This document shows positions 1-64,000 of a DNA stretch of 64,000 nucleotides, piece by piece; position 1 is the stretch's first letter, and the number at the start of each line of letters is the position of its first letter. The notes under the pieces are model-generated. The model was not told where the DNA came from. It saw only the letters and a program-made list of their open reading frames with translations, and did not search any database. Position numbers and translations under genes: made by a program. The stretch is from Heterodontus francisci. Lineage: Eukaryota. Location of the stretch: assembly GCF_036365525.1 (NCBI RefSeq), contig NC_090375.1:114398257-114462256 (forward strand), given 5' to 3'.

Positions 1-229
1 CACAATGCCATTGCCCCTTTGAGGACTGAAATCCGCAACCACGATGGGGCAGCTGTCTGTGCCTGGATGGCAACAGTCTGTGCTTGGACGGCAACAGTCT
101 AAGCCTGGATACAAGCAGCCATGACTGCCGTCTGAGCTACTAAAGCTGTCCAGAGTGCTTGCAACCTGAGCTGGGACAGTTGTTGAAACACTCCTTCGCA
201 ACAGACTATTTAGAGTCCACCTTGGACAA

Positions 230-740
230 GGGAGAAGTGCATGGAGAAGACTGGCCAATGGACTACCACAGGGTTCAGTGCTAGCCCCAATGTTGTTCAG
301 CATATATACAAATGACCTGCCAACAACCACGTTTCGCAAGTTCATCTATGCTGCTAACATCTGTTGTGCGACCCAAGCTCCACCCTGGACCAGATCCTTA
401 ACAAAGATGCTACAAAGTTGACAGACTACTGCAGCACACGACATCTCACATCGAATCCCTCTAAAACCATATCCAGTGTATTTAACCTCCACAATGCCAG
501 TGCCAAAAAGGAACATACTTGGGAGTGACTCTGGATAGGACTTTGTCCTTCTGGGAGCATCTGAAGAAAACAGGTCAAAACCAGAAACAACCTATTAACC
601 AAACTTGCTGGATCTACATGGGGCACTGCTGCCACAACACTCTGACCTTAGCACTTGCTTTATCATACTCAGCAGCAGAGTACTGTGCACTTGTTTCGCA
701 TAGGTCATCACATACACACCTTGTTGATACTTAATTGAAT
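230..740 (+). mobile_element. Decayed non-LTR retrotransposon RT fragment, probably Ingi/Vingi clade
   Basis: Translates GLPQGSVLAPMLFSIYTNDLP..RKFIYAANIC (YADD decayed to YAAN), then YLGVTLDRTLSF and ALALSYSAAEYCA..HTHLVDT, with frameshifts. Clade assigned from recalled motifs. Confidence 0.7.
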
Positions 741-3143
741 ACAGAGGACGCTGACAACACAGTGGAGGCCAGGGCAGATGCAACAGCCACTTATGGCCAC
801 ATTACAATCAGGAAAATGAGGTGGCTACACAAACTTTATGTTTCCAACTGGGTGGGCAGCTCACGAATTGTGGCCTCCTCACCCCATGCCAATAATTGGG
901 GACAGCAAATTTCTAGCTGCAAACGTTTGTGTTGTGGTTTCTGTGGATAAAGCAAACAGACGGGAGGTAAAATTCTCTCATAGGGAGGTAAACTTCTCTC
1001 ATAGGCCATTCTGGATCTGTTTAAGATCAGCAGTCTCCAGGGCTTTCTTTGTTCCTTCTAGAAAATGAATTTTTTTGGTTCACACTGAGACAGACTGGCA
1101 GAGTTGCATGGAAAATATTCTTAGAATTGGCTTCAGGCTTCAGTAATTTCACAGGTCATGGTCATCGCCACATCCCCTTCATCCTGTGCGTTAATCAGTA
1201 GGCACACTATATTGGAACTGACCTTGCTGCATACAGTGTTCTTTACTTCTCTGAAGGAGCTGGCACACAGCTGGAAGGCGTCCTGCCTGGGTTCTGGGAG
1301 ACCAAGTGTTCAGAAATGGAGACTTTAGTTAATTTTGCCAAGGGACTGGAGGTAGATGAGCAGCACCAAAAACTTGATTAACATCTTCTGGAATTCAGTT
1401 TATTTGGGTGAACATAATAAAGGACAGAACAAGTTTATTTTACCTTCTTGTTAGAAAAAACTATGTTTCTTGGCATTTTGTGGGGTGCTCAGGGGATGCA
1501 GGGTAACTGCTCCTGCTCTTCCCAGTAAGTTCGTTATCCTCTTGGTTGGCAGGCACTCAGTCGGGCTGATTTGCGTTAAGTGCAGCCCGCAATGGACAAA
1601 CCAATATTGGAGAAGGCTCTTCAAGCAGGCAATAGGTCCCTATTTGCATGTGTAAAGTGTCTTAACACCTGCTTCAAAGTAGCAGTTAGTCCTGGAGTAG
1701 TGGCAGCAACACCCCAATGGCAGTTAATAAGAGAGGGTGCCCTATAAACTCACCTGAAGGTTTCAATCCCATCTGAGGCAATCAGTAAAATCATTTTTAT
1801 CGTCTTCAGGGCAGTTCAGCTAATTTGGGAAACACGACACAACCTATGTCAAATGCACCTGCTTCTGATTTAGCTGTGGCAGGAGTCCAAGTAACCCATT
1901 CTTGAGAGGTGGGTCCGTGATTATGATATGGAAATGAGGCTCCATTCCTGATATTTTGGCAGCCTTTTGAATTTATCACGAGTTGGGCGGATTTCCCAGG
2001 GCTCAGGAAACTGGCAGCTAAAGGGAGGTGTGAGCAACCGGATACAGCAGCTAATGCGTGTTTGCCAGGCACAGCAGGAGTGCTGCCTCCAGCCCCAGCA
2101 CATCAAACAAATCTTCTGCCACAATGAACTAACCATACCCTCAAACCACAAGGTCTCCCAGTCACCCCCCCCCCCCCCCACTTCCCGACTGCAGGTCCGA
2201 CTCCCCCACCCCGCCCCCCCTCTCCACCACCCCATGATGTTTCCCAGTTGCCGATGACCATCTCCAAAGGTCCTGTCTACAGCTGGTTTTCCTGCCCGGC
2301 AGCTGGCCAGCCTGTTAATCTGGCCAGCTGGCAGGCAGGACTGGAGTAAAACAATGATAACGTGGTCCTGCTATTAAATTTGGCAGGACATTCGAGCGCC
2401 CAAACATTTCCAGGCTTCCTGCCTCACCCCCGTCACCCACAAGCAGATGCCCCTGCTCCTTCTTGTAACTATCAGGGCCAATGATTCTGAAAGGCATGGC
2501 TTTATTGCCACCAATTGTTGGAAAAGTGCAACTGCATCATACACATCACTACCATTTATGATAAACATTGGCTGGGACACAGAAATCTCCTTGTTGCTTC
2601 AAAGCTGGAATACTGTTTAAAAACTGACTCTGTTTAACCATTGCTTATCAATGTTTCTCATTCACATCCTGCTGCCACGTTTTAGCTTTTAAAAACATTC
2701 TAGTTAGAGACCATTTTGTATGGACAATCAGCACATGTTTGACCCCAATAACATAACGAATGAGGATTTCTGCCTGCAGTGCACTGACTACATCTGTGAC
2801 GGTACCAATGCTGAGGGAAAAAAGCCCATCTTAATAGTAGCTTTGATTAAATAAGTTCTTCAGAGATGCCAACATTGAAAACATCAAAATATTGATATTA
2901 TTATATGATCATTATCATTACCTGGCAACAGCCCATTGATTGGGGGAGGAGGGGGGTTACTTTTTTTTCTCATAGATCATTCCTTTTCTTAGACCTTCTT
3001 ACTTTCCTTAAAACTTCCTTAATTCTCACACATTTTCTTTAAAAAAAAAATTGTACCAAAGCAGTGACCTTTTTGTTCTTCTCTTCTCAGTGCAGACTCT
3101 GATGGTTTTCTGGAATTATATTCCCCTTACCAAACAAAAACAA

Positions 3144-3293
3144 AATTTATTTATTTTATTTAGAGATACAGCATTGAAACATGCCCTTCGGCCCACCGAG
3201 TCTGTGCCGACCATCAACCACCCATTTATACTAATCCTACATTAATCCCATATTCCTAACACATCCCCACCTTCCCTCAATTCCCCTACCACC
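3144..3293 (-). mobile_element. 3' fragment of HE1-like V-SINE
   Basis: Reverse complement of the 3' half of the SINEs at 9765 and 33009 (ggtcggcacagactcggtgggccgaaggg...gtatctct). Confidence 0.8.
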
Positions 3294-3833
3294 TTGAGCA
3301 ATTTAATCAACAAAAATCTAATCTAATTGCTAAAAGAAATCCTGGATGTAGCCTTAGTTCTTCTTCTGAATGAGTACCTTACTCTCTTAAATTATACATA
3401 AGTGGATGAAATGATTGTATATTTTGCTAAAAAAAATGAAACTCTAGTTTTATTATTGGTGATTTGGGCAAGTTATTATTCTATTTTCTATTTGTCTGCA
3501 CTGTATGATTGAATGCATGGAAGATACTAAAACCTTTCTATCCCCAGGATGGCATAGATGGAGGTAATTCAGCCCCTGTTTTTCAATCACACCCTGGTGC
3601 CACATTTTAGCTTTTTAAAACATTCCAGTTAGGAACAACTTGGAATGAACATGTTGTGTGGGCAATCTCCACATGAAGTTTTATCCCAAAAACATTTCAT
3701 GCATAGACCCATTTATTGAACATTATCGCAAATAGTAAATAATGTGCATTTATATATTGCCTTATTACCTCGTAGGAATGTCCAAAAGGGTTTTTCAACC
3801 AATGAATTACTTTTGAAGCACAGTCACTGTTAA

Positions 3834-4150
3834 TACATTCGCGCCCGGGTGTCCCTGGAGATGGAGTATGCAGTGTCCGCCGGTTCGCATGAGGCCTTCC
3901 ACAACCGGTGAGCGCCAAAGGGGCTGGAGTGCATCATAGATGCAGGCAATGCTATTTTAATTTGAGTATTTGTTTTATTTATTTCAATTTTAATAATGTT
4001 ATTTTATAAAATGTATATAAAGGGGGCCTGAGGAATAAAGGCCCCCTCAACAAAAATAAATAAAAGGGATCGGGGTATAAAGGCCACCTTAAAAAAAAAC
4101 AGGGTTAGACACAGAAAAGTAAAGCTCCCCCTAAAAAAAAGTTAGAAAAA
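3834..4150 (+). mobile_element. 5'-truncated L1/Tx1-type LINE 3' end with 12-bp TSD
   Basis: Flanked by agtcactgttaa at 3822-3833 and 4151-4162. A-rich tail. Translates YIRARVSLEMEYAVSAG..R*APKGLECIIDAGNAILI*, resembling Tx1 ORF2 C-termini. Confidence 0.7.
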
Positions 4151-4719
4151 AGTCACTGTTAAATAAGAAAATGTAACAGCCAATATGTGCATGGTAAAGT
4201 CCCACAAACATTAGTGAGCAGTTAATCTGTTTCTGGTGGTGTTAGTTGAGATATTAACCAGGATACTGGAAGAGCTCTTTTCAAATAGTACTATAGACCT
4301 ATTTAACTGTGCTCAGAGCAATACTATACAAATCAAAAAGACTTTATAATATAATTTATAATCCCCGTCCAAAAGCACTTATTTCTATACAAAATCCGGT
4401 AGTGATCGTTTAACCTTGCAGTTTAAAATCTGTTAAAGAAGGTACTCATTTCCTGTCAGTGCAATCTGGCTAGTTATTTGTGTGCGTGTCTCAGCGTGTG
4501 CCCAATGGAAGACGATCACTTTTGAGGAGGTCATATTGAAGATGAAAAGTCAATGCTGCAGTGAGTCAGGCCAGGACTCCAGGCTCAGTTAGGAGGCTGT
4601 ACAACTGATGCTGCGATCTCTTTCTTTCACTCAACTATGGGACTTGACAATGCAAGGTTTAAGCAGATGATGGGTTAGAGTAAAGGCCAACAGTCGGTAT
4701 CTCTGCTTTTCGGTTGGTG

Positions 4720-4820
4720 ACCCTGATTGGTCAGTTGGGGAGGGAGGAGGAAGTAGCGTAGCGGAAGTGATCGTTTAACCTTGCAGGCCTCACCTCGTGT
4801 TGTGGGTGAAGATGGCGACA
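4720..4820 (+). promoter_or_regulatory. Putative RRS1 core promoter (inverted CCAAT box, ETS/GABP-type site, YY1-like motif over the ATG)
   Basis: ctgATTGGtcag at 4723-4734; GCGGAAGTG at 4761-4769; AAGATGGCG at 4809-4817; start of a CpG-rich stretch running into the CDS. Confidence 0.55.
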
Positions 4821-5810
4821 CGGATTGAGGATGTGTTGGCTGAAGCGGAGAGGTCCGGTGGGACCGTGCGGTCTATTCATGTGGAGAAGCAGCTGGAGCT
4901 CCAGTTGGATCTGGGCAATCTGGCGGCGCTGGACACAAACCCTCTGAACGGTCTCCAGTTCCGACAGGACCCTGAGGAGTTCCTGCGTTCGCTGGCCCGC
5001 GACAACACGCAGCTGCTGCTCAACGCCGTCTGGCAGCTGCCCAGTGAGCGGCTACAGGAGGGCATCGTGGCCAAACTACCCCAGCCCACCACACTGATCC
5101 CCCGCGAAAAAGCGCTGCCCAAACCCCGGCGGCCCACCCGCTGGGAAGAATTCGCCAAACTCAAGGGGATCCAGCAGAAAAAGAAAAGCAACTTGGTCTG
5201 GGACAAGGAGAAGAAGGAATGGCGGCGTCGCTGGGGCTACAAGAGAGCCAACGATGAGACCAAAGAGTGGGTTATTGAAGTGCCCGAGAACGCAGATCCC
5301 AATGAGGATCAGTTTGCAAAACGTGTTACAGCCAAAAAAGAAAGGGTGGCGAAGAACGAGCTGAATAGGCTGCGCAATATCGCCAGAGCTCAGAAGAATA
5401 AAGTGCCAGGCATGGGACTCGTCCCCACCGGTCAGCCAAGCAAGGCTGAGCTAAGTAAAGCCATTCATGTGGCTAAGACCTCCACAGCTTCAGTTGGCAA
5501 ATTTCAGGATAAGTTACCTAAAGAAAAAGAGCAGAGGAATGTTGGCAAGAAGAGGAAATTCCAGCCACTGATCGGAGATTTTTCAGCTGAGAAGCAGAAA
5601 CAGCTAGAACTTTTAAAAATTATGTCCAGCAAGAAACCAAAACTGGACCTCACAAAAGCTGTAAATAGGCAACTTCGTGAAGATGATCAGGAGCAGGCGG
5701 CAAAGCGAAAGAAAATGTCAAAAGGCAGGAAAGGAGGAAAAAGTAATCGAAAGGGAGGGAAAGGACAGGATCGGAAATCAGCTATGAAACAGCGAGGAAA
5801 GAGAAAATGA
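4812..5810 (+). CDS. RRS1: Ribosome biogenesis regulatory protein RRS1, single exon, 332 aa
   Basis: Intact ORF with RRS1 motifs LARDNTQLLLNAVWQLP, PREKALPKPRRPTRWEEFAKLKGIQQKKKSNLVWD, WRRRWGYKRAND, STASVGKFQDKL and a K/R-rich C-terminus. ATG 4812 has strong Kozak context (A at -3, G at +4). Lies upstream of ADHFE1, as in mammals. Confidence 0.97.
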   Translation: MATRIEDVLAEAERSGGTVRSIHVEKQLELQLDLGNLAALDTNPLNGLQFRQDPEEFLRSLARDNTQLLLNAVWQLPSERLQEGIVAKLPQPTTLIPREKALPKPRRPTRWEEFAKLKGIQQKKKSNLVWDKEKKEWRRRWGYKRANDETKEWVIEVPENADPNEDQFAKRVTAKKERVAKNELNRLRNIARAQKNKVPGMGLVPTGQPSKAELSKAIHVAKTSTASVGKFQDKLPKEKEQRNVGKKRKFQPLIGDFSAEKQKQLELLKIMSSKKPKLDLTKAVNRQLREDDQEQAAKRKKMSKGRKGGKSNRKGGKGQDRKSAMKQRGKRK

Positions 5811-5926
5811 ACCATTGAGAACTGTTGTTTAAATATTGTACTTCTGACTTCAACGAACATTCTATTTTTGAGAGGAGGTATCTGGTCCGCAATATGGTCT
5901 GATAGCTTTGTTTTTCATGAACTTAA

Positions 5927-5932
5927 AATAAA
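5927..5932 (+). terminator. Probable RRS1 polyadenylation signal
   Basis: AATAAA about 116 nt after the stop codon, followed by GT/T-rich sequence. Confidence 0.55.
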
Positions 5933-6165
5933 CTAAACGATGTTGTATTTCATGTGGTATATGTATCTATAACTATATGTTAGTGGAAAATTATAGTTTT
6001 TGCAAGAGATGACTTGCATTTGTACCCACAGCCAGTCTTTTGAGTGGTTCAAGGCTCGTTACTGTAACCTTATATGTAGTTGGTTGCTACCAAAAGGAGG
6101 GCCACATTTAAATCACTTTACCTTGTGGGGCATTCAGTTACAGTAACCAACAACTCTAAAGATTG

Positions 6166-6365
6166 AAAGTGCTGGAAATATACAGCAGGTCTGGCAGCAT
6201 CAGTGGAGAAAATGTTAACGTTTCAGGTCTGTGACGTTTCATCCAGTTCCAACGAAAGATCACAGACCTGAAACGTTAGCACCTGTGGAGAGAAAAAGAG
6301 TTGTCAGACCTGTGTATTTCTGCTTTTATTTTGGGTTTCCAGCATCTATTATTTTGCTTTTGTTT
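6166..6365. mobile_element. Short palindromic non-autonomous Penelope-derived element
   Basis: Inverted arms gttaacgtttcaggtc / gacctgaaacgttag match the ends of the 52636-55091 element. Flanked by ctctaaagattg (6154-6165) and ctcttaagattg (6366-6377). Confidence 0.7.
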
Positions 6366-9311
6366 CTCTTAAGATTGTTTCAAAGGCAAACAATGAGTAT
6401 GTAAAGCAAGAGGGCAGCATCACTTTCCATGTGAATTGGCAGCTCTGTTGATAGGGAGAAGTTATTTATCTTTGGGATAGTTTGTATATATGTTGTATAA
6501 AAACCTTGTTAATTTAAAAAAATACTCATAATTCTAAACTTGAAAGGACTATGTGGATTAGGAGCGTCAGCTTAAATTTTGTGCTTACGTTTCTGGAGTG
6601 GACTTTGAGCCCACAATTTGAGGTGGGAGTGCTAGCCACTGAGCCCTGACTGACCACTCAGCCCAACTATTTTGAGTCTACTTCCTGGAAATCCACTCCT
6701 ATGTTACTGACCAGGATTACTATCTCAGACAAATAGAAAGAAAGAACTTGTGATTCTATAGTGCCTCATTACATCATCAGGACATCATAGCCAATATGTT
6801 TAATTAAGAAATTGCCTTCACTAGCATTAGCTGTTAACATTGTACTTTAAAATGACGAGTACAAAATGACCATAATTCAGCACCACATTTACCACTTTCT
6901 TGTCCTCTTCTATTTACTTTGACTCTTCACCTACATTTCTTAATTTTGCTTACCAAGCCATAGTCCTACCTCATTTACTGTTTGTGCGATTTTTGTTCTA
7001 CGCAATTGCCTACACGGGTTACTATAAAAATAATAAATCGGCTGTGATGCTCTGAGGATTTCAGTCTTCAAGGGAAAAGAGGAAAAGTGTTGAAATTACT
7101 TCCGTTTTCAGTTCAGTTATTCATGAATTGTGTGCCTTTGCAGGTCACCAAAGAATAAGTACAGAAAGAATTCTACACTCTGAAGTGAAATATTCTGTTT
7201 GAAGCATTAAAAGTTATGATTTTTCATAAGTTGCATCATATGGAAAATGAAGAGCTGTATTTGTATAATACTTTCAAAACAGCATGCTGTTTACAAGACA
7301 TTAGGGGGGAGGTAGAGTTGTCCATCTAAGAGCAATAAGAATGATTCCATTTTTTCCAAGATGCATTACAGATAAAATAAGAAGCTGGTTGGAGAGAGAC
7401 TGGAGGAGGTGGCTGAAGACTAGGTTGAAAAGTTGGATTTGAGATGCTAGAGGACTGTGAAATAGAGGCAGAGGGGATTCGAGTCATTACAGCACAGGAG
7501 GAGGCCATTCGCCCCATCAAGTGCATGCAGGCTCTCTACAGTAATCTAGTCAGTCCCATTCACCCGCTCTATCCCCAATAGAGTCATAGAATAGAGTAGA
7601 AAGGGAGTTCCATAGAGTAGGACTGCGGCAATTGAAAGCTGTGCCAGTGATGGGGCAGATTAGGGGAATGCACAGAAGGCAACAGTCAGAGGATTAAAGG
7701 GTGGTGGCGGGGCTGTACGGTTTTAGGAGGTTGCAAAGCTAGGGAGGAATGAGGTTATAGAGCGTTTTGAAGACGAGGACAGTGTTCCAGATCTTGGAGT
7801 CAGCGGCAACATGACAGCTCTTGCTGCTGACCTTGAAAGCTGCCCACAAAGATCTTGTGATCTCTGTGGTGTGGATTCTCCCTTTCCCAATGTTAAGTTG
7901 AATCTGGGGCCAGGTCAGTGATTTCGATGTGTCTAGCAACAGTGATGACATCATGCAGGGAAGCAACCAATCACATTGAAGACAGTTAAAAGCGTAGTTT
8001 ATTCACTTTCTGATATTTTAGAGAGCGAAATAAAGATTGGGACATGCACATGGGATTGAGGTAGAAGCTGAAATATAAACACTTTTTTTAAAAAAAAAAA
8101 AGCATGGATTTCTGCATTTTAGTTGCACATGTGCAGATTACAGAACTGCTGTCGGACTTGAGTAATGATGGTGACGCTGAAAATTTCACTGCTATTACTC
8201 TTGTAAAATCTGGGTCCAAGCATTTTGAGCTAGATGCCTTTTGAGGGCAGCAAGGATGGGGATAATGGACAAATGAGAGTGTAAGACAGAATGCAGGCAG
8301 CTACACTAGACAAATTAGTGTTTTTCCAAGATGGTTAATGGAAGAACTGTAAAGACAGCATTAAAGTCTGCAGATAGGAAAAATGTGGATAGGGATTTTA
8401 GTGTTGGGGAGGCCTACAGAGACAGGCAATGCTGCAAAGGTGGAAGTATGTGGTCTTGGTGATGGACAACATGTGGGATATAATACGCATTTGATATCAG
8501 TTGTCTGTAGGCGGTGTATAGCTCAGAGAGAGTACACTTTGTCAATGTACTATTATTACAAAGAACAGCCAATGCTGCCTTTGAACCAGCTGTCAAAACG
8601 TATGTTGGGTGGGGGGGTTGGCAGGAAGAGGAATTGCCCTTTTCTCTCTTTGTGCTCTGTCCAATAGTAACGTTGACATGATTATTCCCCTCTTCACTGT
8701 TTAGTTGTGTACTTTCTATATGATCTTTTCTAATACACGTTACACCCCAATATCCTACCTGAAATTATTAGTAATCCTATAATCCATTCATACCCTGTAA
8801 CTATAGCCAGGTTTCCACTGCACCAAGTGCGGTCAGGCTCCGAACTTATGTCACTTAACAGGCCACAACTGTCTCCTGATCTTTTAGACTCTTGTTCTGT
8901 GTGAAGGTGACAACTCTGAATTGGGAACTTCTGTCACAGCTGATATGTACTTGGACTTCACATATCAAAACCGGCTCACACAACCTGACCTTAACCAAGC
9001 CAAGAGATTGCACAAATGGCACCGGGTTGTTTTGGGGCACTTCTCTCAGGGCACATTGTCCTAAACTCAGCTAAGCACCAACATTACTAAACCACTCCTT
9101 GTGTACGGGCTCAGTGAAGGAGAGCTTTTGTAGAATGATAGAAATTACAGCACAGAAGGAGGATATTCATCCCCCAGTGCTGGGGCTGTTTCCTGGAACC
9201 CCATTCCCCTCTTTTTATACTTTCCAGTTCAAAAACCCTCCTTCTCTCTGTTCCCTTGGTTCTTCCAGTGAGAGTCGTTAGTTTCAATCCTCTTGTTCCT
9301 CATTTGCTCGC

Positions 9312-9764
9312 CAGTGTCAACTGTGGTTCAGTTGGTAGCATTCTCTTCTCTGATTCAGAAGTTTGTGGGTTCAAGTCCCAATGCAGGGCTTGAGCACACC
9401 AATCTAAGCTAACACTCCAGTGCAGTACTGAGGGAGTGCTGCATTGTCAGATTTGCTACTTTTCAGATGAGATGTTAAAACCAAGGCCCTGTCTGTGCGC
9501 TCTCAGGTCGACGTAAAAGATCCCGTGGCACTATTTCAAAGAAGAGCAGGGGAGTTAACCTGGCCAATATTTATCTCGCAAATCAACATCACAAAACAGA
9601 ACATTTGGTCATTATTATACATTACATTATTACACTACATGGCTGTTTGTGGGAGTTTGCTACCATATTACCTACAATACAACAGTAATTACACTTCAAA
9701 GAAAGTACTGCATTGGCTGTAAAGCACTTTGGGACATCAGGTGGTCATGAAAGGCGCTATATAA
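9312..9764 (+). mobile_element. tRNA-headed Deu-domain SINE (SacSINE1/AmnSINE-like)
   Basis: A/B boxes (tggttcagttggtagc; ggttcaagtccc), then the Deu-like core gatgagatgttaaaacc...gtaaaagatcccgtggcactatttcaaagaagagcagggg. Its last bases (atgcaag) resume at 10109. Confidence 0.75.
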
Positions 9765-10108
9765 GGTGGTCATTGGCGGCGCAGTGATTAGCACCGCAGC
9801 CTCACAACTCCAGTGACTCGGGTTTGGTTCTGGGTACTGCCTGTGCAGAGTTTGCAAGTTCTCCCTGTGACCGCGTGGGTTGCGCCGGGTGTTCCGGTTT
9901 CCTCCCACAGCCAAAGACTTGCAGGTTGATAGGTAAATTGGCCATTGTAAATTGCCCCTAGTGTAGGTAGGTGGTAGGAGAATGGTGCGGATGTGGTAGG
10001 GAATATGGAATTAATGTAGGATTAGTATAAATGGGTGGTTGTTGGTCGGCACAGACTCGGTGGGCCGAAGGGCCTGTTTCAGTACTGTATCTCTCCATGA
10101 CTCTATGA
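9765..10108 (+). mobile_element. HE1-like V-SINE nested in the 3' end of the Deu-SINE
   Basis: tRNA-like head, V-domain-like gagtttgcaagttctccctgtg...ccggtttcctcccaca, and CR1-type tail gggccgaagggcctgtttc. Similar along its length to the copy at 33009. Confidence 0.85.
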
Positions 10109-10455
10109 ATGCAAGTTTTTTTCCAGTGGAAACAATCTTAGTATTTACCCATTACTTTGCCTTCATCTGCCCGTGATCTATGTTCTGGAATCTATCCCCG
10201 AACCCTACTGCCTCTCTATCTCCCTCTCCCTTTAAAACCCACCTTAAAACGCACTTATTGGTCATGTCACCCAATATCCACGTCTTTGACTTGCCATCCA
10301 GTTTTTTCTTACACCTTTCATCAAAACAGGACAAAGTTAGAGATGTAAAAAGTTTCAAGCAAGTATACAGGCAGAGAAAGGGGAGAAAAAGAATAACAGA
10401 CTTGGATTTATATAGGGCTTTTCATGACCAGCAAAAAGTGCGTAACACCCAATGA

Positions 10456-10492
10456 GGTTCTGATGAAAGGTTATCAACCTGAAATGTTAGCT
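10456..10492 (+). ncRNA. Putative minimal hammerhead ribozyme in a Penelope-end fragment (10455-10550)
   Basis: CTGATGA (10460-66), extra A, AGGTT/atc/AACCT stem II, GAAA (10481-84), tgtt. Stem I is weak. Activity untested. Confidence 0.45.
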
Positions 10493-10684
10493 CTGTTTCT
10501 CCACAGATGCGGTTTGACCTGCTGGGTATTACCCCCATTTTCGGTTTTATTACAACCGATGAAGTACTTTTGCTCCCTATATCTCATGATTCCCTGGGAG
10601 ACCAAAATTCTGTCTATCCCAGACACAAATATATTCAACGATGTAACACCCACTATCCTCTAGGGTAGAGAATTCCAAAGATTC

Positions 10685-11722
10685 CAAAGTACGGAAAGTC
10701 CTCATCAGGGAACTCCTCTTTGCTGACGATGCTGCTTTAACATCTCACACTGAAGAGTGCCTGCAGAGTCTCATCGACAGGTTTGCAGCTGCCTGCAATG
10801 AATTTGGCCTAACCATCAACCTCAAGAAAACGAACATCATGGGGCAGGACGTCAGAAATGCTCCATCCATCAATATTGGCGACCACGCTCTGGAAGTGGT
10901 TCAAGAGTTCACCTACCTAGGCTCAACTATCACCAGTAACCTGTCTCTAGATGCAGAAATCAGCAAGCGCATGGGAAAGGCTTCCACTGCTATGTCCATA
11001 CTGGCCAAGAGAGTGTGGGAAAATGGCGCACTGACACGGAACACAAAAGTCTGAGTGTATCAGGCCTGTGTCCTCAGTACCTTGCTCTATGACAGCGAGG
11101 CCTGGACAACGTATGTCAGCCAAGAGCGACGTCTCAATTCATTCCATTTTCGCTGCCTCCGGAGAATACTTGGCATCAGGTGGCAGGACCGTATCTCCAA
11201 CACAGAAGTCCTCGAGGCGGCCAACATCCCCAGCTTGTACACACTACTGAGTCAGCGGCGCTTGAGATGGCTTGGCCATGTGAGCCGCATAGAAGATGGC
11301 AGGATCCCCAAAGACGCATTGTACAGCGAGCTCGCCACTGGTATCAGACCCACCGGCCGTCCATGTCTCCGCTATAAAGACGTCTGCAAACGCGACATGA
11401 AATCCTGTGACATTGATCACAAGTCGTGGGAGTCAGTTGCCAGCGTTTGCCAGAGCTGGCGGGCAGCCATAAAGACGGGGCTAAAATGTGGCAAGTCGAA
11501 GAGACTTAGTAGTTGGCAGGAAAAAAGACAGAGGCGCAAGGGGAGAGCCAACTGTGCAACAGCCCCGACAAACAAATTTCTCTGCAGCACCTGTGGAAAA
11601 GCCTGTCACTCTAGAATTGGCCTTTATAGCCACTCCAGGCTCTACTTCACAAACCACTGACCACCTCCAGGCGCTTACCCATTGTCTCTCGAGATAAGGA
11701 GGCCCAAAAGAAGAAAAAAGAA
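10685..11722 (+). mobile_element. 5'-truncated RTE-clade LINE with 18-bp TSD, inserted into a CR1 fragment
   Basis: RELLFADDAAL, FTYLGSTI, LRRILGIRWQDRISNTEVL and a C-terminal CxxC..H finger; premature TGA at 11052-54; A-rich tail. TSD agagaattccaaagattc at 10667-10684 and 11723-11740. Confidence 0.9.
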
Positions 11723-12020
11723 AGAGAATTCCAAAGATTCACAATCTTTTTGAGTGAAGAAATTTCTCCTAATCTCAGCCCTGAATCATCATCCCTTTAT
11801 GCTCAGACTGTGCCCCGTGTTTTAGATTCCCTGACCAGTAGAAATAACCTCTCTTGTGTCGACCCTGTCAAGCCCCTTCAGAATCTTATAAGTTTAAATG
11901 AGATTACCTCTCATTCTTCTAAACTGTGGAGAGTATAGACCCAATTTACTCAGCCTCTCATCATAGGACAACCTTTTCATCCCAGGAATCAATCTAGTAA
12001 ACCTCTGATCTACTGCAAAC
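11723..12020 (-). mobile_element. CR1 (HER1-like) 3' fragment, continuing from 10560-10684
   Basis: Matches the 3' region of the CR1 at 60667-64000 (gaagaaatttctcct, accctgtcaag, gagattacctctcattcttctaaac). Confidence 0.75.
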
Positions 12021-12034
12021 CTCCAAAAATAATT

Positions 12035-12280
12035 CGGTAATGACCAGATAATCTGTTTTTGTGATGATCATGGGATAAATATTGGCCAGGACACAGGGAA
12101 TAACTCCCCTGCTTTTCTTCGAAACAGTGACATGGGATCTTTTATGTCCACCTGAGAAGCAAACAGGGTCTGTGTTTAACTTCTCAACCGAAAGAAGGCA
12201 CCTCTGACAGTGTAGCACTCCCTCAGTGCTGCACTGGAGTGAGCCTTGAATTTTGCGCTCAAGCCCTCGTGGGACTGGAG
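12035..12280 (-). mobile_element. Deu-domain SINE fragment
   Basis: Reverse complement of the central part of 9312-9764. Confidence 0.7.
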
Positions 12281-12569
12281 GAGAGAGCAAAAGGAGAGAT
12301 CTGTGATGAGATGAATGGCAGGAAAGGTTATGTGACTGTTGTAGGGAATTGCCAAGTGCAAAGGCACCTGCAGTAAATATCATACTGTTTAAATGTTATT
12401 TGAGTAACCAGTAACATATAATCTTAGTGAACAGTGAGGAGGTTGCAAAGCACCATGGGGCTCAGTTAACTTGACCACATTCCACAGGAGCTGAATAATC
12501 CAATCTCAAACAAAAGCTAATTAAATGAAAAGCAGACGTCCTTGTGGAATGCTGACAAAGGTACCAGCC

Positions 12570-12924
12570 TGTAATGAGGTTAAGATAAGGTGGGATGCGT
12601 TCATGAGAACCAAGGATGATAGATAAGGGGGAATGGAAAACATCATGGGCTGGTCATGCAGCCCCTCTATGCCTAGTAACCGCTTCTATTGGCTCTAATA
12701 ATCAATGTATATAATCTATAATCGTTGTGATTGGACCATGTCCGGCCGTGATGGGCTGAGTAACTGTTTGAAAATGTATAAGTATGGATGATTTTCCTTT
12801 GTTCAGTGGAGAGGTATCTGGACAGCCCAGTGACCTACTCCCCGCTGGCGTAACTAAATAAACTGTTTGACATTGGAGCAGACCTGAGTGTCGAGTGATT
12901 CTTCTAGATTCATTCCCGCTAACA
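12570..12924 (+). mobile_element. Possible short solo LTR
   Basis: Starts TGTAA and ends TAACA; internal ATTGG boxes, TATAA near 12777 and AATAAA near 12857. No TSD found. Confidence 0.35.
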
Positions 12925-13019
12925 TGACTAAAGAGATGAGGGAGTGGGACAAGTAAAACAAAAGATGGGTCTAGAAGTGCAAATGGGAATTGCAGAATCA
13001 CCACCAACAGCTGCTGTCT

Positions 13020-14400
13020 GGGGGAAAAAATGGGGTAGTGGTTATGATCTGAAATTGCTGAACTCGGTGTTGAAGGTTGTAAAGTGCCTAATTGAAAGAT
13101 GAGGTGCTGTTCCTTGAGTTTACATTGCGCTTCATTTGTTCACTGTCGGAGGCTGAGATTAAACTGGGAGTGGGATGGAAAATTAAAATGACAGGCAACT
13201 GGAAGTTCCTGGGTCAGGCTTGTGGTTCTGCAAAACAATCACCCAATCGGCATTTGGTCTCCAATGCAAAGGAGACTGCATTGTGAGCAGCGAATACAGT
13301 ATACTAAATTGAAAGAAGTACAAGTAAATCATTGTTTCACCTGGAATGAGTTGGCCCTGGACAGTGGGCATGGAGGAAGTACGAGGGCAAGTGTTGCATC
13401 TCCTATGCTTGCACAGGATGGGCCATGAGAAGGGGAGGGGTTGTTGGTGATTCAGGAGTGGACCAGGGTGTGGCAGAGAGAACAGCCCTTTTGAAATGGT
13501 GAAAGGGGAAGGTAAGATATGTTTGGTATCATCTCTCGGAAGGTTGCAGAAATGGAGAAGGATGATTCAGTTGAATGTGGAAGGTATGGACAAGGGGAAC
13601 CCTATCATGGTTCTGGGATGGAGTAGAAGGGATTACAGCAGAATTGCAGGAAATGGGAGAGACAGGGTGAAGGACCCTGTCAACCATGGTGGAGGGGAAT
13701 CCTCGGTTGAGGAAAAAGGAAGACACATTGGAAGCACTGGTATTGAAGATCGTATCATCAAAACAGATGCAACGGAGTCAGAGAAATTGGGAGAATGGAA
13801 TAGAGTCCTTGCAGGAAGCAAGTTGAAAGGAGGTGTAGTCAATATAGTTGTGCAAGTCAGTGAGCTTACAGTGGATATTGGTTGATAACCTGTTTCCAAA
13901 AATAGAAAAGTGGAGGAAGGGAAGTGAGCAATCGAAGATGGACCACATGAAGATGAGAGGAAGGTGGAATTTGGAAGCAAAGTTGCTGAAATATTCCAGT
14001 TTGTGGCGAAAACAGGAAATGGCACCAATACTGTTAACAAAGAGAGGGGGCCTGAATAGTATTGGAAAAAAAATATTCCACACATCCCACAAAAAAGGCA
14101 TGCATTGTTAGGACCCATATTGTACCCATAGCAATACCTTTTATATGGAGGAAGTGAGTGGAGTTAAAGGAGAAGTTCTTCAAAGTAATAACAAGTTCAG
14201 CCAGGTGGAGGAGGATGGATGGAGATTGGTTGGACCTCAGTTCAAGGAAGAAGCGTAGGAATTTCAGATCAAACTGGTGGGGGATGGAGGTGTAGAGGGA
14301 TTTGGAACTCCATGGTGAAAAGGAGATGGTTAGGACCAGAAAACTGGAAACTGTTATAATGGCATAGGGCTTCAGAAGAGTTACAGATGTAGGTGAGAAG
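13020..14400 (-). mobile_element. Decayed Penelope-like element (RT + GIY-YIG)
   Basis: Minus-strand pieces [61 protein letters not shown] and YCIRCSQCSLL; homologous to 53076-54080. Confidence 0.85.
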
Positions 14401-14419
14401 AGAAAGGGGGCAAAGTGAG

Positions 14420-15358
14420 TGTTCTGACCGGATGAGAAGTGGTCTAGGGGCTCCCTCTCAGCCTTTGCCTCGTTTAACCGTAACAGTTTAATTTTCAGAA
14501 CACCATATTTTAGCTCCCCCTCAGTAAATCCTTGTTCACTTTCCAATTGTAAGGCAAAGAAATCAATTAGACCTGTTTTCTCAGATTTAAACAAGAAAGG
14601 TGGAAGTTTATTAACCTTAAACTCTAATCCGGTTAACGACTATGAATACGCGATGCGACCACACTAGCATGCATAAGCGATAAACACACACACAGATAGA
14701 GACAGAAAAAGTAGAAAGACTAAAGCGGATAAGTTTGAGGAAATAGCTGGGTTGTAATTACAGTCCTTTGAATTCGATGTGGAGTCTTTGGTTGTCAGTA
14801 AGTCCTGCTGTTCATTGGGGCCCAGTGCACGCTTTAACTTGTTCCAATGTAGGAGTCTTTTTTCTCGAGGTTTAAGCAACTTCAGTGGGTCCAGAGGTTT
14901 GTGAGAAAGTGAGACAGAGCCAGCCAGGAGAGAGGCTCTCTTTTTCCAGGTTCAGTTGCAATCTGCAGTCTGTCTTCAAACTGTCTTGTGAGCACAATTC
15001 AAAACTCCAAGTTGGCCAGCAAGTTAGTCATGTGACTAACCCCTTATTTAGGAACAACCGCTCCTGTGGTTTGTGGATTTCAAAGTTCTTGTTTGGGGAG
15101 GGGGGAGGGGGTAGTGCTGTCTCTTACACCAATAAGATGTGGATCACCATTGCCCAGACCAATCTCTGTTAATTGAATCAGTGAGCATTCCCATTGTCTT
15201 TTGCTAGGCGGCCACTTTTAGTATGCAAATGTCATCCAGCTAAATGTCTGGTGATCTCTTTAAAGAAATCATTTCTTCACTCCCGCAACAGTTTAAAATT
15301 AATGTTCATATGATGAAATTAATAGCTTCATTCTTGGCAAGTGAGGGTCTTCATGACA
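14420..15358 (-). mobile_element. Putative solo LTR (about 940 bp)
   Basis: Termini TGTTCTGA...TCATGACA; flanks tgag/ggag (3/4 match); minus-strand AATAAA near 14610. No coding capacity. Confidence 0.5.
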
Positions 15359-15709
15359 GGAGAAAGTGAAACAGAAATAGTTGACCAATCTTTACATTTG
15401 AGGTTGTTCTTCATGAGAGCACTCCACCAATGTGATCATCTAAATGTCCAGATACTGGTTTTCATTAACTTTCAACTGTGTAGCTCTCATCAATAATGCA
15501 TAAATGCTTTATAACTAGGGGTCTAATCTGTACATATGCTCCTTAATACTACACTATCATCACTTATGCCAATGAGTTACAAAGTAAAACTTCAACACAC
15601 CCTACCCTGGATGCAATATCCGCATTTTCAGCTCCTCCTACACCACCGTCCAGAGCCCTAAACATTCAGGTGTGACATTATAATTTGCTTGTACTTTCTC
15701 TGGGAAACT

Positions 15710-16692
15710 TGTTATGACCTCTGTTGAGACCATTAACTTTAAAACAAGAGATATGAACTCCCCAGACCAATTAAAGAATTGCACAAGTTTTAAGACTTTT
15801 ACTATAATAATTAAATTAAAAATCAACATTAACTAAACAGTACTTAGTAGGTAGCTAATACATTAAATTACAGATTACTATTTCCCATTAACTTATTAAA
15901 ACACTTGAAGCCCCCACACCTCATTTATATGTTACAGTGTTTTCATTCAAGTTGGTAGCTTTGCAGTTAAAAGTCCCAAACTCCTGCCAGTTGGATCTCC
16001 CAGTCCTTAACAAAGCCAATGTCCTCTTTGCTCACTTCTACCGAGCACACACAACTTGGATTTGCATTAATAAGGCAATCTCTGGTGACCCTGTTGGTCT
16101 TTTCTCCTCCACAAACCTTGACTTTCGAACCGGGTTCAAATATTAGCAGCCTTTCAATTTATCAGTGTTCTGAGAGCAGTTGTTTTCTCTTTCTTCTTAG
16201 ACTGTGCAGCTTCTGCTGGTTTCTTTGTGTCTTCCTTTCTTTCTTACAGCCTGTTGAATTTATCCAGAATCACTGTCAATAGCCGTTTTCCTTTTACAAT
16301 ATTCAGAGTCCATACTTTTGGCCATATCAAAATGACCTGGGTCTTTCATTGTTTCCAAATGTTAGCAATTGCAACTTGAATTTGCATTTCGAGCCCCAGG
16401 CTCCCTGTTTACGATCTGAGAGTCTGGGAAAGTGGAACCCGTTGCCTGTTAGGTGTTACAACTTTGTACCTGTTTTCAAAAGGGTTTTTGTTTGGGGTTC
16501 CTTGTTGTCATGGTAACCAAGACCCCTGGCTTGTTAATAAAAGCCAAAAAACTGCAGCTGCTGGAACTCTGAAATGAGAACAGAAAGTGCCTGGCTTGTT
16601 TTTGTTTTTGGGCAGACTTGGTGTGAGGTCACTGCATTAAAGATCACAGTTTTAAAAACATAATCATACTATAAAGTTCAGCATTCATAACA
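15710..16692. mobile_element. Solo LTR (983 bp) with 4-bp TSD
   Basis: Perfect 8-bp inverted termini TGTTATGA...TCATAACA, flanked by aact (15706-09 and 16693-96). Confidence 0.75.
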
Positions 16693-16789
16693 AACTATAT
16701 TCGCTGGTCACAGAATGGTCTCTCTATTCTAGGAAGACCAAATAGTTGATTAAGTGACTACTTTGACAAACACATCCATTTTGCTTGCA

Positions 16790-17347
16790 AGTGCAACCCT
16801 GAGCTACCTCTGGCTCATCGCTTTAAGTCTCCCTTCCATTCTGACTCTGACCTCTCTGTCATTGGCCTCATGCACTGTTTCAATGAAGCTCAATTCAGGC
16901 TTCAAATTTCATCTTTCTGCAAATCACCTCACAACTCTTTTGAATGAACATGACTTCAGTGAGTTTGCACATCAGCTATAATCTCATTTTCAAAACTATA
17001 TTAACTTCACACCTGATTTCTAGGTTTCATGGTTTACATCTTTTCCATTTTCTGACATTTCCCCCATTCCGTTTGTCATTTACCCCTTCCTTTAATGTCT
17101 TAATATTTCTGTCCATTGCTTGACCAAGGTGATTTGTTACTTTGTTCCACTCATACATCTGCTCTGGATTTGTCCATATATATGATTTCCCTCTTTTTCT
17201 GATTGATTTAATATGCCTGTCAATTTTTATTTTGCAGTTTTGAAGGGTCTGTGCCTGAAATATTAACCTGTCTCTTCTCTCCACTGATGCTGACTGACGT
17301 GCTGTGGGTTTTCTGCAATTCCTGTTTGTATATCAGATTTCTAGCAT
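16790..17347 (+). mobile_element. Decayed Penelope 3' end, interrupted by the following solo LTR
   Basis: ctctgtcattggcctcatgcactg and cctgaaatattaac...cagatttctagcat; the terminal bases resume at 18315 (gcatctacag). Confidence 0.55.
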
Positions 17348-18314
17348 TGTTATGATCCTGTAGTTTTTTCTTCAGGAAGAATGCGGTGTGACTTTAAGGA
17401 TGGAAAAGGAGCTGTACTGCTTTAAGAACCAGCAAGCCTCAGGAGTTCAAGAGAGTGCATTTTGGTTGCCGTTGGTTACAAGCGTAAGGAGAGGGAACCA
17501 ACCAACTTCAAAGAATGCATCCTGGTTACCCGTCAACAGCCATTCAGAGACCAAGGACCGGATATAAAATGTTGCAATTATCTTTTGAACTGGCTTTTTA
17601 GTTGAGACAGACTGTTCTAACGAGGTCACAGAGAGACAGCTGTGTGTTAGCACCTGTAAGGAGATCTCTCAGACCATTTAAACTGAAGGAAGAGAATTTA
17701 GGCTGTTTATTATTCTCTCAAAATTCTAAAAAGTCAAGCCAAAACAGAGATCTCTGATAACTTAAACTGAAGGAAGGGAAGTTAGACTGTGACAATCTTT
17801 TACCCTCAAAAATTCTAAAGCCAAATTGATTCATTAAAAAGTGTTTGCAAGTGGTTAATTGTGGAAATTCATCGCTGGAGAAGGAAAGCAATAATTTTGA
17901 CTTCTGGATTAGACTACGGGCTGTCCTACTGTTCAAGAACCTTTTTTTCCCCTCATTGGATGGCTGTGAGGACTTCAAGCAACCTTGGACTGTTCCACAT
18001 CTGGCAGGAGTGTATATCTGCAAGGACTCTAATTTTTTCTATTTTTAAATGTTGTTTATATCTTAGTGTTTAACAATTTCGTTTTTCTAATTAAGTAGTT
18101 AATTGTTGATTTAAAGGCATCTGGTTTGGTTAGCCTCATTCGGGGATTAATAGAATTTACAATTTGGCTGGGTCTTTCTTTAATTTGGAAAATTTAAAAT
18201 GATATGTTAGGCGATCTGTGGAGGGATGGGATTGAGTTAAAGTGCATTTCTCCCACCACAATCAGAATCATATATTTTGATTGGCGGCTTTGACTGCAGC
18301 AGTCGGTCGTAACA
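17348..18314 (+). mobile_element. Solo LTR (967 bp) with 4-bp TSD
   Basis: TGTTATGA...TCGTAACA termini; gcat at 17344-47 and 18315-18. A second family member lies at 57784-58671. Confidence 0.85.
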
Positions 18315-18679
18315 GCATCTACAGGGTTTTTTGTTTGCTTTTTTCATTATGTACTTTTGTATTACTGCGGTATGGAGGCAAATGTGTTCAGTTTTCACAC
18401 ATGGATGCCATTTTTGGTTGAAGAGGAATGCTGGCCATCTATTTCAAATTGCATAATGGAATCATTTACATCTCATTTAAAAATGGCAACTCCAGCAGTT
18501 TAGCACTCCAGGAAATATTAACCTGGATTATGTGCTTAAATCCTGGAGTGAGGCTTCATCTCTCTACTTTCTGCCTTTGGTATGAGCATTCTGCCAATTG
18601 AGCAAAACTGGCACTCAGGTTTTCTGTTCTTGCATTTCTAAGACATTTGTTGCTCAAATGTGAGTGTTATTCAAATAAA

Positions 18680-18962
18680 TAAGGAGAAACTGTTTCCTGA
18701 TAATTGCCAATGGAACCAGAGAGAAGATGAGGAATTGTTTTTACTCAGTGAGTTGTTAGCTGGAAGGATGGCGGAAGCAGATTCAATAGTAACTTTCAAA
18801 AGGGAATTGGATATATACTTGAAAATTCTGAAGGACTATGGGGAAAAAGCAGGGGAGTGGGACTAACTGGAAAACTCTTTCAAAGAGCCAGTAGAGGCGA
18901 GATGGGCCGAGTGGTCTCCTTCTGGGCCGAGTTGTCTCCTTGTGTGCTGTCAGATTCTATGC
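18680..18962 (+). mobile_element. Decayed CR1 3' end
   Basis: gagaaactgtttcc, tttcaaaagggaattggatatatactt and gatgggccgagtggtctccttctg tail. Confidence 0.65.
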
Positions 18963-19093
18963 CTTAGTATTGTGCTAATGGATGGATATCGAAAAATGCT
19001 GCTGAGATTTTTTTTTAACTATCATAAGGTTGTTTATTTTGTGCTGGGGATATTATTCCCTCCTATCCCATAGTTCCCCACTGTTTGAAAGGC

Positions 19094-19146
19094 ATGGCCG
19101 GTCGGGAAAGAGTTGTTCACTTGTTGAAGCAGCTGCAACTGGCATC
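19094..19146 (+). CDS. ADHFE1: ADHFE1 coding exon 1
   Basis: [19 protein letters not shown]|gtaagt; mitochondrial-leader-like; locally CpG-rich. Confidence 0.85.
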
Positions 19147-22100
19147 GTAAGTGACCAAGACCGAACCAATTGGGGTTTACTTTTAAAGGAATGATTGTGG
19201 ACCCGATCTCTCCCTTATTCATGTCGCTGCTACTAATGGCACTGAGTTGTAGGCCGGTCAGTGTGTGTCGAGTGTCAGTGCTGGGATCAGTAGGTCGCCA
19301 GCAATCCGCTGCCGTGTTTTCCTGCATTTACAGACGCCCTGAACCGCTGCTGTCGGCATTGCAGGAGATCGCGGCTATTGCTGAGTCAGTGCTCAAGGAC
19401 ATCAGCTTTTGTATCTTGTACAGTAATTTCTCTGCCATTATCCGTTATCCCCACCCGCATTTGCAGCGTAAATGCAGCAGTCCCTATGTAGAAATTTGTG
19501 GAGCACTCATTCGGGCTTTATCTAAATACGCAAATTTAGCCACTGCCGAGTGAAACCCGAGAATATGTAGTGCATGTGTATTTATAGCTATGAAAATCGA
19601 CGATTATGTTGTATGTTTGGTTGGTCTGCTGCCAACTTTGTATATTTGGTTCGTCTAGCTAGGAGAGATTACTGATTCATGTGATCTCTTACATCATCAT
19701 GGTGAAAGGTATTCCTCACAGGCTCAACCATTAACTCTTTCAAACCCTTATACAACATCTCTTCCCAAGTCTTCTATATATGTATATTTATGTAAAAGTA
19801 AAAAATGAATTTATACTGCCCCATCTCCCCCCAAGTCTCTGGCAGCACAGATTCAGTCTGTCTGGAGGCTTCACAACTCTCCCTGATGGTATTGTCAGAC
19901 TTGGAAGATCAGTAATCTTTCTCTGAATGCTTGTTTCTTGACTTGGATGGCCTTTCTCTGAGGATTGTAGTATCTAGTGCTTTCTGAATTTCAGGTTCAA
20001 CATCTAGTTCATCCAAATCTATGACTGATTAACGTCTTTGATGAATAGAAATAACATTTCTCCTGTTGATTCTCATCTCGCTGGGCAATTACTCCTTGGT
20101 CTCATACCCATACCTTTTCTCCTTGCCTCAACTTAAGTAGGTTCCTGGTACAATATTTCCTATTAGCATTATAAGCTTGTTGCTTTCAGTAAGACTTTTC
20201 TCTGTTTTGAACTTTCTGATAATCCTAGACCTCTAACCCTAGAAGTGACTTTTTGGGTAGGATGGGAAGTTGTAGATTTAAGTTTTCTTCTCATCAACAG
20301 TTCTGATGGTGCTAATCCACATAGCAATGGAGTAGATCAATAGTTTAGGAGTTCTGTTTGAATATTTTTATTTAACAGTGCTTTGATAGTTCTGAATCTT
20401 CTTTCAGCTTCACCGTTAGATTGAGGATATCTAGGGGAACTTGTAAGATGTACAAATCCACAGTTTTCCGCAAAGTGCCGTGAAGTAGCCATTTGCAAAT
20501 TGTGGTCCGTTATCAGAAACTCTGGTCAGGTAGAATGACTGTCTCAGTTGTCATTGTGTGCAAATGTTTGACCTCAATCCACCTTAAAAAAAAAGTTGAC
20601 AATCAGGTAGGATTTTCCATTAAACATGAATGGTTTGGTTGGAAATTGGGTCGAGATAAGGGATTCCCTCCGATCCTGTCTGTGCACTGTGCATTCCTGA
20701 CAATTAAAAATAATTTTCTCTATATCACTCAATATTCCTTGCCGCCACATGGACAACTGAGCCTGTACTCTACCTTTCGTTTTATCCATGTGGCCCTGGT
20801 GTATTTTCTCCAAGATGTCTACCCAGAGTGCATCCGGAATCACCAGCCTCTTGTCATATAGCAGCAAATCATCCACAATAGTAAAGTGCCTTCTGTGTTC
20901 AAAGAAGATTTTTATCCTCTTACCACTGGGACGCTGTTGCAGCCAACCTTGCTTGCAATATTGGTGGATATGGATGCATTCCTCATCTTGCATCTGAGCG
21001 TGACGAATTTCTTGGAGCTTTTATGAACTTGTCGGCCATTGTGATGCAGTGAACTGAGAATATAATTCAATCTCATAAATTAAGTTAACATCCTGTTGTG
21101 TAGGATGATCAACAGTAGCTCTGGACAATGCATCTGTTGCCATTTGTTGCTTGCCCTGCACATATACTGTTTCGTACATGAACCTCATTAGCCTCAAACA
21201 GAACTTCTGGATTCTCGGAGGCATCTTAGCAAGTTCCTTTTCATCAAGTAAGGAAACTAGGGGTTTGTGGTCTGTCTCTATGACAACTTTTAAGCCGATA
21301 ATATAATCTGAGAACTTCTCACAAGCCAACATGACTGCGAGAGGTTCTTTCTCTATGATGGTGTACCTCGACAATGTTCATGACGCATAATAAACCAGTC
21401 TGCGACATCCATCTGACTGTTCTTGAAAAAGGACTGCCCCTAACCCTGTAGATGAGGTGTCTGCTGCAATTGAGGTCGGTAGTGAGGGGGGCAGGGGTCA
21501 TAATGTGCTAAAATATCTGGCAAAATCAGCATCTCCATGATCCTTTAAAATGCCTAGTCCTGATGTTCATCCCAGCCCCATGCTTGAACTTTCCTTAATA
21601 GTTGTCATAAGGGCTAGATTGGGTAAAAAAATTTCCAACTGATTAACCATTCCAAGGAATCGCTGAAGATCTTAGACAGATGTAGGAAGTGGGAATTCAC
21701 TCATGGCTCTCGTCTTTTGCAGGCCTACCAGTATGCCTTTGCTACTAACAATGTGTCCTAAGAAAAAAACAGATGTTTTTGAAAATTCACATTTTTCCTT
21801 AAGTGTCAGGCCACCTTCTTGTAGGCGATTCAAAACTGTTCTAACCCTCAGGTCATGTTCTTAAATGGATTCACCGTGAACTAAGATGTCGTCCATATGG
21901 CATATTACTCCTTTAAGGCCCTGTAGAATGTTCAACATAGTTCTTTGGAATATTTCCAGTGCTGATGTTATACCGAATGGTAAATGATTAAAACAAAATC
22001 TTCCTGAATGGCGTAATGAAATTTGTCAACAACCTTGACTTCTTATCTAATGGAACTTGCCAAAAGCCACTATTTGTGTCAAGCTTTGTGAACATGGTAC

Positions 22101-25100
22101 TTTAGGATAATTTTGCCAAGATTTTGTTTACTGAGGACATCGAATGAACTTCTCTTACCGCATCCTTATTACGTTGAGTTAAGTCTACACACAGGCGAAG
22201 TGTGCTGTTAGGTTTAGGAATGGGAATCATTCGCGAACATCATTCTGTCGGTTCAGTGACAGGAGAAATGACTCCCAACCTGCTCATCTCTTCTAATTGA
22301 TGTTGGACTTGCTTCATTTGTGGGTGTGGTATCTTCCTAGGCGTGAAAAGACATACAGGCTTAGCGTAATGTTGTATCCGGACTTCAGTCTTCCTAGAAC
22401 AGTAAATAATTTCAGAAAATCTTTTTGAATCTCATGGATTCTTATTGCTTAACTTCTTCCACTTTTCTTATAAGATGAAATTCAATACAAGCTCTTCTAC
22501 TTAAGAGAGAGAATTCCTGATTCTGTAGAACATAGTGTTTCCAATATCTGCTTTCCCTTGTTCTGGAGTGTTGCCTGTAGCTTTCCCTTGACTTTCAGTT
22601 CATTCCCTCCTGGACCATGTAACTGAGTTTCTGCTGGTTGCAGGTAATGTATTAATAATCACGTTTCGTTGTCTGATAAGACCATTACACTAGCTCCAGT
22701 ATCTAGTTTAAAATTAGTGATATGTCCATTGACATATATATCTGCAGACCACAATGCCTGATTAGGATCATTGATCTCACCAAGGAAGTTTTTGGATTTC
22801 TCTCCTGATCGAGATTGTTCAACTTCATTAACAACTCTATGCTTGAAGACTTTTTCTTTCGAACCTATGAGCATAGAGATTTTACTTTGGCACATCTTCC
22901 CAAAATGGCCTACTTTCTTACAGCAGAAGCATTCTGCTTTGTTTGCAAGATGCTGTTTGCGCCTGTAGGTCTTTTTGGCATGCAGCGCTGGCAGGGTTTC
23001 ATGGCTTCTTGCACTTTCACCCCCTCCCCCCCCAATCCCCAGTGTACGTTCTAATCTGGTGCTTCTTTTACAGCTCTCTGATTAAGGAACTGTATGGTCG
23101 CTAGAGGTTTCCTGAACTAAGGTCTTTCTTCACCTCTCAGGATTGCTCTGGTCTTCTTCCATACCTCTGTTTGTCTCACCAGCTGAATTGTTTTGTCTAG
23201 CGTGAGGTCTTTCTTAGACTGCAATAAATCTGATAGGGATTCATCAGCAATACCTACCACAATGCAGTCTGTTATTAATTCTGCTTTAAGGTATCCATAT
23301 TCACATCCTTCAGCTAGTCTGTAAAGGTCATTAATAAAAGAATCAACTGTTTCACCTGGTTTCTGGACCCTTCTGTTAAATTTTGCCCTTTCCTGAATCT
23401 TATTGCTCTTCAGGTTAAAATAAGAATCAAAGGCTTTTAAAACATCATCAAATGTTTCATTTAATGCCTTGTCTTGCAGTAACATCGATTGCTATTGCCC
23501 CGATGGAATGCAGCAATATGTTAACTTGCTCTGCTTTAGACTGGCTGTCTAATTTGGAAGCAATTCTGTATCTCAAAAATCCTTTTTGCCAGAGTGACCA
23601 ATTTTGAATTTGATTTGGTCCTTCCATGAGTCCAAGCCTCTCTGGTATTGTGAATTTGAGATCCATAGCTTTCTATGTGGTTTACTTTTTAAAAATTTTC
23701 CCTCCAGTATTGGAAGTTTCCTGCACTTTTCTGCCTCGCGCTGACTCCCGCGATGGTCACCGTTTCTCCCTGTGAAATCTCGCCATAGACTCTATTTATT
23801 TCTTTTAACACAGTTTTGCATAGCTTTTGCTATACTCTTTTTACTCCCTTCACTTAGAATGTTGAGTATTTGCAGCCTCTTTTTCTCGCTCGCTCACGGT
23901 CGCCACGTGTAAAGGCGCTGACCTCTGATCTGTCCTCGCTCAGGACCTTTGGTTTTCCTGGTGCTGCCTGCCTAGTGCTGTTAGGAACAAATTTTTTACC
24001 CTCTTTAAGAGTTTCTCACCAGATCCCCAACCGTTGCTTGGTTCTCCGACTTGAAGCCTGCGATCGCTGGACCGGAATTTTTTCACAGACTACCCGCCTC
24101 TGTGGTGCAGCCTGAATGCCTCTACAAGCCAATTTCCCCCAACTTTACGTGCCTCCTTTGTCCACAGAGCAGCTCTGGAGCTTTTTCACAGCCTCTTCTT
24201 GAGTTCTGCAGTTTTTGGCGCTGTTTTTCCAGGTCAGCTTTCTTAAAAGTAATTCTTCTGGGTGTTTGATGGTAAGAACCATCACTGTTCACCATATTTT
24301 ATGTTTGTTTAGTCTGCTGCCACCTTTGTATATTTGGTTAGTCTAGCTAGGAGAGATTACTGAGTCATCTGTAATTTTAACATTAACTCTTTTATTACAT
24401 TTTAACTTTTTCCAGCTTTACATAAGTCTGTGTGACTCATCTGAAGGCATGTTGTATCTCTCTCCAGTCTCTCTCACACGTGTGCTCTTACATCATCGAG
24501 GTGGGAGGTATTTCTCACACTCTCTCAAACATTAACCCTTTCAAATCCTTATACTACAGATCATCTTCGAAGATTAAACAGCAATGTAAAATCTTTAATT
24601 GATAACTGTGCTCTCTTCCAAATACCATTGGTGAAAGTCATGAACAGCCATGAGGAGGGATTTTTTTTATTGATTCATGGGATGTGTGCATCGCTGACAA
24701 GGCCAGCATTTTTTGGCCATCCCTAATTGTCCTTGGGAATGTGGTGGTGAACCACCTTTTTGAACCACTGCAGTCCCTGTGGTGTAGGTCCACCCACAGT
24801 GCTGTCTGGAAGGGATTTCCAGGATTTTGACCCAGCAACAGTCAGCAGTGGGAGGCATTCAAGTGGAAGATAGAGACAGACCAAATATGTTCCCAGAATG
24901 AAAAAGGGTGGGACTCCCAAATCTAGACCCTCACTGGATACCAAAACAGCATTCAGGGTAGGATGAGGCAGAAAAGGGGAACTTATGGCAAATACCAAAA
25001 GCTTAATACTGCAGTAAGCCTAGGGGGATATAGAAAGTGCAGGGGTGAAATTAAAAAGGAAATTAGGAAAGAAAGAAATGGGCATGAAAAATATGGGCAA

Positions 25101-28100
25101 ATAAAATCAAGGAAAGCCCAAAAAATATTTTATAAATACATAAAGAGCAAGAGGATAATTAAGGAAAGACTAGGACCGAAAAGGTAACTTGTGTGTGGAG
25201 GCAGATGATGTGGGCATGATTCTTAATGAATACTTTACATCTGTCTTCGCAAAAGAGGGGGACAATGAAGACATTGCAGTTAAGGAGAAGGAGTGTGAAA
25301 TATTGGATGGGATCAACATAGTGAGAGAAGAAATATTAAGGGGTTTGGCATCTTTGAAAGTAGTTAAATTGCCAGTCCTAGATGAAATGTATCACAGGCT
25401 GCCAAGAGAAGCAAGGGAGGAAATAGCAGAGGCTCTGAACATCACTGAATGTAGATGCAGTCTGAATCCGACTGGAAACTGGAGTGGGGTGAGGCTTCTT
25501 GGAGGAGCATGTCTTGCTTCACTTCATATTGGAGTTGTTCGGACCTTCACACCCAATTTACATGTAACAAGCTTAGTGTTAATGCAGACCTGAAAGTGTT
25601 TTGCACTAGTACTGAATTTGTACTGTAAATGCACCCTAAGTCACTGGGTTTCCTTACACAATAAATCAAATGTTAAATGGTATTTGACAGATTTAAATGC
25701 AGTATGATGATTTAAGAATGAATAAGTGCAACAGTTTTGTAAATGTTATAATACTAGCTGCAGTAGAGAAAAGTAGTGTGATTTGAATATCTTTTTTGTT
25801 ATTTGCCTAGATGTCGTTGTCCTGCTCACTCTCACACTTACTCACAAGGTAATACTGTATTATGAGAATACTATTAATTGTTGTAGAAGGTGACAATAGA
25901 ATACATGGTGGTAAGTAATTCTTAATTCTAGTTAAAATGTATTTCAGAAGTCAAATAGAAAACTACGGAGCAGTTAAAACACTGGCAGTTGTCTGGGGAT
26001 CCACTAATGAGTTCTAGAGTATAAAGTTGTGTAAGTGTTGTGTGCTGTGAATGGCTGGATCCATATTATCCAAAGTAAATAGTTACAAGTATTTTTGTGT
26101 GTATCTGATTAAACTGTGAGAAGTTTAATGTTTTAACTTCAGTAAAGGTTGATAAATGTAGACCTTTTGTCAGCCCCATGGTTTTCTATGGTAGTGGAAC
26201 ATGAAACTGATCTGCAGGACACAAAGGTGTAAACGTCACAATCGCTCATTATAAAACCTGTGTAAAATTGGATTTAGGCATCAGATTTTTCAACATTGAA
26301 GATACTGTATTACAAGCGGTTTTTTGTGCTGAAATTTAGGAATCTGATTTTTTTTTTTAAATAGGGAGCAAAACTCATATATGTTTGAGCACAAGCATCT
26401 GTTCACATCTGGAGTACTGTGTACAGTATTGGTCTCCTTATTTGAGGAAGGATGTAAATGTGTTAGAAGCAGTTCAGAGAAGGTTTACTAGACTAATACC
26501 TGCAATGGGCAGGTTGTGTTATGAGGAAAGGTTGGACAGGCTAGGCTTGTGTCAGCTGGAGTTTAGGAGAGTAAGAGGTGACTAGATTGAAACATATAAG
26601 ATCCTGAGGGCTCTTGACAGGGTGAATGTGGAAATGATGTTTCCCCTTGTGGGAGAATCTAGAACTAGGGGTCACTATTTCAAAATAAGGCGTCATCATT
26701 TAAGACGGAGATGAGGAGAAATGTTTTCTCTGAGAGTCAGGAGTCTTTGGAATTCTCTTCCTCAAAAGGCAGTGGAAGCAGAGTCTTTAAATATTTTTAA
26801 GGCAGAGGTAGATAGATTCTTGACAAACAAGGAGGGTAAAAGGTTTTCGGGGGTAGGCAGAAATGTGGAGTAAAGGTTACAATCAGATCAGCCATGAACT
26901 TATTGTATGGCAGAACCGGCTTGAGGGGCCGAGTGGCCTACTCTTGCTCCTAATTCGTATGTTCTTATGTTTTTATGAAATCAGATTCATGTGCCGACCT
27001 ATATCGTAATTTGAAATTTCGCCATGTATTTAGAAGACACGTGAAAACATGCATTTAAAATTGGTTCATCTGTCCAAAGTAGTTGATAGTTGCTCAATGT
27101 AATGGGAAACATCAACATTGTTGTAACTTTATCTGCACATCTGACTAGTCAGTTGGTGTTAGTAATTGTAGGAATATTCTATGCGGTCTTCTCAAATTGG
27201 TTGAAACCTAGAGGTTTGCATTTTTCTGTGGTGTGGTGATTGGCAGCTGTGGATACATTTCATTATTGGTGTTTGTATGTTCCAGCTCCAGGGCATGTTA
27301 CAACCAGAACGACAGACTATGCTTTTGAGGTACAAATATTTCAATCAATGCGCCACAACTTAATCATTTCAGCAATAATAATGTGGAAAAAATTATTATA
27401 AAAAATAAATTGTGGATGTTGGATCTATTTCAGATGGCTTGTTCAAACATTCGTTATGGAGAAGGGGTGACAAATGAAGTTGGTATGGTAAGAGTTTGGC
27501 CTCTGAAATCATATAAATTAAAAGCCTTCTTTTACTTTTATTTGATTCAGTAATTTTGCACAAAAAGCAGAGCACATTCTAATGGTTCAGTGCATTAAAG
27601 AACTAACAGACAAGATTAACATGTTTGTGCTCTTGATTCTTTGTCAAATTAATCATCATTCTTAACAGCACTATGGAAGACAGGTATCAAACAGAGTGAC
27701 ATGTTTTAATGTGGGAGAAGGCAAATAAAGTCAGAGAGCGAATCATCCCAAACCACTTTAGGCACCTTGTTATCTGGTCACAGAGGGACAGGACACTGAT
27801 AGTTAGGAATGGGTGCAGGCATGACAATGAAAGAATGAGGGGGAATTTTAACAAGCAAGAATGTTTGGATTGAGGTTGGTTACATATTTAAAATCAAAGA
27901 AAAATGATGCAGGCTGCAACCCAGCTTCAACATGCTGACTTCTAGGTTTAACTGAGATGTGTTTGGATGTCGACTAAAAACCTACTCAATTAGGCCAGGG
28001 ATCTAATTATTGCAGATGAGCAGGTAGTCATTGGTGCAATGAGGTCTTTAGAAATTGCTAAATTTAGAGCAAAGTTAAAATCAATGTACCACAGGTTTCC

Positions 28101-31100
28101 CTGGGCTCAAAAAACTGACCAGTGAGAAGAAGGTGAGATCGGACCGCAGGTCAAGTGATATTTAAACTTGTCATTGCTCCATCTGAATAAAAGCTCAGCA
28201 GCTGGTGTCTCAGTTCCCTCTGGTGAGCATTTGCAGAGGGTTCTAGTGTGAATACAGTTTTTTGCAACCTTGGAGTCCTTCAAATTGATAAGATCAGGAT
28301 GGGAGGTGCGATGGATGTGTTTGACAGCACATCAGAAGAGGAAGACCATCACCATCCATGGCATGCTGTGGTAGAATCAACCTGTACATGGAAGAGGCAC
28401 TGAGGCTGCAGGAGGCACAGTCCACGTCACAGAGTTTATAGTCAGAGACTCAGCTTTCTTGACCTCTTGAAAAAGCAGTGCCTCTGCAGGCTGAGGTTGC
28501 CACGTCAGGTGGTGGCAGAGATCTGCAGCCTCCTAGAGGACCTATTCCCTGCTGGACCTGGTGGTCACGCATTGCTTGCAGCTGTGAAAGTGACTGCAGC
28601 CCTGTATTTCTTTGTCTCCAGGATCCTTCCAGGGCACTACCAGATACATTTTCAGGATCTCCCAATTGGCTGCACATAAATGCATAAGGCAGGTCACTGA
28701 TGCATTGTTTTCCAAGGCCAGCAATTTTGTAAATTTCCCCTGTGATGACAGTAGCCAAAATGAGCAGGCACTCAGATTTGCCTCTCTGGCTGGATTCCCA
28801 AAGGTACAGGATGCCAACAACTGCACACAGGTGGCAATCTGAGTGGCACCACAACACCCAGGAGATTTTCTAAACCTCAAGGGATATTCGTCCATCAATG
28901 TCCATCAAATAAGAAGAGGTTCCTGCAGGTCTGTGCCAGATTCCCTAGGAGCTATCATGATGCATTCATACTGCGGCAGCCCAACATTCCAGACCTCTTC
29001 ATTCCTGGAAGCAAAATTAAGGGCTGGCACTTAGGAGACTTCAAGCTTGGCTCATAACACCTGTGAGGAACCCCACCTGTGAGGTGCAGGAGTGCTACAA
29101 GGAGAACCACATGACCACCTGTGTGTCACTGAGCAAGCCATTGGAATGTTGAAGATGCTGTTCCAAGTGCCTAGATATGTCTGGAGACATCCTTCAGTAG
29201 CCGCCAGTGAGGGGCTCCAGAGTTAATAGTAATGTGTTGTGTCCTTCACAACATTGTGGAGCAGAGAGTATTCAGATGAGAACGTACAGAAGGAGGAGGA
29301 TGAAAATGGAACACCTATCACCAAGACCAGCTGCTTACATTACTGCCAGGGATGCCCTAAAATCACAAAGGTTCACCTAGTTTAAAACATAAGAAATTAA
29401 ATCTTGCAGTCCATTCCCACCACCAGGACCATCCCTCACCACCCTCTCTCCCTTTCTTTGCACTAAACAATCCTTCAACCACTCATCCACCCATTGCACA
29501 TCAACCCAATGGATCTCAACATTTATTGACAGTCATCATGAAGCAGGTGAAAGAGTGAGTTGAAAGAGTCCTGATGCAATAGGCAAGACCTGAAATTGAA
29601 GCTGATCGATAAATTTTGTATAACATTTTTAAAGAGGAAATTTAACAATATAACATTTTGTCAAACACCCTTGGTGAATTACAATTTCTTGAACTTATTC
29701 TTCCTATGGCGGCTTCATGGTGCATCCCATGTAGCTTCAGCAAAGGTAAGGACAAGCAGCTCAGATCACTGCCTTGACTGTTCAGATGCTCTTGGCCTAT
29801 GTCCTCTCAGTTTTGGAGTCCCTGAGAGAATCACCAAAGACTGCTCCACCTATACCTGTGCAGAGGCAGACTCGGCCATCAAGAGATGAGGCAACATGTT
29901 GGTTACTGGCTGGGGGTGGATGGGGCAACGGGTAAGAAGTGGGAGTGCTTTGAGTGGTGTTCCCAATTCCATGTCCCATTTTTCCATCATCTCTCTCCTG
30001 GGCCAGCACCACATCACTCCTGCCATTCTGCTGCTGGCCAGCTTGCTGCAGATCAGTGACCTGTTATATAGCCATGGATATAATATCTGTCATCTTGTTT
30101 AAGGCACTGACATCTCCTGCACTGCTATGGTCATGGCCTGCATAGACTCATTTAAGAATGATGCTTGAAGCTCCATGGAGACAGCCACTCTCTCCATGGC
30201 AGACATTCTGACAATTCCCTGCATCGCCAATCCATTAGTGATTGAATTACCTCCTCCAATTCTCTGCCATTGTGGAGAGTATGCATGACATTTCTGTCAG
30301 TACATGGCTAAGTTTTTGAAACACCTCTAGCATTCTCCTCAACAATAGCCCCCCCCCCCCCCCCCCCACTGCCCAATCATTGATGATATGTTGATCAGAG
30401 ATATTTGTAATTCTGTCACCAATTATCTGCATGCTCCCTGTGTCCTTATCTCTGACTTAAAGGGACGCAGGTGTACCCCTTAGTTCCAGGACTGTCTCCT
30501 CAATATTTGTTAGCTAGATTACTTGTGGCGGGTCACCTTCAATCCTCTCCCTTTCCCTCGCATTTTGCGCTCTCTTCTTCTACAAGGAGCAAGAAAACAG
30601 ATTTGTGAGTGAAAGTCACCCGATGGATGTAGTACATTTGGTGAGAGTGACTATGAGACAGATGTATCACATTGCGTAAGGATTGAGGTAAATGGAAAAG
30701 GTAGATGGATAAAGGGGAGGTGATGAAGTGCATAGAGAGTGAAGTCTGTGTGATGCTGAAAGTTGAGTGGGTGTGAGGAATGATGTGATGGACAACACTT
30801 AGCAAGACAGAGTGCAAGGGGACGGGGCCTAATCACAGGATGTGTTTGAATCAGCAAATGTACTCACTTTTCCTGACCTGGTTAGGTCATTAAACTGCTT
30901 CCTGCACTGCATCCAAGACCTGGCCACAGCACTCATGCTGTTCACCTCCTCAGCTACCTCCTTTTTTGGTGGAGCTGCAGATTTCTTCCCCCACCCCATT
31001 TGCTAGAGACAAGTATAACCCTCCTGGTCCTTACTGTACCCAGGAGTAGTTACAGCAATGCGTCATTAAATGTAGGTGCTGCCCTTGCTTGATGTCCACC

Positions 31101-34100
31101 ATCCATCCTGAACACCTCCAATTTCCATTTGTGCATAAAATTTTAAAAAACTGAGACCACGTCATGCGGGAGACGCAAAACACAGAAGTCAAAGTTAATT
31201 GGTTCAATTGAGTTGACATTGCAGACTTATTTTGTTAACTTCCAGGTTTCATCCACACCTCCCCCACCTATCAACGGCAAAGCCATCTTCATATTAATAA
31301 TGGGGACCAACATGTTAAATACAGAATTAAGTCCTTATCCGTCCAATAATATTGGCATTGATTTATTAAGCCACCTATTTAGTAAACATGATCATCCTGA
31401 GCAATGTATAACAAATGAAAGAAGCCAGAATGGTAGAAGGTGAATTGGACCTTGTTTTTTTTTGACTAGCAATTCCTATGTTTCTATCAACAGAGGAAAT
31501 GCAGAGTAGGGTTACAGTAGAGCCCTGGTAAATGAATGAGCTGTCATTACTAATTGGCTGTTCGGTGTTTGCATGTTTTTCATATTAAAAATTGCAGCTT
31601 TTGTTATTTCTGTAGGATCTTCAGAACATTGGGGCCAGGAATGTTTGTGTGATGACTGACAAGAATGTAGCCAAGCTTCCTCCAGTTAAAGCTGTCCTGA
31701 ATTCATTGGTTAAGAATGGTGTGAACTTTAAAGTTTTTGACAAGGTCAGAGTGGAGCCAACAGATGGAAGGTAAGAAACAATTCATTTGAGAGCATTTTT
31801 AAGGAGCAAGGCATTAATGGTGTTATTGTTGGTAGTATCCCTAATATTGCTATTCGACTATTAGCAAACTGCCAATTAAAAAGTGTATATTCAAAAATGA
31901 ATACTTTTTCTTAAGAGACTGGCTTCCATGCTACACTTTTAGGGCAGGGTGAAGAGGCTGCATCTGTGCATATCTTGTCACATGTAGCCAGACTCTGTAA
32001 TAAAGACATCCCTCCATACAGTGACGAATGTGATAGTTTGGATTCTCCTCCAGGGGATGGAGAATAACAAAACATTGGGCAATAAGGCAAATGCTTCACC
32101 ATCCTGACTAGAATTTCTCTCACCACACCTGTTCCTTGATCACAGCTGGCCTCTCCTTCCCTGCCTGCTGCTTTAAAATGGCAGTAGGGGTGCAGGGCCC
32201 AGGTCCTCGAAAGATTTCCCTTGTGTCCACCCACAATACTGTAGTTTTCTTGACTTCTTGTTGGGAGGTGGCAATGGGCCCCAATGAAGGAGATGGCCTG
32301 GTTGTGAACTCCTTTCCTACGATTCCACCCCAATGACTTACCTGCGTAGGCCTCCAGTCTCTGCCAAGACGAACAAAGTTGCCACTCCTGACTCTTTTTC
32401 TTTTTGTATTTCTGTACCTCCAACACCCCCCCCCACCACCATAAAGGCCTGCTACCTGACCCGAAGGGACCCGACGACGTGTCGGGTTCAGGTCAGGTCG
32501 GGTCGCACTTCCGGGTCCGGCATTCGGGCTCAGGTTGGGTCGGGCCAGATATGACACACTCTATCACCACCTCAGGTAAGTGACTCTAATGTTAATTTAC
32601 CTTTTGGACTTCAAAAGGTGGTTTTGTTACAGTTATTTTAAGCTTGTGCAGGTAAGGAACAAAGTGAAAAATGGAAAGTACGTTAACTGATGGTCGGGAG
32701 CAGGAAAAAATGGATTCAGGCCAGGTCGGGCTCGGGGTCGGATGGGGTTCTGTCGGGCTCAGGTCAGGTCTCACTTGCAGACCCGAGCAAGCCTTTACTC
32801 CACCATATGTGGTGTACCAATAAGACAGGGTCCACCTGAATCAGAATGGGACCAGTGTCTTACAGAAAGAGTAAATAGGAAGATGGCAAAGGTTTGAGAC
32901 TAGTAAGATGAGGGAGGGAGCTACAAGGAATGAAACAAGCCTAAATATAACTGAAATGGGAAAGGAGAGTGTAGGACAGAGTAAGCTAAGGGAGAACGTA
33001 AATGGCAAGGGCGGCACAGTGGCGCAGTGGTTAGCACTGCAGCCTCACAGCTCCAGCGACCCGGGTTCAATTCTGGGTACTGCCTGTGTGGAGTTTGCAA
33101 GTTCTCCCTGTGTCTGCGTGGGTTTCCTCCGGGTGCTCCGGTTTCCTCCCACAAGCCAAAAGACTTGCAGGTTGGTAGGTAAATTGGCCATTATAAATTT
33201 CCCCTAGTATAGGTAGGTGGTAGGGAAATATAGGGACAGGTGGGGATGTGGTAGGAATGTGGGATTAGTGTAGGATTAGTATAAATGGGTGGTTGATGCT
33301 CGGCACAGACTCGGTGGGCCGAAGGGCCTGTTTCAGTGCTGTATCTCTAATAAACAATAAATAGAGTTATAGATAAGGAGTGTAAAAAGATGGTTAAAAA
33401 TAAAGTGAGAGGAATTGTTATCAAAAATAAATTAAACTGTCTGTACAGCAATGCACACAAGTGTCTGTAATAAAATAGAAGAGCTGGAGGTAATAATATA
33501 TTGCAAGAAGCCAGATATTTCGGAACTACTGAGACATGGATACAGAAAATTCAGGACAGGGAATTGAACATCGTAGAGTATAGAAATTTAGAAAATATAG
33601 TGAAGGAGAAAGGGGAGGTGGAGTAGCTGTACTTAATAGTGATAATAGAGTAGAAAAAAGTGGTGCAACTATCAGTAAGACAGAAATAGAATCAATGTGG
33701 ATAGAGATAAAAGACAGTAAAGAATCAATCACATTAGTAGGTGTAGTCCATAGATCATTTAATGGTGGAAGGGAAGTGGAGGAAGAAATATGCAAAAAAA
33801 ATTAGGGAAAAGAGTTACAAACATAGAATAATAATCAGATGTGATTTCCACTACCCTAAAATTAATTGGCCAGAAACTGTAGGTAAACGGGAGTGGAATT
33901 CCTGCCATGTGTACAAGACTCCTTTCTAACCCAGTATGTAAGAAGCCCAACAATAGAAGATTTGCTACTGGATCTGGTCCTGGGAAATGAATCAGAGCAG
34001 ATAATAGTAGGGAAACATCCAGGCAATAGTGATCAGAATATAATAATTGCGAAGGACATAAGCATGACAAAGACCAGCTTAATAGTTTGAAGAAAAGTCA

Positions 34101-37100
34101 ATTTTGAGGGCATGAGAATAAAACTTGGGAAAATAAAATGGACAACAATATTGGCAAACAATGACGTTGACTAGCAATGGGAAACAATTAACACAGTGTT
34201 CAACAGAGCCCAGGAAAAACATACTCTGCTAAAAAGCAAAAAAAAAACCTAAACACGAATGAGACATTATAGATGAATAGACACAAGGAAAAAATTGAGG
34301 GTAAGGAAAGAGGCATACCCTATGTACATGGACAGCAGGGACGGGCAAGACAAGGGAGAATACAAAGAGATTAGGAGAAAAGCCAAAAAAAATTAGGTAG
34401 GCAAAGAGCAACCATGAAATTAAATTATCAAGGAACATAAAACAAAATACTGATGTATTCTACAGGCATATAAATAAAAAAAATGGAAAGTCTGTATGAG
34501 AATAGAGCCACTAAGGGATGGACAGGATAAAATCACAGGCAGCAATAACAAAATGGCAGAAATATTAATTACTTTTATTCAGTATTTACTAGGGAGACAG
34601 ATCAGGTGGACGTGACATTAGAAGATTAGATTAGAAATGATATAACTGCATTTAAAATAAAGAGGAGAAATATTAAATCAGTTAATCAAACTCAAAGAGG
34701 ATAAAGTGCTACTATGGACGGTTGCATTGTCAAAATACATGTGACGGAGCCGTACAAACTGGGAGAATGGAATAGAGTCCTTACAGGAAGCGGGGTGTGA
34801 GGAAGTGTAGTCAAGGAAACTGTGGGAGTCAGTGAGCTTATAGTGAATATTGGTTGATAGCCTAGTCCCAGAAATGGAGAGAGAGAAGTCAAGGAAGGGA
34901 AGGGAAGAGTCAGAGATGGACCATGTGAAGGTGAGGGAATGGTGGAAATTGGAAGCAAAGGTCAATGAGATTTTTCAGTTCTGGGCAAGAGCAGGAAATG
35001 GAACCAAAAGAGATGGGGGAGGAGGCCTGAGTAGGACTGGAACAAAGAATGCTCGACATATCCCACAAAAAGGCAGGCATAGCTAGGACCCATGCAGGTA
35101 CCCATAGCAACAGCTTTTATTTGGAGGAAGTGAGTGAAGTTGAAGGAGAAGTTGTTCAAAGTGAGAACAAGTTCAGCCAGGTGGAGGAGGGTGGTGGTGG
35201 ATGGGAACTGTTTGGGCCTCGGTTTAAGGAAGAAGCGGACAGTCCATAGACTGTCCTGGTAGGGGATGGAGGTGTAGAGGGATTGGATGTCCATGGTGAA
35301 AAGGAGCCTGGAAGCTGGAAACTATTAAAGTGACAGAGGGCATCGGAAGAGTCACGATGTAGGTGGGAAGAGACCGGACAAGAGGAGAAAAAATAGAGTC
35401 AAAATAGGAAGAAATCAGTTCAGTGGGGCAGGAACAGGCTGAAATGATAGGTTTACCAGGGTAAACCTGTTTGTGGATCGTTTGGAAGGAGGTAGAATTG
35501 GGCTGTTTGGGGTTGGAGGCCATGGAGGGAAGATGTCCAGAGGAGATGCTGCCCTGTTGAGATCAGCTAGCGCAACACCGATTAAGGATAAAACCTGAGA
35601 CCCTCCTGATCTGTAAGGCTCAGTACTACCCCGATCAAAACTTACCCATTGCTCTCCTTTCTAAAATAATTAAAGAAGTTGTATCATTTGTTTAATCTTT
35701 TGGAGTGTATTATACTGACATACTGTTTGGTTTTGAGTTGGTCATTCTGTACTTTTTGAAATGTTATTAGCTTCAAGGAAGCAATAACATTTGCTCGGCA
35801 AGAACAGTTTGATGCATATGTTGCTGTTGGAGGTGGATCCGTGATGGACACGTGCAAAGTGGCTAACCTGTACGCCTGCAGTCCTGATGCTGAATTCTTT
35901 GACTACGTCAATGCACCAATAGGGAAAGGAAAACCTGTTACCATTAGTCTCTGTCCTTTGATAGCAGGTGGGTTCATGCAGAAGATGTTTTAATAATGGA
36001 GTTGTTTGAATTGTGCCATTGGTAGCTTTCTGCATGGCATATGAATTGTGATCACAGTCTGCCGGTAGAATTTGAGTTTAGAGGGGGATCAGTATAAGTG
36101 AGAAGTGTTGATTGGCACATCTAATTCCCAGCATGACTGTACCGAGTGCAATTATTTCAAAAGAATGATACTGATTGATTTAAACATTTGAGAACATTTA
36201 AATTGTCATAAAAAACCCAGTTTCTTTATTTCCAAATACAAACATTTAACCCTGCTGTAAATGTATCAACCTATACTGTTGATTAAGCATTTATTATAGT
36301 GTGTAATCTATTTTCATTATATAGTCCGTATATTCTTAATTGCCAACACCTAATTTAATTTTTGTCCCTTCAACTTCTAGTGAAGCTACAAATATGAGAG
36401 CATTCAGATTGTGGACTGAATGGCTGTAGGAAGGGGAGTTTGACCAGTTTTCAGAAAGATAATATACTCTCCATTCTGTACTGTGCCAACCTGGATGGAA
36501 ATTGGAATTATTTGCAGACAGATAAACAGTTGAAAACGGACAGAAAGTTTTTATCTCCACATCTCTTCGCTCCCAATCCACTCTACCCCTGCTTCCCTCT
36601 CACCCCTCCTCCATCTCTCCCTCTTGCCTACATCTATCCCTCTTCCCTTAACTTCTCCTTCCCCTCCTTAACCTCCCCTCCCTTCCATTTCTATCCATTC
36701 CTCTCCCTCTCTTCTCCACTTCCCCTCTGTCCCCACATTACTTCCTTCCAGCCTATTTCTCTTCTCTACTTTTCTCTTTACCCCTCCTAACCTTTACTCA
36801 GCCCTGCTCTCCTGAAAAGTGCTCTTAGTCTTGACTACCCATGTACAATGCCTTGAGAGATTGACCAGTAACTAATTGTCAAAAATGCTCTTTCCATATA
36901 ATGTAGTAACATAACAGTATTGGCACAGGTCCCATTATAAAACTGCCACTCATCAATGAACGCAAAGATCTACATTGCATATATATGTCATCACACACCT
37001 TGCATGCTGATGTCACTAGCATGACATGCACATCTAAGAATCCGCCAAAGGCAGGGAAATTCTCATTTTGAAGGCCAGAATCAGACATTTTTTTTTAACC

Positions 37101-40100
37101 AATATACTAAACTGAACATATTTTGGTAGAATTTGGTAAAAACTGATTTTAAAGGCCTGTAATTGAAAGTGGCATATATTTCTGTATGGAGTGGATGATT
37201 CTGACTGGCAAAAATAGTTTTAACAGTTGGTAGCATTCTCACCTCTGAGTCAGAAGATTGAGTATTCAGGTTCCACTCCAGATATTTGAGCATATAATCT
37301 AGGCTGACATTACAGTGCTGTACTGAAGGACTGCTGTACTGTTGGAAGTACTGTCTTTTGAATGAGACATTAAACCGAGGTCCTGTCTGCCGTCTCAAGT
37401 GGAAGTAAAACATCCCACGGCACTATTTTGAAGAACAGGGGTGTTTTTCCCAGTATCTGGCCAATATCTATCCCTCAACCAACATCACAAAAAACAGATT
37501 ATCTGGTCATTATCACTTTGCTGTTTGTGGGAGCTTATTGTGCATAAATTGGTTGCAGCAATTCCAACATTGTAACAGCGACTACATTTCAAAAGTACTT
37601 AATTAACTGTAAAGCACTTTGGGACATCCTAAGGTCATGATAGGTGTTATATAAATGCAAGTCTTTTTTTTAACTATTGACATTAAGGGGGTAATTTTAA
37701 CCCTCACAGCACGTGAGTTTGATTTAGGTGGGAGATTAAAAAGTTTAAAATTTTAAACTGGAACCAAATCCACCCACTTCCGGTTTTAACAGAGACAGGA
37801 CAAGGGACAGGCAACCAGTCCACTCGGAGGAGGTGAGTTGGCTGTTGCAGTCCTTTAAGGACATTGTGTGCCTTTATTTTAACATTGATTCTATTTTTAA
37901 GCTTGGTTGTCTGGGTTTCCCTGGCCTCAGGAATCCTGGCAGGTAAAAGGAAGCGAGAAGGACTGCATTTATGAGGTATGTGCCTTTACAGCACTGGTTG
38001 TGAGCCAGGAAGAGCAGGAGTGTTTCCCTCTGGCCCAGCCAGCTTACCTGTAAACCTTGACCCCTCACCCCATGATCTGTCTGCGCCCCACCCAGCACCA
38101 TCTTCCCCTCGCCCCCTCCACTGTGATCAGAGCCCCCACCACCATCTGCTCCCCCCACCCTGCAGCACCATCTTCCCCTTGCCCCCTCCACTGTGATCGG
38201 CTCCCCCTCTACCATCTACTCCCCCCAGTCCAGCTTCCACCCCACCCGCAATGATTTTCCCCATCCCCCCACTAGACACACAATAGCAATATCTCCCTAT
38301 CTGCTCCTCCGCTGTGTCCTTCTGCTGCAGGCTTTCCCACCTGACAAGCAGCCAGCCTGTCAATCACGCTTCCATCGGGCATGAAAATGACATATAAATT
38401 TAAATAAATCAGTTTATATTTAAATAGTTTAAATTAAGAAATTACAAGATGCTCTGCAGTTAAAAACTTCTGTGTTTCCCGTCCATGACTGCTCCCTTGC
38501 CCTTTCACATTACACATTTTGGAGGTAATATTGAGGCCTAAATGTTATAAATTTGTACTTTTTGTTGATCAGACAAAAGAATGTTTTAAATATCATGTTT
38601 TTGTAATCATTACAGATCTTAACGCAAAAAAAGAAATACTTGCATTTCTTTCACGACCTTAGGAAGTCTTAAACTGCTTTACAGCCAATTCAGTATTTTT
38701 TTGAATTGTAATCATTGTTGAATTCTTACATTACAATCTTGAGATTGAATGAATGTTAAAACTATATGGAAAGCCAAAAATACAGCTCTTTACTAATTAT
38801 GTTATATATTTTGTTATTTTTCCTAGTTCCCACTACAGCTGGCACTGGAAGTGAGACCACAGGTGTGGCGATATTTGACTATGAAGCTATGAAAGTTAAA
38901 ACAGGTATAAGTAAATAACCAAGACAATGCAAATTGTGGTGAGGTGGGTCTTTCCTGTGTTAATATAATGAGGGTACTCTTAAATAATTATAGCACACAA
39001 CTCAGATTGGTAGCACCTGTATTTTGTGCGCTAGGAGCACCCTTAGAGGTCCTAAATGGCGTGCATGTGCACTTTTGGTGCAAGTCGCACCAGATGCAGC
39101 TTTTGGTTAGGCTGTTAGCATGTGCAATGAATGTCTCCGAAAGTATGTAGAGCAGGCAGATCACAACATCAGATCAGAGTGGAACACTAATTTGACACCA
39201 GTGCTGCCGTTTTGGAGCTCAGTGCTCCAGCAATGCCCTCTCTTAGTCAAGTACAGCTGAACATATGTTCAGCAACAGAGAAGGACCCTCCCACCAATAA
39301 TATTTAAAGAGATCATCAACTCCTTGCAGCTTAGTTGCTGATTGATTTCTACTGTGCAACAATTGTACAAGTGTTTGTTACTATCTACTATCTTTAAAGT
39401 TGCTGAAGTCTACAGGGAGTGGTATGGAAGGTGCTGAAGGATTTTGTCCTGACTTCAAGGCTTCTATTCAAACCAGTTGCTCCCAGGCACAGATGGGGCA
39501 GTTTGTATCCCCCTTGGAATACAGCTTGACGGGGACAATGAGCAGAAGCAGCACAAATCAAGGCAAGCTGCTAAAAGAGAGAGAAGGAGGATGGGGAGCA
39601 GGGCTGTCAGCAGGAGGCCATATCAACCCAGTGTATTCAGGGAGCAATTCTCCCACTTGAATCTCAGCAAGAAACAAGGTGTGAGACATCTGTGCTTCAG
39701 TAAGGACATTCTCACTGAAATCTGCCACCTGCTGTAGTCACAACTGCAACCTCAGAGCAGGGCAAGGACTACATTGCAAATGGCAATGAAGGTGACCGTG
39801 GTAATGAATATCCATGCATCGGGCTCCTTCCAGACTTCCAGCTGGAGATATTTGCAACATCTCGTAGTTTGCTGTCCACTGTTGCATAAGAGAGGTCACT
39901 GAGGCTGTCTACTCTATGGGTGGAATCTTACCAGCCCCGAGGAGGAGGCTGGGGTGGGGGGGTGATGCGGGTGAGCATGGGAATTTGAGACACCGCGTGT
40001 CAGGTCTGTTCCCTTACATGTTCCTGCCTCCAGGAGATCTTCCTGGGAGTGGATTCCCTGTGGCAATGGCTGCCCACCTGTCTGCAGTGGACAGCCAATC

Positions 40101-43100
40101 AAGGTATTTAAAATTACAATTTGCCCTTAATTTCAATGCAGTGCTATCTTATGGGAGGCATGTGGACCCCGCACAGGGTCAGGAGTCCAGTAGGACATCA
40201 GAGGCAGCCTCACAGCTGAAGGTCAAAAGAGTCTCGGAGGCTGATTTCCATGCCACTATCTTAGAGCCGCAAGGCTGAAATGGACACAGCCGTAGCCAAA
40301 ATCGTTCTTATCGAGGGGCTCCCCCTCCACACTGACAGTATGAAAGCACTGGGCCTTCATTTTTAATAAACTTTTCAGAGGAGAGAAGTTTCTGCCCAAT
40401 GAGAGCTAACAATATTTTATACTGTCTTGCTGGAGAGCAGCAGGCACTGCGAGCACATGACTTTGGGGGGATTGCAGGCATTCCCATGGGCAGGGTTCCA
40501 TTACCTGCACTTGCATTGCTTTGCAAGTGTCGCTTGTCAATTGTCAGATGTATCACAACTGAAAGAGATTCCACTCCCTTAACATCCAGTTGGTGTTTGA
40601 CCATAAACAGCAAATCATGAAGGTTAATACCCAATATCCTGGCAGCTTTCATGATGCCTGCTTCTGCGGTAATCAGCTGCGGCTTCTGCATTTGAGCCAC
40701 CACAATAAACCAAAGGGTAACTACTGGGAGACAAGGGCTGTGAACTGATGACATGGCTGATGATTCCGACGTGCACGGCCTGCATACAATTAAAGCCTAT
40801 GGTGCCACATGAAATGTGATAGAGCAGACCAGTAAGTTTGCTGAAACGATGCCTCTGTCGCATGGACTGCTCTGGAGAAGCCCTGCTGTACTCGGCAGAG
40901 CAGGCGTTAAAATTTGTGGTGCTCTGCTGCATGCTCCACAGCCTTGTCATTGTGAAGGGAAAGCATTTACCACCAACTATACAGTAACCAGCTGATGAGC
41001 CAAAGGGAGGAGGCAACCTAGATAACCATTTACTACCTGGGCTGTCAGTGAACAACTCACCTGACTGCAATACCAGTAAACTCAATCCCAGTTCTCCATT
41101 TCCTGACAGTCTCACACTTTACCTTCCCTCTGTCACTGAACATAGAATCCACTTGGCCACAATAGAAAAATTAAAAACCCAAAATAAACATTAAAAAACT
41201 AATTTATAAATTAAATCATGCTAAATTATATATAAGCATAAAGTATTTACCATTGTGCATTCCCTTACTGCCTGTCTTCCATGTGCCTTTGACTGTCCTA
41301 CTGCTCCTACACAGTGCTACCCCAGTGGCCACAGCATGGCTGGTTGGAAGGCTGTTGATTGTCATTGTGGGAGGGGCTGCATAAGCCTTGGAGGATGACC
41401 TCGAGCAGCTCTGGGCTTAGAATGCCAGGCTTTGGACTGCACCATCTTGGCACGGGTGGCAGTAGTCTGGCCTGACTGGCAACAGCAAGGGCTTTGGCAG
41501 AGCGGCAGTGGTGGGAGCCAGATGCTCTCTTTGAGAGGACAGCAGATTCATCCTCTGTGGAGCCACTGCTGCTCACCCAGGGCGGCATCTCAGCAATCCT
41601 AGTAATCTGTTGGAGGACTGATTGCTGGATTGCTGTGACACTCTGCACACTGGAATCCACAGCCATGATGATAGCAGTCTGAGCTTCATTACAGTATGCT
41701 GAGCTTCCACTGCAGCACCCAGACGTTGTGTGGCTGCTGTTTGTGCTGCAATGGAGGCTGAGATGTCGGCCATCAGACACTGCATCATGGTTTGTTGCTA
41801 AGTGTGCTAATAGAGTTAGCCATGATTTCCATGCTGGAAAGGATGGGCTCCAAGCTTTGCTCAAGGGCCTGTACAAAGTTGGTTCTGAACTCCACCATAT
41901 TCCTTGACATTGACCACAGGCATTCTGGCAGACCTCGCAATGCACCAAGCATTTCATTGTGCATATCCATCAACCTTCTTCTATAGGCCGCCCCATCAAA
42001 GTCCTCATCTGAGACCTCTGCAGCAGAACTTGTGTGTCCTCACCCTCCAGCGAGCTGACACCTGTGCTACTTTTGACCCCTATCTTGGGTGAGACCACTC
42101 ATGCCCTGCGTCTCACCATGTGCACATCTCCATGCTGTAATCTATATTACATGCAGTGTCATTATTTGATTTGATGCCTACAAGTGTGAAATTGCGTGAT
42201 AGTGTTTCTTCTTCATTAGTGTCTACTTTCTGTTCCAACACTGACTTGCCAGGTGACAGTTCCTTGGTATCTGAAAGGAGAAAGGCACAAGGGTAAAGGT
42301 GTGGGGTGAAGTGGGGGTAAACCAGAGTTGCATGCTTACACCATCTGTTACTTGTAAATCAGAAGAGATTGCTGGATGAGGGAGAAGGAGGATTTGGTAA
42401 GTATATACCATCATCTTCTGAGATGATAACTGCTTCATCTACCAACTCCCTTTTGGCCCGCAGATCCTTCCAGGTGTTCTCTTCCAGATCAGTGCCCATC
42501 CTTCCTACAACTCCATTTGAATCTCTGCTATCTGTTTTCCACCCTCCAGTATCACTGACCCAGCTCTAACCAGAGCCACTAACAATGTTTTCTGTGACTA
42601 TGCGTAGAGGATTATTCCTCCTTTCATTCTCTTTTTGCTCCCCCTGCAAAAAAGAAATTTGAGGAAACAAGTGATTATTTTTGTCACTGATGTAATGCAT
42701 TATAAAATATGACTCTATTCTCCTTGGTTTCGATTTGCATAATTCTAACCAAAGGAGTAAGGACATGCAGCCATGCATGCCCCCCGCCAGTTAGCAGCTG
42801 CTGCAACCTATTACGGGCCACCTTGTCCTGCAAGCAAGAGGGAAGTGTATCAGTGAGTGTGGTGCAATGTGTTTGGGTGATGTGGCTGTCATGATTGAAT
42901 AGCTCACAATGTGTGCAAGCTGTGAGATGTGGGGGGTGTGAGGCTTTAAGTAATGCAGGTTAGCTTTAACAGGTGCTAGTCTCTCACGATTTTGGGCCCC
43001 TTGCTAAGGCAGCAGCCACTCAACAATGCAGTTAATGCTGGCTGCATGCTACAATCATGGTAATGGGCAGGCAGCATGAAGTTGGCATGATGCCCGCATT

Positions 43101-46100
43101 TCATTGAACAAGGGTAATTGCACACTAGGAGCCCCGCACCTATTTTCGGCGATGTCCAATTTACCCTCCTCAAAGTCTCCTTTGTTTTAAGAACATAAGA
43201 AGTAGGAGCAGGAGTAGGCCATTTGACCCCTTGATCCTGCTCCGCCATTCAATAAGTTCAAAGCTGAGCTTCTACATTGTCTCCACTTTCCTGCCCTATC
43301 TCTATATTCCTTGATCCCCTTAGCGCCCAAAAATCTATCAATCTTAGCCTTGAAGATGCTTATCAACTGAGTATCCACAGCCTTCTGGGGTAGAGAATTC
43401 CAAAGATTCACAATTCTTTGAGCGAAGAAGTTTCGCATCATCTCAGTCCTAAAAGGCTGAACTCTTATGTGAGACTATGACCCCCCAGTTCTAGATTCTC
43501 TAGCTAGGGGAAATAGCCTCACAAAGGACTTGACAGGATAGATGCTAAGAATTCTATACATTTCAATGAGATTACACCTCATTCTTCGAAACTCCAGAGA
43601 ATGTAGAATCATTTATGGTACAGAAGGAGGCCATTCTGCCTATCGAGTCCATGCCAGCTCTTCACAGAGCTATTCAGTCAGTCCCACACCCCATTCCATC
43701 CTCGTAGCCCTGCAACTCTATTTCTTCCAAGTGGCCATCCAATTTCCTTTCTGAAATCATTTATTGTCTTTGCTTCCACCATCCTTGTGGGCAGCGTGTC
43801 CAGATCATTGCCACCACTACATTAAAAAATCTTCCTCCTATTCCCCCTGCATCTTGTGCCCAAAGCCTTAAATCTGTGTGCCCTTGTCCTTGTTTCATTA
43901 ATTAATGGGAACAGTTTTTTCTTGTCTAACTTATTTAAGCCTGTTATAATCTTGTACAGCTCTACTAAATCTCTCCTTTGTTCTAAGGAGAACAACCTCA
44001 GTTTGTCCACCGAACCTTGTAACTGAAATCATCCATTCATGGAACCATTCTGGTTTATCTCCTCTGCACCCTCTCAAGGACCCTCACATCCTTCCTAAAG
44101 TGTGGTGATCAGACTGGATGCAATACACCAGTTGGGGCCAAACCAGAGCTTTATAAAGGTTCAGCATAACATTGCTTTTGTACTCAATGCCTCTGTTTAT
44201 GAAGCCCAAGATCCCATATGATTTAATAACCACTCTCTCAACATGTCCTGCCACCTTCAAAGATCAATGCACGTGAACCCCCCGGTCCCTCTGTTCCTGC
44301 CCACTCTTTAGAACTGTGCCATTAAGAATATATTGCCTCTCCCTATTCCTTCTGCCAAAATGTATCACCTCACACTTGTCAGTATTAAATTCCAACTGCT
44401 ATCTCTCTGCCTATTCTGCTAGCCTATCTATGTCCCGTTGTAGGCAGTTCATATCATCCTCAATGTTTGCCACATTGCCAAATTTGGTGTCATCAGCAAA
44501 TTTTGAGATTCCACTCAATCTCTCCTCAATTTCGCACTGGTGTAACATTGCCTGTTTGTATAAGTGGCTTTGTTGGAAATTCAAGCTCATTTACTAAATT
44601 GGAAAACACAGCCTACACTACATTTTCATGTACCTTCATGTATTAAGATCTGTTCAGCTTCCAGAAAAGGCTTTTAGCTTTAAGGAAATTGTGTAGTTTT
44701 TATTGTTAATGCACCTTCCTCAAAGTATTTAAATTTTTTTTAATAGATTGTAATTTCATTTAGGGACTTATACATTTGTTAACTGCAAATTTTTTTAAAT
44801 CTATCCTTGATAATTCTTGATTATACTCGGTCCTTTCAGCTAAGTCATTGATGTAGATTGTAAACAGCTGGGGCCCAAGCACTGATCCTTGTGGCACTCC
44901 ACTAGTTACACTCTACCATCTCAAAAATACCTGTTTGTACCCACTCTCTGTTTTCTGTCCATTAAACAATCCTCAATCCATGCTAATATATTACCACAAT
45001 CACATGAGCCCTCATCTTCTGTAAGAACCTCTTGTGTGGTATCTTTTCGAAAGTCTTCTGAAATCCAAATATGTTACATCCACTGGTTTCCATCTTACCT
45101 GCCCTGCTAGCCAAAAAGGTCAGAAGCTAGGCCAGGACCAGTTTTGCTGGGAATCAGCCTTCCTCCAGAGTTTTCTTCAGTTGCCTATTGAGAGCTCCAA
45201 TACACTCCTAATTTGGGCACCTCCATCGGATTTTGCCATTTCACAATGGCAGACCCCCTACAGGCAGCCCTAGTTGTGTATATGCTTGCCAAAGGCGGGG
45301 AAATGAGGTAACCTCTCTGTCCCCAGAAAGTACAGCAGAGACCATGGCAGAGGTTTCTAGAGGGCGCAGGTCTGACTTAAATTCTGGGCCCATGGACTTT
45401 CAGGGCTATTATGCTAGATTTTTATCATGGTGGTGGCAATTATTATTATTATATTTGTTCCCTGTTCGTATTAGTAAATCTCAATATTGACGAGCAGAGG
45501 CAATTCTAGTTTTTTCACCAAATATGTCATAGAGTCAAGAAATCTATTTTTAAGCAGTAAAACTAGATAGTTTTGTTTTGGTACTGTCTGCTAAATGTTA
45601 TCTTTTAGGTATTGCCAGCAGGGTTCTGAAACCAGTCCTTGGAATAGTGGATCCTTTGCACACACTGCACATGCCTGAACGAGTGGCAGCTTACAGTGGA
45701 TTTGATGTACTTTGGTAAGTAGCTTTATCAGTGTAAATATTTATGTCTCATCGTCGAGAATTTCTTCAGAGCTACTACTTCTCCACTGCCGTAACTTTGC
45801 TGAATGTGTGGGGGAAATCCTGTTTCTCATCACACTTCTGTCAGATTTACAGCTGGAGAAGCTCTGAGGAAATTGCCGGCCAAGGTTGCAAAAGTTTAAA
45901 TAATAGAAGGAATAAAATCCCTTTGTAGAAATTTAACTATATCTGTAATTATTTAACATAGTTGGATAATTTTCTTAGCTGCTGAGAGGATGTTTCCCCT
46001 TGTGGGGAATCTAGAACTAGGGGGCACAGTTTCAGAATAAGGGGTCTCCCATTGAAGACGGAGATGAGGAAGAATTTCTTCTCTCAGCGGGTTGTTAATC

Positions 46101-49100
46101 TTTGGAATTCTGTACCCCAGAGAGCAGAGGAGGCTGTGTCATTGAATATAATCAGGGCTGAGTTAAACAGATTTTTGATCTACAAGGGAGTGACGGGTTA
46201 TGGGTGGGGGGGTTGCAGGCTGGAAAGTGGAGTTAAGGCCATAATCAGATCAGCCATGATCGGATTGAATGGCGGAGCAGGCTGAAGAGGCTGAATGGTC
46301 TACTCCTGCTCCGATTTCTTGTGGTCTTAGGATCTTATTAATTTGATTAGCTCTGAGTTTTTTTTATCATTTTGACAGATTAATTTGAAAATACGCATCT
46401 TTTTAATGTGCATCCGAATTTTCCACATACTCATTTGTGGCATTGTTTTAGTTTGAAATAGTTCCCTTACTGTGGGCAGGTGGTCTGAGAGTCACTTGCG
46501 TGCTGTTGACTGGCCCCAGGACATTCAGAGAGCTCACACTTGATAAAAATTACATTTAACTACCTCTTCGAGCTTCACTGACCAAGGAAACCAGATAGAA
46601 AACCCTATTCACTTTATGTACACTTAATCAAAATATGGGAATTCAGCTGCTAAAACTTCAGACTATTGGAAGTAGTGGTATTGTCACTGGACTAGTAACC
46701 CAGAGACCCAGGGTATTGCTCTGGGGACATGGGTTCAAATCCTACCACAGCAGAAGGTGAAATTTGAATTCAATTAATAAATCTGGAATTAAAAGCTAGT
46801 CTAATGATGGCCATGAAACCATTGTCAATTGTTGTAAAAACCCCTCTGGTTCACTAATGTTCTTTAGGGAAGGAAATCTGCTGTCCTTACCTGGTCTGGC
46901 CTACATGTGACTCCAGACACACAGCAGTGTGGTTGACTCTTACACGCCCTCTGAAATGGCCTAGCAAGCCACTCAGTTGTACCTAACCGCAATAAAGTCA
47001 ATAAAAAGGAATGAAACCGGACGGACCACCTCGGCACCAGAAATGACAAAGGCAAACCCAGCCCTGTCAACCCTGCAAAGTCCTCCTTACTAACATCTGG
47101 GGGCTTGTGCCAAAGTTAGGAGAGCTGTCCCACAGACCAGTAAAGCAACAGCCTAACATAGTCATACTCACGGAATCATACCTGACAGACAATGTCCCAG
47201 ACACTGCCATCACCATCCCTGGGTATGTCCTGTCCCACCCGCAGGACAGACCCAGCAGAGGTGGTGGCACAGTGGTATACAGTAAGGAGGGAGTTGCCCT
47301 GGGAGTCCTCAACATCGACTGCAGACCCCATGAAGTCTCATGGCATCAGGTCAAACATGGACAAGGAAACCTCTTGCTGATTACCACCTCCCTCCCTCAG
47401 CTGATGACTCAGTACTCCTCCATGTTGAACAGCACTTGGAGGAAGCATTGAGGGTAGCAAGGGCACAGAACGTACTCTGGGTGGGGGACTTCAATGCCCA
47501 TCACCAAGAGTGGCTCAATAGCACCACTACTGACCGAGCTGGCCGAGTCCTAAAGGACATATCTGCTAGACTGGGTATGTGTCAGGTCGTGAGGGAACCA
47601 GCAAGAGGGGAAAACATACTTGACCTCGTCCTCACCAATCTGCCTGCCGCAGATGCGCCTGTCCATGACAGTATTGGTAGGAGTGACCACCGCACAGTCA
47701 TTGTGGAGACCAAGTCCCGTCTTCACATTGAGGATACCCTCCTTCGTGTTGTGTGGCACTACCACTGTGCTAAATGGGATAGATTTCAAACAGATCTAGC
47801 AATGCAAAACTGGGCATCCATGAGGCACTGTGGGCCATCAGCAGCAGCAGAATTGTACTCAACCACAATCTGTAACCTCATGGCCCGGCATATCCCCCGC
47901 TCTACCATTACCATCAAGCCAGGAGACCAACCCTGGTTCAATGAAGAGTGCAGGAGGGCATGCCAGGAGCAGCACCAGGCATACCTCAAAATGATGTGTC
48001 AACCTGGTGAAGCTACAACACAGGACTATCTGCATGCCAAACTGCATAAGCAGCATACGATAGACAGAGCTAAGTGATCCCATAACCAATGGATCAGATC
48101 TAAGCTCTGCAGTCCTGCCACATCCAGCCATGAATGGTGGTGGACAATTAAACAACTAACTGGAGGAGGTGGCTCCACAAATATCCCCATCCTCAATGAT
48201 GCGGGAGCCCAGCACATCATGCGAAAGACAAGGCTGAAGCATTTGCAACAATAATCAGCCAGAAGTGCCGAGTTGATGATCCATCTCGACCTCCTCCTGA
48301 AGTCCCCAGCATCACAGATGCCAGACTTTAGCCAATTCGATTCACTCCGTGTGAAATCAAGAAACGACTGAAGGCACCGGATACTGCAAAGGCTATGGGC
48401 CCTGACAATATTCCGGCAATAATACTGAAGACCTTTGCTCCAGAACTTGCCACGCTCCTAGCCAAGGTGTTCCAGTACAGCTACAACACTGGCATCTACC
48501 TAGCATTGTGGAAAATTGCCCAGGTATGTCCTGTACACAAAAAGCAGGACAAGTCCAACCCAGCCAATTACCGCCCCATCAGTCTACTCTCACTCATCAG
48601 TAAAGTGATGGAAGGTGTCATCAACAGTGCCACCAAGCGGCACTTGCTTAGCAATAACCTGCTCAGTTTGGGTTCCGCCAGGGCCACTCGGCTCCTGACC
48701 TCATTACAGCCTTGGTTCAAACATGGACAAAATAGCTGAACTCAAGAGGTGAGGTGAGAGTGACTGCCCTTGACATGAAGGCGGCATTTGACCGAGTATG
48801 GCACCTAGGACCCCTAGCAAAACTGAGGTCAATGGGAATCGGGGGGAAAACCCTCCGCTGGCTGGAGTCATACTTAGCTCAAAGGAAGATGGTTGTGGTT
48901 GTTGGAAGTCAATCATCTGAGCTCCAGGACATCACTGCAGCAGTTCCTCAGGGTGGTGTCCTTAGGCCCAACCATCTTCAGCTGCTTCACCAATGACCTT
49001 CCTTCAATCATAAGGTCAGAAGTGGGGATGTTCTCTGATGATTGCACAATGTTCAGCACCATTCGTGATTCCTCAGATACTGAAGCAGTCCGTGTAGAAA

Positions 49101-52100
49101 TGCAGCAAGACTTGGACAATATTGGGCTTGGGCTGATAAGTGGCAAGTAACATTCGCGCCACCCAAGTGCCAGGCAATGACCATCTCCAACAAGAGAGAA
49201 TCTAACCATCTCCCCTTGACATTGAATGGCATTACCATCGCTGAATCCCCCACTATCAACATCCTAGGAGCTACCATTGACCAGAAACTGAACTGGAGTA
49301 GCCATATAAATACCGTGGCTACAAGAGCAGGTCAGAGGCTAGGAATCCTGAGGCAAGTAACTCACCTCTTGACTCCCCAAAGCCTGTCCACCATCTACAA
49401 GGCACAAGTCAGGAGTGTGATGGAATACTCTCCACTTGCCTGGATGGGTGCAGCTCCAACAACACTCAAGAAGCTCAACACCATCCAGGACAAAGCAGCC
49501 CGCTTGATTGGCACCCCATCTACAAACATTCACTCCCTCCACCACCGACGCACAGTGGCAGCAGTGTGTACCATCTACAAGATGCACTGCAGCAACGCAC
49601 CAAGGCTCCTTAGACAACACCTTCCAAACCCGCGACCTCTACCAGCTAGAAGGACAAGAGCAGCAAATACATGGGTACACCACCACCTGCAAGTTCCCCT
49701 TCAAGTCACACACCATCCTGACTTGAAACTATATCGCTGTTCCTTCACTGTCGCTGGGTCAAAATCCTGGAACTCCCTTCCTAACAGCACTGTGGGTGTA
49801 CCTACCTCACATGGACTGCAGCGGTTCAAGAAGGCAGCTCACCACCACCTTCTCAAGGGCAATTAGGGATGGGCAAGAAATGCTGGCCTGGCCAGCAATG
49901 CCCACATCCCATGACTGAATAAAAGAAAAGTAGGATTTTATCTTGTAGACATTTTGGTAAGTGACATGAGGGGAATTTATTATTTTTAAGTTTTCTATTT
50001 CATTTACTCTTTAAAGAGTTTTACTGGTATTTTCATTCATATTTCTAGTATAATTCTCTTCCATGTCATTGAAATCATCTAGTTCTTCATCTGACAAATG
50101 TTCTAACTTTATAATGTCTCCAACATGTGGTCATGCGTTATAATTGGTTCTAGGTTATACATAGAAATTCATATAGGTTTATGGCACAGAAGGACGTTCT
50201 GCCCATTGTGTCTATGCCACAAACAGAACTGATTTAATATGCTCTTGAAATTACCCAGGGCTGAATTTTCCCAGCCCATGTGTTGATGGATTTGGAGGTG
50301 GGGAACGGCAGGGAAAGTACCAGGAAGCCAAATGTGCCAAATATCTCAGTTCGCAGAACATACAATAGGCATGGGTGAGGCAAAAAAATTCAGCCAGGTT
50401 CCAATCCTGATTGTTGTAATTCCTACTAGAAAGTGTGCCTGTATGGGGATCAGGTGAAAACATAAGAAATAGGAGCAGGAGTAGGCCATTTGGCCCTTCA
50501 AGCCTGCTCTGCCTTTCAATACAATCACAGCTGATCATCTACAACTCCACCTTCCTGCATTATCCCAATATCCCTTAATTCCCATAGTACCCAAAAATCT
50601 ATCGATCCCTGTCTTGAATATACTCAATGACTGAGCATCCAGAGCTCTCTAGGGTGGAGAATTCCAAAGATTCACAACCCTTAAAGTGAAGCAATTTCTC
50701 CTCATCTAAATGGCCAACCCTATATTCTGAGACTGTGACCCTATGTTCTAGATTCCCCAACCGGGAGAAACATTTTCTCAGCGTCTACCCTGTCAAACCC
50801 CTTAAAAATGTTATGTTTCAATTAGATCACCTCTAAACTACAGGGAATATAGACCTACTCTACTCAATCTCTCCTCATCCCGGAACCAGTCGAGTGAACC
50901 TTGGTTGCACTCCCTCTAGGACAAATACGTTTTTCCTTATGGAAAGAAACTAAAACTGCAGGTGTGGCCTCACCAATGCCCTGTATCATTGTAGTAAGAC
51001 TTCTTTACTCTTATACAAATCCCTTTGTACCAAAAGCTAACATATACATTTGCCTTCCTAACTGCTTGCTGTACCTGCATGTTAACTTTCTTTCATTCAT
51101 GTACAAGGACACCCAGGTCCCTCTGAAGGCAAATATTTCCCAGTCTCTCACTACTCAATAAATATTCCAAACATGAAGGATTTGATCTTTTAATTCAGAA
51201 ACGAAGCATCTAGTTAGTCAGCTAACTGCTTAACCTGCAAATCAGTTTCCCTCTCCATATATGCTGCCTGACCTTCTGAATATTTCTAGCATTTTCTGTT
51301 TTTATTTTCAGATCTCTAGCACTGCAGCATTTTGCTTTTGTATTGGCCTCTGCAGAGCTGTTGACTATGCAAATGATTGAGCAAGCCAATATTGAGAGCA
51401 GGATGGCCTTGGCTGTGATATCTCCATCCCACCAATCCTAATACTCTAGACCCATGTACAGAATTGGCAACTTGAAGTATTGAGAAGTCAGCAGTGTCTG
51501 TGAAATGTCTACAGGAGATAAAATTAACAAATATATATAAAATTTGCTACGTCTGTCACTGCAGAATGTTTGGCATGTAATTGTGTCAAGCGGTTATATA
51601 ATTTAGATCTAGTTGTTTTGTTTTTTCTTAACCAGACATAATTCCATGTTACCAGAAATAAAATATATTCGTAGTATAACGAAGACACTTTGCAGAGACT
51701 CTGTGGGCTATTTTCCCTGCTGTGGTCTCGGTAATTTAGGCGTTAAACAGTCTCTGAGGTGGCCAAGTAGGGGTCTTGAGTTGCAACAACTGTTTAGCCC
51801 ATCTTTAGTGCAGGATGCCATCTTGGTAAAGGGAGTTGAAGCGTGCACTAGGAACAGCCTCCCCAAGGACGATAAATGTTCTGGTGACCAATTAAGTTGG
51901 CTTCTAATGCTCAATAAAGAGACTGCACATCATTTTGCTGGCTAGCGCTGCAATTAACAACCTCTCCTAGTAGTGCCAGCTGAACAAGATCAAAGAGGCT
52001 GAGAATTACGAGCACTACTTAAAGCCATGCTCAGCCTTCACTGGTCATTTGCTGCTGGAGGTCAATTAACTACACTGCGTTTGAAAAGGACTTTTGATAG

Positions 52101-55100
52101 ACATTGGGAGACTTTCTGGAACACTGATAAGACTTCACCAATAATATCAAAATTTATTCTGGGTATTCTCTGAGGACTTCGCCTATTCTATTGGAGACCT
52201 TATAGGAGTTAAAAGGAGAAAGGCAGTGGTTGTTCATGGGGATCTTGCTAACTTCCCCCTTGGTCTGGAGGAAGTGCTGTGGCCAGAAGAGCAGCACCAG
52301 CGGCTGGAGGGAAGATGAAGTGGAGAGCTCCAGATTCATGGCGGCTGGCTGTATGCTTCACAATCTGGCAATCATGAGAGACCCACGTTGCAACCAGCAA
52401 TTCTGCCAGTGGGTCAAGGAAGAGGAGAAAAAGGAGGAGATTCAGGAGCAGGAGGAACACAAGGAGGAACAGGGGAAGCACCAGAGGCTTCCAGGTAGAC
52501 AGCCCATACCTGCGAGGGATGTTCACCGCCATCTAATTGAAGACCACTGTAAGGCAGGTCACTGAGGCTCTGCATGCAAAGACAGCTGAATACATTTCAT
52601 TCTGTCTTTCCAGAGAAAAGTAGGCAGAATGAGCAATAAAAACAAGAAATGCTGGAAATACTCAGCAGGTCTGGCAGCATCTGTGGAGAGAGAAGCAGAG
52701 TTAACGTTTCAGGTCAGTGACCCTTCTTCAGAACTAGCAAATATTAGAAATATGAAAGGTTATAAGCAAGTAAAGCGGGGGAGGGGCAAGAGATAACAAA
52801 GGAGAAGGTGTAAATAGGACAAAGTCACAGAATAACTGACCAGAAAGTCATGGAGCAAAGGCAAACAATATGTTAATGGTGTGTTGAAAGACAAAGCATT
52901 AGTACAGATAGGGTGTTAATAGACTGAAAATTGAACAGCCGCAAGTATAAACATGAAAAAAAAACAGTGGGTAAGCAAACTGAACAAACTAAGATGAAAT
53001 AAAATAAACACAAAAAAAAATTATAAAAAAGGAAAAAGAAAAAAAAAACTGAAAATAAAAGTAAAATGGAGCCCGTCATGCTCTGAAATTATTGAACTCA
53101 ATGTACAGTCTGGCAGGCTGTAGTGTGCCTAACGGGTAAATGAGATGCTGTTCCTCGAGCTTGTGTTGATGTTCACTGGAACACTGCAGCAATCCGAGGA
53201 CAGAGATGTGAGCATGAGAGCAGGGCGGAGTGTTGAAATGGCAAGCAACCTGAAGCTCGGGGTCCTGCTTGTGGACTGAGCAGAGGTGTTCTGCAAAGCG
53301 GTCACCCAGTCTGCGTTTGGTCTCCCCAATATGGAGGAGACCACATTGTAAGCAGTGAATACAGTATACTACATTGAAAGAAGTACAAGTAAATCGCTGC
53401 TTCACCTGAAAGGAGTGTTTGGGGCCAGGGACAGTGAGGAGAGAGGAGGTAAATGGGCAGGTATTACACCTCCTGCGATTGCAGGGGAGGTTGCCGTGGG
53501 AAGGGGACGAGGTGGTGGGGGTAATGGAGGAGTGGACCAGGGTGTCAAGGAGGGAACGATCCCTTCGGAATGCTGACAGGGGAAGGGAGGGGAAGATGCG
53601 TTTGGTAGTAGCATCATGCTGGAGGTGGCGGAAATGGCGGAGGATGATCCTTTGGATATGGAGGCTGATGGGGTGGAAAGTGAAGACAAAGGGAACCCTG
53701 TCGCAGTTCTGTGAGGGAGGGGAAGGGGTTAGGATAGAGATGCGGGAAATGGGCCGGACACGGTTGAGGGCCCTGTCAACCACAGTGGGGGGCAATCCTC
53801 AGTTGAGGAAAAAGGAAGACATATCAGAAGTGCTGTCATGGAAGGTAGCATCATCAGAGCAGATGCGTCGGAGACAGAAAAACTGGGAGAATGGAATGGA
53901 GTCCTTACAGGAGGCAGGGTGTGAAGTAAGTGTAGTCGAGGTAGTTGTGGGAGTCAGTGGGCTTATAATGGATATTAGTAGACAGCCTATCCCCAGAGAT
54001 GGAGATAGAGAATTGAGGAAGGGAAGGGAAGTGTCAGAGATGGACTATGTAAAGGTGAGAGAAGGGTGAAAATTAGAAGCAATACCACTACCAAATGCAT
54101 CTTCCCCTCCCTTCCCCGTCAGCATTCCGAAGGGATGGTTCTGTCCGTGACACCCTGGTCCACTCCTCCATTACCCCCACCACCTCGTCCCCTTCCCATG
54201 GCACCTTCCCCTGCAATCGCAGGAGGTGTAATACCTGCTCATTTACCTCCTCTCTCCTCACTATCCCTGGCCCCAAACACTCCTTTCAGATGAACAGCGA
54301 TTTACTTGTACTTCTTTCAATGTAGTATACTGTATTTGCTGCTCACAATGTGGTCTCCTCTACATTGAGGAGACCAAACGCAGACTGGGTGACCGCTTTG
54401 CGGAACACCTCCGCTCAGTCCGCAAGCAGGACCCTGAGCTTCCGATTGCCTTGCCATTTCAACACTCCCCTCTGCTCTCATACTCACATCTCTGTCCTGG
54501 GCTTGCTGCAGTGTTCCAGTGAACATCAATGCAAGCTCGAGGAACAGCATCTCATTTACTGATTAGGCACACTACAGCCTGCCGGACTGAACATTGAGTT
54601 CAGTAATTTCAGAGCATGACAGCCCCCCCATTTTACTTTTATTTTCTGTCTTTTTTTCTTTTTTTATATTTTTTTGTGTTTATTTTATTTTATTTCATCT
54701 TAGTTTGTTCAGTTTGCTTACCCACTTTTTTTTCATGTTTGTACTTGCGGCTGTTCAATTTTCAGTCCATTAACACCCTATCTGTACTAATGCTTTGTCT
54801 TTCAACACACCATTAATATATTGTTTGCCTTTGCTCCATGACCTTCTGGTCAGCTATTCTGTGACCTTGTCCTATTTACACCTTCTCCTTTGTTATCTCT
54901 TGCCCCACTCCCGCTTTACTTGCTTATAACCCTTTACATTTCTAATATTTGCTAGTTCTGAAGAAGGGTCACTGACCTGAAACGTTAACTCTGCTTCTGT
55001 CTCCACAGATGCTGCCAGACCTGCTGAGTATTTCCAGCATTTCTTGTTTTTATTTCAGATTTCCAGCATCTGCAGTATTTTGCTTTTATTTTAGGCAGAA

Positions 55101-56826
55101 TGAGCACACAGGTTTGCCAGGATTGCAGGTTTCCCCACGGTGCAGGGTGCTATTGACTGCACACAAGTCGATCTGTGAGCACTGGATGTTAATTCTGAGA
55201 TGTACTGCAACCAGAAGGGCTTCCACTCCCTCACTATCCAGCTGGTAGTCCACTGCACCATCTGCATTTGAACCATGAGACACCAGAGGATGGCTACAGG
55301 GCTATTGGCTAACCACCTGGCTCGTGTCTGATGAGCAATCCATCCACATGTGGGCAGTATGCATATAACGAGAGCCATGCTGCCACATGAAATGTCATTG
55401 AACAGACCAATGGGATGCTTAACCAACACTTCCAATGTCTGGACGGCTCTGGAGGATCCCTGCAGTACTCACCAGAGCATGTGTCAAAATTCTTTGTGAT
55501 CTGCTGCACCCTGCACAACCTCACTATCATGACAGCATATCCCTTACCACCAGGTATACAGTGAGTAGCTGAGGCGGAGGAAGGGAAGAAGCAGCCAACC
55601 CAGCCCCTTCCAGCTGCGCTATTCATGATTGTCTCATACAACTGTGGTACCAGTGAACACTACCCCACTTCCCATTCACCAACAGTCCCAGACTTTACCT
55701 CCCCTCTGTTCCTGATGATCACAGCATCCTCTTGGCCACAATGCAGAAATAAAAGGCACCACAAAACAAACATTCCAAACCAACTTCATAAGTCAAACCA
55801 TCCAGTATTCCATACAAAAGTCAATTAATCGTTGTTGTGCCTTCACTTAGTGCCTGTCATCCATATACCTTTGCCTGTCCTGGTGCCCCTACACAATGCT
55901 TGCCCAGTGGCTGCAGCATGGCTGGTGGAAAGCTGATGACTTTCAGTGGGGGTGACTGAGGATGACCTTGAGCAACTCTGGCCCTAGAAGACCCAGCTTT
56001 GGACTGCACCATCTTGGCATCGGTAGCAGCAGTCTGTGATGGCTGACTGACAGGTAACAGCAAGGGCACTAGTGGGAGCACAAGTGCTGTCATACTGAGA
56101 AGGACAGCAGTTTTGTGCTCCACAAAGCCACTGTCACACCCCGTAGTTTCTTTAGTAAGGAGTGTGAGAGGCCAGGCTTTGGAATTGTTATTAGGAAGGA
56201 GGGACTGAGTGGGAGTACAGGCTGACAGGGAGCCAGCCAGGTGCTTAGCAACAGAGAATGGAGGTGAGCTAAATTACCCACCCTTTTCTAGTACAGGATG
56301 GCAGTGATACTAGCAGGCCAAGGCCATGAAAGGTGTAGCTATGGAACAAGACTGCTGAGGATGATCTAGAAGTAGGACTGGGAAGGGACAATGCGTAAGA
56401 ACAGTTGTCCAGAAAGCTATCTGGGAACTTGCCACCCATGGGTCACCAGCCAATCACATGAAGGCAAAAGAACCACAAACCAAATTGCTCGAAGAGTAAC
56501 AGAGGCTTGGATGCAGAATTTAAAAGAGCAGTCAGATAGCTAAAAGAAAATCTGAACTCTCTTTTTAATAATATGCAAACTCTTTTCCAATTGAAAAGTA
56601 AAGTTTAAATTTCTTCACTGTATTCCACACAGGAAAGATGTTTAAAGTTCTTGACACTCTCTCTTGTCTGTAGTCATGCACTGGAGTCCTACACAGCTCT
56701 TCCTTACAACTTACGATCGCCATGCCCCCCAAACCCAATCAATCGTCCAGCTTATCAAGGGAGCAACCCTATCAGTGATGTATGGTCCATGCACGCGCTA
56801 AGAATTGTGGCCAAGTACATGAAAAG
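19094..56826 (+). CDS. ADHFE1: Hydroxyacid-oxoacid transhydrogenase (iron-containing ADH family), exons 1-9, 3'-partial: join(19094-19146,25811-25848,27286-27329,27434-27487,31616-31770,35771-35967,38827-38904,45609-45714,56674-56826)
   Basis: Nine GT-AG exons join in frame (878 nt) to [30 protein letters not shown]...[15 protein letters not shown]...[11 protein letters not shown]...[13 protein letters not shown]...GFDVLCHALESY...[11 protein letters not shown], collinear with vertebrate ADHFE1. Confidence 0.96.
19607..24558 (-). mobile_element. Full-length decayed Gypsy/Ty3 LTR retrotransposon in ADHFE1 intron 1
   Basis: LTRs at 24295-24558 and 19607-19757 (TGTTGTAT...ATACAACA); PBS-like TGGTGAACAG; PPT GGGAAGAGA; flanks gatta/gatca. 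Domain order: gag ([23 protein letters not shown]), Zn knuckle [14 protein letters not shown], protease LDTGAS, RT HMDDIL, RNase H (IEKE..TDHKPL), integrase ([24 protein letters not shown]). Many stops and frameshifts. Confidence 0.93.
24660..24845 (-). mobile_element. 3' end of the LINE family seen at 46672-49925
   Basis: Reverse complement of 49745-49925 (VAGSKSW..LP.STVG.PT..GLQ.FKK..HHH). Confidence 0.75.
24860..25446 (+). mobile_element. CR1 ORF2 internal fragment
   Basis: [19 protein letters not shown] and [13 protein letters not shown]. Confidence 0.75.
25811..25848 (+). CDS. ADHFE1: ADHFE1 exon 2
   Basis: cctag|[14 protein letters not shown]|gtaat; 38 nt. Confidence 0.92.
26395..26975 (+). 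mobile_element. CR1 (HER1-like) 3' end
   Basis: [32 protein letters not shown] and the 3' tail gaggggccgagtggcctactc...ttcttatgtt. Confidence 0.85.
27286..27329 (+). CDS. ADHFE1: ADHFE1 exon 3
   Basis: ttccag|[16 protein letters not shown]|gtac; 44 nt. Confidence 0.9.
27434..27487 (+). CDS. ADHFE1: ADHFE1 exon 4
   Basis: tttcag|[18 protein letters not shown]|gtaag; 54 nt. Confidence 0.95.
27839..31250. mobile_element. Decayed PIF/Harbinger DNA transposon: transposase (+, about 28300-29380) convergent with a spliced Myb/SANT-like gene (-, about 29700-31110)
   Basis: + strand: [70 protein letters not shown]. - strand: [31 protein letters not shown]|GTGAGT...AG|[12 protein letters not shown]. 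Outer boundaries are approximate. Confidence 0.8.
31616..31770 (+). CDS. ADHFE1: ADHFE1 exon 5
   Basis: tgtag|[25 protein letters not shown]...[10 protein letters not shown]|gtaag; 155 nt. Confidence 0.96.
32442..32797. mobile_element. hAT-superfamily MITE (356 bp)
   Basis: TIRs TAAAGGCCTGCT / AGCAAGCCTTTA (11/12); 8-bp flanks caccacca/ctccacca; many subterminal GTCGGG/CCCGA repeats. Confidence 0.8.
32810..34715 (+). mobile_element. Old CR1 fragment (ORF1 end, endonuclease, linker) containing an HE1 SINE
   Basis: Decayed LYSNA..TETW..GGGVAVL..ESMWIEI..VGVVHR and [25 protein letters not shown] motifs. Confidence 0.7.
33009..33362 (+). mobile_element. Full-length HE1-like V-SINE
   Basis: A box tggcgcagtgg, B box ggttcaattc, V-domain and CR1-type tail. 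Confidence 0.88.
34715..35545 (-). mobile_element. Penelope-like RT fragment
   Basis: [87 protein letters not shown]. Confidence 0.88.
35771..35967 (+). CDS. ADHFE1: ADHFE1 exon 6
   Basis: ttag|[35 protein letters not shown]...PLIA-G|gtggg; 197 nt; GGGS cofactor-binding motif. Confidence 0.97.
36585..36812. repeat. Pyrimidine-rich low-complexity tract
   Basis: About 230 nt almost entirely C/T on the + strand. Confidence 0.8.
37224..37672 (+). mobile_element. Deu-domain SINE, near full length
   Basis: Collinear with 9312-9764, ending in the uninterrupted tatataaatgcaagtc tail. Confidence 0.8.
37688..38470. mobile_element. Probable non-autonomous Harbinger-related element with an internal ~71-bp tandem repeat (about 38085-38245)
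   Basis: Starts taa-GGGGGTAATTTTAAC, like 27839, and shares the ggtttccctgg.ctca..aa block with 28093 and 1990. The repeat cagcaccatcttcccct.gccccctccactgtgatc occurs twice. Confidence 0.45.
38827..38904 (+). CDS. ADHFE1: ADHFE1 exon 7
   Basis: cctag|[28 protein letters not shown]|gtata; 78 nt. Confidence 0.97.
38970..43168. mobile_element. Second decayed Harbinger element: transposase (+, about 39490-41050) and Myb/SANT-like gene remnants (-, about 41300-42830)
   Basis: + strand: [35 protein letters not shown] and EVTEAVYS|MRANN. - strand: acceptor cag|[16 protein letters not shown] at 42827. Boundaries are approximate. Confidence 0.7.
39918..40397. mobile_element. MITE nested in the Harbinger transposase
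   Basis: Imperfect TIRs gggtggaatctt / aagtttctgccc with 3-bp flanks tat/aat; removing it restores the transposase reading [14 protein letters not shown]. Confidence 0.6.
43189..45100 (-). mobile_element. Stack of CR1 fragments (about 43189-43590, 43600-44510, 44830-45100)
   Basis: Minus-strand [40 protein letters not shown] and CR1 3' tails. Confidence 0.8.
45609..45714 (+). CDS. ADHFE1: ADHFE1 exon 8
   Basis: tttag|[38 protein letters not shown]|gtaagt; 106 nt. Confidence 0.97.
45975..46330 (+). mobile_element. CR1 3' end
   Basis: [24 protein letters not shown] plus 3' tail. Confidence 0.85.
46672..49925 (+). mobile_element. Near full-length CR1/L2-group LINE: tRNA-like head and a single frameshifted APE-RT ORF
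   Basis: B box GGTTCAAATCC at 46732-42. APE motifs [36 protein letters not shown] motifs [32 protein letters not shown] stop at 49866, then a short 3' UTR and A-rich tail. Confidence 0.88.
50459..51165 (-). mobile_element. CR1 3' fragment
   Basis: Tail aacataagaaataggagcaggagtaggcc and decayed similarity to 60667-61400. Confidence 0.8.
52699..52735 (-). ncRNA. Putative minimal type-I hammerhead ribozyme (antisense copy)
   Basis: Exact reverse complement of 54954-54990. Confidence 0.55.
54954..54990 (+). ncRNA. Putative minimal type-I hammerhead ribozyme
   Basis: AGTT-CTGAAGA-a-gggtc/act/gacct-GAAA-CGTT-AACT: CUGANGA and GAAA cores, stem II hairpin, stem I AGTT/AACT, self-complementary ACGT stem III, GUU cleavage triplet. 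Confidence 0.6.
56674..56826 (+). CDS. ADHFE1: ADHFE1 exon 9
   Basis: tgtag|[53 protein letters not shown]|gtaat; 153 nt. Confidence 0.97.
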
Positions 56827-57783
56827 GTAATGCAAAGCCTATTATCTCTGCTATTAATGCTACAGCCTTTCATAATTTTGTGTTTTTTGTACGGGGAGGA
56901 GTACTGCTTATGAAGAAATTACTTAAGATGTCAAATTTAAATTATTGAAAAAGAAAGTGTTTTCCAGAAAAGAGTTGGGATTTGTAATGTGTGTTCATAG
57001 TGCTGATTATACTATTAGCCCCTGGCTGCTGCCAATCACAAAGATAAACAACAGAGGTCGGCGTAGTAATTCCAGAAACAGTGATCATCAACATGAGTCT
57101 AAGTAAGAAAAAAATGTTTAAAATCTATTATGGGGAGCAAAATTAATTTTATTGTTCAGAGTTACTTACCTCCTGCAATATGTTGGGAAAAAATGAAATG
57201 TTGCATCTTCAAATGTAACCAATATGTAATCATCTATAGTTTACAGGTTAGTGTTTGGTTTATCCTGTACAGCTAACTTGTTTTCTTCTGTGTTTCTTTT
57301 CTAATTTACTGTACACTGTACATGGTTAAAGTTAAAAAGAAAATTGTATATTTATTACACTTTGGGTAAATGCTACAGGACTGAATTTATGAACAACTGT
57401 TTTGTTTGTAGAGTACAATTTTTAGCCCAGGTGGGTCACTTGACACCACATATTGAATTCACATCAAGAGGGAAGAATTGCCCAAAGTGATGACCTCCCT
57501 TGGTTCATGATCAGTCTAAATGACAAGCAGTTGGGATGGGGAAGGAGAGGATGACCAACCTAACCTCCAACAGGAGCTCTAACATTTCTTAGTGTGACCA
57601 TTACAAGGGAGGAGAGAGGGCAGGAAGAGTTGCCTTTTTGAATCTTGTACCTGCTGATCACAAGACATCTTAGAGAAGTGTGTGACCTAGCATAACATAA
57701 CAGAAGAAACTGCATGACAATGAGTGAACTGCAAGGGAGGAGAAAAGGGCAATCTATAAAGATGGTATTATTAGGCTGGTGTA

Positions 57784-58671
57784 TGTCATGGTCCTGTAGT
57801 TTTTTTTTCGGGAATATGCGATGTACCTTTAAGGCTTTCAAAGGATCAGTACTGCTTTAAGAACCAGCAGGCCTCCGAAGTTACCGAGAAGGTGCATTTT
57901 CGTTGCCTTGGATACAGCCACTTGGATTGAGCATCATGCGATACATTTATTACAATTCAATTTTGAACTGGCTTTTAGTTGAAGACAGTCTGTTCTAACA
58001 GAGAACACAGATAGACAGTTGGTGTTAGCACCTGAAAAAAGAGCTCTCAGCCATTTAAACTGAAGGAAGAGAATTGTCTGTTTAATTATTATTATCTCTC
58101 AAAATTCAAAAAAAAAAAGTCAAGCCAAAACACAGATCTCTGGTAATTTAAACTGAAGGAAGGCAAGTTAGACTGACAATCTTTTATCCCTCAAAAGCTC
58201 TAAAGTCAGATTGATTCTATTGAAAGTGTTTGCAAGTTGTTAATTGTTGAAATTCACTGGAGAAGGAAAGCATCACTTACTGCTGGAATTAGACTACGGA
58301 CTGTTCTACTGTGGAAGAACCTTTATTTTCCCCATCGGGCATTTGTGAGGACTTCAACATTGGACTGTAAATTTGCAAATACTCTTAATTTTTTCCATTT
58401 TAAATGTTGTTTATATCTTCATAGTATTTAAGAATTTTGTTTTTTTAATTAAACAGTTAAGTTGTTTTAAAGATACCTGGTTTGGTTAGCCTCATTCGGG
58501 GGTTAATAAATAGTACAATTTGACTGGGTCTTTCTTTAATTTGGAAAGTTTAAAACGATATGTTAGGTGATCTGTGGAGAGACGGGATTGAATTAACAGT
58601 GCGTTTCTCCCACCACAATCAGAATTGTATATTTTGATTGGGGGCTTTGACTGGAGTGGTCGGTCATAACA
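57784..58671 (+). mobile_element. Solo LTR, same family as 17348-18314
   Basis: TGTCATG...CATAACA termini; collinear with the 17348 copy; AATAAA near 58505. No clear TSD. Confidence 0.8.
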
Positions 58672-58802
58672 TTAACATATTTATACATAAATTGCTGGTG
58701 TATTTGAAAGTCCTTTGAAAGTACTTTTTTGAAAATAACAGTGAAACTTTTTTCACATATTAAAACATAATTACTTGTATATTAAGGTCCAGGCTATTAG
58801 GT

Positions 58803-59272
58803 CAGTGTTTCTCAAACATTTTTGATTGAAGAATCCCTTTCTCTAAATGGATTAGTAAACACAGACCCCACCCCCCCCCCCCCCCAGTATAAATTATAAA
58901 ACACTATCTATTACTTATAATATGAAAGCTTTGCATGTAAAGAGTGTTTTAATAATGTTTAGAAGAAAACAGGTATTTCTTTGAGTTTAAGTGTTAGTAC
59001 TTTAATATTTAAACAAAACTCTCCTCTTGAACAAGGCTGAACTTATCTCGTGCGCACCATCAGCCTTCATAACTGTGGATCAACCTGGCAATTTTCCTGC
59101 CTTTCTCAGCACTCTTCCATGCACGCTTCCCTCTGAGGTGAGACAGCCAGCCCACTCTGCACTGCACATGCCTCCCAGCTCGCACCAAGCTTGCCTTAGT
59201 AAGCACTTTCAGATTATTTTGTAGACCCCCAGCATGACCCTGGGTTTGCAGACCCCAGTTTGAGAACCACTG
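58803..59272. mobile_element. hAT (Charlie-like) MITE, 470 bp
   Basis: TIRs CAGTGTTTCTCAAAC / GTTTGAGAACCACTG (14/15); 8-bp flanks tattaggt/tatgaggt. Confidence 0.85.
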
Positions 59273-59617
59273 TATGAGGTTATTTTAAGTAAAATATGTG
59301 ACATGAGCACATATTATTAAATTTCTGATAATCGAAGCACCTCGAACAATGTTTGTTGCATTGATAGATTTTCCCTGTCTTCATCTTATATTTGATTAAC
59401 TGTAAATTCAACTTTATGTCATGTCTGTCCTACAGCAAGCCTGAACCTTGCAGCTGGGTAAAGTCAAGTTAACCTGTCATACTGATCAGTTTGTTTGGGA
59501 TTAAAGTTGTATGTAAATGATTTTTCTTCCATGCTGGAGCAAAATATTTTTTCTATATACAAATGAAAGATGTAGATATGTTACGAAATCATGATGCATC
59601 GAACTCATGATCAAGGT

Positions 59618-59847
59618 CAAAAGCAAAATACTGAGGATGCGGGAAATCTGAAATAAAAAGAGAAAATGCTGGAAATACTCAGCTGGTCAGGCAGCATCTG
59701 TGGAGCGAGAAACAGAGTTAACGTTTCAGGTCGATGACCTTTTGATCTTCTGATGAAAAGACATTAACCTGAAATGTTAACTCTGTTTTTCTCTGTCCAT
59801 AGATGTTCCTGACCTGCTGAATATTTCCAGCATTTTCTGTTTCTATT
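59618..59847. mobile_element. Short palindromic non-autonomous Penelope-derived element with 13-bp TSD
   Basis: tcatgatcaaggt at 59605-17 and 59848-60; two inverted Penelope ends; CTGATGA...GAAA at 59750-59774. Confidence 0.82.
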
Positions 59848-60666
59848 TCATGATCAAGGTTATACATTATGTTTTTAAATTTTTACCTCAGATATTTTCT
59901 TCAAGTTCAATACCAAAGGCAACTCCCATAAATGAGCCCTTACTTCCTTCAAACTGAAGTGCATCTTTAACTGCTTAATATCTGGGTAGCTGTAATGAGT
60001 CAAGGAGCTGAGTAAAAGTCCTTCTCACTCTATTCTGGCTTATTGGAGATATCAAGTGCCACCAGATAATCCCCTTCACTTTGGTAAACAGAAAAGTAAA
60101 CATGCTGTCAGACTTTAGGCTAAGAATTGTTAAGCAATTTTGTTAAACAATTTAAATAAATTAGTGATGATCACTAGGCAAGCCTTATTGCAAATAATTT
60201 GCATATGTACCATAATCATATAATTAATTTTTCAATTAAAAAATCCACAAGGTTGTGTAAAGAATGACTTGTTTTGATTGTGGTGCTTCTAAATAACCAT
60301 CCAGCATCACAGTTAATCAGCTCTTCACACGTATCTGCAGCCTTGTGTCTGCCGACACAACCGACCTTAAAAGCTTGAGCCTTTGCATGCAATAATCAGC
60401 TGCCAAAATGAGGTCTAATCACCGCTATCTACAGATGTGGGAGTGTGGGTACCAGCGGGTGGGCACAGAGCATCTCTTGACCACTCTTCAAACCTAGCAG
60501 CTTGATGGAATTTTCTGGAAAATTCAATTATGTTTTCTTTATGCAGCAATATACTACAGATGCTACTGACATCCCCAATGACCTCCCAAAAGAGCATGAG
60601 GCAGTAATGTTCAAAACAGTTGTTACCTTTACAGCTGCTGGCAGCATCATTACTGCCCGTCAATTC

Positions 60667-63600
60667 TAGAAACATAGAAAATAGGAGCAGGAGTAGGCCA
60701 TTCGACCCTTCGAGCCTGCTCTGCCATTCATTATGATCATGGCTGATCATCCAACTCAGTAACCTGTTCCCGCTTTCACCCCATACCCTTTGATCCCTTT
60801 AGACCCAAGAGCTACATCTAACTCCTTTTTGAAAACATACAATGTTTTGGCCTCAACTGCTTTCTGTGGCAGCAAATTCCACAGGCTCACCACTCTCTGG
60901 GTGAAGAAATTTCTCCTCATCTCAGTCCTAAATGGTTTACCCCGTATCCTGAGACTATGACCCCTGGTTCTGGACTCCCCCACCATCAGGAACATTCTTC
61001 CTGCATCTACCCTGTCAAGTCCTGTTAGAATTTTATAGGTTTCTATGAGATCCCCCCTCACTCTTCTGAACTTCAGCAAATATAATCCTAACTGACTCAA
61101 TCTCTCCTCATACGTCAGTCCCGCCATCCCAGGAATCAGTCTGATAAACCTTCGCTGCACTCCCTCTATAGCAAGAACATCCTTCCTCAGATAAGGAGAC
61201 CAAAACTGCACACAATATTCCAGGTGTAGCCTCACCGAGGCCCTGTATAATTGCAGCAAGACATCCCTGCTCCTGTACTCAAATCCTCTCGCTATGAAGG
61301 CCACCACTTTTTTACCACCTGTTGCACCTACATGTTTACCTTCAGCAACTGGTGTACGAGAACACCCAGGTCTCGCTGCATATTCCCCTCTCTCAGTTTA
61401 TAGCCGTTCAGATAATAATCTGCCTTCCTGTTTTTTCTACCAAAGTGGATAACCTCACTTTTATCAACTTGTCCAAATCCCCCAAAGCCTCTCTGCATCC
61501 TCCTCACAACTCGCCCTCCCACCCAGTTTTGTGTCATCTGCAAATTTGGAGATATTACATTTAGTTCCCTCATCAAAATCATTAATATATATTGAGAATA
61601 GCTGGGGTCCTAGCACCGGTCACTGCCTGCCATTCGGAAAAAGACGCATTTATCCCTACTCTTTGTTTCCTGTCTGCCAACCAATTTTCTATCTATTGCA
61701 ATACACGACCCCGCTTCCCATGCGCTTTAATTTTACACGCTAATCTCTTATGTGGGACTTTGTGGAAAGCCTTCTGAAAGTCCAAATAAACCACATCCAC
61801 TGGCTCCCCTTCATCAACTCGACTAGTTACATCCTTGAAGAATTCTAGTAGATTTGTCAAGCACGATTTCCCTTTCGTAAATCCATGCTGACTCTGTCCG
61901 ATTCTACCACTGTTCTCCAAATGTTCTGCTATAAAATCTTTGATAATGGACTCTAGAATTTTCCCCACTACTGACGTCAGGCTGACTGGTCTATAATTCT
62001 CTGCATTCTCTCTACCTCCCTTTTTAACTAGTGGGGTTACATTAGCTACCCTCCAATCTGTATGAAATGTTCCACAGTCTATAGAATCTTGGAAGATGAC
62101 CACCAATGCATCCACTATTTCTAGGGCCACTTCCTTAAGTACTATCGGATGCCTACCATCAGGCCCTGGGGATTTATTGGCCTTCAATCCCATCAATTTC
62201 CCCAACACCATTTCTCGACTAATACTGATTTCTTTCAGTTCCTCTCTCACACAAAGCCCTGTGTTCCCCAACATTTCTGATACGATATTTGTGTCCTCCT
62301 TTGTGAAGACAGAACCAAAATATGCATTTAGTTGTTCAGCCAGTTCTTTGTTCCCCATAATAAATTCCCCTGTTTCTGATTGTAAGGGTCCTACATTTGT
62401 CTTCACCAATCTTTTTCTCTTCACATATTTATAGAAACTTTTACAGTCAGTTTTTATGTTCACCGCAAGCTTGCTCTCATACTCTATTTTCCCCTTCTTA
62501 ATCAATCCCTTGGTCCTCCTTTGCTGAATTCTAAACTGCTCCCAATCCTCATGTCTGTTGTTTTTTTTTGGCCAATTTATATGCCTCTTCCTTGGATCTA
62601 ATGCTATCTCTAATTTCCCTTGAAAGCCATGGTTTGGCTACCTTTCCCGTTTTACTTTTGCACCAGACAGGGATAACCAATTGTTGCAGTTCATCCATGC
62701 GCTCTTTAAATGTTTGCCATTGCCTATCCGCCGTCATCCCTTTAAGTAACATTTCCCAATCCGTCATAGCCATCTCGCACCTCATACCTTTGTAGTTTCC
62801 TTTACTAAAATTCAGGACCCTAGTGTCAGTCAGTTGCCAGCATTCGCCAGAGCTGGCGGGCAGCCATAAAGACAGGGCTAAATTGTGGCGAGTCGAAGAG
62901 ACTTAGTAGTTGGCAGGAAAAAAGACAGAGGCACAAGGGGAGAGCCAACTGTGCAACAGCCCCGACAAACAAAATTTCTCTGCAGCACCTGTGGAAGAGC
63001 CTGTCACTCCAGAATTGGCCTTTATAGCCACTCCAGGCGCTGCTTCACAAACCACTGACCACCTCCAGGCGCGTATCCATTGTCTCTCGAGATAAGGAGG
63101 CCCAAAAGAAAAGAAAAAGAAAGAAGTGTCAGAATCAACTACGTCACTCACCCTCTTGATGAAGAATTCTATCATATTGTGGTCGCTCATCCCCAAGGGG
63201 TCTCGCACCACTAGATTGTCAATTATTCCTCTCTCATTTCACAATACCCAGTCTAGGATGGCCTGCTCTCTAGTTGGTTCCTCAACGTATTGGTCCAGAA
63301 AACCATCCTGTATACACTCCAAGAATTCCTCCTCTATTGTGACTAATTTGATTTGCCCAATCTGTATGCAGATTAATGTCACCCATAATTACAGATGTTC
63401 CTTTATCGCATGCATCTCTAATTTCCTGTTTAATGCCATTCCCAACATCACCACTACAGTTTGGGGGTCTATATACAACCCCCTCTAACGTTTTTTGCCC
63501 CTTAGTGTTTCTCAGCTCTACCCATACAGATTCCACATTGTCAGAGCTAATATCTTTCCTCACTATTGCATTAATTTCCTCTTTAACCAGCAATGCAACT

Positions 63601-64000
63601 CCACCGCCTTTTGCTTTTTGTCTGTCCTTCCTAAATACTGAATACCCCTGGATGTTCATTTCCCATCCCTGGTCACCATGCAGCCATGTCTCCGTAATCC
63701 CGACTATATCATACCCGTTTACATCTAGTTGCGTGATTAATTCATCCACTTTATTGCGAATGTTCCGCCTGTTAAGGCACAAAGCCTTAAGGCTTGTCAT
63801 TTTATCATTATTTGTCCCCTTCCCACTATTTCTCACTGTGGCCCTGTTTGATTCTGGCGCTTGATTTCTCTGCCTGTCACTTTTCTTATTCCCCTTACTG
63901 TCTTTTGTTCTTGTCTTTGATCCCCCTTCCTCTGACTCCTTGCAAAGGTTCCCATCCCCCTGCCATTTTAGTTTAAACCCTCCCCTACCACTCCAGCCAA
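60667..64000 (-). mobile_element. CR1 (HER1-like) LINE: ORF1 end, whole decayed ORF2 and 3' tail; continues beyond the window
   Basis: ORF1 end LAGVVGEGLN*; APE (GITETWL, GGGVALLV, SDHNMIEF); RT (NYRPVSLTSVVGK, YLDFQKAF, FADDT); HLEYCVQFWSP; ttctatgt-type tail. Confidence 0.93.
62830..63124 (+). mobile_element. RTE 3' fragment nested in CR1, with 8-bp TSD
   Basis: Near-identical to 11432-11722; agtgtcag at 62822-29 and 63125-32. Confidence 0.9.

Follow-up and report, generated by a model that had tools for sequence, protein, structure and literature searches.

The window, a 64,000-nt stretch of the Heterodontus francisci genome, carried five plus-strand host exons with AG/GT borders that joined in frame, and the exons tested matched Fe-ADH models. 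Two of these exons flank the intron that holds the motif studied here:

45609 to 45714, + strand: exon of the Fe-ADH gene, upstream of the motif's intron
56674 to 56826, + strand: exon of the Fe-ADH gene, downstream of the motif's intron

The intron between them is 10,959 nt long, and the motif lies in it in the sense direction of the gene. From human exon sizes and motifs we take the gene to be ADHFE1, and by human numbering the flanking exons would be exon 8 and exon 9 and the intron presumably intron 8. The first-pass annotation had placed the motif sense to ADHFE1 in intron 8; exon mapping bore out the Fe-ADH intron and the sense orientation, while the gene name and the intron number follow the human gene.

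A 15-bp target-site duplication encloses two 5'-truncated copies of an element in head-to-head orientation, so the 2.46 kb at 52636–55091 were regarded as one insertion. The features of this locus are as follows:

52621 to 52635, + strand: left copy of the 15-bp target-site duplication that encloses both arms
52636 to 54086, − strand: arm A, a 5'-truncated, putatively Neptune-type PLE copy with a tail-less 3' end (inner border approximate)
52699 to 52735, − strand: identical twin hammerhead, the exact reverse complement of the motif (37/37), antisense in the host pre-mRNA
54087 to 55091, + strand: arm B, a shorter, 5'-truncated and frameshifted copy with linker, GIY-YIG, 3' region with the hammerhead, and tail
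54954 to 54990, + strand: minimal type-I hammerhead motif, from the descriptor match and the consensus in the available part of the supplement of PMC4209133
54987 to 55054, + strand: 68-nt stretch between the predicted cut and the tail-less end, seen joined head to tail elsewhere in the genome and not in tandem here
55055 to 55091, + strand: PLE tail of about 37 nt, at this one end of the insertion only
55092 to 55106, + strand: right copy of the 15-bp target-site duplication that encloses both arms

Arm A contained a broken C-terminus of the reverse transcriptase (RT), a cysteine linker and GIY-YIG, with an open stretch of 240 codons at 53076–53798, and the stop codon of arm B was at 54617–54619. 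The two arms were identical in 906 of 981 columns. The motif follows the GIY-YIG stop codon at a distance of about 340 nt, and about 100 nt separate it from the end of the element. The 240-codon stretch matched 8 proteins among 960 candidates (>420 aa), the best four matches being named shark and ray proteins with 55–59% identity, and an unnamed 892-aa homologue bore both RT (RVT_1) and GIY-YIG; by itself the piece in the window stayed below the Pfam cut-off (E = 0.26). Both arms have the linker CNRRRCNTC (cysteine, CX2-5CxxC type) between RT and endonuclease, and this linker, with the reported presence of Neptune in vertebrates, points to a Neptune-type PLE. Unlike the Neptune-clade EN+ PLEs covered in the available part of Craig et al. 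2021 (PMC8557442), the element is represented here by broken 3' pieces only, and Neptune rather than Nematis is a provisional choice from linker and vertebrate presence. The same part of that paper describes PLE inserts with target duplication, an inverted arm and a one-sided tail. The read tables (see below) gave two 3' ends for the family, at 55054 and in a cluster at 55087–55094, and the two insertions of the window that have a target duplication show these ends as well. The anole Poseidon element PAc, as covered in the available part of Frangieh et al. 2024 (PMC11167929), likewise has two ends about one tail length apart downstream of the hammerhead, the tail being the stretch between two RT start sites, but its clade and motif sequence differ. 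PLE remnants of greater age and divergence, with homology to RT or endonuclease, were seen at 13000–14300 (with a different 3' region), 34700–35200 and 16690–16900. Also, the first approximately 45 residues of P0008, a predicted Heterodontus HHAT isoform, were 84% identical to the endonuclease end of the element, so the start of P0008 is possibly an exonised piece or a gene-model error.

The 37-mer was found at 54954–54990 exactly as the first-pass annotation had spelled it. Stem I is AGTT/AACT, and the core is CTGAAGA (C3 at 54958, U4 at 54959, N7 at 54962) with a single unpaired A at 54965 after A9. Stem II is GGGTC/GACCT with the loop ACT, and its first pair is a G10.1-U11.1 wobble (10.1 at 54966, 11.1 at 54978). 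The second core box GAAA starts with G12 at 54979, the palindromic ACGT (15.1–16.1, in place of stem III) occupies 54982–54985 with U16.1 at 54985, and H17 is U at 54986. CUGANGA, GAAA, U16.1 and H17, all required for the core, are present, and the cut is predicted after GUU, between 54986 and 54987.

Could such a motif be a chance arrangement of bases? The loose two-box pattern had 8 matches in the window against a mean of 4.45, and 8 were reached in 10 of 100 shuffles, so this pattern is not above chance in the window. The minimum-energy fold of the 37-mer consisted of stems I and II (−5.9 kcal/mol; pair probabilities 0.94–0.98 for stem II and 0.60–0.83 for stem I in the isolated 37-mer), its stability was ordinary (z = 0.02), and an Rfam search gave no hammerhead match at E ≤ 10. 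But the full descriptor (3-bp stem I, core, unpaired base, stem II, GAAA, pairing 15.2–16.2, U, H) matched three times in the window (10460+, 54958+ and 52731−) and in none of 200 dinucleotide shuffles, and the motif is located where PLEs carry such motifs. A chance origin is refuted by the shuffles together with the match to the published consensus (available part of PMC4209133), and its probability is negligible. Inspection of the sequence and the descriptor counts thus confirmed that both core boxes, stem II, the closing stem I and the palindromic ACGT are there as first described, and that the hammerhead motif is real.

The available part of Cervera and De la Pena 2014 (PMC4209133) gives the consensus NNN CUGANGAH G..C GAAAN palindrome NU H NNN, has many GUU triplets in its table, and includes several vertebrate rows, among them cichlid, Xenopus and coelacanth, in which stem II begins with a G-U pair. 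Our motif shares with these PLE min-HHRs the type-I layout, CUGANGA with the unpaired base, stem II, GAAA, the palindromic 15.1–16.1 without stem III, the short stem I, the position in the 3' terminal repeat and the very high copy number. For the first pair of stem II the consensus has G10.1-C11.1; the 54954 copy has G-U, as do the published vertebrate rows just named, and C11.1 is found in about 40% of the family reads. A difference is that a large subfamily here is U4C, whereas the core variant described in the available part of that paper is U3-A8; the part of the supplement covered contained no shark. The motif belongs to a class known since 2014 and is a further example of it. Our preferred explanation, with a probability of about 0.72, is that the 54954 motif is the min-HHR of a truncated Neptune-type PLE copy in the host intron, and that predicted pairing with the antisense twin likely keeps this copy inactive. 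The assignment to the PLE min-HHRs, already made by the first-pass annotation, agrees with the anatomy of the motif and with its place behind a GIY-YIG remnant. By analogy with published min-HHRs, stem III would be rebuilt in an active element by the pairing of two copies of its RNA at ACGU, the element's own protein would probably assist the dimer, and the cut after GUU would process tandem transcripts.

The twin at 52699–52735 had been missed in the first pass. It is 2.2 kb upstream of the motif and would be transcribed earlier in the pre-mRNA. The twin duplex was predicted at −67.7 kcal/mol, compared with −5.9 for the hammerhead stems, and in the predicted fold of 52630–55100 all 37 nt of the motif paired with the twin, among 928 long-range pairs. 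At this locus the antisense arm, being transcribed first, would sequester the motif in about 0.93 kb of duplex, and the host pre-mRNA therefore would stay uncut. In the modelled fold, cleavage of host pre-mRNA by the 54954 copy is unlikely, because all of its nucleotides are predicted to be paired with the twin, although splicing factors or editing could open this long duplex. The predicted intronic duplex of about 0.93 kb within 52636–55054 is also a candidate A-to-I editing substrate.

An alternative is that the 54954 copy does cut the ADHFE1 pre-mRNA in the intron and alters splicing or level. Its core is intact and sense to the gene, and the isolated 37-mer is predicted to fold into stems I and II, but besides the much stronger pairing with the perfect upstream twin, the natural 5' flank from 54900 alone dropped the probability of stem I to <0.01, the full descriptor found no second intact sense partner in the host intron, and the copy is one of very many in the family. 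We consider this alternative very improbable. The activity in ADHFE1 pre-mRNA that the earlier description implied is unlikely, since the twin is predicted to bury the 37 nt, an intact sense partner is missing and published min-HHR monomers are inactive, with low activity of dimers (available part of PMC4209133). Some splice-like features were noticed around the twin: it offers a donor-like CAG/GTCAGT at 52710–52718, position 52613 is the end of a pyrimidine tract with CAG that resembles an acceptor, and a candidate exon at 52614–52712 (+ strand, 99 nt) would place a stop right after the upstream exon. The predicted Heterodontus proteins P0009 and P0010 lose similarity at this donor-like point.

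BLAST showed that 7 further alignments in the window overlap the motif, and 3 of the 8 copies passed the full descriptor. Besides the motif and its twin, the following copies were distinguished:

10456 to 10492, + strand: decayed family copy that passes the descriptor, with ATGT instead of ACGT
59618 to 59847, no strand assigned: short insertion joining two decayed element ends head to head, with a 13-bp target duplication
6167 to 6365, no strand assigned: another short pair of decayed ends in head-to-head orientation, with the junction at the 5' side of the hammerhead

In both head-to-head pairs the inversion point was the 5' side of the hammerhead. The copy at 10456–10492 is about 76% identical to the main motif, folds differently when alone, and lies upstream of the first host exons located, so that a placement inside the gene cannot be stated for it. 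We take the adjoining 10700–11300, by resemblance, to be a probable LINE reverse-transcriptase remnant. The stem II of this copy had been described as different but still paired, and as suggesting covariation. The paired AGGTT/atc/AACCT is present, but covariation was unsupported: over the 8 window copies, which are related, 75% of cells paired, and 294 of 500 shuffles equalled that. Of the two changes in this copy, one falls where the 59742 copy has a CpG. For the pair 10.1–11.1, the window alignment had A-U in 6 of 8 rows, one of them misaligned by eye, and G-U in 2 of 8. The copy at 51239 seems to begin at the cleavage site, and with its 5' end being ambiguous it was left out of the counts.

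For family-wide variation, four runs were placed on 54850–55120 at 80% likeness. The family comprised 130,489 contigs in X1 (count incomplete), 72,439 raw reads in X13, 10,941 contigs in X11 and 11,863 in X5; X11 and X5 are contigs whose RNA origin is guessed, and therefore they are uninformative on ends, strand and editing. The local alignment clips divergent subfamilies, which biases the variant shares. We examined 40 of 73 variant rows, the weakest of these reaching 19% in some run, and four of the rows fell inside the motif. In X13 these were U4C (9,182/21,888 reads), A>U at N7 (10,271/23,324), G>A at 10.1 (6,737/26,173) and U>C at 11.1 (12,234/30,937, that is about 40% C11.1). Among these 40 rows, 10 of the 11 core positions counted had no major variant. 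The shark family carries the motif, as had been proposed. Read depth rose steeply across 54950–54990, partly from the clipping of divergent subfamilies.

Positions 10.1 and 11.1 are partners in stem II, and either change alone turns the G-U into a Watson-Crick pair; the chance that two of three such sites are partners is about 0.07. Taken position by position, as the read tables give it, this pairing-compatible variation is at most suggestive of compensation, and the U/C at 11.1 could alternatively be CpG turnover. The shares of U4C and 11.1 U>C in the four runs were similar (0.33/0.30, 0.42/0.40, 0.46/0.41 and 0.62/0.54), which suggests that a single subfamily combines a variant core with two additional CpG sites. 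Within the 40 of 73 rows, the hammerhead was not more conserved than its flanks (variants at 4/37 versus 28/194 positions, p = 0.39), and disruptive changes in the hammerhead (1/31) gave p = 0.06 overall and p = 0.21 against the downstream flank alone. Covariation and excess conservation across the family, both expected from the first-pass reading, are not statistically shown.

The motif was also looked for outside this genome. The read-through tail of P0003 from zebra shark can be back-translated, some 360 nt beyond the endonuclease, to both core boxes, ACGU-C and a stem-loop II that differs from the one here. This match was obtained only with a stem I of ≤2 bp, the version with a 3-bp stem I having failed, and 2 of 2,000 shuffles matched as well. 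For antisense copies in translated proteins, a word search found none and a profile search found 8 proteins, of which two were unrelated bacterial-type repeat proteins, and the remaining six were too few and too decayed for a haplotype test. Family anchors had 0 matches in viral contigs; one match in metagenomes was inspected and judged chance, and two in bacterial genome bins were taken as chance. Protein-based locus searches confirmed 0/4 and 0/63 stretches.

These data bear on another explanation, in which the hammerhead-shaped motif hardly cuts and is retained for a role in folding or in protein binding, or simply travels with the element end. U4C was present in 33–62% of the placed sequence across the four runs, and this core change lowers activity in vitro according to the available part of PMC3088659. 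The lack of extra conservation relative to the flanks fits the same explanation, as do the reports, in the available parts of these sources, that the anole hammerhead cuts only with the element protein, that its mutants left in vitro insertion unchanged and that no RNA reads ended at its cleavage site (PMC11167929), and that only 1 of 9 Xenopus dimers cut (bioRxiv 10.64898/2026.07.22.740005). Against it, 10/11 core positions are without a major variant in the rows examined, the changes in stem II leave its pairing possible, the element of another shark (P0003) retains the core, and a tandem joint coincides with the predicted cleavage site. We consider a hardly cutting motif unlikely, though still worth weighing, and retain the PLE min-HHR.

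This tandem joint was the most abundant one in X13 among the 15 of 362 joints listed: 68 nt back, from 55052 to 54985, with 407 reads. The same joint with diverged ends had 664 reads from 55039 and 29 from 55036, giving at least 1,100 reads in X13, which is a DNA run, and it was present in 3 contigs of X1 and absent from the rows listed for X11 and X5. Two letters fit either side, so that the joint reads equally as 55054 to 54987, and in this reading the tail-less element end adjoins the base that directly follows the predicted cut. In addition, 2,276 loose ends lay at 55039, and their consensus continued into this start (agreement 0.64). The chance of a joint on the cleavage site is 0.09–0.17, given about 6 distinct tandem joints among the 15 of 362 listed. 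There was no pile-up of molecule ends in the table, as expected for DNA and contigs.

One reading of the joint is that the 68-nt head-to-tail units are a DNA fossil of in vivo hammerhead cleavage in the shark family, in which the element RT would begin at the tail-less start (55054), copy cleaved RNA to its 5' end (54987) and then jump to the next template. A single array, amplified and enriched by capture, may also be the source of the joint reads, and the joint would look identical, with no RNA cleavage, if a new copy had gone into an older one at TT/AAC. We offer the fossil reading as tentative and somewhat doubtful. If true, it would attest directly to cleavage by PLE min-HHRs in the course of transposition, in a family with U4C in about 40% of the copies; the in vivo role of PLE hammerheads is called unclear in the available part of PMC8557442. 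For the anole PAc no RNA ends were detected at the cleavage site (available part of PMC11167929), whereas here a DNA joint lies on it. Our literature search, which missed most subscription papers, Repbase/Dfam and bioRxiv supplements, found no paper on cleavage-site tandem joints or on shark PLE hammerheads. Non-LTR retrozymes, as far as the available parts of PMC7229834 and bioRxiv 10.64898/2026.07.22.740005 describe them, are also tandem repeats from PLE terminal regions, and the latter reports hammerhead-bearing retrozymes in one chondrichthyan; but each retrozyme unit has a hammerhead, whereas the locus here is not tandem and the 68-nt unit is without the core. No array of tandem hammerhead-bearing units was found within the 64-kb window, and the two motifs of the locus are inverted.

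By itself the locus is of little weight, being one truncated copy among very many. The in vivo role could be tested from the assembly alone, given a huge family that has two 3' ends, a subfamily with a variant core and a joint at the predicted cut. As a further observation, the 68-nt stretch at 54987–55054 was predicted to fold better than its shuffles (z = −2.71, 1/200), and this fold is possibly a protein-binding or RT-start structure of the element.
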